From NCBI RefSeq assembly GCF_009914755.1, contig NC_060930.1: a DNA stretch of 64,000 bases; one strand, 5' to 3'. The position numbers and the translations under genes were made by a program. Below, in pieces: positions 1 through 64,000 of this stretch; positions within the stretch are counted from its first letter, which is position 1, and each line of letters begins with the position of its first letter. The notes below the pieces were generated by a model. The model was not told the DNA's origin. It saw only the letters and a program-made list of their open reading frames with translations, and ran no database searches. The stretch comes from the human T2T-CHM13v2.0 reference genome, Homo sapiens.

Positions 1-290
1 ATTATCGACTTCTTTCCTCTGTACCTACTCCGAAGTTACCACTCTTTTTCTAGAAATTTCTGCATAATCCCCCTTAACATGCACTTAACTAAAAGCAGGT
101 ATATTACTGCAGAACTGCCCCTGAGCTGCTACTCTGGGCACATTACTTATGGGTTAGCCCTGCTCAGCAAGGAGCAGTACCTGTTCTGCTGTTGTACACT
201 GCTGCTTCAGTAAAAGTTGCTAACACCACCACTTCACCCTTGAATTCTTCCCGGGCTAAGCCCTAATTTTTGGCTTGCTTGCCCTGCATC
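1..290 (+). mobile_element. 3' part of an ERV1 (MER41/MER4-group) LTR
   Basis: Ends CCCTTGAATTC...GGGCTAAGCCC...GCCCTGCATCA. Confidence 0.55.
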
Positions 291-291
291 A

Positions 292-403
292 GTTGGAGTC
301 ATATAGTATGCAGTCTTTTCAGGTTGGCTTTTTAGTAACATACATTTAAGTTTCCTTCATGTGTTTTCATGGCTTGATCGTTTCTTTTCTTTTTCTTTTT
401 CTT

Positions 404-448
<45 letters not shown>

Positions 449-1285
449 AGACAGAGGAGTCTTGCTCTGTTGCCCAGGCTGAAGTGCAGTGGCACTGGCT
501 CACTGCAACCTCCATCTCCCAGGTTCAAACGATTCTCATATCTCAGCCTCCCGAGTAGCTGGGATTACAGGCTCACGCCACTATGCCCGGCTAATTGGGG
601 TTTTCCCATGTTGACCAGGCTGGTCTCAAACTCCTGGCCTCAAGCAATCCACCCACTTCGGCCTCCCAAAGTGAATGCATTTCTTTTTAACTCTAAATAA
701 CATTCCATTATTCAGAAGTACCACAGTTATCCACTTACCTACTGAAAGACATCTTGTTTCCAAGTTTTGGATAAATTATGAATAAAGCTGCTATAAACAT
801 CTATGTGCAGGTTTTTGTGTGGAGATAAGTTTTCAATTCCTTTGGATAAATACTAAGGAGTGTGATTGGTGAATCTTATGGTAAAAGTATGGTTACTTTT
901 GTAAGAAACCACCAAACTGTCTTCCAAAGTGATTGCACATTTTGCATTCTCACCAGTAATGAACAAGTTACTATTGCTACATATCTTTGCAACCTTTGGT
1001 GCTGACAGTGTTCTAAATTTTGGTCATTCTACTAGGTATGCAGTGGTATCTACTTGTTTTAATTTGCAGTTCCCTAATGACATGATGTCAAGCATCTTTT
1101 CATATGCATACTTGCATCTGTGTATCTTCTTTGGTGAACAGATGTTCAGGTCATTGGCCTGCTTTAAATCAGGTTATTTTCTTACTGTTGAGTTTTAAGT
1201 ATTCTTTGTATATTCTAAAAATATTGTTCTTCATCAGATCTGTCTTTTGCAAACATTACCTGCCAATGTGTGGCTTTTCTTCAAC
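292..1285 (-). mobile_element. Old L1 (L1MB-like) 3' fragment interrupted by an Alu
   Basis: ATGAATAAAGCTGCTATAAACAT, CCAAACTGTCTTCCAAAGTG and TTTGCATTCTCACCAG are L1 3'-end motifs. Confidence 0.7.
420..672 (-). mobile_element. Alu (S-like)
   Basis: Poly-T tail plus Alu body. Confidence 0.9.
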
Positions 1286-1444
1286 ACTTCTTTGTAAATT
1301 TGCAAGTCCTTTGAGAAAAGAAATGCACCCAAAGTATTAATTTGGCAATCTCATATCACGAGAGTACTCTAAAGCTAAATAAATTACAGTTTTTCAAATT
1401 TTGAATTAATTGATCTTTGCTATTGTTAGCAAGGTCTTGTATTC

Positions 1445-1589
1445 TTTTTTTTTTTTTTTTTTTTTTTTTAATAGAGACGGGTCTTGCTACAGTGCCCAGG
1501 CTGGTCTCGAACTCCAGGCCTAAAATGATCCTCCTGCCTTGGCCTTCCAAAGTACTGGGATTACAGGCATAAGTCACCACGCTCAGCCA
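1445..1589 (-). mobile_element. Alu monomer (FLAM-like)
   Basis: Poly-T plus left-arm sequence. Confidence 0.85.
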
Positions 1590-2261
1590 TCTGGTATTCT
1601 TTAGCAACTGTTTGGTAACTTAATCTTTCACTTTTTGAAAACAAAAAATAGTTTTTTTCTCATAGTTTTCTAACAAAATCTTCATAACTGAAATAATTTC
1701 TCTTTATCACCTCTTCTTATAAATATGGTTTTCTTTTTTTAAATAAAAATTTAAGACATTTTATAACTGGCCAAATTTACTAGCTTAGATACTATTAGAT
1801 AGTCAATATTTTTTGTTGGATATTTGATTTTTATTTCAGGCAACTAATATCTATTCATTTTTGCACTGTTGGAAGAAAATTACTGATCAAATTCACTATG
1901 TATTTGCAGAAAATGGCTTTCAATATTGTCTACTTTATCATCCTTTTTTTTTTTTTCTTTCTTCCTTTTTAGATACAGGGTCTCACTATGTTGCCCAGGC
2001 TGGTCTCCAACTTCTGGGCTCAAACAATCCTCCCTCCTTGGCCTTCCAAAGGGTTGGATATGTTTTATCTACAATTTTGTTGTTTTGTTCTGCTACAGGA
2101 TATTTGCAATTGCCATTTATCATGAAATTCATGACATACCTTCTTCCACTCTCCTTTTTATCTTTATTGTTCTGGTTATACGACTAGCTTTGCATCTCTA
2201 CTCAATTCTGTATCAGTAGTATGCTTTCATTTTAAATTTTAAGTTTGTCCATATGTATATT

Positions 2262-2563
<302 letters not shown>

Positions 2564-3138
2564 TAATTTATAATAATAAATATTAACAATTAGATTTAAT
2601 TACTGATAAATATTAAATGTTAAATAGGTTTTATTAAATAATTAAATAAAAATGAAAATAATCAGTATTTCAATTTAATTACTAATTATAATTCACAGTT
2701 ATCCTTGTAACTCCTAATGTCTATATAAAAGATTTTTATATTTTTTAATTCTTAAAATTTTATTATTTATTTCACACCAGGCCATCACTGTGATACATTT
2801 TTTAAAACACATTAAATTATCACCAGAAAAGTGCTGTGATGGAAAATATAAATTGAAATACCTTTTCTGGTTAGGAGAGTAATTCTGTTTTTCTGATAGA
2901 GAATAGAAGAGTCCTTCAGGCCCCTCCAAACTGTCATATTCCGGGCATCGGGTGTCCCCATCCTCACTTCAGTCCACAGGCAGGGTCCTCAGTCTTCAGC
3001 GCTCCTTCTCTTTCCCCTTTGTCTTGTGTCTCCTTGGGTCTCTTTTCTCCAAGACCTAAACTCCCTGAGGACAGGACTATTTTTTACATCTTGATGTCAC
3101 TCCTGAGCACTTGCTTTAATGTGTTGGACACTGGGTCC

Positions 3139-3144
3139 ATTAAA
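3139..3144 (+). terminator. Candidate poly(A) signal ATTAAA, possibly the distal 3' end of upstream TRIM38
   Basis: ATTAAA followed about 30 nt later by U/GU-rich sequence. TRIM38 lying just upstream of H1-1 is recalled knowledge; its CDS is not in this window. Confidence 0.3.
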
Positions 3145-3799
3145 GATTGTATGTGAAATTATAAAAGAAACGTTTTCACCTTTCTGTGGTACAGCTATAA
3201 TTTCTGGTTTCATTTACCAACTGGGTGAAAGTGGACCAGTGACACCATTTGTCTGGGCCTTCCTTTCCTGAAATATAATATTGGGGCAATAGTCCCTGGT
3301 TCTTGTAAGGTGTTCAGGCACAAAACGCTAGGCATGTAACATACTAAATGAGGTTTTCCCAGTTAATTTATATGATTGCAAAGGACGTTCATATACACGG
3401 TCTGCTAAAGAATTCTGGGGCCAATTAATCTCTGTGGCATGATGGGTAAGTCGATCCCTTCTCTGGGCGTCTATTACTTCAGAAAAGGCATGAACTCAAT
3501 TTTAGGGACCACACAAAAAAATTTATTCACTATCGTGTAGGACTTGGTCATTAGAGAGCTTTTGTTTCTTTTTTTTAAAATTTTTTTTAATTTTTATTTT
3601 CGTGTATGTGAATTTAATGGAGAGCTTTTAAATAACCAGATATTTAAATAACCAGATAATACAGATGCCCGGCCTGCTCCAGACAAATTAGAAAAGTATG
3701 TAGGTGAGGAGGGACCAGCCAGAAGGCGGTATCTTTCAGCTCTGGAGTGACACTGAACGTACTTCTCTTCCAGGGATGTCACGAGGTGTCAATTTCTCT

Positions 3800-5000
3800 G
3801 GCCTTACCCAGGTCCATGCCCGCCCCCAGGGGCCCCAAGAATGACTTCAGCACCCCACCCCCACCTCCCTCTCCAGATGTGGGTCCTGGGAGCGTTCAAG
3901 GCCCGTCAGTCACTCGAGCCACCCCTTGGCGGCTGGACCAAATCTTGGGCTGCCGCCTGGATCTGCAGCTGGAAAGCGCCGTGACCACCTGTGTCCCCAG
4001 CTGGAGCAGGGCGGGCTGCGCGACTCGCGAGGACGCCCTGAACCGCGGCTTCCTCTTTCATAGCCGCAGGACTCGTGGTCAGAAGGCCGACTCCAAGCCT
4101 CAGCGGATCCACGAAATGGCCTCTTTGAGGCTGTGGTGAAATTTAAGATACCCTTTCCCTGCCATTGTTACTGACGTACTTCAGCAAACAGGTTAAAGTT
4201 CTGAAAGGACGTGGTCACGACTTTATATTTCTTACAGATTTGTGTCTCATGTTTTGTGCGTAAAAACCATTCGTCCTCATTTGAGATTCTCATATCCGTA
4301 ATTCAGTTATACATAAAACTGAATTCAGTTATATCATAAAATGTTCCCATGCGGGGAATGATTCGTTGGGGTCTCAGCCTGAGGCCAGACGCAGCAGAGA
4401 GATCGGGAGTTGGGGGATGGCGGGCGGGGAGCGGAGAGGAGGCCGCCCGCCGCCAGACTCAGGGTCCAGCAGAGCAGCAAATGCTCCCCGGCTCCCAGCC
4501 AGGGCGCAGCTGCTGGCCTGGGGCCGCCCCTCACGCCGCAGGAGCCCCGCCCGCAGCGCCGGCCCTGCCCCTGGCCTGTGAGGGCGCCAGCGCCCCCTAC
4601 AGCTTGCAGTCGCCCTGCGCGCCTCCCCGCGAGGCTTGTTTTCTAGCGCCTCTGGTGGGCCGCCTCCCGCAGGCCTGGTGTGAGCCTGGGGTCCGTTCTC
4701 ACAGCTGGATCTGGGGTCTGAATGCCGCGCCCTCTGGAGAGCCACAGATGGGTCTCCGCTGATGCTTCTCTCAATTTCCTCTAAGAGCGAGAGCTCCGGG
4801 AAAGGAGCCGATCCTGGTGGAAGAGTACAGGTCTGAGTCCACTGGACGAAAAACGAGGTGCGTTAAGAGACCGCGGGAGTGGGGAAATGGGGAAGTGAGG
4901 GTGGGGACTGGGCAATGGGGGCGGGACGAGAGGTCTGGGGCTGGCGGGGACAGGGCTTAAGAGAGAGCCACCCCTCCTAGCCTTGAAGCTGTACCGAGCT
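3800..5000. promoter_or_regulatory. CpG island, probable lncRNA promoter with CTCF-like motifs
   Basis: Abrupt GC/CpG-rich non-repeat segment in AT-rich flanks; GC boxes; donor-like GAG|GTGCGT at 4857/4858 followed by G-runs. Confidence 0.8.
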
Positions 5001-5335
5001 TCCCTGTGATATTTTAAAATGCAAAAGTACAAAAATTGAAGTAATGGAACTATGCGTACGCACCTCCTAGATTTTTAAAGGTTAACGTGTGACTGTGTTT
5101 ACTTCAGATGTTCCTGAAATAAATGAAAATGACCAGTTAAAATGAAGGAAGAACGCGCTTGCGTCCCTCCTAGAGGTCAAACACTCTTCTGAGGATAGGT
5201 TGTATGCTCTCAGCGCCTCTTTTTATTAAAAGTATTAAGAAGTACTTTTCCAAATATTAGATGTAGTGTATCATATCATTTAAACGATTTTTTTTGTTTA
5301 AAATAGTCTTTTAAAAATAATCTTTTTATTTTTAG

Positions 5336-5624
<289 letters not shown>

Positions 5625-7008
5625 ACTTTAATCATTTTTGTTTTTGCATCTAGTCTAAGAAATTCTGCACTAAAATTCTGCACTATTTTCTTCTAAAATT
5701 TTAAAACATTTTCTATCTGTGTCTTTGTTAGATGTAGAAACTTTTGTGTATGATATGGGGTATAGCTATAATTTTATTTTTATTCCATATGAAAGCCAGT
5801 TTCTCAGCTCAGGTAATTGAATAGACCATCCTTTCTCCACCAACTCTTAAGGCTACTTCTGCTCTATTGTGTTCATAGTAGTTTCTAGGCTTTCTGTTTT
5901 GTTGTACTGATTTCTTCACCTATTTTTGCATCAAGGCTCTCCTCTTGGGGAAATAAAACAATCCTGCCAACCAAAGACCCCTCTGGATCCTCAAACACGC
6001 CATCAGCATGGAAGGCCGCTATGGCATAGCGAGAGATAAATAGGATTCAGGCAGTGCTGTCCTTACATCGCAATCATTCAGGTAGTTAGCAGGAGCATCA
6101 ATCAGTACAGATATCCAGAGCTGATGGTCTTATTTGTATGAATGCCCAGTGCATATGGGATTGGAGGGGAGGGCTTGGAGTGGGATGAGGGGCTAGTGGG
6201 ATCCAGAAAGGGGCTAGTCTTCAGGTCTTCCCTGGAGAGTATGTAATCTCTTATAACTAAGTGTTGATTTTTGTTTTGTTTGTACCTTCTTTAGATATTG
6301 AAGTATTCGCTAAGGCTTAACATGTAATATATTTAAATCTTCATATGAATACGTTTATCTGATAGATTTTGGTGAGACATAAACTATGAAACAAACAGAA
6401 AGATGGAACATGAGAAAGGGTCAAGGGTGGCCTTGGTTAGGGATGGCAGCTTTTACAACTATGAGCTAAGATAAAATTTAGAAGGTTTTCTTTTTATTTT
6501 AATTAATCATACCACTATTTTTCTCCTTTAATTTCCATATATAATGAGTTGATTGTAGTATTTTTATTGTGCTTAACTATTTTAAGATAATAGTTGTCTC
6601 TCCTCATTTTAGCAAATAATATATTTAATGAAAAATCAACTTTATTGAGGAATAATTTATACACAGTAAAATACACCTGTATTAATTATACAATTTGATG
6701 CGTTTTATATACCCAAACAGTTACTACTGTAATCAAGTTACAGAACACTTCCGTCAACCTAGATAGTTTCCATTTGTAGTATCACCTGTGCCGCCTCTTC
6801 CATCCTCTTGGCCCCAGGCAGCCACTGATGTACTTTCCATAATTACAGCTTAGTTTTCCCATTCCTAAAATTTCATATGAATGGAATTTATATCATATGT
6901 ATTTTTTATTTTCCTTCACATTTTTGAGATTCATCCATTTTGTGTATATATCAGTAGTTTATTCCCTTTTATTGCTTTATAATATTCCAAGATATAGATA
7001 TATTGCAA

Positions 7009-7299
<291 letters not shown>

Positions 7300-8622
7300 G
7301 ATATATTACAATTTATTTACCCATTCACCTGTTGATGGACACGTGGGTTGTTTCCAGTTTATAGCATTGTGAAACAAAGCCAGTATGAACATTTGTACAT
7401 GTCATAGTATGGACATGTGTTCATTTATCTGGGAGAAATGACCCAGAAATATTGCTGGGCTGTATAAGTGTTTAATTTTATGTTAGAAACAGCCAAACTT
7501 TTTTCAAAGTAGTTGTAACATTGTCCTCTTACATTCACAATATATGAGAGTAGTTTCCTCCACACCCTTGCTCACCCTGGGGATTGTCAGTCCTTTTAAC
7601 ATTAGCTATTCTGTTGAATGTGAAGTATCTCATTGTGGTTTTGACTTGCATTTCCCTAGTAACTAATGATGTTTAAAATCTTTTCATGTGCATACTGGCC
7701 ATTTGTATGTTTTCTTTTGTGAAATGTCTGTTGAAAACTTTTACTCTTTGTTTTGGCTTGTCATCTTACTAAGTTATAAGGTTCCTTATATTTTCCAGGT
7801 GCGAGTCCTTTGTCAGATACATGTATTATAAATATTTTCTCTCAGCCTGTGATTTTTCTTTTTCTTTTCTATTTATTTATTTATTTATTTATTTTTTAGG
7901 AAGAGTCTCACTTTGTCACCCAGGCTGGAGTGCAGTGGCACCATCTTGGCTCACTGCAACCTGTAGCTCCCGGGTTCCAGTGATTCTCATGCCTCAGCCT
8001 CCTGCTTTTCATTTTATAATGTTTTTTGAAAAGCAAATTTTCACTTTTGATGAAATTTATCATTTTGTTATTTATGTTTTATAAACTATAAACCTGTTGT
8101 TTTGTTTTAAAGAAATCTTTGCTAATCCTAGGGTGTTGATGATTTTCTCCTATTTTTTAAAGAAGTTTTATAATTTTAGCTTTTACATTTAAGTCTATGG
8201 TCTATTTTGAGTTAATTTTTGCATAAAGTTTGAGGTAAGGCTCCTGCTCCTCTCCCCCACACCGGATGTCTACTTGTTCAAGAAACATTTACTGAAAAGA
8301 CGATTTTTTTACTTATTAAATAGCCTTGACACCTTTGTCAAAACCAGTTGTCCATAGATGTGTGAATCTATTTCTGGGTTCTCTATTTTGTTTCACTGAT
8401 CTTTGTGTCTAACCTTATACCAATTCATTCTGAAATACTTTCCAGATTACTATAGCATTTTAATAAAATTTTGATTGAATAGTTTAAGCCCTCGGACTTT
8501 TTTCCTTTTAAGTATATCAACTTGGAGAGGATTGATTCATATTTGTGTTTCATTTTTTCATTTTTCAAAATTATGTTTCAAATTGACATAATAATTATAT
8601 GTATATATGGGGTGCATAGTGA

Positions 8623-8950
<328 letters not shown>

Positions 8951-9729
8951 ATAGTGTTATTTTTATACATACTGTGTATAGTGATCAGATCAGGGTAATT
9001 AATTAGAATATCCATTATTTCAAGCATTTCTCATTTCTTTGTGTTGGAAACATTCAATGTCCTCTTTTCTAGCTCTTTGAAATTATTTATTACTGTTAAC
9101 TATTGCCATTCTGTAGTACAAATAGAACACTAGAACTGATTGCTCTTATCTAGCTGTAACTTATTTTAATGAATCTCTCTTTATCATCTCTTTCCCCTAC
9201 CATTCCCAGCCTCTAGTAATCTCTGTTGTACTTTTTACTTCAATGAGATAAACTTATTTACTTAGTTAGCTAGCTTCTGCATATAAGTGAGAACATGTGG
9301 TGTTTAACTTTCTGTTTCTGGCTTATTTCACTTAATGTAGTATCCTGCAATTCCATCCATGTTGCTACAAATGACAGGATTTCATCCTGTCATGAACAAA
9401 CAAAAATTTGCCAAAACAAAAATTACCTTAGTTATCACATTTCTTTTATTGACATAATTCATAATCATCAGAATCATCTGACTTGTACATCATTGTATCA
9501 GTTGGTTTTATGCTCAAGATGTTGTATTGGTTCATTATTGTCTTAATATCCCAACCAACCCAATCTAGACATAAATGCTGGCCCCTGTGACATGGCAGGA
9601 AAGGGAGACAGGCCTGGGCCAAGCATAGTGATAGCAATGCACCTGTGTTTGAAGCTGTTAAATATTTGCTACAGTCGTATTCCTAGACTCAAAATTAGAT
9701 TCTTGTTAAGTCCTACTTGTCAGTGTCTA

Positions 9730-9952
9730 TGGCTGTGTGAGTTCTGGTTAGTAGAAGGTGGGCAAAAGTGATGTGTATTCTTCCATAACTGGTCCATAAC
9801 CACCTACCACTCACAATACTCCATGCCTTTTTTTCTCTTCAGGCTCCTTGGATTAGAGACCATCCTGAGGACATCCTTGGGAGCCATGTGCTGAAGATGG
9901 CCAAGCCACAGGATGAAAGGAGCTGCATCTTTGAGTCACCACTGGAGAAAGG
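9730..9952 (+). mobile_element. MLT1J-like MaLR fragment
   Basis: GAAGATGGCCAAGCCACAGGATGAAAGGAGC...TCACCAC motif. Confidence 0.45.
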
Positions 9953-10633
9953 TCTCTCTAAATGGATTTGCAGAGACGTCTTCTCGAATACTCCCCTTCT
10001 AAGTTCCACTTGTAATCCACTTCTTCTATTCTCCCAGCAATCAATGTGGTTTGGGGAAATTCCAGAATCTCATAATACCTTGGTCATGGGTAAATAAGGA
10101 AAGGACCTTTACATACATGTGATGCAAAGCAGATCAAAACAAGCAGAGCAGCCTAAGAGCAGCAAGACCCCAAAGGATAAGGGAAGTCCTGCAGAAGAGC
10201 AGAGCGGTGCTGCAAAGGCAGGCAGGTAAGGTAAGCAGACAGGGCCATCAGGATGGATCCTTTGGGCATGCCAGCATCCACCAGGGACTGGTAGAGCTAT
10301 TTAGAGAAACTGATAAAAAGCTCTGCCAACTACAGTCACAAAAGATGGAGCTCAGAATGATGAGTAGATGCCTAAAACATCTCCATTTTGTTGATGAAGA
10401 AAGTAAAGTTTATAGAGCTTAGATTATTTGCTTTTGTACCTAGCACAGTACTTAGTTTATAGTAGATGCACAATAAGTATTTGTTTAATGAGTGAATGAG
10501 TCACTAGCCTAAGACCTTTAATATAACATGCTTAAACCTGCTACCAGGGATTGGGAACTCACCTATTTAGTAGTGAGTAGAGGGGTGTGGTACTGGTACT
10601 TAAGACAGATGCATTGTGGTTGGGTATGGTGTG

Positions 10634-10941
10634 TTTTTGTTTTTGTTTTGAGACAGGTTCTCCCTCTGTTGCCCAGGCTGAGATGCAGTGGCATTATCAT
10701 GGCTCACTGCAGCCTTAACCTCCCGGGGCTCAAGCGATCCTCCCACCTCAGCCTCTGAGTAGCTGGGACCACAGGTACGCATCACCGTGCCTGGCTAATT
10801 TTGTTTTTTGTTTGTTTGTTTTGTAGGGACGGGATTTTGCCATGTTGCCCAGGTTGGTCTCGAACTCCTGGGCTCAAGCTACACCCGCCCGCCTCGGCCT
10901 CCCAAAGTTGTAGGATTAAGGTGTGAGCCACTGTGTCCAGC
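10634..10941 (-). mobile_element. AluJ
   Basis: Alu dimer. Confidence 0.88.
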
Positions 10942-11170
10942 AGATATAATGTTTTTAAAAGTTTGAGAGTTAATATGCTCTCTGGTGTGCCCTAGGTCCC
11001 ACTACTCCTATTGCCTTAAAACTCACGCAGTACACATTTGTCTTCCATGGGCTTCAGTTGTAAGAGAACCCTTTCTACTCTTTGCTGTTCACAAGTCTCC
11101 TTTTAAACAGAGCTTGTTCCCAATGCTGTTTTGTTTTGCCCTCTGCCATGTTCTTCCGGCCATCACCTCC

Positions 11171-12137
11171 TGTGGGGAAAAGAGAGAGAGATCACATTGT
11201 TACTGTGTCTGTGTAGAAAGAAGTAGACATAGGAGACTCCATTTTGTTCTGTACTAAGAAAAATTCTTCTGCCTTGAGATGCTGTTAATCTAACCCTAGC
11301 CCCAACCCTGTGCTCCCTGAGACATATGCTGTGTCAACTCAGGGTTAAATGGATTAAGGGCTGTGCAAGATGTGCTTTGTTAAAGAAATGCTTGAAGGCA
11401 GCATGCTCGTTAAGAGTCATCTCCACTCCCTAATCTCAAGTACTCAGGGACACAAAACACTGAGGAAGGCCACAGGGACCTCTGCCTAGGAAAGCCAGGT
11501 ATTGTCCAAGGTTTCTCCCCATGTGATAGTCTGAAATGTGGCCTCGTGGGAAGGGAAAGACCTGACCGTCCCCCAGCCCGACACCCGTAAAGGGTCTGTG
11601 CTGAGGAGGATTAGTAAAAGAGGAAGGAACGCCTCTTTGCAGTTGAGACAAGAGGAAGGCATCTGTCTCCTGCTCGTCCCTGGGCAATGGAATGTCTCAG
11701 TGTAAAACCCGATTGTATATTCCATCTACTGAGATAGGGGAAAACTGCCTTAGGGCTGGAGGTGGGACATGCTGGCAGCAATACTGCTCTTCAAGTCATT
11801 GAGATGTTTATGTGTATGCATATCTAAAGCACAGCACTTAATTCTTTACCTTGTTTATGATGCAGAGACCTTTGTTCACGTGTTTACCTGCTGACCTTCT
11901 CTCCACTATTATCCTTTGACCCTGCCACATCCCCCTCTCCGAGAAACACCCAATAATGATCAATAAATACTAAGGGAACTCAGAGGCCGGTGGGATCCTC
12001 CGTATGCTGAACACCGGTCCCCTGGACCCCTTTTTTTCTTTCTCTATACTTTGTCTCTGTGTCTCTTTCTTTTCCAAGTCTCTCATTCCACCTAACGAGA
12101 AACACCCACAGGTGTGGAGGGGCAGCCCAACCCTTCA
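11171..12137 (+). mobile_element. Solo HERV-K(HML-2) LTR5, LTR5B-like
   Basis: TGTGGGGAAAAG...CCCTTCA, 967 bp; AATAAA at 11962; 6-bp TSD ACCTCC/ACCTAC. Confidence 0.93.
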
Positions 12138-13023
12138 ACCTACCTATCTTATCTCTTCCATTATCTATCCACATATGTCCTCTGTATTTTTTTGAGTAAC
12201 ATTTATAAGCATAAGTCCTTAGGTAGCTATGCCACTTACATAATGAACTAGAAAAGGTAACCAAACAGAATAGGGTTGTACTCAGATATACCTTCTACAA
12301 GTTTGTGTTACACATATTTACACATATTTAAAAATATATACATATTATTATTGTGCTGTGTGGTTATTAGGCAAACTCAATAAGCAGTTCTTATAAAGTA
12401 TACTCAATGTAACTTTTATAAACTTACCATATTTTATAGTTATTCTGTTTTTATTAGCTGCTATAAACTACCTGGGTGTCTTGCATGAGTCATTTTATTG
12501 TAATGTTTTTGTATCTGTTGAATGAGGAGTTAGAAGGCATCATCTTTAAGGAGCTTTACAGGTACATGTCCAGGGCTCAATAATTTTATTATTATTGCCT
12601 GGACAGATAAAACCTAAGCAGGTGAAGGGGAAAGAATAAAAGTGCAGGGTGGAAGTTGCTTGAATGCTAACTGGGTCAACGATCTCCCAGAAAACCCCTG
12701 TAAAAGAAACCTAAGAACCTACATCACCAGGAGACCATTGGGACCAGTTCCTCTGGAATCCCTGAGGCCAGATAATCAGCTGAAGCTTTACATTCTGTCC
12801 CTTTCTGGTCATGACTTTCTCCACAGTCTGCTTGGTGCCTCCTCCTCTGTGACTCTAAATTCTTAGGATCAACCCCTCTTGCATATGCACATCCGCAGTG
12901 CCTGTGGGATACGGTGTGGTGTGGGGAGGAAACTCTCTTCTGCCTTAATATTTTCCTGTGTGCCCCAGGCCTTGACGGAATCCTGTCTCTCCATAATGTT
13001 GCTTTTCGAGGAGACTGATTGAT

Positions 13024-13303
13024 TGAGATGGCGTCTCACTTTGTCGCCCAGGCTGGAATGCAGTGGCGTGATCTCGGCTCACCAACCTCCACCTCCAAGG
13101 CTCGAGTGATTCTCCCACTTAAGTCTCTTGAGTAGCTGGGACTACAGGTGCATGCCACCACGCCTGACAAATTTTTTTATTTTTTGTAGAGATGAGGTTT
13201 CGCCATGTTGACCAGGCTGGTCTCAAACTCCTGGACTCAAGTGATCTGCCCACCTCGGCCTCCCAAAGTACTGGGATTACAGGCATGAGCCAATGTGCCC
13301 GTC
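13024..13303 (-). mobile_element. Alu (J/S)
   Basis: Alu dimer. Confidence 0.88.
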
Positions 13304-13807
13304 CTGAGGAGTTTTCTTCTGGAATTCCTGCTGGGTTTTTGTAGTCAGTCCTCTCCCCATTTCCCACATTGGCTCTTGCAGACCTTCCTTTTCCCCATTT
13401 CTATTTGCTACCATGTCAGACATGACTTTTGCCATAGGATCTCTATTCTACTATAGAGGAAACCAAAGCCATCAGTAGAAATTTCACTAACATGGAATCA
13501 GATTTATAGAAGAAAGGGGGAGGAAAGTTTTGCCTTAACACCTGGAAGGGTTTCGTTTCTTTTAGTAGCTGGGAGACAGAAACATAAGAAAGTAGCTTAA
13601 TAAGCTTTCTGCTGTTCAACTGATGATGTGTGAGCTGTCAGTAGTTCAAACTAGTCATTATCTTTATGAATTAATTATGTAATAACTTAAACAATGTCAT
13701 AAACCTTCAAATCAGTTTAAGTCTAAATGTGTCATATTTAATAACAAGAGCAAGAAACATACGTTATGATGAAGAGCTCTTATATTTTCTTTGGATAAAA
13801 GTCAGTA

Positions 13808-14151
<344 letters not shown>

Positions 14152-14629
14152 TTAATATTTAGTCTACAAATCTAGCCACCATAGAAATCTGCTGATTAAA
14201 TACGGGTTCTGTTAAAATGGAAACATGCATTTTGGGGGAAAAAAGAGGGAGTGTTTTAGTGATTTTGTTTTTTACACTTGTTTATAATAAAATTTTAAGC
14301 AATCTTGAGGGGAACATTTTATTTCTACTTGTAACTGCATAAAGTTATGAGATAAAGTTACAAGCTATATCACATACAGTTTGTAGCTTTATAAATTATG
14401 AAATTCTAACAGAATAAATATGCTAATATGATGAAAATGTCATAAATTACATTAGAATATATTTTAATAAACCAATTCAGAAGGAGCCAATACCCAATTT
14501 CAAAATCATATTAATTGTAAAATTAATTAGGGCAGCCAAAATATTCTGGAATTCTTTCTAATAAAACAAATGAGTGTAAATACAGTCGTACTGACAAATC
14601 TGAAGAATTATGCAGCATAAAAAGTGATT

Positions 14630-14960
<331 letters not shown>

Positions 14961-17900
14961 TTAAGTGAAAACAGCAAAATACAAAATTGAATATGTACTA
15001 TAACAATATATGCAAAATATACTCAGATTTATAAAAATTAGAATGTAGAAAAGTAAATATAGCTCTTCATAATTTTGTTCTGAAGTTTAAAAATATATAT
15101 ATTTTTGAATGGATAACTTTCTTTTTCTAAATGCTTACAGTAGAGCCCACGATGGTTGTTAAAAGCCCCCAGGTTCAGCCTTCTTTAATTGTGTGGTCAG
15201 CCTGCCATCAACCCGAGGCCTCCCTCTGCTGGGCAAATTTGGGAACACATTGAGAAATCCTTACACGTAATTCCTTCTCTTCATGTTCCTGGTGAGCATT
15301 TTTCCCATTGGGTTTCCATACTCTGCCCTCTTGAAGTCCTGCACCCTGACATTGCAGTGTCATTCCTCTTCTACTGAAGTCTACAACTATTAGCTTATTG
15401 TCTCTAGCAAGTCTCCCTTTAGCTACAAATATCATTCAGAGTTTTACCTTTCAGAAACTTTCTCCATGAGCATTCTGGAGTAGACTCTAGGTGCACTAGG
15501 TGCAGTTAGAAAAAGTTCTGATTTGTTGGTGGAGCTATAGGAGGAGAGACAATGGTGGGCTGGAGAAGGGTGTCTACATGCAGAGAAACTGACTGGAAAC
15601 TCAGAGAGATGATGGGGATTAAAATAATCCTATTGAATCTGCACAAAAGTGTTTTATTATAATTGATCCTGAACTATGTAAAGGTAAGCTCCAGTGAGTA
15701 GTTACAGTCTGTCCCTAAGATGGACTCTTTCTTTTTGCTTTTATTTTTATTGTATTTATTTTATTGTATTTTTTTTTTCTAAAGACAGGGTCTTGCTATG
15801 TTACCCAGGGTGGTCTCAAGTGGTCCTCCTGGCATCAAATGATCCTCCCACCTCAGCCTCCCAAAGCGCTAGGATTACAGGTGTGAGCTACCACACCCAA
15901 ATGATTCTTTCTTTTCAAATACAGAGTTCAGCAGCAATTTTAAAGAAGTACTGAACTCTACTGCCTGGAAGATGGAATGGCCCTCACAATTCTTCCAGGC
16001 AAGCTCTGCACTCAGTGGTATGGACCACAAGGCAAGCCCATTAAGGGGTTAAATTACTGACAAACAATAATTTCTAAATATGAACATTTCAGGAGGAACT
16101 AAGATGGCTCCTTCTTGGAGAATAAGTTGGCCGGCTTCTCTAGTTATCAGACTATCAGATGGGGAGGAAAGAGCCCCTCTGTCCCGGTGAGACAGGACCC
16201 GCCAGCGCCCAAGCTCTAAGGCTTTCTGATGAGCAAATGGGGTTTCCATCTTTCTAGCTTCAGGACTCGTAACTACTCAGATTATTTCCTTCAATCTGGA
16301 TATTCAAGACAAGAACAGTTCATGGTGTTGCGAAGGCCCAGATTTAAATCACATATGCAAAGATACTGACATTCAGTGGAGGGTCACTTAGATTATAGCC
16401 AGATGACTTTCCCTAAATTGATAGCTCAAATGGTAGTTGTGGATATTTTTGCTCTTAGTTACTTGCATAGTCACTTGCCAGAGGTAATAAAGTTTTAGTG
16501 TGGTTGTGGAAAATAATGGCCATATATTTAGGAACAAAATTTTAATGATGATTGAAAACTGAATTAGCTTTAACATGTGAATATGCTCAGGGGACATAGG
16601 ACCACAGATCTCTGTTCCTTCCTATTGCCACTTCTTTCCTTTCCCTGGTAGCATGCTTCCATTACCCATTACTTCAAACACTGTTTCTGTGTCTCCAACT
16701 CCCTTGCATCATGGTCTTTTCATTATTCAGACACTGACACAGCTCGATTATGGGTAAACTTTTTTCTGTGGCTACAGAAGAGTTGAGCATGGCTGAAGCA
16801 TCGTTGAGCATGACTGAAGAAAAACACCTAACCTTGAATTTTTTGATCAATATAAATTTATATCCACAGATTTTACCTGACTGATCTTCATTGCCCACCA
16901 GTCCTACAAAGTTTGCCAGATTGGTTCTGTTTCCACTTTACATACTCAGCAAATACTTATTAAGCACACACTTTGTGTTAGGCTTAAGTGTAGATATTGA
17001 AGAGGCACTGGTGAATGAGCAGAGGCTCTGCCCCCATGGGACCTGCATGCTATTTGGCAGCTCTTTCAGACATTCTCCTCTCTCAAAGCTTTGAGCCCCT
17101 CTATACCCCTATAAGCACCTACTTTCAGCTGCTCCCTCACTCCCCCCTTCATGGGGGAAATAACAGCCATCGTGGTAAAACCTCCACTGCCTGACAGAGC
17201 TATATTTACCATCTTTTCTTTAATTTTTATTTTTAATGGACACAGTTGTATATATTTATGGGGTACTATGTGATATTTTGATACATGTATAGATTGTGTA
17301 ATGATCAAATCAGGAATTAGATCAGTTTTTTGTCTTTTTTTTGGTAAAAGATAATCTTTTATACTCTTTTGGTCCTGAAAAATGGAGGAGTGCCATATTA
17401 GGATTCCAACAGAAAAAGTTAAACCAAAAGAATATATGAAGGGCATATAATGAAGGGATATCTACAAAGTTGTGACAGGGCTAATGGGAAGAACAGGGGA
17501 TATGAGGCAGCCCAAGATCAGCAACAGTAGTGATCCAGTGTCACCCTGTGCTGGTTATGAAGATTTAGTCTCTTCTATCTTTTCCAATACCGCTTTGCTA
17601 GCCACCTCCCCAAACCCTACCAATAGAAAGCACTGGAGGAAGACTAGAGGGCTGGAAGGATGTGAAAAGATTTCCCACTTTGTTTGTTGACATCCTCACA
17701 GAATGGGTTCTTCAACCTGGCAGTGGCAGTTGAATCCAGTAACAGCAGTTGGCTTCAGTTTGGAGATCTTCCATGCTCCTAAAATCAGCCTCATCATGCC
17801 TCTATCTACAGACATATCATCATCAGTGGTCCAGCATACACTCCTCAGAGGTCCCAGTTCTGGGGATCTCTTCAAAGAATCTTTTCCTTGTTCTCCTAAA

Positions 17901-18933
17901 CCTGGAGGTGGTAGTTGCTTTCTGTCATTACTATCTCTGATACGTTTGTTCCACTTTTCCATTTTCAGTCCTCTTATAACTAGTTAACAACCATTCCCAT
18001 AAAATTCTTTGTTCAATTTCAGTGCAATTTCTAGCTCCCAGTTATACCCTGACAGACACACCTTTAAATCTGAAGAGGCAATGGGAGGGAACCTGTAACC
18101 AGAGCTAGGCCAGAGCTGGGACTGTGGAGGAAGAGCTGCCCACCAAGCAGGGGGGTGATGCAGGGAATAAGTACACTAACCTCTCTCTCCTTTGCCATCT
18201 ACATTCCTGCTGGGCTGATCACTGGCCAAATCCAGCTGTTGCAAGAGGGCAGGGCTGCCCAGCTAATGCTATCTGTAGAAGCTGGGCTTCTGGGGCACAG
18301 AGCAAGTCAGAGACAGGCAGAACAGGGATGTGGGTTTGGACCAAACACTGAATAAACCAGATCAAGGATTCTTCTATCAAGACAAGTTTATATACTTGCA
18401 GCTTGATCCCATTGTTTCCCTTAGATAACTGTGCACTTGTTTTTGTCTGCCCTCTTTCCTGTGTCTACACTCTTCCTGTCTTATTCTATTTACACATAGC
18501 TCAGTCTTTTCCAATTAAAAAAAAAAAAAAAAAGCTTTCCCTCTCCCAAATCTCCATGCAGCTGCTGACTTCTCTCTTCCAAAGCCACACTGTGGGAGAG
18601 TCAGTTACACCTCCTGACCTCTGACAGGTGCAACACACTATAGTGAGGCTTCTGCCCTTGGTATTCCTCTGGCTCCATTATTTACAAGGTCACTAATGAC
18701 TTCCTATTTCTAAATCCAGAGTGCCTTTTTAGTTATCTTCCTTGCCTTCTTGGCATCTCTAGATAACAATACTTGTCTCATTCTAACTTTTGTCTCTCCT
18801 TACAGCTCTTTCATTCATAATTCATTGTTATTCAGTTGGAGCCTTGATGGTGTTAGGGAGAAGCAGCATTCTGTAGTCAAAGTGTTAAGCCTCAGTTTAT
18901 TAGCATGCCTATATCTTGGGGCTGGGACCGTCA

Positions 18934-19143
18934 CAAGTGTTTATAATGATACAACTCCTCCTCCTCCTCCTTCTCCTCCTCCTCTTCCTCAAGTGTTTAT
19001 AATGATACAACTCCTCCTCCTCCTTCTCCTCCTCCTCTTCCTCAAGTGTTTATAATGATACAACTCCTCCTCCTCCTCCTTCTCCTCCTCTTCCTCAAGT
19101 ATTTATAATGATACAACTCCTCTTCCTCCTTCTCCTCCTCCTC
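18934..19143. repeat. Minisatellite, 4 x ~53 bp
   Basis: Unit CAAGTGTTTATAATGATACAA + (CTC/CTT)n starting at 18934, 18990, 19043 and 19096. Confidence 0.95.
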
Positions 19144-20816
19144 AGACCTTTGCTCCTTTCCTGGCTGCACCATTTCCAATTTATTTTCATGAAGCTCTGA
19201 TCCCTGTTGACTAATTTTCTTCCCTTAAGTGAGACAGAAAGCCTAGATGAGGCTGCAGTGGGAAGAATTACCTTCTCCCAGCTGGGATAAGACTCTGGCA
19301 AAATGTTTTCCCCTTGAGAGTAGGCCTTTGTTTTGAAGAAGGTTCTGGGGTGTATTTCATAATAATTCTTCTCTCCCTGCCAAAGCCACAAGAGGATCCT
19401 TCTCAGATCTTCACTGCAGGAACCTGGTGGGCTTTCTGATGCCCACAAAAGTGTGGGAGCTTCTCACTCTCATGGGCATTCACAGTTGGCCTCCAGCTTT
19501 TTGTCAGAGTTACCAATTTAAATGTTCTCAAATGTGATACTGTCTCAACTTCCAGGACATCACACACTCATGATTTTCTACTATCCTGACATTTGCAGTC
19601 TTTTTAGCAGATCTCCCTCCCTCTCCCTGCACCATGGGTATTGGTCATCTCAGGATCTGTCCCAGGCTTTCTACTCTTCATGCCCTTTGAGACAACACAT
19701 GATCTGACCTGCCCTTTCAGGAAGAAATGTTCTGTCTACCTACTTGCTCCAGTTAAAAACCCTAGTGTCATCTTTGACCCTTCTCATCCCTACATCTAAT
19801 CTGTTGATTCTACCTCCTAATTTTCTCTCAAACGCATCTATTTTTCTTCAATTTCAGTGCTACTCTCTTGCTCTAATTGTACATCATCTTTTTTAGAATT
19901 ACTGTGACATTTTCTTGCCTCCAGTTCTGCCTCAGTCCATCCACTTCACAGCTAAATTTTGGATGTACACTTCTGAACTATTACTGTAGCAAAAGTAATA
20001 TGTAATAACTGTAATGCAGAAATATAAAATATGCAATATAAAAGAAATACATGCATAAATGATCCCAACACTAAGGAAACAATATTGATCAATAATTAAA
20101 TAATTGGTGGATAGTGAATGACAACATAGAGCAAAGTGTTCAGTAGGTTTTAAAAGCTGTGGGTTCAATAAATGCTCATGAAGCTTGTTCAGGGGCTTGA
20201 AAAATATGTAATTTGAATTTTTAAAGAAAAGGAATTTCAGATAAGAAAAAACATACATAACATGAAACAATACTTGTGGTGGTTTCAGGGAGGTCATGTT
20301 CTCACATTCAGGTGCCAAGGCCACCGTACATCCGGACACTGAGGCCACGGACTTGGTCTGCAACCTCCATGACAGCCTTGTAGATTTGAAACCGAACTCC
20401 AAGGAGCAGTTGTGCTGTGAGTTCCAGAGTTTGGGGACAGAGGAAACACCATTCTTTGGAAGTCTAACTTCCTTAAGAGGTGTCCCTTAGACATCTAGTG
20501 TCCGGTGTTATGGAGGTCCTTGTGCTCTGAGGAAGGAGCCCCTTGTTGATTGATGGAGCAAAATTTTTTTAAACAAGGAACTGTACCCGTATCTGGGCAT
20601 GAAGCCAGAGAAATCCCTGAGGGCAGGGCCAAGGCTCTCAAAGATTTTCAGGGAGATTCCCAGCCTTTTTAAGTCTCGCCTATTCTTTTTTTTTTCTCTA
20701 ACTGGCCATTTTGTATATATGGAGGTTATTGATTTTTTTGCTTTTATATCCTGATATTTTAATAACTGTTCATTTTTTAGTTATTTGAATTATCTACATT
20801 GATTATTTGAATGTTC

Positions 20817-21114
20817 TTTTTTTTGTTTTTTTGAGACGAAGTCTCGCTCTGTCGCCCAGGGTGGGGTGCAGTGACAGGAACTTGGCTCACTGCAACCTCT
20901 GCCTCCTGGGTTCAAGCGATTCTCCTGCCTCAGTCTCCTGATTAGCTGGGATTACAGGTGCCCGCCACCACACCCAGCTAATTTTTGTATTTTTACTAGA
21001 GATGAGGTTTCACCATGTTGGCCAGTCTGGTCTCAAACTCCTGACCTCAGGTGATCCACCCACATCGGCCTCCCAAAGTGCTGGTATTACAGACATGAGC
21101 TATTGCACTTGGGC
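20817..21114 (-). mobile_element. AluS
   Basis: Alu dimer. Confidence 0.9.
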
Positions 21115-21689
21115 TTTGAATTTTCTACGTATCTGACTTCTACGAAGAAAACTATAATGTATTACTCAGATAAATTAAACAGGAAAACTAAATAATGGAG
21201 GAGTATATTTACAGTTGAAGCGGTCAATATTTTAAAGGTATTAATTGTCCCCAAACTGATCTACAAAACCATTGTAATCCTAATCAGATTCCCAATAAGC
21301 TTTATTATAGAAATTGACAAACAGGGTTCAAATTTAATACACAAATCCAAGGGCCCAAAATAAACAAATCTGTTGCTTTATTAAATATCAAAACTGATAA
21401 AATGACAATAATCAGGGCAGTGTTGTCCAAAAATAGACAAACGAATGGAACAGGCTCAAACAAATATGGACATTGATTTACATCTAAAGTGGCACCATAC
21501 AACAATGGTGAAAGGACTCTTGTAAATAAATGGCATGGGACAATTGTATAGCCTTTTAAACAGAAAAAGAACAAAAAGGAAAAAAAAAGAAACTTGACCC
21601 CCTACTTCACACTATACACAAAAAACAATTCCAGGGGAACTAACATGAAAAGCAAAATAAAGTTAAACATGAAAAGCAAAATAAAGTAT

Positions 21690-23232
21690 ATGGTAAAAAA
21701 TTTATCTTACCCAAAAAGAGGTCTAGCCTTTGCCCTCAGCTACTGGGAGATGAATTTTAGACCCTTGAAATGTTCTCACTGATAAGTGTGTCTTTGTTTA
21801 CCTGGAGGTTTTGACCACCACACAGTCAACAATGTGATTTATAATAGGAACTTTGAGCCACACAGTATCAGCTCTACCTGTGGAGGTAGACTAAAAGATC
21901 GGCCATGTGAGCAGTCAACCATGGCAGGCCATTAAAACTGCACACTGAGGCTCGGGTGAAATACAGTTCTCTTGTATACGGTTTCTACATGGTTTTAGTT
22001 CCTGTGGTCTACTGCAGTCCAAAAATAATAAACGGTAAATTTCAGAAATAAACATTCACCTAACTTTTATACAGTATATTCTTAACAATTATTCTAATTT
22101 ATTGTTATTAATCTCTTACTGTGCCTAATTTATAAATTAAGCCTTATCATAGCTGTGTCTGTATAGGAAAAAACAGCTATATAGAGTTCAGTACTATCCA
22201 TGGTTTCAGACATCCACTGGAGGTCCTGGAACATATGTTTTGTGCATAAGTGGGGACTGCTCTGTACGTCATGTGTATTGTCACACATTAATGCTGGGAA
22301 AGTAATACTGTTCATATTACTGGGAGAGGACAACTGGAAGCTCATATTTGGAACTTGCCTGGATTGTGCCTATATTAGTTTCCTAGGGCTGCTGTAACAA
22401 AGAGCTAGAAGCTAGGGTGGCTTAAAACAACAAATATATTCTCTTGTAGTTCTGGAAGCTAGAAATCTGACATGAAGGTATCATTAGATCTATGCTTCCA
22501 CTGAAGCCTGTAGGAAAATCCTTCCTTGACTCTTCCTAGCTTCTCGTACTTGCTGGCAACCTTTGACATTCCTTGACCTGCAGCTGCATAACCGCAGTCT
22601 CTGCCTGTGTGTGTCTGTCTTCACGTGACCACCTTAGAAGAATACTAGTTCTATTAAAAAATATATATATACTACTTCTTCTAAGTCACCAGCCCATCAT
22701 ACTGTACTATAACCTCATCTTAACTAATTATATCTGCAACTATCCTATTTCCAAATAAGGCCACAATTCTGAGGTACTGGGAGTTGGGACTTTAAACATA
22801 TCTTCTGGGGGCAAGGGAGATCTGCATACAATTCGATCCATAATACTGCCTTGTGTGTTTCTTTTCTCAGCTGATTTTAATCTTTATTCCTTGAGTTGTT
22901 TCCCCTTTTCAACTATTACAAACAATGAATTTTGCTGTGTATGTGTCTTGGTATATATGTGCACACATATCTGCTGTTTGTATACCTCAGAGTGAAATTG
23001 TTGGGTCAAATGCTAAAATCTTTTTAAAAGTAGTTGTATAATTTTACATTGCATTGGAATGACATAATAAGCTATATATCCTATAATAAATTGTAACCAT
23101 GAGGCTAACAGCTTCAGCAAGTTCTGTGAGTCCTTTTAGCAAATTACTAACCTAAGGTTGATTGGGAACCACAGACCTCCCAACTTATAATTGGTGTTAG
23201 AAGTGAGGGTAGTCTTGAGAACTAATTTCACA
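21690..23232 (+). mobile_element. MER21-like LTR with nested MER2-like DNA element and MLT1 LTR
   Basis: CCAAAAAGAGGTCTAGCCTTTGCCCTCAGCTACTGGGAG start, interrupted at about 21960-22260 and 22370-22845. Confidence 0.55.
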
Positions 23233-23345
23233 AGAAGGTATTATAAAATAAGATCTTCATGACCTTGAAATAGAAAATGATTTTTTAAATAAGATACAAA
23301 AAAGGTTGTGCATAAAAGGGCAGTGTGCTTAATTTGAGTACACTA

Positions 23346-24015
<670 letters not shown>

Positions 24016-24079
24016 AGAAAGGACAAAAAGGACAAAAAGACAGCTATCTTAAACCAACAAGAAAAAACACAATCTTTTT

Positions 24080-24652
24080 GGCCTAAATTGTGTTCCCCCA
24101 AAATTGATGTTGAAACTCTAACACCCAATGTGCCTATATTTGGAGATAGGGATTTTGGGACTTTATGGAGATATTTAAGGTTAAATGAGGTCATAAGAGT
24201 AGGCCAGTAGTCTGATAGATCTGGTGTCCTTATAAGAAAAGGAAGAGACATGAGGTCATTTTATGGGCATATGAAGAGGCCACATGAGGACACAAAAGGC
24301 GACTGCTGTGGTTTGAATATGAGATGACATCTCACATCTGCCATAACAGTAAGAAGGCCCTTGCCAGAGGTGGGCCCCTCGACCATAGGCTTTATAGCCA
24401 CCAGAATTGTAAGAAATAAATCTGTATTCTTTATAAATTATTTGGTCTCTGGTATTCTGTTCAGCACCAAACAATCTAAGACAGCAACTATCTTCAGGTC
24501 AATAAGAGAGCCCTCACTAGAAACTGAATCTCTTGGCACCTCAATTTAGGATTTCTGGCCTGGCCTTTAGAACTGTGAGGTAATAAATTCCTTTTGTTCA
24601 AGCTACCTAGTCTAGTATTTTTGTTATGGCAGCCCAAGTCGACTGATATACA
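24080..24652 (+). mobile_element. MLT1-type MaLR LTR
   Basis: TTTGGAGATAGGG...GGTTAAATGAGGTCATAAG...GTTATGGCAGCCC. Confidence 0.6.
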
Positions 24653-26511
24653 ATCCAATTAAGAAAAAATGGGCAAAAGATGTAAAATAAAACCATAATG
24701 AGATAATACTGCACATCTGCCACAATGGATAACATCTTCAAAAGATTAACAATTTTAATTGGAAAAAAATATTGGGAAGTATATGGAAGAACAGGAATTC
24801 CCAGCTAGATTCCATCAACATTAGGTTTGTGAGGTTCATCCATGCTGTTTATAACTGTGGTTTTAATTTTCATTTCATCGCATGTAAACCTAATATCACC
24901 ACTTTCAAAAAGAGTTTAGCATTTGACCCAACAATTCCTCTCCTAGGTATACAAACAAAATATGTATTCCTATATATACCAAGACACATACACAGGAATA
25001 TTCACGGTATTGTTTATATTAGCTGAAAAAGGGAAGCAAATATGCATCAACAGTAGACACCTAAATTGTTGCACTCATAACATGGAATATTACATAACAA
25101 TAAAAATGAATTAAAGTTATACACAGCAACACAGATGAATCTATTCAAACCTAATGTTCTGGAGTGAAATATGTCAGGTACATAGGATTACATTTGTTTT
25201 ATTTCCATTTTATATGTTTCAAAAACAGGCATACTAAATTACAGCATTGGAAATCAAAATAGGGGTTATGTTTAGGGCAGATGGAGTGATAATGTGACTG
25301 GAAGCAAGCATCAGGCGGCTCTGGGAGGGTTGGCTGATTTTCTGTTTTTTTACTTGTGTGGCAATTATTATGGTGTTCACTTTGTGTTCATTTATTGAGC
25401 TTTGCATTTTTGTTTTGCTGTGGTTTTCTGTTTATATGTTATGCTTCTCAGTTTAAAGAATGTTGAAATCTTCTAATACGAAATTTTTTTTCAATGAGAA
25501 GGATTTTAAGCATCCAGAATCAATTTTAAAATCTCCAATTTGCTTTATATGTAGGTTTATGGACTGCTTAACTGCTACTCATTTTTTCCTTCATTTATCA
25601 ATAGTGAAATATGAAATTAAAATAATGACTATTTGTGGCAAAATTAGGGACTATGTAGCATATTAACAACTTTATAAATAAAAGAATAAATCAACTCACC
25701 TGGGAGTTGTTACTGTCATTGACCTAATGCTATTTCCCATGGTACTCCTTGTCCCCATTGAGAGACATGAGATACTGCAGATTTATGGGTCACTTTCAAC
25801 ATGTCTCCTCCAGGCCTCATTTTAGAGAAGCATAACATCATGAGGTTCTATACAGGCAAGATCTAGGCTTGTGTCCTTGAACCTTGCATTCCCTCTCAAG
25901 AGCCAACCAATAATTGAATGATCCTATAAAAAACACAGAAACACAGAGAATGGTAGCAGAAAGCGGATGCTTACCAAACCTATTTTCTCTTTTTCTAAGC
26001 AAGGAATAAGAATAACTTACCTTCCTCCCTTGGAGTTAGGAGTTCTTATGTAGAAAGGGAGGCAGAGTGACCTTCAAGAGAGTTTGGAAGGGGGAGTGAT
26101 AAATCAGTTTAAAGAGAGCACCCACTGATTCTTAGATAACTTATTCTACTTTCCTTCTCACTCTTTTGCATTGACCATGGCTTAGAATATATTTGAGGAA
26201 AAGCATACTGTCCATAAGGTATTATTGCCCTTTAAAGCTGTTGGGGGGTACTATGGGATGGTATTCAGTGAGAGCAGGACAGAGTCTCTACAGAATTTTC
26301 TCTGACAAAACAAAAACTAAATGACTTCCAAGGCTTCTCTAGCTCTAAGCATTCCACAATTCTTTGGAAAGCTGGAATCTAAAATTGCCTTAAAATTAAA
26401 AAATAAGAACAGTTAGGGTGTACAGTCTTTACCATATTTATATAGAATCATCAGTCTTCAGTGTGATACTGTGCTTGAACCAACAGAAGGACTGATGAAA
26501 CAGAAGACAAA

Positions 26512-27670
<1,159 letters not shown>

Positions 27671-28316
27671 ACGTGTTTTTTTTTTTTTTTTTTAAAAAAA
27701 CAAAACCACAAGTATGCATGTATATAGATAGGTGTATGTAAAATACTTAGTTCAAAGAAAAACATGTATATTTCTCACAAAAATAGGTGAGAATTTTTGT
27801 TTTAAAGGATAAACCTAGGTAGCTACATATTAGTTTGAGGAAGGGGGAACAGGGATGTGATGTGCCTGTATCCCTGACTTTAGACGATGGAAGGAGCTAA
27901 GCAAAACAATTGAAAAAAGACCGTTTGAAAAATACAACTGATTATTAACTCATATGCACACACGCAAAAATAAACTTTTAGAATTGAACTGCACTAAGTA
28001 AAAGTGAGTAAACTTGGCTCATCATATACTCTTGTCAGATGTAAACAAAAAAGTCCAATTATTAAAATCTGACCCCCAGAATTAAAATTGCAAAAGCTTA
28101 AAGGGGCAGTTCTGAGAAAAGGATCTTCAGTTTTGAATGTGTGGGCTCCACCAGGGTTGAAAATCCTGCACGATTGATGAAACACGATCCAGTTAAGCAC
28201 AGTAATTTTCAAATATCCAATCAGGGCGCTTCCGTTTCTAAAAACAGAGAAACCGAGCAAGGGATTTTGGGTTGCAGCTCTAAAACTCCAACAAACTAAG
28301 CTCCTTTGTCCTGACA

Positions 28317-28548
28317 AGGGCCTAAACCAAGTCGACAGCCCGTAAGTGCACCCATGGTAAGGCGCTGCACAAAGAAAGCATTTTGCGTTTCAAAGCTTTG
28401 TCATGATGGCGCTGCAGAAAGCAAGCGAGCTAGGCCTACCTGGCGGGGCTTTCAGAGGACGCCAACGTGGGCGCCAGCCACGCCAGCAGGGTCACCGTCC
28501 TTCCCAAGGACAGACAGCTCGCTAGCCACTCCTGTGGAGAGGGCGTGG
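28317..28548 (+). pseudogene. Unprocessed H3 pseudogene with a large internal deletion (possibly the locus catalogued as HIST1H1PS2/H3P26; from recall, unverified)
   Basis: RA*TKSTARKCTHGKALHK vs [19 protein letters not shown] (12/19), joined almost directly to [51 protein letters not shown] upstream and a stem-loop relic downstream. Confidence 0.9.
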
Positions 28549-28950
28549 TTAAGCCATATATTTTGCCAACTATCCCAGAAGCATTTCTTAGGACCACCCA
28601 ATTTCGGAAAATGCTACTTTAGCAATATTGACCCCAAAACGCAATATCCCCACTTTAACCTTGTATAATAAAAAGCCTCAAGCCTGGGACTGGGCTTCAA
28701 CCTTGGTTCAATACGGTTATGACTAATTAGCTTGGAGTCGTGAGACGCGGGACTTCCGGCTACCGAAACCCAGGTGACTTTAAAACTCGATTTTAACTCG
28801 GTGCATTTGAATTCACCTTGCTATCTTTGATAGATTGAGTAGTAAATTCTTACTAGATGAGGCTATGTTAAAGTTCTATCGACTCTCCAAGTGATTCTAA
28901 TATAATTGAGGGCGTGTTGCATTTGCTTGGGGGATTTCATCTGTGTACTA

Positions 28951-28992
28951 CAGCTCTTTTCCTGAAATGCGTAGGTGGCTCTTAAAAGAGCC
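28951..28992 (-). terminator. H1-1 3' stem-loop and HDE
   Basis: GGCTCTTTTAAGAGCC (28977-28992, minus strand) then ACCTA; HDE AAAAGAGCTG at 28951-28960. Confidence 0.96.
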
Positions 28993-29024
28993 GTTGGGTT
29001 ACTAGAAGAAACTTCTAACTGAAT

Positions 29025-29672
29025 TTACTTTTTCTTGGGTGCCGCTTTCTTGGGTTTGGCAGTCTTTGGCTTCGTCACCCTAGCCTTGGCCGCCTTGGGT
29101 TTTACAGCCTTAGCTTTAGCAGGGCTTTTAGCTACTTTCTTGGGCTTTACAGTTTTGGGTTTTTTTGGATTCTTGGAGGATTTCCTTGTTGCCGCAGGCT
29201 TTTTAGCCTTTTTCGGAGTCTTGACGCTCTTTTTGCTAGCCCCCGTGGCCTTTTTGAGCTTTTTAGATGCACCCGTTGCCTTAGTTTTTGTAGCCACCTT
29301 TGAGGCGCCGGGCTTGGTTTCCACGGAGGACGCCTTCTTGTTGAGCTTGAAGGAACCCGAGGCTCCGGTACCCTTTGTCTGCACCAACGTTCCCTTGCTT
29401 ACCAGGCTCTTAATGCCCAGCTTAATGCGGCTGTTGTTCTTCTCCACGTCGTAGCCTGCGGCCGCCAGCGCCTTTTTAAGAGCTGCCAACGACACACCAC
29501 CACGCTCCTTAGAGGAGGAAGCAGCCTGCACGATCAGCTCTGACACGGAAGGGCCAGCGGGTTTTTTCTTGGAGGCTGCTGCAGCCTTAGCAGGTTTCTT
29601 TGCCTTCTTGCCAGCTAAAGGTTTCTCAGGAGCAGCAGAAGCGGCGGGGGCGGGAGGCACTGTTTCAGACAT
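29025..29672 (-). CDS. H1-1: Linker histone H1.1 (215 aa)
   Basis: ATG at 29672 (the ORF track's upstream GTG is not the start). [17 protein letters not shown], globular domain GPSVSELIV...[11 protein letters not shown], Lys/Ala/Pro-rich tail. TATA upstream, stem-loop downstream. Confidence 0.98.
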
Positions 29673-29750
29673 GGTGACTAACACAGCACACCAAATAAAG
29701 TGGTATAAACCTGACGAAGCAGGATGCGAAAAAAAGGCCCCAACGCAGCC

Positions 29751-29910
29751 TATTTATAGGGTGGGACTGCGCCGTGATTGGTGCCCGTCAGTGCCCGCCC
29801 CTCGCGCCCTAGCGCCCCCTGCGCGCTGCCGAGGGTTTCGCCCAGTCTCAGAAGGCAGCTGGGGGCCTCTAGGGCCTATGGTCCTGCTCCCCTCAACGCA
29901 AGCAAACACA
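29751..29910 (-). promoter_or_regulatory. H1-1 promoter
   Basis: TATAAATA at 29751-29758 (minus), CCAAT at 29777-29781, GC box at about 29793-29801, CTCF-like motif at 29812-29825. Confidence 0.9.
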
Positions 29911-31259
29911 CAGAAAAAGCCGCTCTGGTTGCCTCATTGTGAAGGAAATTGTAGGCAGACTGCCGCCCAGTAACATCAGAGGGTACCGCTTCTCTCTCAA
30001 AAAGCAGCTCTTTTTTAGGGAGTAGGTTGAGAGGGGGCGGTTTACAAATGCAGTGCCACAAGCATCCGAGGAGTTTTATTAGAAATTTTTAGAGGTCCGT
30101 TGCCAGAGATGTTAGTTTTTAATTTGCAAGAAATGTAAAATACAGTGTTTTGAATAGTTGCGGAGGGAGAGAAAAGTGCGAGTTTTAGGCCGTGTTAGGG
30201 CCAGTTGTCATCAACTCTATTACATTTTCTGGCAATGTTTTAGAGCGATGTGTCTCGCGAATACCTTTCACGTCAAACAAGAATGAATCGTAGACAACAC
30301 CAGAATTCACAAACGCTGCAATTAATACTCAAACTGCAAGTGTGGAAACGTTTCTGCACTTGCAACTTATTTCCACAGTCCAATGTGGGATGCACTTCAG
30401 GAATTTCCAATGCCCTTTTCATCCATACAACATGCCCCAAATTGGTATTAAGGTTTACAACCTGTGTTCCATGTCAGCACACGCAATCAGCGCACCATGA
30501 CATGGTCAACTCATTCTTTTATTCAACAAATATTTATGGGCCTCACAAGCCTGCGAAAGGCGTTAAATGCTGGGTCCACGAAACCGGTTCCCTGACAGGC
30601 ATTCTGCTGGGGAGTTAAGTCCACTTAGTGTGAAAGCAAACACGGGTGATAAATGCAAGCACACCCTGGGGATAAGATTTTATGGTAACAACCCTTTAAC
30701 TTGTTTGTGGCTGTTAAGTGCATTTCAAAGTATCAATAAGCTAAAACGATCTCACATTGCCAATCAGAGACTCAGCTAATGGGAGAATAAAAAACTATTA
30801 AATCGACATCCACTTCTACAATCCTATTCTGGATAACCCCCTAGCACAGCACAGCAGAGAGTGAGGTAATGCGGTCTTATTTCCGCTCCTGCTGTGGTAG
30901 TTTTCAAATAAGTCCGAACCATGCTAAGTAACCTGAGCTTTTCCCCTTTTTCTTCAAACAACGTGCCAACCAAATAATGGAGTGGTCCCAGATAAGTATT
31001 GTACCCATCTTCTGCACCAGTGCTTCCTACGTCCCATTTTATTGAGAAGGCATGCATTCAAATATTTCACGTAATTTCTAAAAATTTGGAAAATAACGGT
31101 TGGAAACTCTACATCTTGGTTTCACGGCTAGTCAGTTATGAAACACAGGTATACAAAATTGGAAGATTTTTGTAAGTAAACCCTTTGTGAAAGATATAAA
31201 CCTTTCTTAGTGTAATAAGCGAGGTATCTGAAAAAACGCAACTTTTGAAAAGGAAATAC

Positions 31260-31465
31260 TCCTAATTATCTGATTCAGGAGTTTCCACTTTAAATAATGG
31301 GTTCTGCCTCCCTTTTTTCTATTGGGTTAAACTGGTTTCAAATAAAATGGGAACGCTCCATGCAAATGAAGGATGATAGATCTGCTTTCTAAATGGCTGT
31401 TCAAGAAAATAGCCTAAACCAATCAAAAGATAGAATGTGGCCTGTCTCTTGTGAATTTAAAAAGG
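31260..31465 (+). promoter_or_regulatory. Relic H2A promoter of the 31.5-kb pseudogene
   Basis: ATTGG at 31321, octamer ATGCAAAT at 31360-31367, CCAAT at 31419-31423, TATA relic TTTAAAAAGG at 31456-31465. 17/17 identity to the H2AC4 promoter around the octamer. Confidence 0.75.
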
Positions 31466-31501
31466 TCACAATCCACTTTTCAGTGTTTTGAGATTTTCAA
31501 A

Positions 31502-31695
31502 ATGATTGCATTAGCTCTTGGCAATGCTAAATTATGTTCCTTGCGAACCACTATCCAGTTTCTCTTGGGCCAAGTCCACCTCCTGCTCCGCAAGAGGAAC
31601 AACTCCCAGCTGGTGGTACCTGGCGGCAGTGCTGGAGAAACGCCATTTTGTGACTGGCAGAGTACACCTAGGCTTTAGAAAACAAAAGCTGCAGA
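31502..31695 (+). pseudogene. Degraded, 3'-truncated H2A pseudogene between H1-1 and H3C1
   Basis: AKLCSLRTTIQFLLGQVHLLLRKRNNSQLV vs H2[31 protein letters not shown] (16/30), then a frameshift to YLAAVLE (7/7, 31617-31637) and AIL*LA vs AEILELA. H2A-type promoter upstream. Confidence 0.85.
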
Positions 31696-32296
31696 ACGCT
31701 GCAAGTTTAGGATTCAAAGAGCATAATCAAGAGAAAGACGTCTCATAGAAAATGTTTCTGAGTAATAGTGTAATCCTACTATGTTTGAGATGCTTTGTAG
31801 ATTTCAATAACACTCCTAAGTCAATTAAAGCATTACAAAGGAATCCAATTCTTGTGAAAGGTTTCAGAAATTCCCGTAAAGGGTACATTTCCGGAGAGGA
31901 GGTGAGCAGTATTCCCTCTTTTTTTTTTTTTTTTTTTTTTCCTAAAGAGCTGAAGGTTATACGGAATTGGGGAATTATAATACCTTTGGAATCAATGCCT
32001 TGTTTTATGGAAAATAAACACAGCCTTCAGGTTATGAAAACCAGATGTAGAAGAGGACAAGTTTAAAAAATTAAAGTCCAAGCCGGCGCAGTGGGGCTCC
32101 CCTGTAATCCCAGCTACTCTGGATGCTGAGGCGGGAAGATCTTTTGAGCCCAAGTTTAAGACCAGCTTGGGGAACAAAGCAAAAGTAAAATAAAATAATA
32201 GTAGTAATAAAATACCACTTAAATAATCATCTGTAGAGTTGGAATAGAATATAGTAGCCGGTGAAACTGCACGATTGTTGCTGGCTTAAAGATAGA

Positions 32297-32839
<543 letters not shown>

Positions 32840-32870
32840 TTACTGTGGTCTCTCTGACGGTCCAAGCAAA

Positions 32871-32913
32871 GGCTCTTTTCAGAGCCACCACCTTTTCAAG
32901 TAAAGTAGCTGTA
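32871..32913 (+). terminator. H3C1 stem-loop and HDE
   Basis: GGCTCTTTTCAGAGCC at 32871-32886; AAAGTAGCTGT downstream. Confidence 0.96.
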
Positions 32914-32996
32914 AGAAACCAATTTAAGACAAAAGGGAATGCATTGGGAGCACTTTTCGTTTTAATGCTACTGAAGGCTTCAAAACCAATCGATTT

Positions 32997-33286
32997 CGGC
33001 CGGTCGCGGTGACTCACGCCTGTAATTCAAGCACTTTAAGAGGCTGAGGCGGGCGGATTACCAGAAATCAGGAGTTCGGGATCAGCCTGGCCAACATGGC
33101 CGAATCCCGTCTCTACGAAAAATACAAAAACACGCCGGGCGCGACGGCGAGCGCTTGTAATCCCAGGTACACTCTGAAGGCTGAGGCAGGAGAAACACTT
33201 GAACCTGAGAGGCAGAGGTTTCAGTGAATCGAGATGGCTCTAATGTACTCCAGTCTGGGCGACAGAGAGATTCGGTTAAAAAAAAA
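32997..33286 (+). mobile_element. AluS between H3C1 and H4C1
   Basis: Diverged Alu dimer, CpG-rich. Confidence 0.88.
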
Positions 33287-33496
33287 GTTCGACTTAAAAT
33301 AATTCTGGAGTCAGAATGGGTTTACATTTAATTCTTAACCCAGTTCCTCAAAGCCTGTAGCTCTGTTAAGAAAATAAAGGCCATTGGTCAAGCCTGCTTG
33401 GTCCCACCCTCATCTCCCCACCCTCCCCCAATCGCTGCTCCCGCCATTTCCTGGGGCTTGGAGGAGGGGTTAAAGGAGCGGACTGTAGGCGTCACA

Positions 33497-33929
<433 letters not shown>

Positions 33930-33968
33930 GGTTGCTGATTTCTCCACAGCTTGCATTTCTGAACCAAA

Positions 33969-34010
33969 GGCCCTTTTCAGGGCCGCCCAACTAAACAAAA
34001 GAAGAGCTGT
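33969..34010 (+). terminator. H4C1 stem-loop and HDE
   Basis: GGCCCTTTTCAGGGCC at 33969-33984; GAAGAGCTGT downstream. Confidence 0.96.
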
Positions 34011-36950
34011 ATCCATTAAGTCAAGAAGCTCAATGTGTAATTAAGATGAATGATACTGAGCTGACATCCTAAAAAGGAAAGATTAGGGGAACTCCAAGTT
34101 TGCCCTCCACTCACTACATATGGGTAGGGGAGCAACGATATTCCAACTCTGAAGAAAGAGTGGAAAAAAAGTAGTGTTAAAAATTTGTATTAGTTTCCAA
34201 GGGACAAAGAAGCGCTGCCCAATCAATGAGGGCCATTCGTAGCTGTCAACCAATCAGAACTGATGAGCTAATATTTCCTGAGGCAAGCCAGGGAGCCGGA
34301 GGGGAAGCTAAGAAGCTTATTGAGAAAAAACAAAAACCCTGTTTTAGGAAAAAAAAAACCATCTTTTAGCGATTATGAAATAAAATCACAGAGACATTTA
34401 AGTATCCCTCAATCATGTACTGAGAGCAATACTAAATTTATCGCCACCAATACAGTTTTACTCTATTAAAAAGACCCTGAAAATTGAAACCCTATTCAGA
34501 CTCCTGGAATACCCAGGACACTAAATTCAGGGGAGATTAAAATCTGTTTTAGAGAGAAAAGGCACCTTTTTCAGTGTTACCGCGGCCTTCAGCAGTTAAC
34601 CTTTTTTTTTCCCCCTTTACGCAGAAATGGAAATTTGGGTGATAGAAATATTCCGAAATTAAATTGTGATGATGGTTGTACAACTAAGAAAACACGGTAA
34701 AATTCATTGAACTGTACCTAAAGTGGGCAAATTTTGTGGTATATTAAATATCAATAAAGCTGATTATATACATACACATATATTTTTATATATGCAGAGA
34801 GAGAAATGATGCAAGCAGGGTGGTAGGACATGAGGTTGGTAGCATAGGCAATGTTGGTCTGTGAAGGGCCACCTGTGCTAAACCTGGAAGCCTGGGGTTT
34901 GTCCAGTCAAGCCATTGTAGCCATAGTTTTAAAGGATGTTCCTGATGCAGTTATGTGTTCCAGTTAAGTACATCTAGCTTCAGAACTCAGCTGGAAAAGG
35001 GATGTGAACTTCAGGTTAGCTGATAGGGAAATATCTTACTCTCATCTGAGTAAATATTCACAAATGCCTCTCATTGTGCTCTTTTTGGTACCATTGTTAT
35101 AGGACTGATTTCAGCCTCACGATGTTAGCTTCAGTGATGGATGTCTCTTTATTTTGAGGTCCTGTTTTCCACCTGACAGTTTTCATCCAGGATTTCTTGA
35201 GGAATTACACAAGTACCCAGCTTGGCTTAATTTAAAACTGACAATGGAGAGAATTCATAGCTGCATTCTGGATAGTTTCAGGAATCAGAGGAGCAAAAAT
35301 GAGCCTGGTATGGAGGGTGGGTCATTTTATGTCTTTCTTAGTTGGTATTTTAAAGATATTTATTGATCTCATATGCCAGATATTGTTGAAATCATTGGGG
35401 TACATAAGTTAGAAAATTTTAATTCCCTTTCCTGAATTCCAGAGTCAATGTAGAGGGGTGTGTGGATATCGATTACCCATATGGGAGGTATAGTCGTTGT
35501 AACAATAAGCCACGACTAGCTCCTGTTACGTTTTGCCTGGCCTTTCATAGCATTGCTATGTTCATAGCATTGCTGATATGTCATACTCATCTTAGGCATA
35601 CCCACCACCACCTTGGGCCTTCTTCAGTCCTAACACTCATGCAGTCCTTGTTCAGAACAAAGATAATGTTGCTTAATTTGCAACCCCTAGACTATCCCCC
35701 AGATTTTCTAAAGAGAAACTGCACGCTGATTGCTTCAGGCAGTGGCAGGTCAAGGAATGAGATGGGGAATTGATTGTGTTAGCATTCTGGTGGGCTTAGT
35801 GGAGAGCCTGGAGACTTACATAGAAAATTCACACATCCTTTCATTCAACAAACCTCCATAAACTACCTGTTAAACGTCAGCCCTGTTCAAGGTGCTAGGG
35901 ATACTTCTGGGACAAAACAAAGTCCCTACCTTCAAAAAATATATTCCAGTTGGGGGAGAGAGAACAAACACAAAATAAAATATATCTAGTTATATGTATT
36001 TTTTGTTAAATATATTATTACATATATAATTCTAGGTGGGGAAATGTTATATATATATGCTATTGAGGATAGTCAACTATATATATATATGCTAAATGAG
36101 CAGAAAAGCTTATTTTACAAGGGATGATTATGGGAGGTCTCTTTCTTAAGGTTGGTATTTGAGGAGAGGCTTGAATGAAATGAGATCTAGAGCCATTCAG
36201 ATATCCAGGACAAGACCCTTCTAGGGAGAAAGAATAGATATAAAGGTGCTGATGCTGGAAATGCTTGGTCCATTCCAGAAACAGCAAGGTCAGTGAAGAG
36301 AAAGAACTGCGAAGAGAATGAGGTCAGAGGGTAGCCAGAGTACAGATCTAGTAGGTTGAGCAGCTCATCCTAGTTTGCTTGGAACTTTCTAAGTTTCAGC
36401 ACTGTAAGTCTTACACCCTGAGAAACCCCTGAGAGTCAGGCAAACTGTAATGGTTGGTCATCTTACTTGTAGGCTATGATAAGGATGCTGGTTTTTATTA
36501 TGAAGGTGATGGAAAGCCAGTGGAATCTTTTCAGCAGACAGTGGACATAATACCTTCAAAAAGGATCACTGTTGATGCTGGATAGAGAAAAACTGTATGA
36601 CAGGGGGATTAAAAGTGAAAACAAAGACCAGTTTGGGGTCACTGTGGTCATTCAGACAAACCGCCATGGCAGCTTGCTCCTAGAGAAGCAGCAAAGAAAA
36701 CAATGAAAGGTATTCTGATTGATTTTCAACAGAGCTGACTGCATTGGGTGAAAGTTGTAAGAAGCTCAGGACAAACAATATTGCACAATTCCTGGCCCAA
36801 GCTGCTTGAAGAATGGAGTTCTATTGATTGACATGACAAATATCAGAGGAAGAACAGACTTGGTGTTTACGTATAAACATATTTTGGACAAGTTTGAGAT
36901 GCCCATTATTCAATTAGATACATCAAATATGCAGTTGTATATGAGTCTAG

Positions 36951-37281
<331 letters not shown>

Positions 37282-38299
37282 TATATTTCTTAAGCTCTAT
37301 GTTTCGTTCTGAAGCTTGAAGTGGGTGGAAGCAAACTGATAGAATTTGGAGAGGTGGTTAGGCATCCCGGGAATGAGAAACAGCCCGAAGCTGCCACTAT
37401 CACAGGCTTTGGCATTGCTAGAAGTTAACGTGGCACTTACAGCTAGGCCGTGGTGTTCTGTTGAACAAACTATTTGACAGAGCACAGAGCATGTAAGTGG
37501 TGAGGCCAGTTGAGTTAGCCAAGAAAAGAGGAGTCCAAGAACTGAGCCAGAGTACACCAGAGTATGTAGTGGAGTACAGCTTTCTCATTCTTTAGTAGGG
37601 CTGTGTAGAGAAATACTCTATTTTATGGATGTATAGATCACTCTAGTCCTTTCTGATGAAAACTTTACAGTTGCCACTCATTTACTATTACAAACAATGC
37701 TGCACTACATTATGTTTCAGTTTTTAGCCATCTCATCTGGTCTCAGCATTTATTTATCTGCTGATGACTCACACATTTTTATCTCCAGCTCAGACCTCTC
37801 ACCCGAACTCACTTATTCAACTGCCTATTCACTATATCCTCCTGTCAGGAGAAGCTTGTTAGCAAAGTAACCAGAAAACAAAGTTGATTTTTTTTGCTGA
37901 AGTAGCCATCAATATATTTGTTACTAAATCAAAGATGCTGAATATTTGGCTGACTTCTAAAAATCTGGTCACCTAACTTTGACACTTCCTAGGTCGTACA
38001 GTTTGAAACTTTCACAATTAAATCAGTTTTGGAATTTACAATTTAAGGCAGGAATAGAAGACTATTGGGTTGACAGGTACAGTGAAGATGCAAGTCATCT
38101 GAGAATCTTACATCAGAGGGGGCTTCCATCTTATAGCTGCTGCCACGGACCTCGGAGTCAGAAGAAATTTGAGTCCTTATTTATAAAACAGACTCCCTTA
38201 GTCTACTAAGTGGGAATTTACGAACTGCGTAGGCAGCCTGCTTAGGGGAGCCTCCAGCCTGAGGACTGAAAATAGCAAAGCAGCTTTAACCGCCAGTCC

Positions 38300-38400
38300 T
38301 ACTCCACAGAAGGGGGAGGTGACGTCACTCAGCAGGACGCCAAGCTCAACTAGAAATGGAAGTAAAGGCTTCTGGCGCTACCGGCAGGGGGCGGTTAAGG
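38300..38400 (+). promoter_or_regulatory. Candidate CRE + CTCF element 3' of H4C2
   Basis: Perfect palindrome GTGACGTCAC at 38319-38328; CCGGCAGGGGGCGG at 38381-38394. Confidence 0.6.
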
Positions 38401-38810
38401 ACGGCAGGTGTTACCAGGGAAGCTAAAAGTACAGCTTTTGCTGACGTTAAGTCAGATACGCCTGGGAAAACAGACCTGACACCCATTTTAATCCACCTAC
38501 TCAGTTCCAGGCAGCTAGCATCTTAGGCTCTCGTACAAATAACGCACAACTCGTTTTTAAAACTAAAAAGCTGAGCTACTCATTTATCGGACTCGCGCTG
38601 CACGTTAAGTTGCTTGACATGTCAAAACTATAGCATTGAAGTTTATAGCTCACTTATCTCGGAGACCTCGTTTACTTAGCTGATTTCTGCTTTAGCAGCC
38701 ACTCAGACCAAACAACCTGGTCTCTCCCAACTGGTTTATAATAGTTCTACATACTAGGCAGAATAGCCGAGTAAAGCCATTGAGATGTTACCATCCGAAA
38801 GAATACAATC

Positions 38811-38852
38811 ACAGCTCTTTCTGAGAGGGAGTGGGCGGCCCTAAAAAGGGCC
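38811..38852 (-). terminator. H4C2 stem-loop and HDE
   Basis: GGCCCTTTTTAGGGCC at 38837-38852 (minus); AGAAAGAGCTGT downstream. Confidence 0.96.
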
Positions 38853-38876
38853 ATTGGAAGAAAACTGACGAAAAGA

Positions 38877-39345
<469 letters not shown>

Positions 39346-40747
39346 CCTAAGGACTGCGAGGGAGAACACAATAGTTTCACTTTTTAATCCCTTTAGTTTT
39401 TCCCTCCCGTTTACGACACTACTATTTGAATCTGAATTTATACCCTCGACTGAGAATTTTAATAAGGGCTTATATTAAGGGCTTTCACTAATATGCCGGA
39501 GTGGTAAACTTTTTAAGTCTTTCAAGTGCTTGAAGACATATTGACTATTCAAAGGTACTTAAAAGAGCAGGCGTGAAAAGATCACTCTGGCCTTATGTTT
39601 TCTTGAAAGCTGACCTGTTTCTTAGAAGCAGTAGGTGAAATTCTCATATGAAAGATGTTCTCACTGTAGTTTAAAAAAAGCAACATTCTTCTCAAGGATA
39701 GGAGGCTGAGGCCAAGAGAATTCTGTACAAACCTTGCACTAGCCCTTGCTGGGCGCTTCTCTACACAGTTATATATTCTAGCCTAAATCCCTTTGCTTTA
39801 GCGCATTTTTACATTTTACTAATTGTCCAATTCATTATATAAGTAGCTAACTGCTTTTTTTGGGCTTTCATTACCTTATGAGAGCACCTGTGTCACGTAA
39901 AACCTGTGTTAAATAAATGCATATACCTTTCTCCTGTTAATCCATTTTACATTAATTTAATTTGCTGGTCCAGCCAGAGCCCTAAGAGGATGGGAGTGGA
40001 GTTTTGCTATCCTTCACACTGTACTGTCTCATTCAGAAGAGGGTGATAGCTCATTGCAACCGTGCCTTCATCTGTAAATCGGGTTATGATGATACTCAGG
40101 GGACTTTTAATTAGCTAATGTGAACGAGGCATGAGAAGAGACTGTGGAAAAGAAATAAATATTACATAATATGGTTTAATTTTAGATGTTACTACTTAAA
40201 AAAATCTGCTCAGAGTTGGGATATTGTCCTGAACTCTCATTTTCGTGTTTTTACTCCCAACACTATATTGCTAGCAGCAACTATGTATGTATTAGTAAGG
40301 ATTGTTTTTTTAAAATCACAGCCTGTAATAACGTACAAGGTGTTGACAGATTCCGTTTAGCTTTTCATATGTGACATGTTAAAATTGTCCGAAAATATTC
40401 CTTTGTTCTCTTTTCCAAGGTGCAATACAATAGCAGCATTCGTGCTTTCCTATAGCCAAGTCTGGAGTGTAGTTCAACTCTCCATACACGCTTCTCACTG
40501 TTGTTTTAAATTTCCTGAAAACATTCGTAAATCACTTCTATTGGAAAAACTGCAAGGGCTACTGCTAAATTTTTAAGTCTGAAAAATGCACCCCAAACTT
40601 GACTTCTTTCTCTGAGAATCTTAGCCATCTCACCCAAATCTAACAAACCAAAACTGATTTTAGACTTCAACAGCATTAGCTGTAAACTTCAGCCTGCAGC
40701 ATAACATCACTTTGTTGTGACTGGGCAGGAAAAACCCTGTTAAACTG

Positions 40748-41145
40748 TTTCAGGCGCGTCCGTGTGAAGAGACCATCAAACAGGGTTTGTGTGAGCAACA
40801 AGGCTGTTTATTCTACCTGGGTGCAGGCGGGCTGAGTCCGAAAAGAGTCAGCGAAGGGAGATGGGGTGGGTCCGTTTTATAAGATTTGGGTAGATAGTGG
40901 AAAATTACAGTCAAAGGGGGTTGTTCTCTGGCTGGCAGGGGTGGGGGTCACAAGGTGCTCAGTGGGGGAGCTTTTGAGTCAGGATGAGCCAGGAGAAGGA
41001 ATTTCACAAGGTAATGTCATCAGTTAAGGCAGGAACAGGGCATTTTCACTTCTTTTGTGTTTCTTCAGTTACTTCAGGCCATCTAGAGGCATACGTGCAG
41101 TTCACAGGGGATATGATGGCTTAGCTTCGGCTCAGAGGCCTGACA
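40748..41145 (-). mobile_element. Solo HERV-H LTR7 (LTR7B-like)
   Basis: Minus strand reads TGTCAGGCCTCTGAGCCGAAGCTAAGCC...CACACGGACGCGCCTGAAA; perfect 5-bp TSD AACTG. Confidence 0.9.
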
Positions 41146-43087
41146 AACTGAACAACTGGGAACAAACAACATTTAATGCACACAATCTCTATCTTGTAGG
41201 GAGGCAAAATTTTACCTCTACTCTGTTAGGGTCTCCAGCTGGACCTGATAATTCATTTGCCATAAAACAGATTAGCAGAATGAAAGCATACAAATGTATT
41301 TAATGTAAATTTTATGGGACAGGAGAACCCTCATAAAAAAGTGAAGCCCCAAAGAAATGGCAAAAGCTAAATGCTTTCACATTAAGTTAAAGAGAGGCAA
41401 TTGTGGGAAAGTAAACCATATGAGGAGATTAAAGGAATATATGATTATTTTAACAAGGTTTGTTTGTGTATAGAAGTCTCTCGGCTATGACTCCCTGCTG
41501 TGTTTGTGCAGAATTATCTCATCTATGCCTCTGGGCTGAAGAATATGTCTTTTCACCTGGTACAAGCAGAGCATTTTTCACATTGGAACTTTTATCTCCT
41601 GTTTTCAGAAAGAAAAGTTTAGAAGAATTCCCTTCTTGAATGCTGTTTTTGAAGTGCCTTTAGCTCAAAAGAATCCTGATCCCACAGTGGTCTATTTTTG
41701 GATGGTATATTCTGCAAACAACACCCCCTTTTTGTCTCCAATCTCTCCTTAATTACTCCTCTAATACAAAACAATAGATTCTTAATATAATATTAAAATG
41801 TTTGCACTACTCACAAATACAAAATGCTCAATAAATTTTCTTTCACAAATGAGAATTTCATCCATTCGTTAATTTTTAAATATCAACTGTCAATGAAGAG
41901 TTACAGCAGAATCCTTGTTCTGTTGAGGAGGGGGCAAAGAATGTAAGTGAGGGAGTGGAAAATAGCTGGACTGAGCTACCACCCCCTGTCCATCTGATCC
42001 TCAGACAGTAATGTAACTTTATTCTTTTATGCTATTCGTCAGACCCAGTACCTCCAACACATTTGTTTCCTACAGATAAAGAAAATATAAAAAGTCAAGC
42101 GCTATACATCAGATCCAGCACATCTATAACTGGAAAAAAAATACTTGACCTTCAGCTGGGCCCAGAGCTTGTGAGTAGTCACCTTGGCATAGACCAAGTC
42201 CATTGGCATCTCTAACATATCTATACTGTCTGTGGATAACAAATGTCTATGCCAGTTAGAGTCGCTTGTATAAGAGTCAAGAAAAACGAATCATAAAACA
42301 AACTGACATATTCATTTTCATAATTTTTAAAATGCAAATATTACTTTATAAACCAAAAACTGCCTTATTAAAAGCTGGAACACAAATGAATTTAAGTAAA
42401 CGATGCAATTCAAATTTGATCTTTTGTGTGTGTGATTTGTTGTTGTTGACAGTTGGTCAGGCGATTTTAGTATGGTACATCAGTTTACATTCTAGATGTA
42501 GGCCAAGAAAGAATGTTAGGTGTAAAAAATATTTATTGTAAAAAAGAATGTGAGGCAAGGTCTTTGGAATTAGTAGTTTTAATGTTGGACATTCTGTGGT
42601 TGTTCTAAAGTTAGTCTGTAAAATGTGATGTAAAAGCTATATGATAAAAAAATACAAAATATAAAAATTTTAAAGTAAATATTACTTTTGTTTGCGTACA
42701 GTATTCCCATCCCTCTAAATTTTCTTCCAGTACTCAATCCCCAACCTCCAAAACCGAAAAGCAAGATCAACAGAAAGAAAATGGTTAAAACTTGTAAATT
42801 CTAGATTTTAATAACTACAGGCAAGAAGTACTGAAAAAAAGAATGTGGCATGTCATGGTGCATAGTCCTAGAGGAGACAAAGCAATGCAACCAGATAGAC
42901 TATTTACAAGCAAAGCCACACATATAAAAATTCATATATAAGGGATTAAATTATGCTTGGTCGACAGACTGACAGATTTAAAGTGGGTAGCTAGCTATGG
43001 ATAAAATGAGAGCCAGTTAGATCCCTGCCTCACATTTTGCACCAGAATAAATTTCAGGTTAATGTTAACAGCCAAATGAATTTAACA

Positions 43088-43088
<1 letters not shown>

Positions 43089-43134
<46 letters not shown>
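43089..43134. repeat. (TA)n microsatellite
   Basis: About 23 perfect TA units. Confidence 0.95.
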
Positions 43135-43140
<6 letters not shown>

Positions 43141-43524
43141 GAGAAAACCTAGGGGACTATGTATTGAGCTGAGAAAATCTTCCTAAGCATTTTGAGGAAG
43201 ACACTGGAACTCGCAAGACACAATTTTCTAATCTTTTCAAAGCTTTGCAAAAATGCCTAGTAAGCGCCAGTTAACTACTTACCAGATTTTTCCCTTACTC
43301 TTACAAAGTTGTTTAAACAAATGCTAATCATAGCAAGCTAGAGGCCTGAATGATAGTGGACTTACACAGCTTCTCTCCAAATAGCACCTTAATAAGGTCA
43401 GAAATAACCTACACTGCAAGACTGACCAAACCGTTATTTCTGTTAATCAACTTTAAGACCATAGTCTAATGCTTTCCGGGGGGGTCCTTAGAAATTTGTT
43501 CTGTTAAGACAACAAAAAATTATC

Positions 43525-43568
43525 ACAGCTACTTTCGTTGGAATAAGTGGGTGGCTCTGAAAAGAGCC
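43525..43568 (-). terminator. H3C2 stem-loop and HDE
   Basis: GGCTCTTTTCAGAGCC at 43553-43568 (minus); GAAAGTAGCTGT downstream. Confidence 0.96.
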
Positions 43569-43605
43569 TTTGGGTTTTAAGACTGATGAAAAAGTAACTT
43601 TACAT

Positions 43606-44218
<613 letters not shown>

Positions 44219-44461
44219 TTTTGTTAACCCCTTAGCTGCTATATCCACTGTGGACAAGTCTTGTACTGGAAAAGTTTCCTGAAGTCTTAAAATTTACAAC
44301 CACACAAAGCAACGCGGAAACCTCCAATTGTTTCTAGTTAAAATATAAAAAAGAAATCAGAGAATATTGGAGACGATTAGGGAAATTTGCATATGCGCTT
44401 TATTTAAAATTGTATTTTTCTGGGTGTCGCATAAGAAGTGTGGGCAATTAGAAAAATGCTC

Positions 44462-44618
44462 TTAGCCGGGCGTGGCGGCTCTCGCCTGTAATCCCAGCTA
44501 CTCAGAAGGCTGTCAAGAGGATCGCTTGAGCCCGAGTTCGAGGTTACAGTGAGCTGTTATCACGCCGCTGCACTCCAGCTTGGGCGAGAGGGAGACTCCA
44601 CCCCAAAACAAAGCAAAA
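44462..44618 (+). mobile_element. Alu monomer (FRAM-like)
   Basis: TTAGCCGGGCGTGG...GCACTCCAGC. Confidence 0.8.
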
Positions 44619-45026
44619 CATCCCCAAACTGGAAAAAAGCTCATTTTGGGAAATACATACTCAAATGTTCAGTGGTAATGTGTGTGCTCTCAATTGTGTA
44701 TGCCATTAATTGCTACAGCAAATGGTATGACATATTCAAACTTGTGTGGGGCATGCGGGTTTTAACACTTCCATTCAAGATAGTTAGGAATGCACTCATG
44801 GGTATAATTTCCTTCCTCTAAAATGTAGTAACTGCTGTGTGTGAAACTTAACGCGAATCACCCCTGTAAACATGTTTTGTGCTGCATGGCACTTCTCCCA
44901 CATACCTAGAATTCCTGAGGTTTCTATGGATCTAATTTCTGCAGGACAAATTACTAAAAGTGCCACACTCAAAGCCATTAAAAACACCTCAAAAACATCT
45001 TTATGGGCGGCATAATCCAAAGCACA

Positions 45027-45069
45027 ACAGCTCATTTAATGGAAGTCGTAGGTGGCTCTGAAAAGAGCC
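45027..45069 (-). terminator. H2AC4 stem-loop and HDE
   Basis: GGCTCTTTTCAGAGCC at 45054-45069 (minus); AAATGAGCTGT downstream. Confidence 0.95.
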
Positions 45070-45131
45070 TTTGCTGTTAGGCTGATTTTGTCTGCTGACA
45101 GAAAAACAGCAGTGCATGAAGCGTTAACTCT

Positions 45132-45578
<447 letters not shown>

Positions 45579-45599
45579 TTAGAACGCAAGGCAGAGAAG

Positions 45600-45800
45600 T
45601 ATTTATACTGACTGGAGGTAGGCTGTGAGGAATTCTCCCATTGGCTAATGTCAAATACCCAATGGGAAATCAGAATCTGCATCCTTCATTTGCATGTAAT
45701 CCTTCCGTCTGGTGTAAGGTTTATGTTTGACCCAATCCCCAGTCTGGCTTGACGAGCCTTCGACTTGAATACTAATAATAATTGGCCGAATTAGGATTTT
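45600..45800 (-). promoter_or_regulatory. H2AC4 promoter (no H2B partner)
   Basis: TATAAATA at 45600-45607, several CCAAT boxes, octamer at 45688-45695. Confidence 0.88.
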
Positions 45801-45951
45801 GTCAAAATACCTTTTTTAAGCATGAGTGGAGGTTTTGTTCTGGTTATTTTGACTTTCAGCCGCTCGTGCTTTTCCCGGATTGTGACTCATGTTTTTGGAA
45901 AGGAGTGGACTCCGACCAATTTCTAAATAGATATTTAAGAGGTCCTTCAAA

Positions 45952-46264
45952 TCGGGCGCAGTGGCTCATGCCCGTAATACCAGCACTTTGGGAGGCCGAG
46001 GACGGCGGGTCAGGCGTTCGAGACCAGCGTGGACAACATGGAGAAACCCTGTCTCCAGTAAAATAACCAAAAAAGAAACGGGGGAGAAAAAGAAAAAAAA
46101 AAGCCGGGCTTGGTAGTGCACGCCTGTAGTTCCAGTTACTCGAGAAGCTGAGGTGGGAGGATCGCTTGAACCCGAGAGGAGGAGGTTGCAGTGAGTTCAC
46201 ATAGAGCCACCACACTCCAGCGTGGGCGACAGAGCCAGAAGACTGTGTCTCAAAGACAAAAAAA
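45952..46264 (+). mobile_element. AluJ
   Basis: Alu dimer. Confidence 0.85.
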
Positions 46265-47399
46265 GGGGAGGGGGAGTGGGAGGGAAGAAAAGCGAATACC
46301 CCAAATCCCAGTGAACTGTAGAAGCTTATAAGCTCTCTTGATTCATAAGGGAGAAAGAAGGGGGATGTAGGCAACTTAGGGGAGAGTATATGATTTTGGA
46401 GAAAAATAAATGGGTGTTTCAAAGAATAGGTGACAGCTGTGACAAAGTCTGTTTAGATGGTGTTAACCACCAGTCTCCTCTCCTGTGATACAGTTAATCT
46501 TCTCTGGTTGATGAGATTCCCCAGGGAAGTGAATCTTAACAACTAAATTCCTTTTTGAATTTTTTTTTAATTTTCAAATTTTTGATTAGAGTTCAGCGAA
46601 AGCCCTTCCTTGAATTTACTGTTTCCTAGGTGCCCTCAGTTCAAAGAAATCAGCGTAACAAAGTGGCACATTTTTGAGTTGCATTTCCTGAACTTTTTCA
46701 CAACACTGAATGAGGAGTCTCTGGAATCTTTCAGGAAATGAGAGAACAAACATTCCATAACACAGAAATACTCAAAATGGGATTATGATTATAAAAGTGT
46801 TTCACTGACCACCTTCTGCCTTCCTGTCTGTAAGTCCCATTCTCCCCAAAGTCTAGCCATAGAAACCAGAATTCCTCCTCAAGGTAGGCCATACAAACCA
46901 GAACTCCTTTTCCCTAGAACCAGCCATAAAACCTAAAAATATTACTCTAACCTACCTTGTTTGCCTGTAGGTCATAAGACCCCCCATTCTAAAAGAGAGT
47001 CTTGTCCTATAACCAGAAGGAAGAAATGCTGCACTGAGAGGTCAAGAAGAATCTTGACAGACAAGCCTTGCGGGGCTTCCCCACTCAGTCTGTTAGCATT
47101 AGATCGTACCCTATACAGCTGTTTATCTTGTTGAACCTAAGCATAAAAATGGGCAATTTCCCCTGTATCTTTCAGTCTTAATTCTAAAATCTCCTGTAAA
47201 ATTGTGATGAAATAAATATATATGCCTTTTCTCCAGTTAATCTGTGTTTTGCCAGTAATTTTCCATAAACCTTGGGAGGGCAAAGGGGAAGTTTTTCCTT
47301 GGCCGGGACAATATTATTACAGCCATTGTCTGGCTCTCCTGTTGAGGAACCTAAAATCAAGACAGATTGCCTAGGGAAATCTTGGTGTTTTTCCTTTTA

Positions 47400-47855
<456 letters not shown>

Positions 47856-49301
47856 TCTGCTTCTAAGCCAACGCTGTCACAGAACTATGGATTTGATTCA
47901 GAGAAACTGTCAGGAGACTAAAAGTGCTCATTTTTAGTTTGTTTTTTGCCTTCTCCCAAGTCTTCTGACTCTAGTGTTATCTTTCCCTTCACAATATTCA
48001 ACTTCCCTTTTCAAAATTATAATGATCTTCACCCTCAACAATAGCCGTAAACATCAGTAATCACTGGCTCATTTTCTTTGAAAAGGTACAAGATTCATGA
48101 TGGAGATGTTAAAAAGTTATCTCAGATAGTGCCCTGAAGAGATTATACTCAGAGAAGGGAGGACTTACGTACATGAAGATTAAATAGCAGTGCACGTTCT
48201 GCATACAAAATAAAGATTTTGAGCAATAAATCATACAAAAGCACATGGAAAAGAAGATTGATCAATGTAAATTAGAAGGATTTAGAGAGTTCATGAGGGA
48301 GATGTATATCCAGCATTATTAGTTCAGCATATATTTACTGAAAACCTGCTAAGTGCCAGAGAGTGTTCTAGGTGCAGGGAGCATAGCAGTGAAAAAGCAG
48401 ACAACCTGTTTCCTTACGGTGCTACTTGTCTTGTAGTGGGAGGTGCACAATAAGGTAAATACATAATGAAAATGTAGAGATAAGTGATGAGTGCTGTGGA
48501 GAAAAATAAAGAAAGGGGATAAGAAAAAAGAATAGAAATAAGGATGGAAAGTTTCATCAGGAGAATGTCATTTGAATTCAGACCTGAAGGCAAGGAAGAA
48601 GCCAGCCAAGTAGGAAGGATAAATACTTCGATAAAATGCTGGATGTGTTTGAAGTCCAGAAAATGTCAGGAACCGTGGTTCAGAAAGTACAGCTATTCTA
48701 ACTTCCTAAACAAATCGTAGACCATTTTGGAAAGAGCCTTGGATATGTACAGGGCTAGATAAAATTGAAACCAAGATTAAGGGTAGCTTCAAAAACTCAG
48801 ACTAGAAAGCAGGAGTACATCCAGTCACAATATCAGTAATCTATACTCCACTGAGCCATGGATGAGAAAAACTCTTCTTCTCATCCAAGTTACCTTGAAT
48901 TAAGCAAACCAACAAGCGCCTGGCATGTACTATTAGCAAAACAACTTGATGGCAATCCTTTCAGTAAGTGCTTCAAAAACAGTAAATTCTAGGCACTTGC
49001 CTTCAAAAAACATACAAAAGGCAGATATTGGGGAGGGAAATATTGGGGGTTATTTATTCCATATAAATATAAGAGGAAAATAAGTTGTTTCCCAATAACA
49101 ACTCCAACACCAGGAGCAGAGAAAGTAAGACAATCTATGCCTCGTGGTTTGCGAAAACAATAAAAAAAATCTGTTAATTGCATAATACAATTCACCCTTG
49201 AACACGCTCCAAATCAGTGCCCACTAGCTACAAGTAGCTACTGTGAAGTTGAAAAAGGGTACTTCAGATTGAGCTATTCTGTAAATATGAAATAGACTTA
49301 G

Positions 49302-49711
49302 TGTGTTAGTTCGTTCTTGCATTACTATAAGGGAATCCCTGAAACTGACTAATTTATAAAGAAAAGTAATTTTTTTTGGCTCACGGTTGTGCAGGCTGTA
49401 CAGGAGGTGTGGTGCAGGCATCTGCTACTGGCAAGTCCTCAGGAAACTTCCAATCATGGTGGAAGGTGAAGAGGGAGTAGGCATATCATATGGTGAGAGC
49501 TGAGCGAGAGAGATGGGGGAGGTGTCACACTCTTTTAAAGAACCAGATCTCTTGTGAACTCAAAGTGAGAACCCATTGATTACCCTGAAGAGTGCGCTTC
49601 ATGAGGGGTTCACCCTCACGATCCAAAAACCTTTCACCAGGCTTCACTTCCAACATTGGAGATTACATTTCAACATGAGATTTAGAGGGGACAAATATCC
49701 AAACCATATCA
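49302..49711. mobile_element. MSTA-like MaLR LTR nested in a MER33-like DNA transposon
   Basis: TGTGTTAGTTCGTTCTTGC...ATCCAAACCATATCA with 5-bp TSD CTTAG. Confidence 0.75.
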
Positions 49712-50643
49712 CTTAGTATGAAGAAAGAATGTAAAACATCTGACTAATAATTATGCATATTGAATACATGTTATAATGACATTTTGACTACAAAAGTTAA
49801 CGAAAATATACTATTGAAGATACTCAAAAATTTAAAAATACATATATAATTTGTAGTACATTTGTACTGGGCAGAGGAACCTCTAACAATGTTCCAAATG
49901 TGGCCTGTGTATGTGTATGATGTAGGAGGGATCAGTCATGTAAGATGATCATAATATAGTTACTTAGTCCATTTTGTGATACTATAACAGAATACCACAG
50001 ACTGGCTAACTTTTAAAGAAAAGAAATTTATTTCCTACTGTTCTAGAACCTGGGAAGCTAAGGGCATGGAATTAGTATCTGGTGAGGGCCTTCTTACTGC
50101 ATCATAACATGTTGAGAGAGCAAGGGTATGTGTGTCAGCTCAGGTGTCTCTTCCTTTTCTTATAAGGCCACCAGTCTAAAGGAAATCAAAATATTTTACC
50201 CCAAAATATATTTCTTTGACATATTTTGAAATGGCTGCTGCTTGGCCAGCAGGCAGAAATGGGCTTGCAAAGCTGCCTTAAATGGGAAAAATTTTACATC
50301 TGTAGAGAATCTCCATTAATGCAGCCATGCCTCCTCACCTTTCTATACCTTTCCCCAGATCCAGGAGAGACTGAGAGTCTGACACTTAAAAATCATAAAA
50401 GAAACATTTACCATCTGTTCTTTCTGAGGGAGGCTTCACCTACCTAACAAGGCCACCTTTGCAAGCCAAACCTCTTTTGCCTCCCATAACCTGTTTTACC
50501 AGAATCTAAGCCCCAATTCTTTCTGTGATCTAAAAATGGTATATAAGCATCTATAACTCATTGGGAAGTTAGGTAATTAATTCTGAATGCTCCCACATAG
50601 ACACGTTAAACAATAGGTAAAATGCCTTTTCACCTATTAATCA

Positions 50644-51117
<474 letters not shown>

Positions 51118-52273
51118 TCAAATATAAACATAACGCAGGTTGAAATTAAAGGCTGCAAAAAAGATAAGCCATATAAACATCAGCCCAAAACTGCAAGAGT
51201 ATCTGTATTAATAATATCTGGGATCTGAAAGACCAAAATAGATGCCCCTATACCAACTAAGACAGACTCTAAGATTAAGCAAACAAAGTTACCTACTGGT
51301 AGAGCATTCATGGCTTGGCTGGCATGGCAAATTCCTAAATTCCAAAGACTACCAAAAAACTCACACTTGCTAAATTCCTTAACTATAGGAGCTATCAGAA
51401 GCCCTCCTAACTCTGATTTACAGTCCAGTCCACTACAACTCTGATTGGACAGAGGACCGCCTTGACACACATTCTATTCTTACACGTAATTGTAGACCTT
51501 AAGCCATTTTCAGCCAGCTGCTAGAGGCAGCACGTAAACTTTGTTCCTATAGTTCACCTTGTGATGTAAAGACCTAAATTCTACCTCATTTTAACCAAAA
51601 TTTAACCTCGAAGTGAACATGGGAGGTATATTACACGTGTTTATCCATTGTGAATGCACTTGGCACCCCTCATAATATATATAGCTGTCCCCCCAAACGT
51701 GCTAAATATGTATGACTCTATTGTGTAATATATAGCCTATGAGGCATAAAAATAACCAACCTGCTCCTTCTCCCCAAAGAGAGAGTAATTTTGGCAGGTT
51801 CTGGGACCATCTCTTCCTGGCTTGCAAATTAGTATTGCCAGTAAATCTCTCCTTTCTACTCTTTAGCCATCCTGGTGGTCTTTTGGATGATATATCAGAT
51901 AAGTATATTTCAGAGCAAAGAAAATTACTAGGAACAGACAGGGATATTACATAATGATAACAGGGTCAATCCAATACGAAAAACAAGCAATTCTAAATGT
52001 ATATGCACCAAATAACAGAACTGCAAAATATGTGTAGCAAAACCTGATAGAACCGAAAGGAGAAATAGACACATACATGATTTAAAGGTAGAGATTTCAA
52101 CACCCCTTCCCCAATAATTGATAGAACAACGAAACAAAAAAATTACCAGGTGTATAGAACTCAGTAAGTGACTGTATTACTTGTTTTGATCTGTAAAACA
52201 ATGATAATAATAGTACTCACACTTCATTGAGTTTTGGTGAAGATTGAATGAATTTATACTTATAAAGAATTTA

Positions 52274-52603
<330 letters not shown>

Positions 52604-53362
52604 TCATAAGCCCTCAAACTTAATAATCTTTTAATACATGGAGCTATCTATTTAAAATAATGTACATAAGGCAACATCCCAAAAGAAAATGGGCAAGAAT
52701 CATGAGTAATCAAACCATAATAGAAGAAATGTTATTATCAAAATGTGCAGTCTCAAACAATAATTGTCTTAAAAATAAAAACAACAATGAGATTTAATTG
52801 TTCATGTCGGCAATTTGAACAGACTAACACACCCACTGTTCAAGAGCATTTGTGGAAGTCAGGAAAAAACACCCTGTTGGTGAGAGTGTAAACAGACCTT
52901 CAGGAGGCAACTTGGTAACATGTATTAAAAATCAAAATATGTATATCAATGGATGCATGATTCCTATCTCTATTTTTGCCCTTACAGCAATCTTGTGTGT
53001 AGAGAAATACTGAAAAGCATTTTCATGGTAACATGGTTTAAATTTTTAAAAAGCGAAGGTCAGTGAATAAAGGGCAATTATCTACTTCCCTACAATGAAA
53101 TGCAGTAATGAAAATAATCATTAGAATCTCTTTTATTAATTTAAAAGGATACTAGAAAAGTGAAATACAATCTCACTTATAGAAGATTTACATATTGGTT
53201 TGCATAGACTTGCACAAGATAAAATTTCTGTAAGATTGGTCACCAAAATGTCCTGAATGATAACATTACAATTAATGTTTATATTGTAGGGGAAAAGAAA
53301 ATTCTGTTTTTCTCACCCATCAGTAAGTTCATGCTTGAGGCCCCTCTACAAAAAGACAGATT

Positions 53363-53761
<399 letters not shown>

Positions 53762-54069
53762 TTATGGCAAGTTTTGTGAAATGCATAGTTGTGGATTAAT
53801 ATGATTGACAGTAGGCATATGATCTAATGGTAATAAACTGAGGGGGACATAGCAAGGCTTGTTTGTTAATTACCTATTAACGATCAGCCGAGTATCAGCA
53901 GAGACAGCAAAACATCCTAGTTTTGAGTTAGAAGACCTAGGTTTTTGTTTTGGCTTATCAATTATGGGAATTGTTTTAGATGAAACATCAAGTATTCTTG
54001 ATTTCTTATTTCAAAAATAAAAAATAAAAAATAAAGGAAGGAAAAAAGAAGAAAAAAAGAGAAGAAAAG

Positions 54070-54671
54070 TGTCAGAGTTACTTGAACCAGAGTAACTCCA
54101 TTTTGAGTGAGGGCTAGGAAAATGAGGCTGAGACTTTCTGGGCTGCATTCCCAGAAAGTCAGTCATTCCTAGCTTCTAGATGTTTACGGTTAAGGGAACA
54201 AATAAATAATGTTTACTAAACAGACTCAGACTTAGGAGTGTCCAGATATCCCTATATCTGGAGAACAAAGGCATTCTTAATTTTGTTTAAAGATAATAAT
54301 GTTGATTCTTGCAAAATATAGTAACTAAGAAAATTAATCCTTTATCACAAACTTGTAGCAGAGCACATCTCCCCATATATACAAGTATTGTACCTAGGGT
54401 GGATGCCTTCCTCCTCTTACTTTCGGGAATGTCCTGCTCTGTCTATGGAGTAGTTGTCGTTTCACCACTTTACTTTCTTAGTAAACTTGCATTTACTTTG
54501 CACTGCGGACTCACCCTGAACTCTTTCTTGCGCGGGATCCAAGAACCCTCTCTTGGGGTCTGGATGGGGACCTCTTTCCTGTAACATATTTCTGGCCACC
54601 ACAGAAGGGACTATAGTACAGAAACCCTGACCCAACAGCTACCTTTGGGTAAGTGTTGGAGTTCTGTAACA
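54070..54671 (+). mobile_element. MER41-family ERV1 LTR with 3' extension
   Basis: TGTCAGAG...GAACCAGAG start; CAAGAACCCTCTCTTGGGGTCTGG...TGTAACA end at 54586; then a PBS-like segment and a second TGTAACA. Confidence 0.8.
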
Positions 54672-54704
54672 AAGGAAGAAGGCAGGCAGGCAAAAAATTT
54701 ATGA

Positions 54705-56247
<1,543 letters not shown>

Positions 56248-57132
56248 AAGAACTGTTTGAGAAACTTTATTTCTTCATCCAAAGACACTGCTGTATGTCA
56301 CCTACATATAATGCCCATAAATTCGCTGAAAATACTCCCCTCCGATTCCCCCACCCCCTCCTGCTTACTGTGCAGTCAACAAGTGTCTTTTCTTCTTGCA
56401 TTTCTTCCCCCAGCCCCAGCCCCAGAATTGGCCCATTGAGTCCTCCTCCTCAACTAGTGCTCTTCCTGCCTTTTTTTTTTTTTTTTTTTAGCTATATTGT
56501 TTTTGGCGTCCTGGACTTCTCGAAAAAGATTTCCCTCTCCAAGTGGGGCCCTCCTAGTAAGCTTTGCAGTGGCGCCAGATGGGGAAGGGCACAAAATCCA
56601 AACCCTTTTGTATCTCGCAGAGCTGGAAATCAGAACGTTAAGTGGCTTAGGAAATGGGAATCTGGATTTCTGGGATGCATGAAATATGTAAACTACATAG
56701 CTGTTGTCATTGATAAACAATTATAACTCAAAACTACTGCGATTTCATTTTGTGGAGCGGGAAATATTCCGTATAAAGGCGCCCGGGAAATCAGACTTCG
56801 CTTATTGTTTCCTCAATACTTGAAGTAAGAATTTACAGCATAGGCAAGCTGCAGGAGCAAATATCCCTACATGCCCTTTTGTCGCTTAGACTTTTCTGCT
56901 CCCCTCCCCCGCATCTCACAAGAAGTTAACGGCTAATGACCCCCACAGGAACACTATACCCTGAATTCCATTACCTGCTTCATTATCCAGAAAGGGAAGT
57001 TTCCTGTACTAGACCAGGGAGGGAGTAGTGACCTTATCAAAGGAATTATACATAGTACCCGAAGGCTTACCCAGGGGGAACAAAGAAGTTTGCTAAGACA
57101 GATGAGAAAGAGCGCCATCACGACCGTCTATC

Positions 57133-57263
57133 ATTTGTATTTTAGTAGAGACGGGCTTTCGCCATGTTGGCCGGGCTAGTCTCGAACTCCCGACCTCAAG
57201 TGATCCGCCCGCCTCGGCCTCCCAAATTGCCGGGATTAAAGGCAAGAGGCACCGCGCACGGCC
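57133..57263 (-). mobile_element. Alu left-arm fragment
   Basis: TTTGTATTTTAGTAGAGACGGG...CCTCCCAAA. Confidence 0.85.
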
Positions 57264-57370
57264 CCGTCCAAGTTAACCTTGGCTCTAAAACTTGTCTTCG
57301 CTAACATTCCAGTTGATCCTCTAGAACTTAAACAGAATAGCAGCAGCACCACCTTAAGAAATTGTGGTTA

Positions 57371-57411
57371 TAGCTCTCCTTGTGACAAAGTAGGTGGCTC
57401 TGAAAAGAGCC
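57371..57411 (-). terminator. H2BC3 stem-loop and HDE
   Basis: GGCTCTTTTCAGAGCC at 57396-57411 (minus); AGGAGAGCTA downstream. Confidence 0.95.
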
Positions 57412-57440
57412 TTTGGGTTTGGAAGTGCTTACATAAGCAC

Positions 57441-57863
<423 letters not shown>

Positions 57864-57899
57864 CTACAGAGTAGTACAGAGAACAGTTCAGAGCCCATG

Positions 57900-58093
57900 T
57901 ATTTATAGTCCTGAGATTCAAATGACGGTTTAAGATTCCTCACTTCTGATTGGACAAAAGAAACACGGTTTCACTGAGGGGTGGGGTTTATGCAAATATG
58001 GAATTTATGTTATCTTTTTCTATTGGATAAAGCACCAAACATAATTGACCAATAGGATAGCTTCCTATTGCAGCCTTGCAGTTTGTATAAAAG
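57900..58093. promoter_or_regulatory. Bidirectional H2BC3/H2AC5P promoter
   Basis: Divergent TATA boxes at 57900-57907 and 58086-58093, variant octamer at 57916-57923, perfect octamer at 57990-57997, CCAAT boxes. Confidence 0.9.
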
Positions 58094-58159
58094 GATTTGT
58101 TCAGGCGCCATTCCAGCTTGCTTGTCTTTCACAGTTTTCCGCTGCTTTCATAGGTCGCT

Positions 58160-58521
58160 ATTTGCGGACGTGGAAAATGGAGCTAAAGCAAAAACTTGTT
58201 CGTCGCTACCGGGCTTGCAGTTCCCAATAGGGCAGAGTCCGTCATCTTTTTCGAAAGGGCAATTATTTTGAGCCGGTCGGAGCCGGTGCGCCAGTGTACT
58301 TACAGTACCTGGCCGCCGAGATCTTAGAACTGGTGGGCAGCGCCATACGTGACAAGACCCGCAGCATCATCCCCCGCCACCTGCAGCTGGCCATCCGAAA
58401 CGACGAGGAGGTCAACAAGCAGCTGGGCAACGTCACTATTGCTCAGGGAGGCGTCCTGTCCAATATTCAGGCCGTCCTGTTGCCAAAATAACAGAGCCAC
58501 GATAAGGCCAAGGTCAAGTAA
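58160..58521 (+). pseudogene. H2AC5P: Unprocessed H2A pseudogene, divergent partner of H2BC3
   Basis: Start codon ATG>ATT at 58160. N-tail deletion, frameshifts, loss of AAVL, premature TAA at 58489-58491. Clear H2A peptides remain ([37 protein letters not shown]). Damaged stem-loop at 58558-58573. Confidence 0.93.
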
Positions 58522-58644
58522 ACACTCAAATCAGAAAACGTAGCTTACACTTGAAACGGCATTTTTCAGAGCCGTCCATAGTTACACAAGAAAGGATGAT
58601 AACTTGCTTCTGTTAGGGTATTTTTTGCTTTTCGTTTGGATTGG

Positions 58645-58932
58645 TTTGTTTTGAGACAGTCTAGCTCTGTCACCCAGGCTGGAGTGCAGCGGCGCGATAT
58701 CGGCTTACTGCAACCTCCACCCCGCCGCTTCACGCGGTTCTCATGCCACAGCCTCCTGTGTACTTGGGATTACAGGCGTCTGCTACCGCGCCCAGCTAGT
58801 TTTTGTATTTTTATGCGAGACGGGGTTTCACCATTTTAGCCAGGGTTGTCTTGAACTCCTGGCCTCTAGTGATCGTCCCATCTCGCCCTCCCAAAATGCT
58901 GGGATTACAGGCGTGAGCCACCGCCCCCCTAG
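58645..58932 (-). mobile_element. Alu (S-like)
   Basis: Diverged, CpG-rich Alu dimer. Confidence 0.87.
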
Positions 58933-59370
58933 CCTAATGGTGTTAAAAAGTTAAGTTTCGAGAAAATAACACCTTCCTTTAGAAAGTACATTTTAGAGTA
59001 TACAAAGTGAAACTTAAGGCCAACCAAAATAAGACATTTTGAGAACAGGCAGGGTGGGAATGTGACTTGGACTTAGAAAACAAAGGGCAAGGAAACTTGC
59101 TGTTCGCCAGTAACAAAATAGCATGGAATCTCATTCTCTGAATATAAGCGTTATTTCCCGACATGAGTCTGAACGTTTCTGGTGGTTTAGTGAGTGTTCA
59201 CCAGCATTGATAACTTGCGAGACTGTCAGGAATGCAGAATTTCAAGTCCCACTCAAACTTACTGAATCGGAATTTACATTTTAAAAATCCTTAGATACCT
59301 TGTTATACACTCTGTTCTTTGGGACTGGATGAACTAGAATTTTAGACAATTTGTCGCTGCAGATAACTGA

Positions 59371-59985
<615 letters not shown>

Positions 59986-60012
59986 GTCTGCCCGTTTCTT
60001 CCTCATTGAAAA

Positions 60013-60059
60013 GGCTCTTTTCAGAGCCACTCACAATTTCACTTAAAAACAGTTGTAAC
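60013..60059 (+). terminator. H3C3 stem-loop and HDE
   Basis: GGCTCTTTTCAGAGCC at 60013-60028; AAAAACAGTTGTAAC is U7-complementary with one core mismatch. Confidence 0.94.
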
Positions 60060-61319
60060 CCATTCGGTTGTCTATGTTAGTTTCCAGGAGATATAAAGGT
60101 GATAACTACACACAAGTTTTGTAACTGCAGACAAGTCTATCAGGCCTTTTCAACCGGTTTTACTGCGAGAAAACAAGCTGAGTTACTGTTTTGCCCTTGT
60201 TAAAAAATTCCTAGGGGTCTTTTTAGCATGTATATGTGTAAATACTTACATATTGAAAGGCTCCTGGGGACACCACCGTCACTCCTTTTAATCCACGTGA
60301 CAATTTTAGTTCTGATGGCAGTATTATTAAAGCTATCATAAAGACAATGTGTGTGTAGTTACCTAAGTCCACAAAAACAATAGCTGACCCCAAAATTCAG
60401 TATTGGTTTTGGGCTGCTGGAGGTGGAGTCAGAGCTCAGGTGGAAGAAACTGGCCTCAGTACACACTGCCAAAAGTCCACTAAATAGATTTATGTAACAA
60501 ATACACAAGACTTGCGTATGACCATCCAAAGATTATGCGGTCATCCTTATCCAGGGAATTTGAGAATGAAGGGTGGCAACTGCAAAGCTCTTTTACCCAT
60601 GTCCTCTTTTAATAAATATTTAAAAATATTCAAATGCTGATTTCATCCATTTTCTAAATATATTAGTATACTTAACTGAGGGGGTAGATCAAGGTTTTCT
60701 GGGGATCAAACCTTTTACAACTTGTTAACTATTAAAAGCTATAATGTAAAATTAAAAATGCAAAAGTACTGCAGACTGTAAATATAAATTTATAATGGGA
60801 AAATAAAATCAAATTCCAATTTTATAAAAGCTGACAAAACAACAGCCATCACAAAATTCAGAAAATAGCATATTTTATTAACTTCTGAATATGACACTAC
60901 CAAGTATATTTTCCTGTAGTTTTGACTGAATACTCTGATTCCATCTTCAGATCGAAATTATTTTGTAATGTTGTCTATAGGTAATGGAAATAGAATTCAA
61001 TCTTTCCTCCAGGGTGGCTGATGATAATATGTTTTCTTCATAACTTAGAAGTATTTCAGTTTCAAAACACATTATTGGTAATGTCAAGTAAGTTTTTAGG
61101 ATTGTTTTCAAATTTGGAAAATCCTCTGTTAAGCTCCTTTCACATGTAAGTTGTAAACTTTGTAAGAATTCTTTCCAGACTAGCTTCTGGCTCTATACGT
61201 TTCTACTCTCCACTAGACACTCACTCTCAGTGCTGGGAATGTGTTTTGAATACTTAGATGTCATAACATTTTATCTAGACCTGCATCTTGCCAGGAATTT
61301 AGGTGAGTTATTCCAGTGA

Positions 61320-61644
<325 letters not shown>

Positions 61645-62782
61645 TCCTTGAAGCCATTCTTACGTCAGATTGGCTGGCAACGAATGAAGTACACATGATC
61701 ACATATGCAAATCACGTAACTTATTATCCCCATACTAGATACATCTTCAACTAAACTTTCTCTTACTCAAATTCCAAATATTTTCATCAGGATTCTAACA
61801 TAATCAGACAATGGTGATTTTAATAAAAAGGAGGATTGAGTGAAAATAGCAGCCTGAACCATCCGTGATTAAAGTACCTTAATACTGCAAATTTTAAAAT
61901 CAGAGAGAGAGAGAGAGACAAACTAACACATTTGTAGGGCCCCTCTCTGCACCTTGGAAGTACAGGCCCTTACACTTGTGTTTCATTAGCTTCAGGATAA
62001 ATCTGCCCCAGATCACTGGCCAAATTTTACGTGGCCTTCTTCAGCATCCTACCACTCTATTCAAATACATCTCTGCAGGAGCACCCTGTGAGTTGAGAAT
62101 TACTGGTCTGGGATGACCACTGTTTGCATGATGCTTTGGATGGTGGTGCTGTTCTCAGAAGAAATACCAGAAGGAGAAAGGTTAGTCAGGAGAATATAAA
62201 GTCAACCTTAAGCAATTTGAACACTTCAGTGGTTAAGTGAGTTCCCTGGGACAACTCTGCAAGCTGTTTTAACTTTATTTGTATTGAATATTACCTTCTT
62301 TTAGAGAGGCCAACGTGTAGAAGGAAATAACAATGAAACAAAGGATTCATTAATAGTATAAACTATAAACTAACTGTCATTGATAGTCTTCCACGGGCCA
62401 AGTACCACATGAAGTGGTTGGTCTGAATTATTGTGTAAAATTCTTACTTCAGCATTGTAAGGCAAATTATCTCACTGTCTCCATTTTACAGAAGTGGAGG
62501 TTCAGCCTCAGGAATTTCACTAAATTCGCCAAATTCTTACTACCAGCAGATATCATTGCCAGGCAGTGTCACACTTTAATATCTTCTAATCAATAAGATA
62601 ACCCTAAAATTGATTATCATATATAATTTCCTTCTCATATATAGTTTCATACTATCATATATAGTTTCCTTTGTTTCAGAAATTGGAATCCCTCAGGGTG
62701 GATAAGGAGACATGGTGGTGTCCTGGCCTAAGTATTGTTGGAATCCTCTAGTCAGAGGCCTGATGTGAGGTGAAGTGGACAG

Positions 62783-63500
62783 TGAAACTGCCTTTGCAAA
62801 AATCATAACTGAGAAAATTATTACAGTGAAAGAGATCTTACCTAACCGACTCCATCTAACGTCTAACCTCCAAGCTGTCCTTTTCATTCCTGAGTTTGGG
62901 ATTAACTAACTTTGGGAGGAGCTTAGTTTATACTTTTGCTTTTAAACAAAAACAATAACAGCCCTTTCAGAAACAAACCCCTTTCCTGCCTGGGGACCAG
63001 ACTGCTTTTGCAGGACTAACAAATTAGCCACAAGATTATAAATTATGGTTTAGGAGTCATGCAGCTGGAAGCTACAAGATTCTAAACCTCAAATTGCTCC
63101 TGGGGATAAAATCACTATTTTAAAACCTAAGATCAATGCTTGAGCTATTTTGCAGACCCTGAACACAATGGATTAGCTGGCACCACCCATATAGATAAAC
63201 TGGATTATCTGGTCTTGAGTCCCCCACCCCACCACTCCCAGGAACTGATTTAGCACAAGAGGACAGCTTAGGCTCCCTATAATTTCATCTCTGACCCAAC
63301 CAAGCAGCACTCCCGACTCACTGGTCCCCTACAATCAAATTATCCTTAAAAACTTTGGTCCCCAAATTCTCAAGGAGACTGATTTGAGTAATAATAAAAC
63401 TCTAGTCTCCTGTAGCGCTGGCTCCTTATTGCAATTCCCCTGTCTTGATAAATCAGCTCTGTCTAGGAAGTGGACAAGGAGAGCCCGTTGGGTGGTTACA
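62783..63500 (+). mobile_element. LTR8/LTR8A solo LTR
   Basis: TGAAACTGCCTTTGCAAAA...ACAGTGAAAGAGATCT...GGTTACA. Confidence 0.8.
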
Positions 63501-63639
63501 ATAGGACAAACCAATAAAATATAAAGTATTAGAGACACTACCTGGGTTTCACGAACAGGTCAGAAAAAGTGTTTTCTTGGAAAACATCTGGATTCTGCTG
63601 CAGAGCAAGTATTTGCTTGTGTCTTCCCAGAGTATAAAA

Positions 63640-63930
63640 GCTGTCCTGTCCAAGATAGTTGCCACTAACCATATGTGAGTATTAAGCATTGGAAATGTGG
63701 CTACTCCAAACTGTGATGTGCTTTAAGTGTAAAATACACACCAGATTTCAAAGACCTAGTAAAATAACAAAGTAAAAACTCAATATTTTAATATTAGATA
63801 CCTTGTTGAAACAATTTTTGGTTACACTGGATTCAAATCATTAAAATAGATTTCTTTTTCCACTTTTTAAAATGTGCCTATTAAAAAATTTAAAATTACA
63901 TATGTGGACCCTATGTTTCTGAGGAACAGT
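63640..63930. mobile_element. MER33-like hAT DNA transposon
   Basis: GAAATGTGGCTA...GTGTAAAATACACACCAGATTTCAAAGAC. Confidence 0.6.
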
Positions 63931-64000
63931 GCCAGGACATAGAGGATAGTTATATTCACTCACAGATCAAAAACTAGCAAAACTATGAAATACCTAATAA

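What the first reader, a model, noticed from the sequence alone, without database searches (positions are those of the whole stretch)
31260..31695. Hidden H2A gene fossil with its promoter between H1-1 and H3C1
Seen: two overlapping short ORFs in the track each carry H2A peptides. They are AKLCSLRTTIQFLLGQVHLLLRKRNNSQLV (16/30 identical to H2AC4) and, after a deletion and frameshift over GAGAP, YLAAVLE (7/7). Upstream are an octamer (31360), CCAAT (31419), a TATA relic (31456) and an ATG (31502). The octamer-TATA distance of 96 bp equals that at H2AC5P (57990 to 58086). Homology fades after about 31695 and no stem-loop is visible. Inference: this is an unprocessed, 3'-truncated H2A pseudogene. 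I do not recall a named pseudogene at this position, so it may be unannotated.
Basis: partly seen in the sequence, partly recalled or inferred. Interest (0 to 1): 0.85.

Follow-up and report, generated by a model that had tools for sequence, protein, structure and literature searches.

The report
Unannotated decayed H2A gene relic
Between the histone genes H1-1 and H3C1 lies the badly eroded front third of an old histone H2A gene, still attached to its promoter; it is real and unannotated in RefSeq, but it is an ordinary dead gene remnant.

Summary
A DNA profile of 19 human H2A genes (promoter to 3' end) matches window 31278-31637 on the + strand at 54.2 bits, E 5.8e-17. Promoter-only and coding-only profiles hit adjacent pieces separately: 31350-31475 (E 1e-6) and 31514-31640 (E 6.7e-14). 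The relic keeps the H2A/H2B-type promoter layout and codons 11-44 and 51-57. It lacks the first ~10 codons. A 17-base deletion shifts the frame. It has no codons 58-130 and no 3' stem-loop. Homology ends near 31640, not 31695. Because non-transcribed promoter is retained inside the cluster, it is an unprocessed relic, not a retrocopy. It is the most decayed H2A pseudogene of the cluster: 17 of 69 otherwise invariant sites changed, CpG almost gone. It fills the H2A slot upstream of H3C1, a layout seen at 7 of 12 cluster H3 genes. RefSeq has nothing here, and the 2022 nomenclature table names no H2A pseudogene here. GENCODE and other mammals could not be checked. I found no sign of present function. 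It is a new member of a known kind, of low interest.

The parts
31278..31359 (+). Distal part of the H2A/H2B-type divergent promoter relic, with an inverted CCAAT box (ATTGG) at 31321-31325. The alignment here is weaker.
   Evidence: The full-gene profile alignment starts at 31278 with low posterior values. A 13-base stretch around ATTGG matches H2AC4 at 12 of 13 bases. ATTGG lies 39 bases before the octamer here, against 41 at H2AC4 and H2AC5P.
31360..31367 (+). Octamer ATGCAAAT, intact.
   Evidence: Exact match. With its flanks, 17 of 17 bases are identical to H2AC4. It lies inside the promoter-only profile hit 31350-31475, E 1e-6.
31392..31396 (+). Second inverted CCAAT box, mutated to AATGG.
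   Evidence: It lies 32 bases after the octamer start, the same as the ATTGG of H2AC4 and of H2AC5P.
31419..31423 (+). CCAAT box, intact.
   Evidence: It lies 59 bases after the octamer start, as at H2AC5P (59); H2AC4 has 51. It aligns to the conserved ccAAtc of the profile.
31456..31463 (+). TATA relic (TTTAAAAA; the family has TATAAA).
   Evidence: It aligns to the tatAaa of the profile. It lies 96 bases after the octamer, as at H2AC5P.
31464..31513 (+). Shortened 5' leader with loss of about the first 10 codons. It holds an in-frame ATG at 31502-31504 of uncertain ancestry.
   Evidence: The profile alignment leaves the family's start codon and first ~28 coding bases unmatched. TATA to ATG is 46 bases here against 83 at H2AC4.
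31514..31615 (+). Coding relic, H2A codons 11-44, in one frame.
   Evidence: tblastn gives 47% over aa 11-48, E 2.5e-4. blastn gives 67% over 113 bases, E 2.7e-10. The coding-only profile hits 31514-31640 at E 6.7e-14.
31615..31616 (+). Junction of a 17-base deletion (codons for GAGAP plus two bases), which shifts the frame.
   Evidence: Gap of 17 profile positions in the alignments.
31617..31637 (+). Coding relic, H2A codons 51-57 (YLAAVLE), in the shifted frame. H2A homology ends at 31637-31642.
   Evidence: The last 22 aligned columns, which include these codons, match the family consensus at 20 of 22. The envelope ends at 31642. There is no further similarity in 31638-32060.

Best explanation
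This is the in situ remnant of a replication-dependent H2A gene of the major histone cluster. It once stood head-to-tail upstream of H3C1, as H2A genes do at most H3 genes of the cluster.

The gene lost function long ago, on the order of 100 million years (a rough inference). Since then it has decayed neutrally:
- point substitutions with loss of CpG;
- loss of the leader and the first ~10 codons;
- a 17-base frameshifting deletion;
- loss of everything from codon 58 through the 3' stem-loop.

Any H2B partner that shared the divergent promoter is no longer detectable. Today it most likely does nothing: it makes no histone, and nothing here shows that the promoter boxes are still used.

Shown: the H2A identity, the extent, the lesions, the retained promoter, the lack of annotation and the relative decay.

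Inferred: that a complete gene once stood here rather than a partial copy, the age, and the lack of function.

The confidence of 0.65 is for this whole statement. That the stretch is an unprocessed H2A relic at all I put near 0.97.
For: Identity and extent:
- The full H2A gene profile (19 genes) hits 31278-31637 (+) at 54.2 bits, E 5.8e-17. It is the third-best hit in the window after H2AC4 and H2AC5P.
- The promoter-only and coding-only profiles hit adjacent pieces independently, at E 1e-6 and 6.7e-14. Each is again the third-best hit.
- Box spacing matches the two annotated H2A promoters of the window.

Lesions: missing N-terminal codons and the 17-base deletion, no tail, no stem-loop.

Decay:
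- At columns invariant in all 19 functional human H2A-type genes, the relic differs at 16 of 69 or 17 of 69 (another alignment).
- The named pseudogenes differ less: H2AC5P 18/187, H2AC10P 14/203, H2AC3P 17/202, H2AC2P 32/202, H2AC9P 16/92.
- CpG observed/expected is 0.25 over the relic and 0.14 in its promoter (1 CpG in 235 bases), against 1.03 in the H2AC4 coding sequence.

Position:
- An H2A gene lies directly upstream on the same strand at 7 of 12 H3C genes of the cluster. The relic gives H3C1 the same layout.
- The order relic-H3C1-H4C1 (+) mirrors H2AC4-H3C2-H4C2 (-).

Background: in situ pseudogenisation is described as a feature of these clusters (Seal et al. 2022, section read).
Against: - At protein level the signal is weak. 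Pfam finds no family in either ORF peptide at E up to 10.
- The genome-wide six-frame search with H2AC4 did not list this place among its 58 matches from 62 candidates.
- Apart from the genes themselves, no intergenic similarity links the two mirrored arms. The inverted-duplication idea therefore rests on gene order alone.
- No H2B relic was found next to it.
- A once-complete gene cannot be told from a partial duplicate with these data.
- The age rests on 69 sites and on recalled neutral rates.
- No other mammal, no GENCODE track and no expression or binding data could be consulted.
Confidence: 0.65

Rival explanations
1. Born-dead partial duplicate. A segment holding only an H2A promoter and the first ~170 coding bases was copied here by unequal or non-homologous recombination. 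A complete gene never existed at this place.
For: Homology stops abruptly at about 31640, right after a well-matching stretch (20 of 22 columns match the consensus), and nothing H2A-like follows. No H2B partner relic is present.
Against: The position is exactly the H2A slot upstream of an H3 gene, seen at 7 of 12 cluster H3 genes. The relic carries other deletions, so a further deletion of the 3' part is an easy explanation. The good match of the last 22 columns is not unusual: 756 of 10000 shuffles reach it.
Confidence: 0.25
2. Exapted regulatory module. The coding part is dead, but the octamer and CCAAT boxes are kept by selection as a binding platform (OCT1, NF-Y) that serves H1-1 or H3C1, or histone locus body assembly.
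For: Three of five boxes are intact: the octamer, one CCAAT and one ATTGG. With about 22% change per site I would expect roughly 1.2 intact (my arithmetic). Promoter columns invariant in the family differ at only 1 of 9.
Against: - The excess is small and not significant.
- TATA and the second ATTGG are mutated.
- The promoter has 1 CpG in 235 bases, observed/expected 0.14, below the live promoters of H2AC4 (0.39), H3C1 (0.77) and H1-1 (0.69).
- No RefSeq functional element overlaps it; the nearest annotated enhancer begins at 31903.
Confidence: 0.07
3. Retrocopy (processed pseudogene) of an H2A mRNA that landed in the cluster by chance.
For: Histone genes have no introns, so lack of introns does not argue either way.
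Against: About 200 bases of non-transcribed promoter upstream of the TATA box are present, with family-typical box order and spacing. There is no 3' end of an mRNA.
Confidence: 0.01
4. Chance resemblance in AT-rich intergenic DNA.
For: The octamer alone is at chance frequency, 6 found against 4.5 expected. Protein-level tools see little.
Against: Two independent profile hits are adjacent, in the right order and on the same strand (E 1e-6 and 6.7e-14). The combined hit has E 5.8e-17. The coding-only profile gave no hit at all in 9.4 kb of five other cluster intervals.
Confidence: 0.01

Closest known systems
H2AC5P (H2A clustered histone 5, pseudogene), window 58064-58714
   Same: It is an unprocessed H2A pseudogene in the same sub-cluster, standing upstream of an H3 gene on the same strand. 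Its promoter box spacing is identical: octamer to ATTGG 32, to CCAAT 59, to TATA 96.
   Different: H2AC5P is nearly full length (profile positions 8-392 of the coding sequence) and keeps a weak stem-loop match. It still faces a live H2B partner, H2BC3, and is less decayed: 18 of 187 invariant sites changed, CpG observed/expected 0.85. The relic keeps only about 42 of 130 codons and has no partner.
H2AC9P (H2A clustered histone 9, pseudogene)
   Same: It is a short, 5'-only H2A fragment in the cluster. The coding profile matches positions 5-169 there, a similar extent to the relic's 31-174. Its decay is comparable at 16 of 92 invariant sites.
   Different: H2AC9P is annotated and named. It keeps the first codons. 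It stands next to H1-3 in convergent orientation, not upstream of an H3 gene.
H2AC4 (functional), window 45048-45577
   Same: It has nominally the closest promoter (104 of 207 aligned bases) and ties among the closest coding sequences (87 of 125). It is the mirror-image counterpart in the order H2A-H3-H4. Like the relic, it has no H2B partner.
   Different: H2AC4 is intact, CpG-rich and has a stem-loop.
Orphan H2B genes H2BC5, H2BC6 and H2BC9
   Same: Each is one surviving half of a divergent H2A/H2B pair. The H2A-family promoter profile matches beside each (E 5.6e-16, 4.5e-7, 6.8e-7).
   Different: There the promoter still serves a live H2B gene and no H2A coding relic remains (0 coding-profile hits). 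Here the coding relic remains and both genes are dead or gone.

Membership tests
Replication-dependent (clustered) H2A gene | Sequence homology to H2A coding sequence | tested here: met
   The coding-only DNA profile hits 31514-31640 at E 6.7e-14. tblastn gives E 2.5e-4. Pfam at protein level finds nothing.
Replication-dependent (clustered) H2A gene | Complete open reading frame of about 130 codons | tested here: not met
   Only codons 11-44 and 51-57 remain, there is a 17-base frameshift, and there is no tail.
Replication-dependent (clustered) H2A gene | 3' UTR histone stem-loop | tested here: not met
   No Rfam RF00032 match between 29728 and 32389 at E up to 10. No stem-loop hit from the H2A or H2B DNA profiles in that interval.
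Replication-dependent (clustered) H2A gene | H2A/H2B-type promoter (octamer, CCAAT boxes, TATA) in family order and spacing | tested here: met
   The promoter-only profile gives E 1e-6. Spacings equal those of H2AC5P. Two of five boxes are mutated.
Replication-dependent (clustered) H2A gene | Divergent H2B partner | tested here: not met
   No H2B match on either strand in 29728-31300 by tblastn or by the profile of 18 H2B genes. This feature is not universal: H2AC4 also lacks a partner.
Unprocessed (in situ or duplicated) pseudogene | Non-transcribed flanking sequence of the parent retained, location beside paralogues, disabling lesions | tested here: met
   Promoter retained. The relic lies inside the cluster between H1-1 and H3C1. 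Frameshift and truncations are present.
Processed pseudogene | Starts at or after the transcription start, with no parental promoter | tested here: not met
   About 200 bases of promoter lie upstream of the TATA relic.
[quoted passage not shown] | Identity and coverage threshold | tested here: not met
   47% identity over 38 of 130 residues. This may explain why it carries no name.
Active cis-regulatory element | Constraint, accessibility, factor binding | not testable with these tools
   There are only indirect signs against: CpG observed/expected 0.14 and no RefSeq functional element over it.

The most novel reading that the evidence does not exclude
The relic is the lost third member of an ancestral H2A-H3-H4 unit whose inverted duplication produced today's mirror layout H3C1-H4C1 / H4C2-H3C2-H2AC4. 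In addition, its surviving octamer and CCAAT boxes are still bound and act as a distal element for H1-1 or H3C1. It would then be both a dated marker for the early history of the mammalian major histone cluster and a case of a dead promoter reused.
Probability: 0.07. Interest if true: 0.4.

Novelty: new member of a known kind. Interest (0 to 1): 0.2.

Why it matters
The value is modest.

- It adds a sixth, and the most eroded, H2A pseudogene to the major human histone cluster.
- It shows that protein-based pseudogene finders miss such relics, while a DNA profile that includes the promoter finds them easily.
- It makes H3C1 conform to the recurrent H2A-then-H3 layout. This is a small clue to how the cluster grew by birth-and-death duplication.
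- Practically, it is a place where H2A-directed probes, guides or short reads could cross-map weakly.
- It is also a candidate for an annotation update.

Tried and rejected
- Extension of the relic to 31695 and beyond. By eye a few short words looked like later H2A codons. Local alignment of 31638-32060 against the rest of four H2A genes did not beat dinucleotide shuffles, so I dropped it.
- An H2B partner relic upstream. tblastn and a DNA profile of 18 H2B genes found none. Nor did they find one upstream of H2AC4.
- Intergenic homology between the mirrored arms. Sensitive blastn found only the genes themselves.
- Assigning a parent gene. H2AC4 is nominally closest in the promoter (50%), but coding identities are 57-71% for all genes. 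The result is not decisive.
- A gene-conversion patch at the well-matching last 22 columns. The match is not unusual: 756 of 10000 shuffles reach it.
- DNA search of the whole reference with the relic found only itself.
- The genome-wide protein search did not list the relic.
- Pfam on the ORF peptides found nothing.
- The bacterial-type promoter and terminator scan is not relevant to a human locus and I draw nothing from it.
- H2A relics at five other gaps of the cluster: beside H2BC5, H2BC6 and H2BC9, and upstream of H3C6 and H3C9P. Only the live H2B promoters matched, with no coding relic.
- Literature. Searches turned up no mention of an H2A relic between H1-1 and H3C1. I read passages of PMC9526256, bioRxiv 10.1101/720235, PMC13525598 and PMC8025322. 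Figure 1 and Additional File 1 of PMC9526256 could not be seen; they show unannotated genes per species and may bear on this claim.
- I did not use the search for homologous proteins. The peptides share almost no 5-residue words with H2A, so the costly search would have been blind.

Full report
**What is there**

Two overlapping + strand ORFs, 31451-31678 and 31518-31748, carry the quoted peptides. Against the H2AC4 protein translated from the window, the first peptide is identical at 16 of 30 positions and YLAAVLE at 7 of 7. The octamer ATGCAAAT is at 31360-31367. CCAAT is at 31419-31423, a TATA-like TTTAAAAA at 31456, and an ATG at 31502 in frame with the H2A-like frame.

**Is it more than chance?**

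- tblastn of H2AC4 against the 64-kb window gives 31514-31627, frame +2, 47% over 38 residues (aa 11-48), E 2.5e-4. It is the third hit after H2AC4 itself and H2AC5P.
- blastn gives two collinear, same-strand matches to H2AC4. The coding match is 31513-31625, 67% over 113 ungapped bases, E 2.7e-10. The promoter match is 31359-31414, 75%, E 0.002.
- I built a DNA profile from 19 human H2A-type genes fetched from this reference (17 clustered genes plus H2AJ and H2AX; 330 bases before to 520 after the ATG). It matches 31278-31637 on the + strand at 54.2 bits, E 5.8e-17.
- Split profiles hit adjacent pieces independently. The promoter-only profile hits 31350-31475 (E 1e-6). The coding-only profile hits 31514-31640 (E 6.7e-14). 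Each is third after the two annotated H2A loci.
- Scaled to the whole genome (x48,700, my arithmetic), the combined E-value stays near 3e-12.
- The coding-only profile found nothing in 9.4 kb of five other cluster intervals.
- Against this, protein-level tools are nearly blind to it. Pfam finds no family in either peptide at E up to 10. The genome-wide six-frame search with H2AC4 listed 58 matches from 62 candidates without this place. A DNA search of the genome with the relic found only itself.

**Anatomy**

The promoter follows the family layout. Distances from the octamer start:

| Element | Relic | H2AC5P | H2AC4 |
|---|---|---|---|
| Upstream ATTGG, bases before the octamer | 39 | 41 | 41 |
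| Second ATTGG (here mutated to AATGG) | 32 | 32 | 32 |
| CCAAT | 59 | 59 | 51 |
| TATA | 96 | 96 | 88 |

- The octamer with its flanks is identical to H2AC4 over 17 bases.
- The leader is shortened, and the family's start codon and first ~28 coding bases have no counterpart. TATA to the present ATG is 46 bases against 83 at H2AC4.
- Codons 11-44 follow in one frame.
- A 17-base deletion between 31615 and 31616 removes GAGAP and two more bases.
- Codons 51-57 follow in the shifted frame.
- Homology ends there. The envelope ends at 31642. The stretch 31638-32060 is no more similar to the remainder of four H2A genes than shuffles are: 300, 56, 110 and 270 of 300 shuffles reach the observed score.
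- No histone stem-loop exists between H1-1 and H3C1. Rfam RF00032 hits in 28000-34500 lie only at the 3' ends of H1-1, H3C1 and H4C1. The stem-loop parts of my H2A and H2B profiles hit only annotated genes.
- No H2B relic lies upstream.

**What kind of pseudogene**

The retained non-transcribed promoter and the position inside the cluster exclude a retrocopy. This is an unprocessed relic.

**How old**

- At alignment columns where all 19 functional genes agree, the relic differs at 16 of 69 or 17 of 69 (a different alignment). This is about 0.28-0.30 substitutions per site after Jukes-Cantor correction. At non-CpG columns it differs at 11-12 of 54.
- The five named clustered H2A pseudogenes are all less changed: H2AC10P 14/203, H2AC3P 17/202, H2AC5P 18/187, H2AC2P 32/202, H2AC9P 16/92.
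- CpG is almost gone. Observed/expected is 0.25 over the relic and 0.14 in its promoter, against 1.03 in the H2AC4 coding sequence.
- With neutral rates of 1-2.2e-9 per site per year (recalled, not from a call), this suggests roughly 100-300 million years. The sampling error from 69 sites is wide. I hold only that it is the oldest of the set and probably predates the placental radiation.
- Seal et al. 2022 state that gene order in these clusters is remarkably conserved among mammals and that in situ pseudogenisation is a feature of them (section read). Both fit this reading.

**Why here**

- In the RefSeq gene list of the cluster, an H2A gene lies directly upstream on the same strand at 7 of 12 H3C genes: H3C2, H3C3, H3C4, H3C5P, H3C8, H3C10 and H3C12. 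The relic gives H3C1 the same layout.
- The order relic-H3C1-H4C1 on the + strand mirrors H2AC4-H3C2-H4C2 on the - strand. This suggests an old inverted duplication of an H2A-H3-H4 unit.
- Beyond the genes no similarity links the arms. This therefore remains an inference from gene order.
- H2AC4 has nominally the closest promoter (104 of 207), but coding identities are similar for all paralogues.

**Function**

- I found no sign of any. No RefSeq gene, functional element or masked repeat overlaps 31260-31695; the nearest annotated enhancer starts at 31903.
- Three of the five boxes are intact, where I would expect about 1.2 under the measured decay. That is not significant. TATA and one ATTGG are mutated, and the CpG depletion argues for long germline silence.
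- The good match of the last 22 columns (20 of 22) is within expectation: 756 of 10000 shuffles reach it.

**Novelty**

- RefSeq RS_2025_08 has nothing here.
- Table 3 of Seal et al. 2022 names five human clustered H2A pseudogenes (passages read), and all map elsewhere.
- The HGNC threshold, quoted in bioRxiv 10.1101/720235 (passage read), is 50% identity across 50% of the ORF. The relic has 47% over 29%, which may explain the gap.
- Five literature searches gave no mention.
- I could not see GENCODE, Figure 1 or Additional File 1 of Seal et al., or any other mammalian genome. 'Unannotated' therefore holds only for the sources named.

**Verdict**

The finding is real and correctly interpreted. 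It ends at about 31640 and is probably functionless. It is a new member of a known kind, of low general interest.

Noticed in passing
G000 chr2:100998224-100998436 (-); chr12:95849952-95850125 (+); chrX:56574152-56574250 (+): H2A-like six-frame matches with internal stops (E 1.4e-8, 1.5e-6, 4.1e-5). None has a histone gene or pseudogene in RefSeq. The first has no gene within 2 kb; the others lie inside CCDC38 and FAAH2. They are probably unannotated retrocopy fragments.
   Followed up: partly
whole HIST1 cluster, chr6:25.59-27.77 Mb (gene list): The H2B/H2A divergent pair followed by an H3 gene on the H2A strand is a recurrent unit. Seven of 12 H3C genes have an H2A directly upstream on the same strand.
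   Followed up: partly
L062 (chr6:26025200-26026300), L061 (26050000-26051950), L058 (26119000-26120200): The partnerless H2B genes H2BC5, H2BC6 and H2BC9 keep the H2A-family side of the divergent promoter (E 5.6e-16, 4.5e-7, 6.8e-7). They have no detectable H2A coding relic.
   Followed up: yes
window 45577-46500: H2AC4 has the divergent-type promoter, including the upstream ATTGG and the octamer. It has no H2B partner and no H2B relic by the profile.
   Followed up: partly
window 58064-58714 (H2AC5P): H2AC5P keeps many CpGs (22, observed/expected 0.85) and a weak stem-loop match (58515-58610, E 0.011) although it is a pseudogene. This may be because it shares a promoter with the live H2BC3.
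   Followed up: no
window 33562-33645 (+) and 39265-39161 (-): The H2A gene profile weakly matches the 5' ends of H4C1 and H4C2 (E 5.9e-5 and 3.4e-5). I take this to reflect the similar N-terminal SGRGK-type codons and leaders of H2A and H4.
   Followed up: no
window 31917-31940 and 32060-32226; 32999-33115: A T-run is followed by a fragment that matches dozens of other places in the window. It is masked at 32096-32212 and is probably an Alu piece. A further SRP-RNA-like (Alu-type) match lies at 32999-33115, below the Rfam threshold.
   Followed up: no
window 28047-28781 (H3P26): The H3 similarity is split over two frames (28326-28376, 28388-28444, 28419-28541) and has no stem-loop. It lies just past the 3' end of H1-1.
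   Followed up: no
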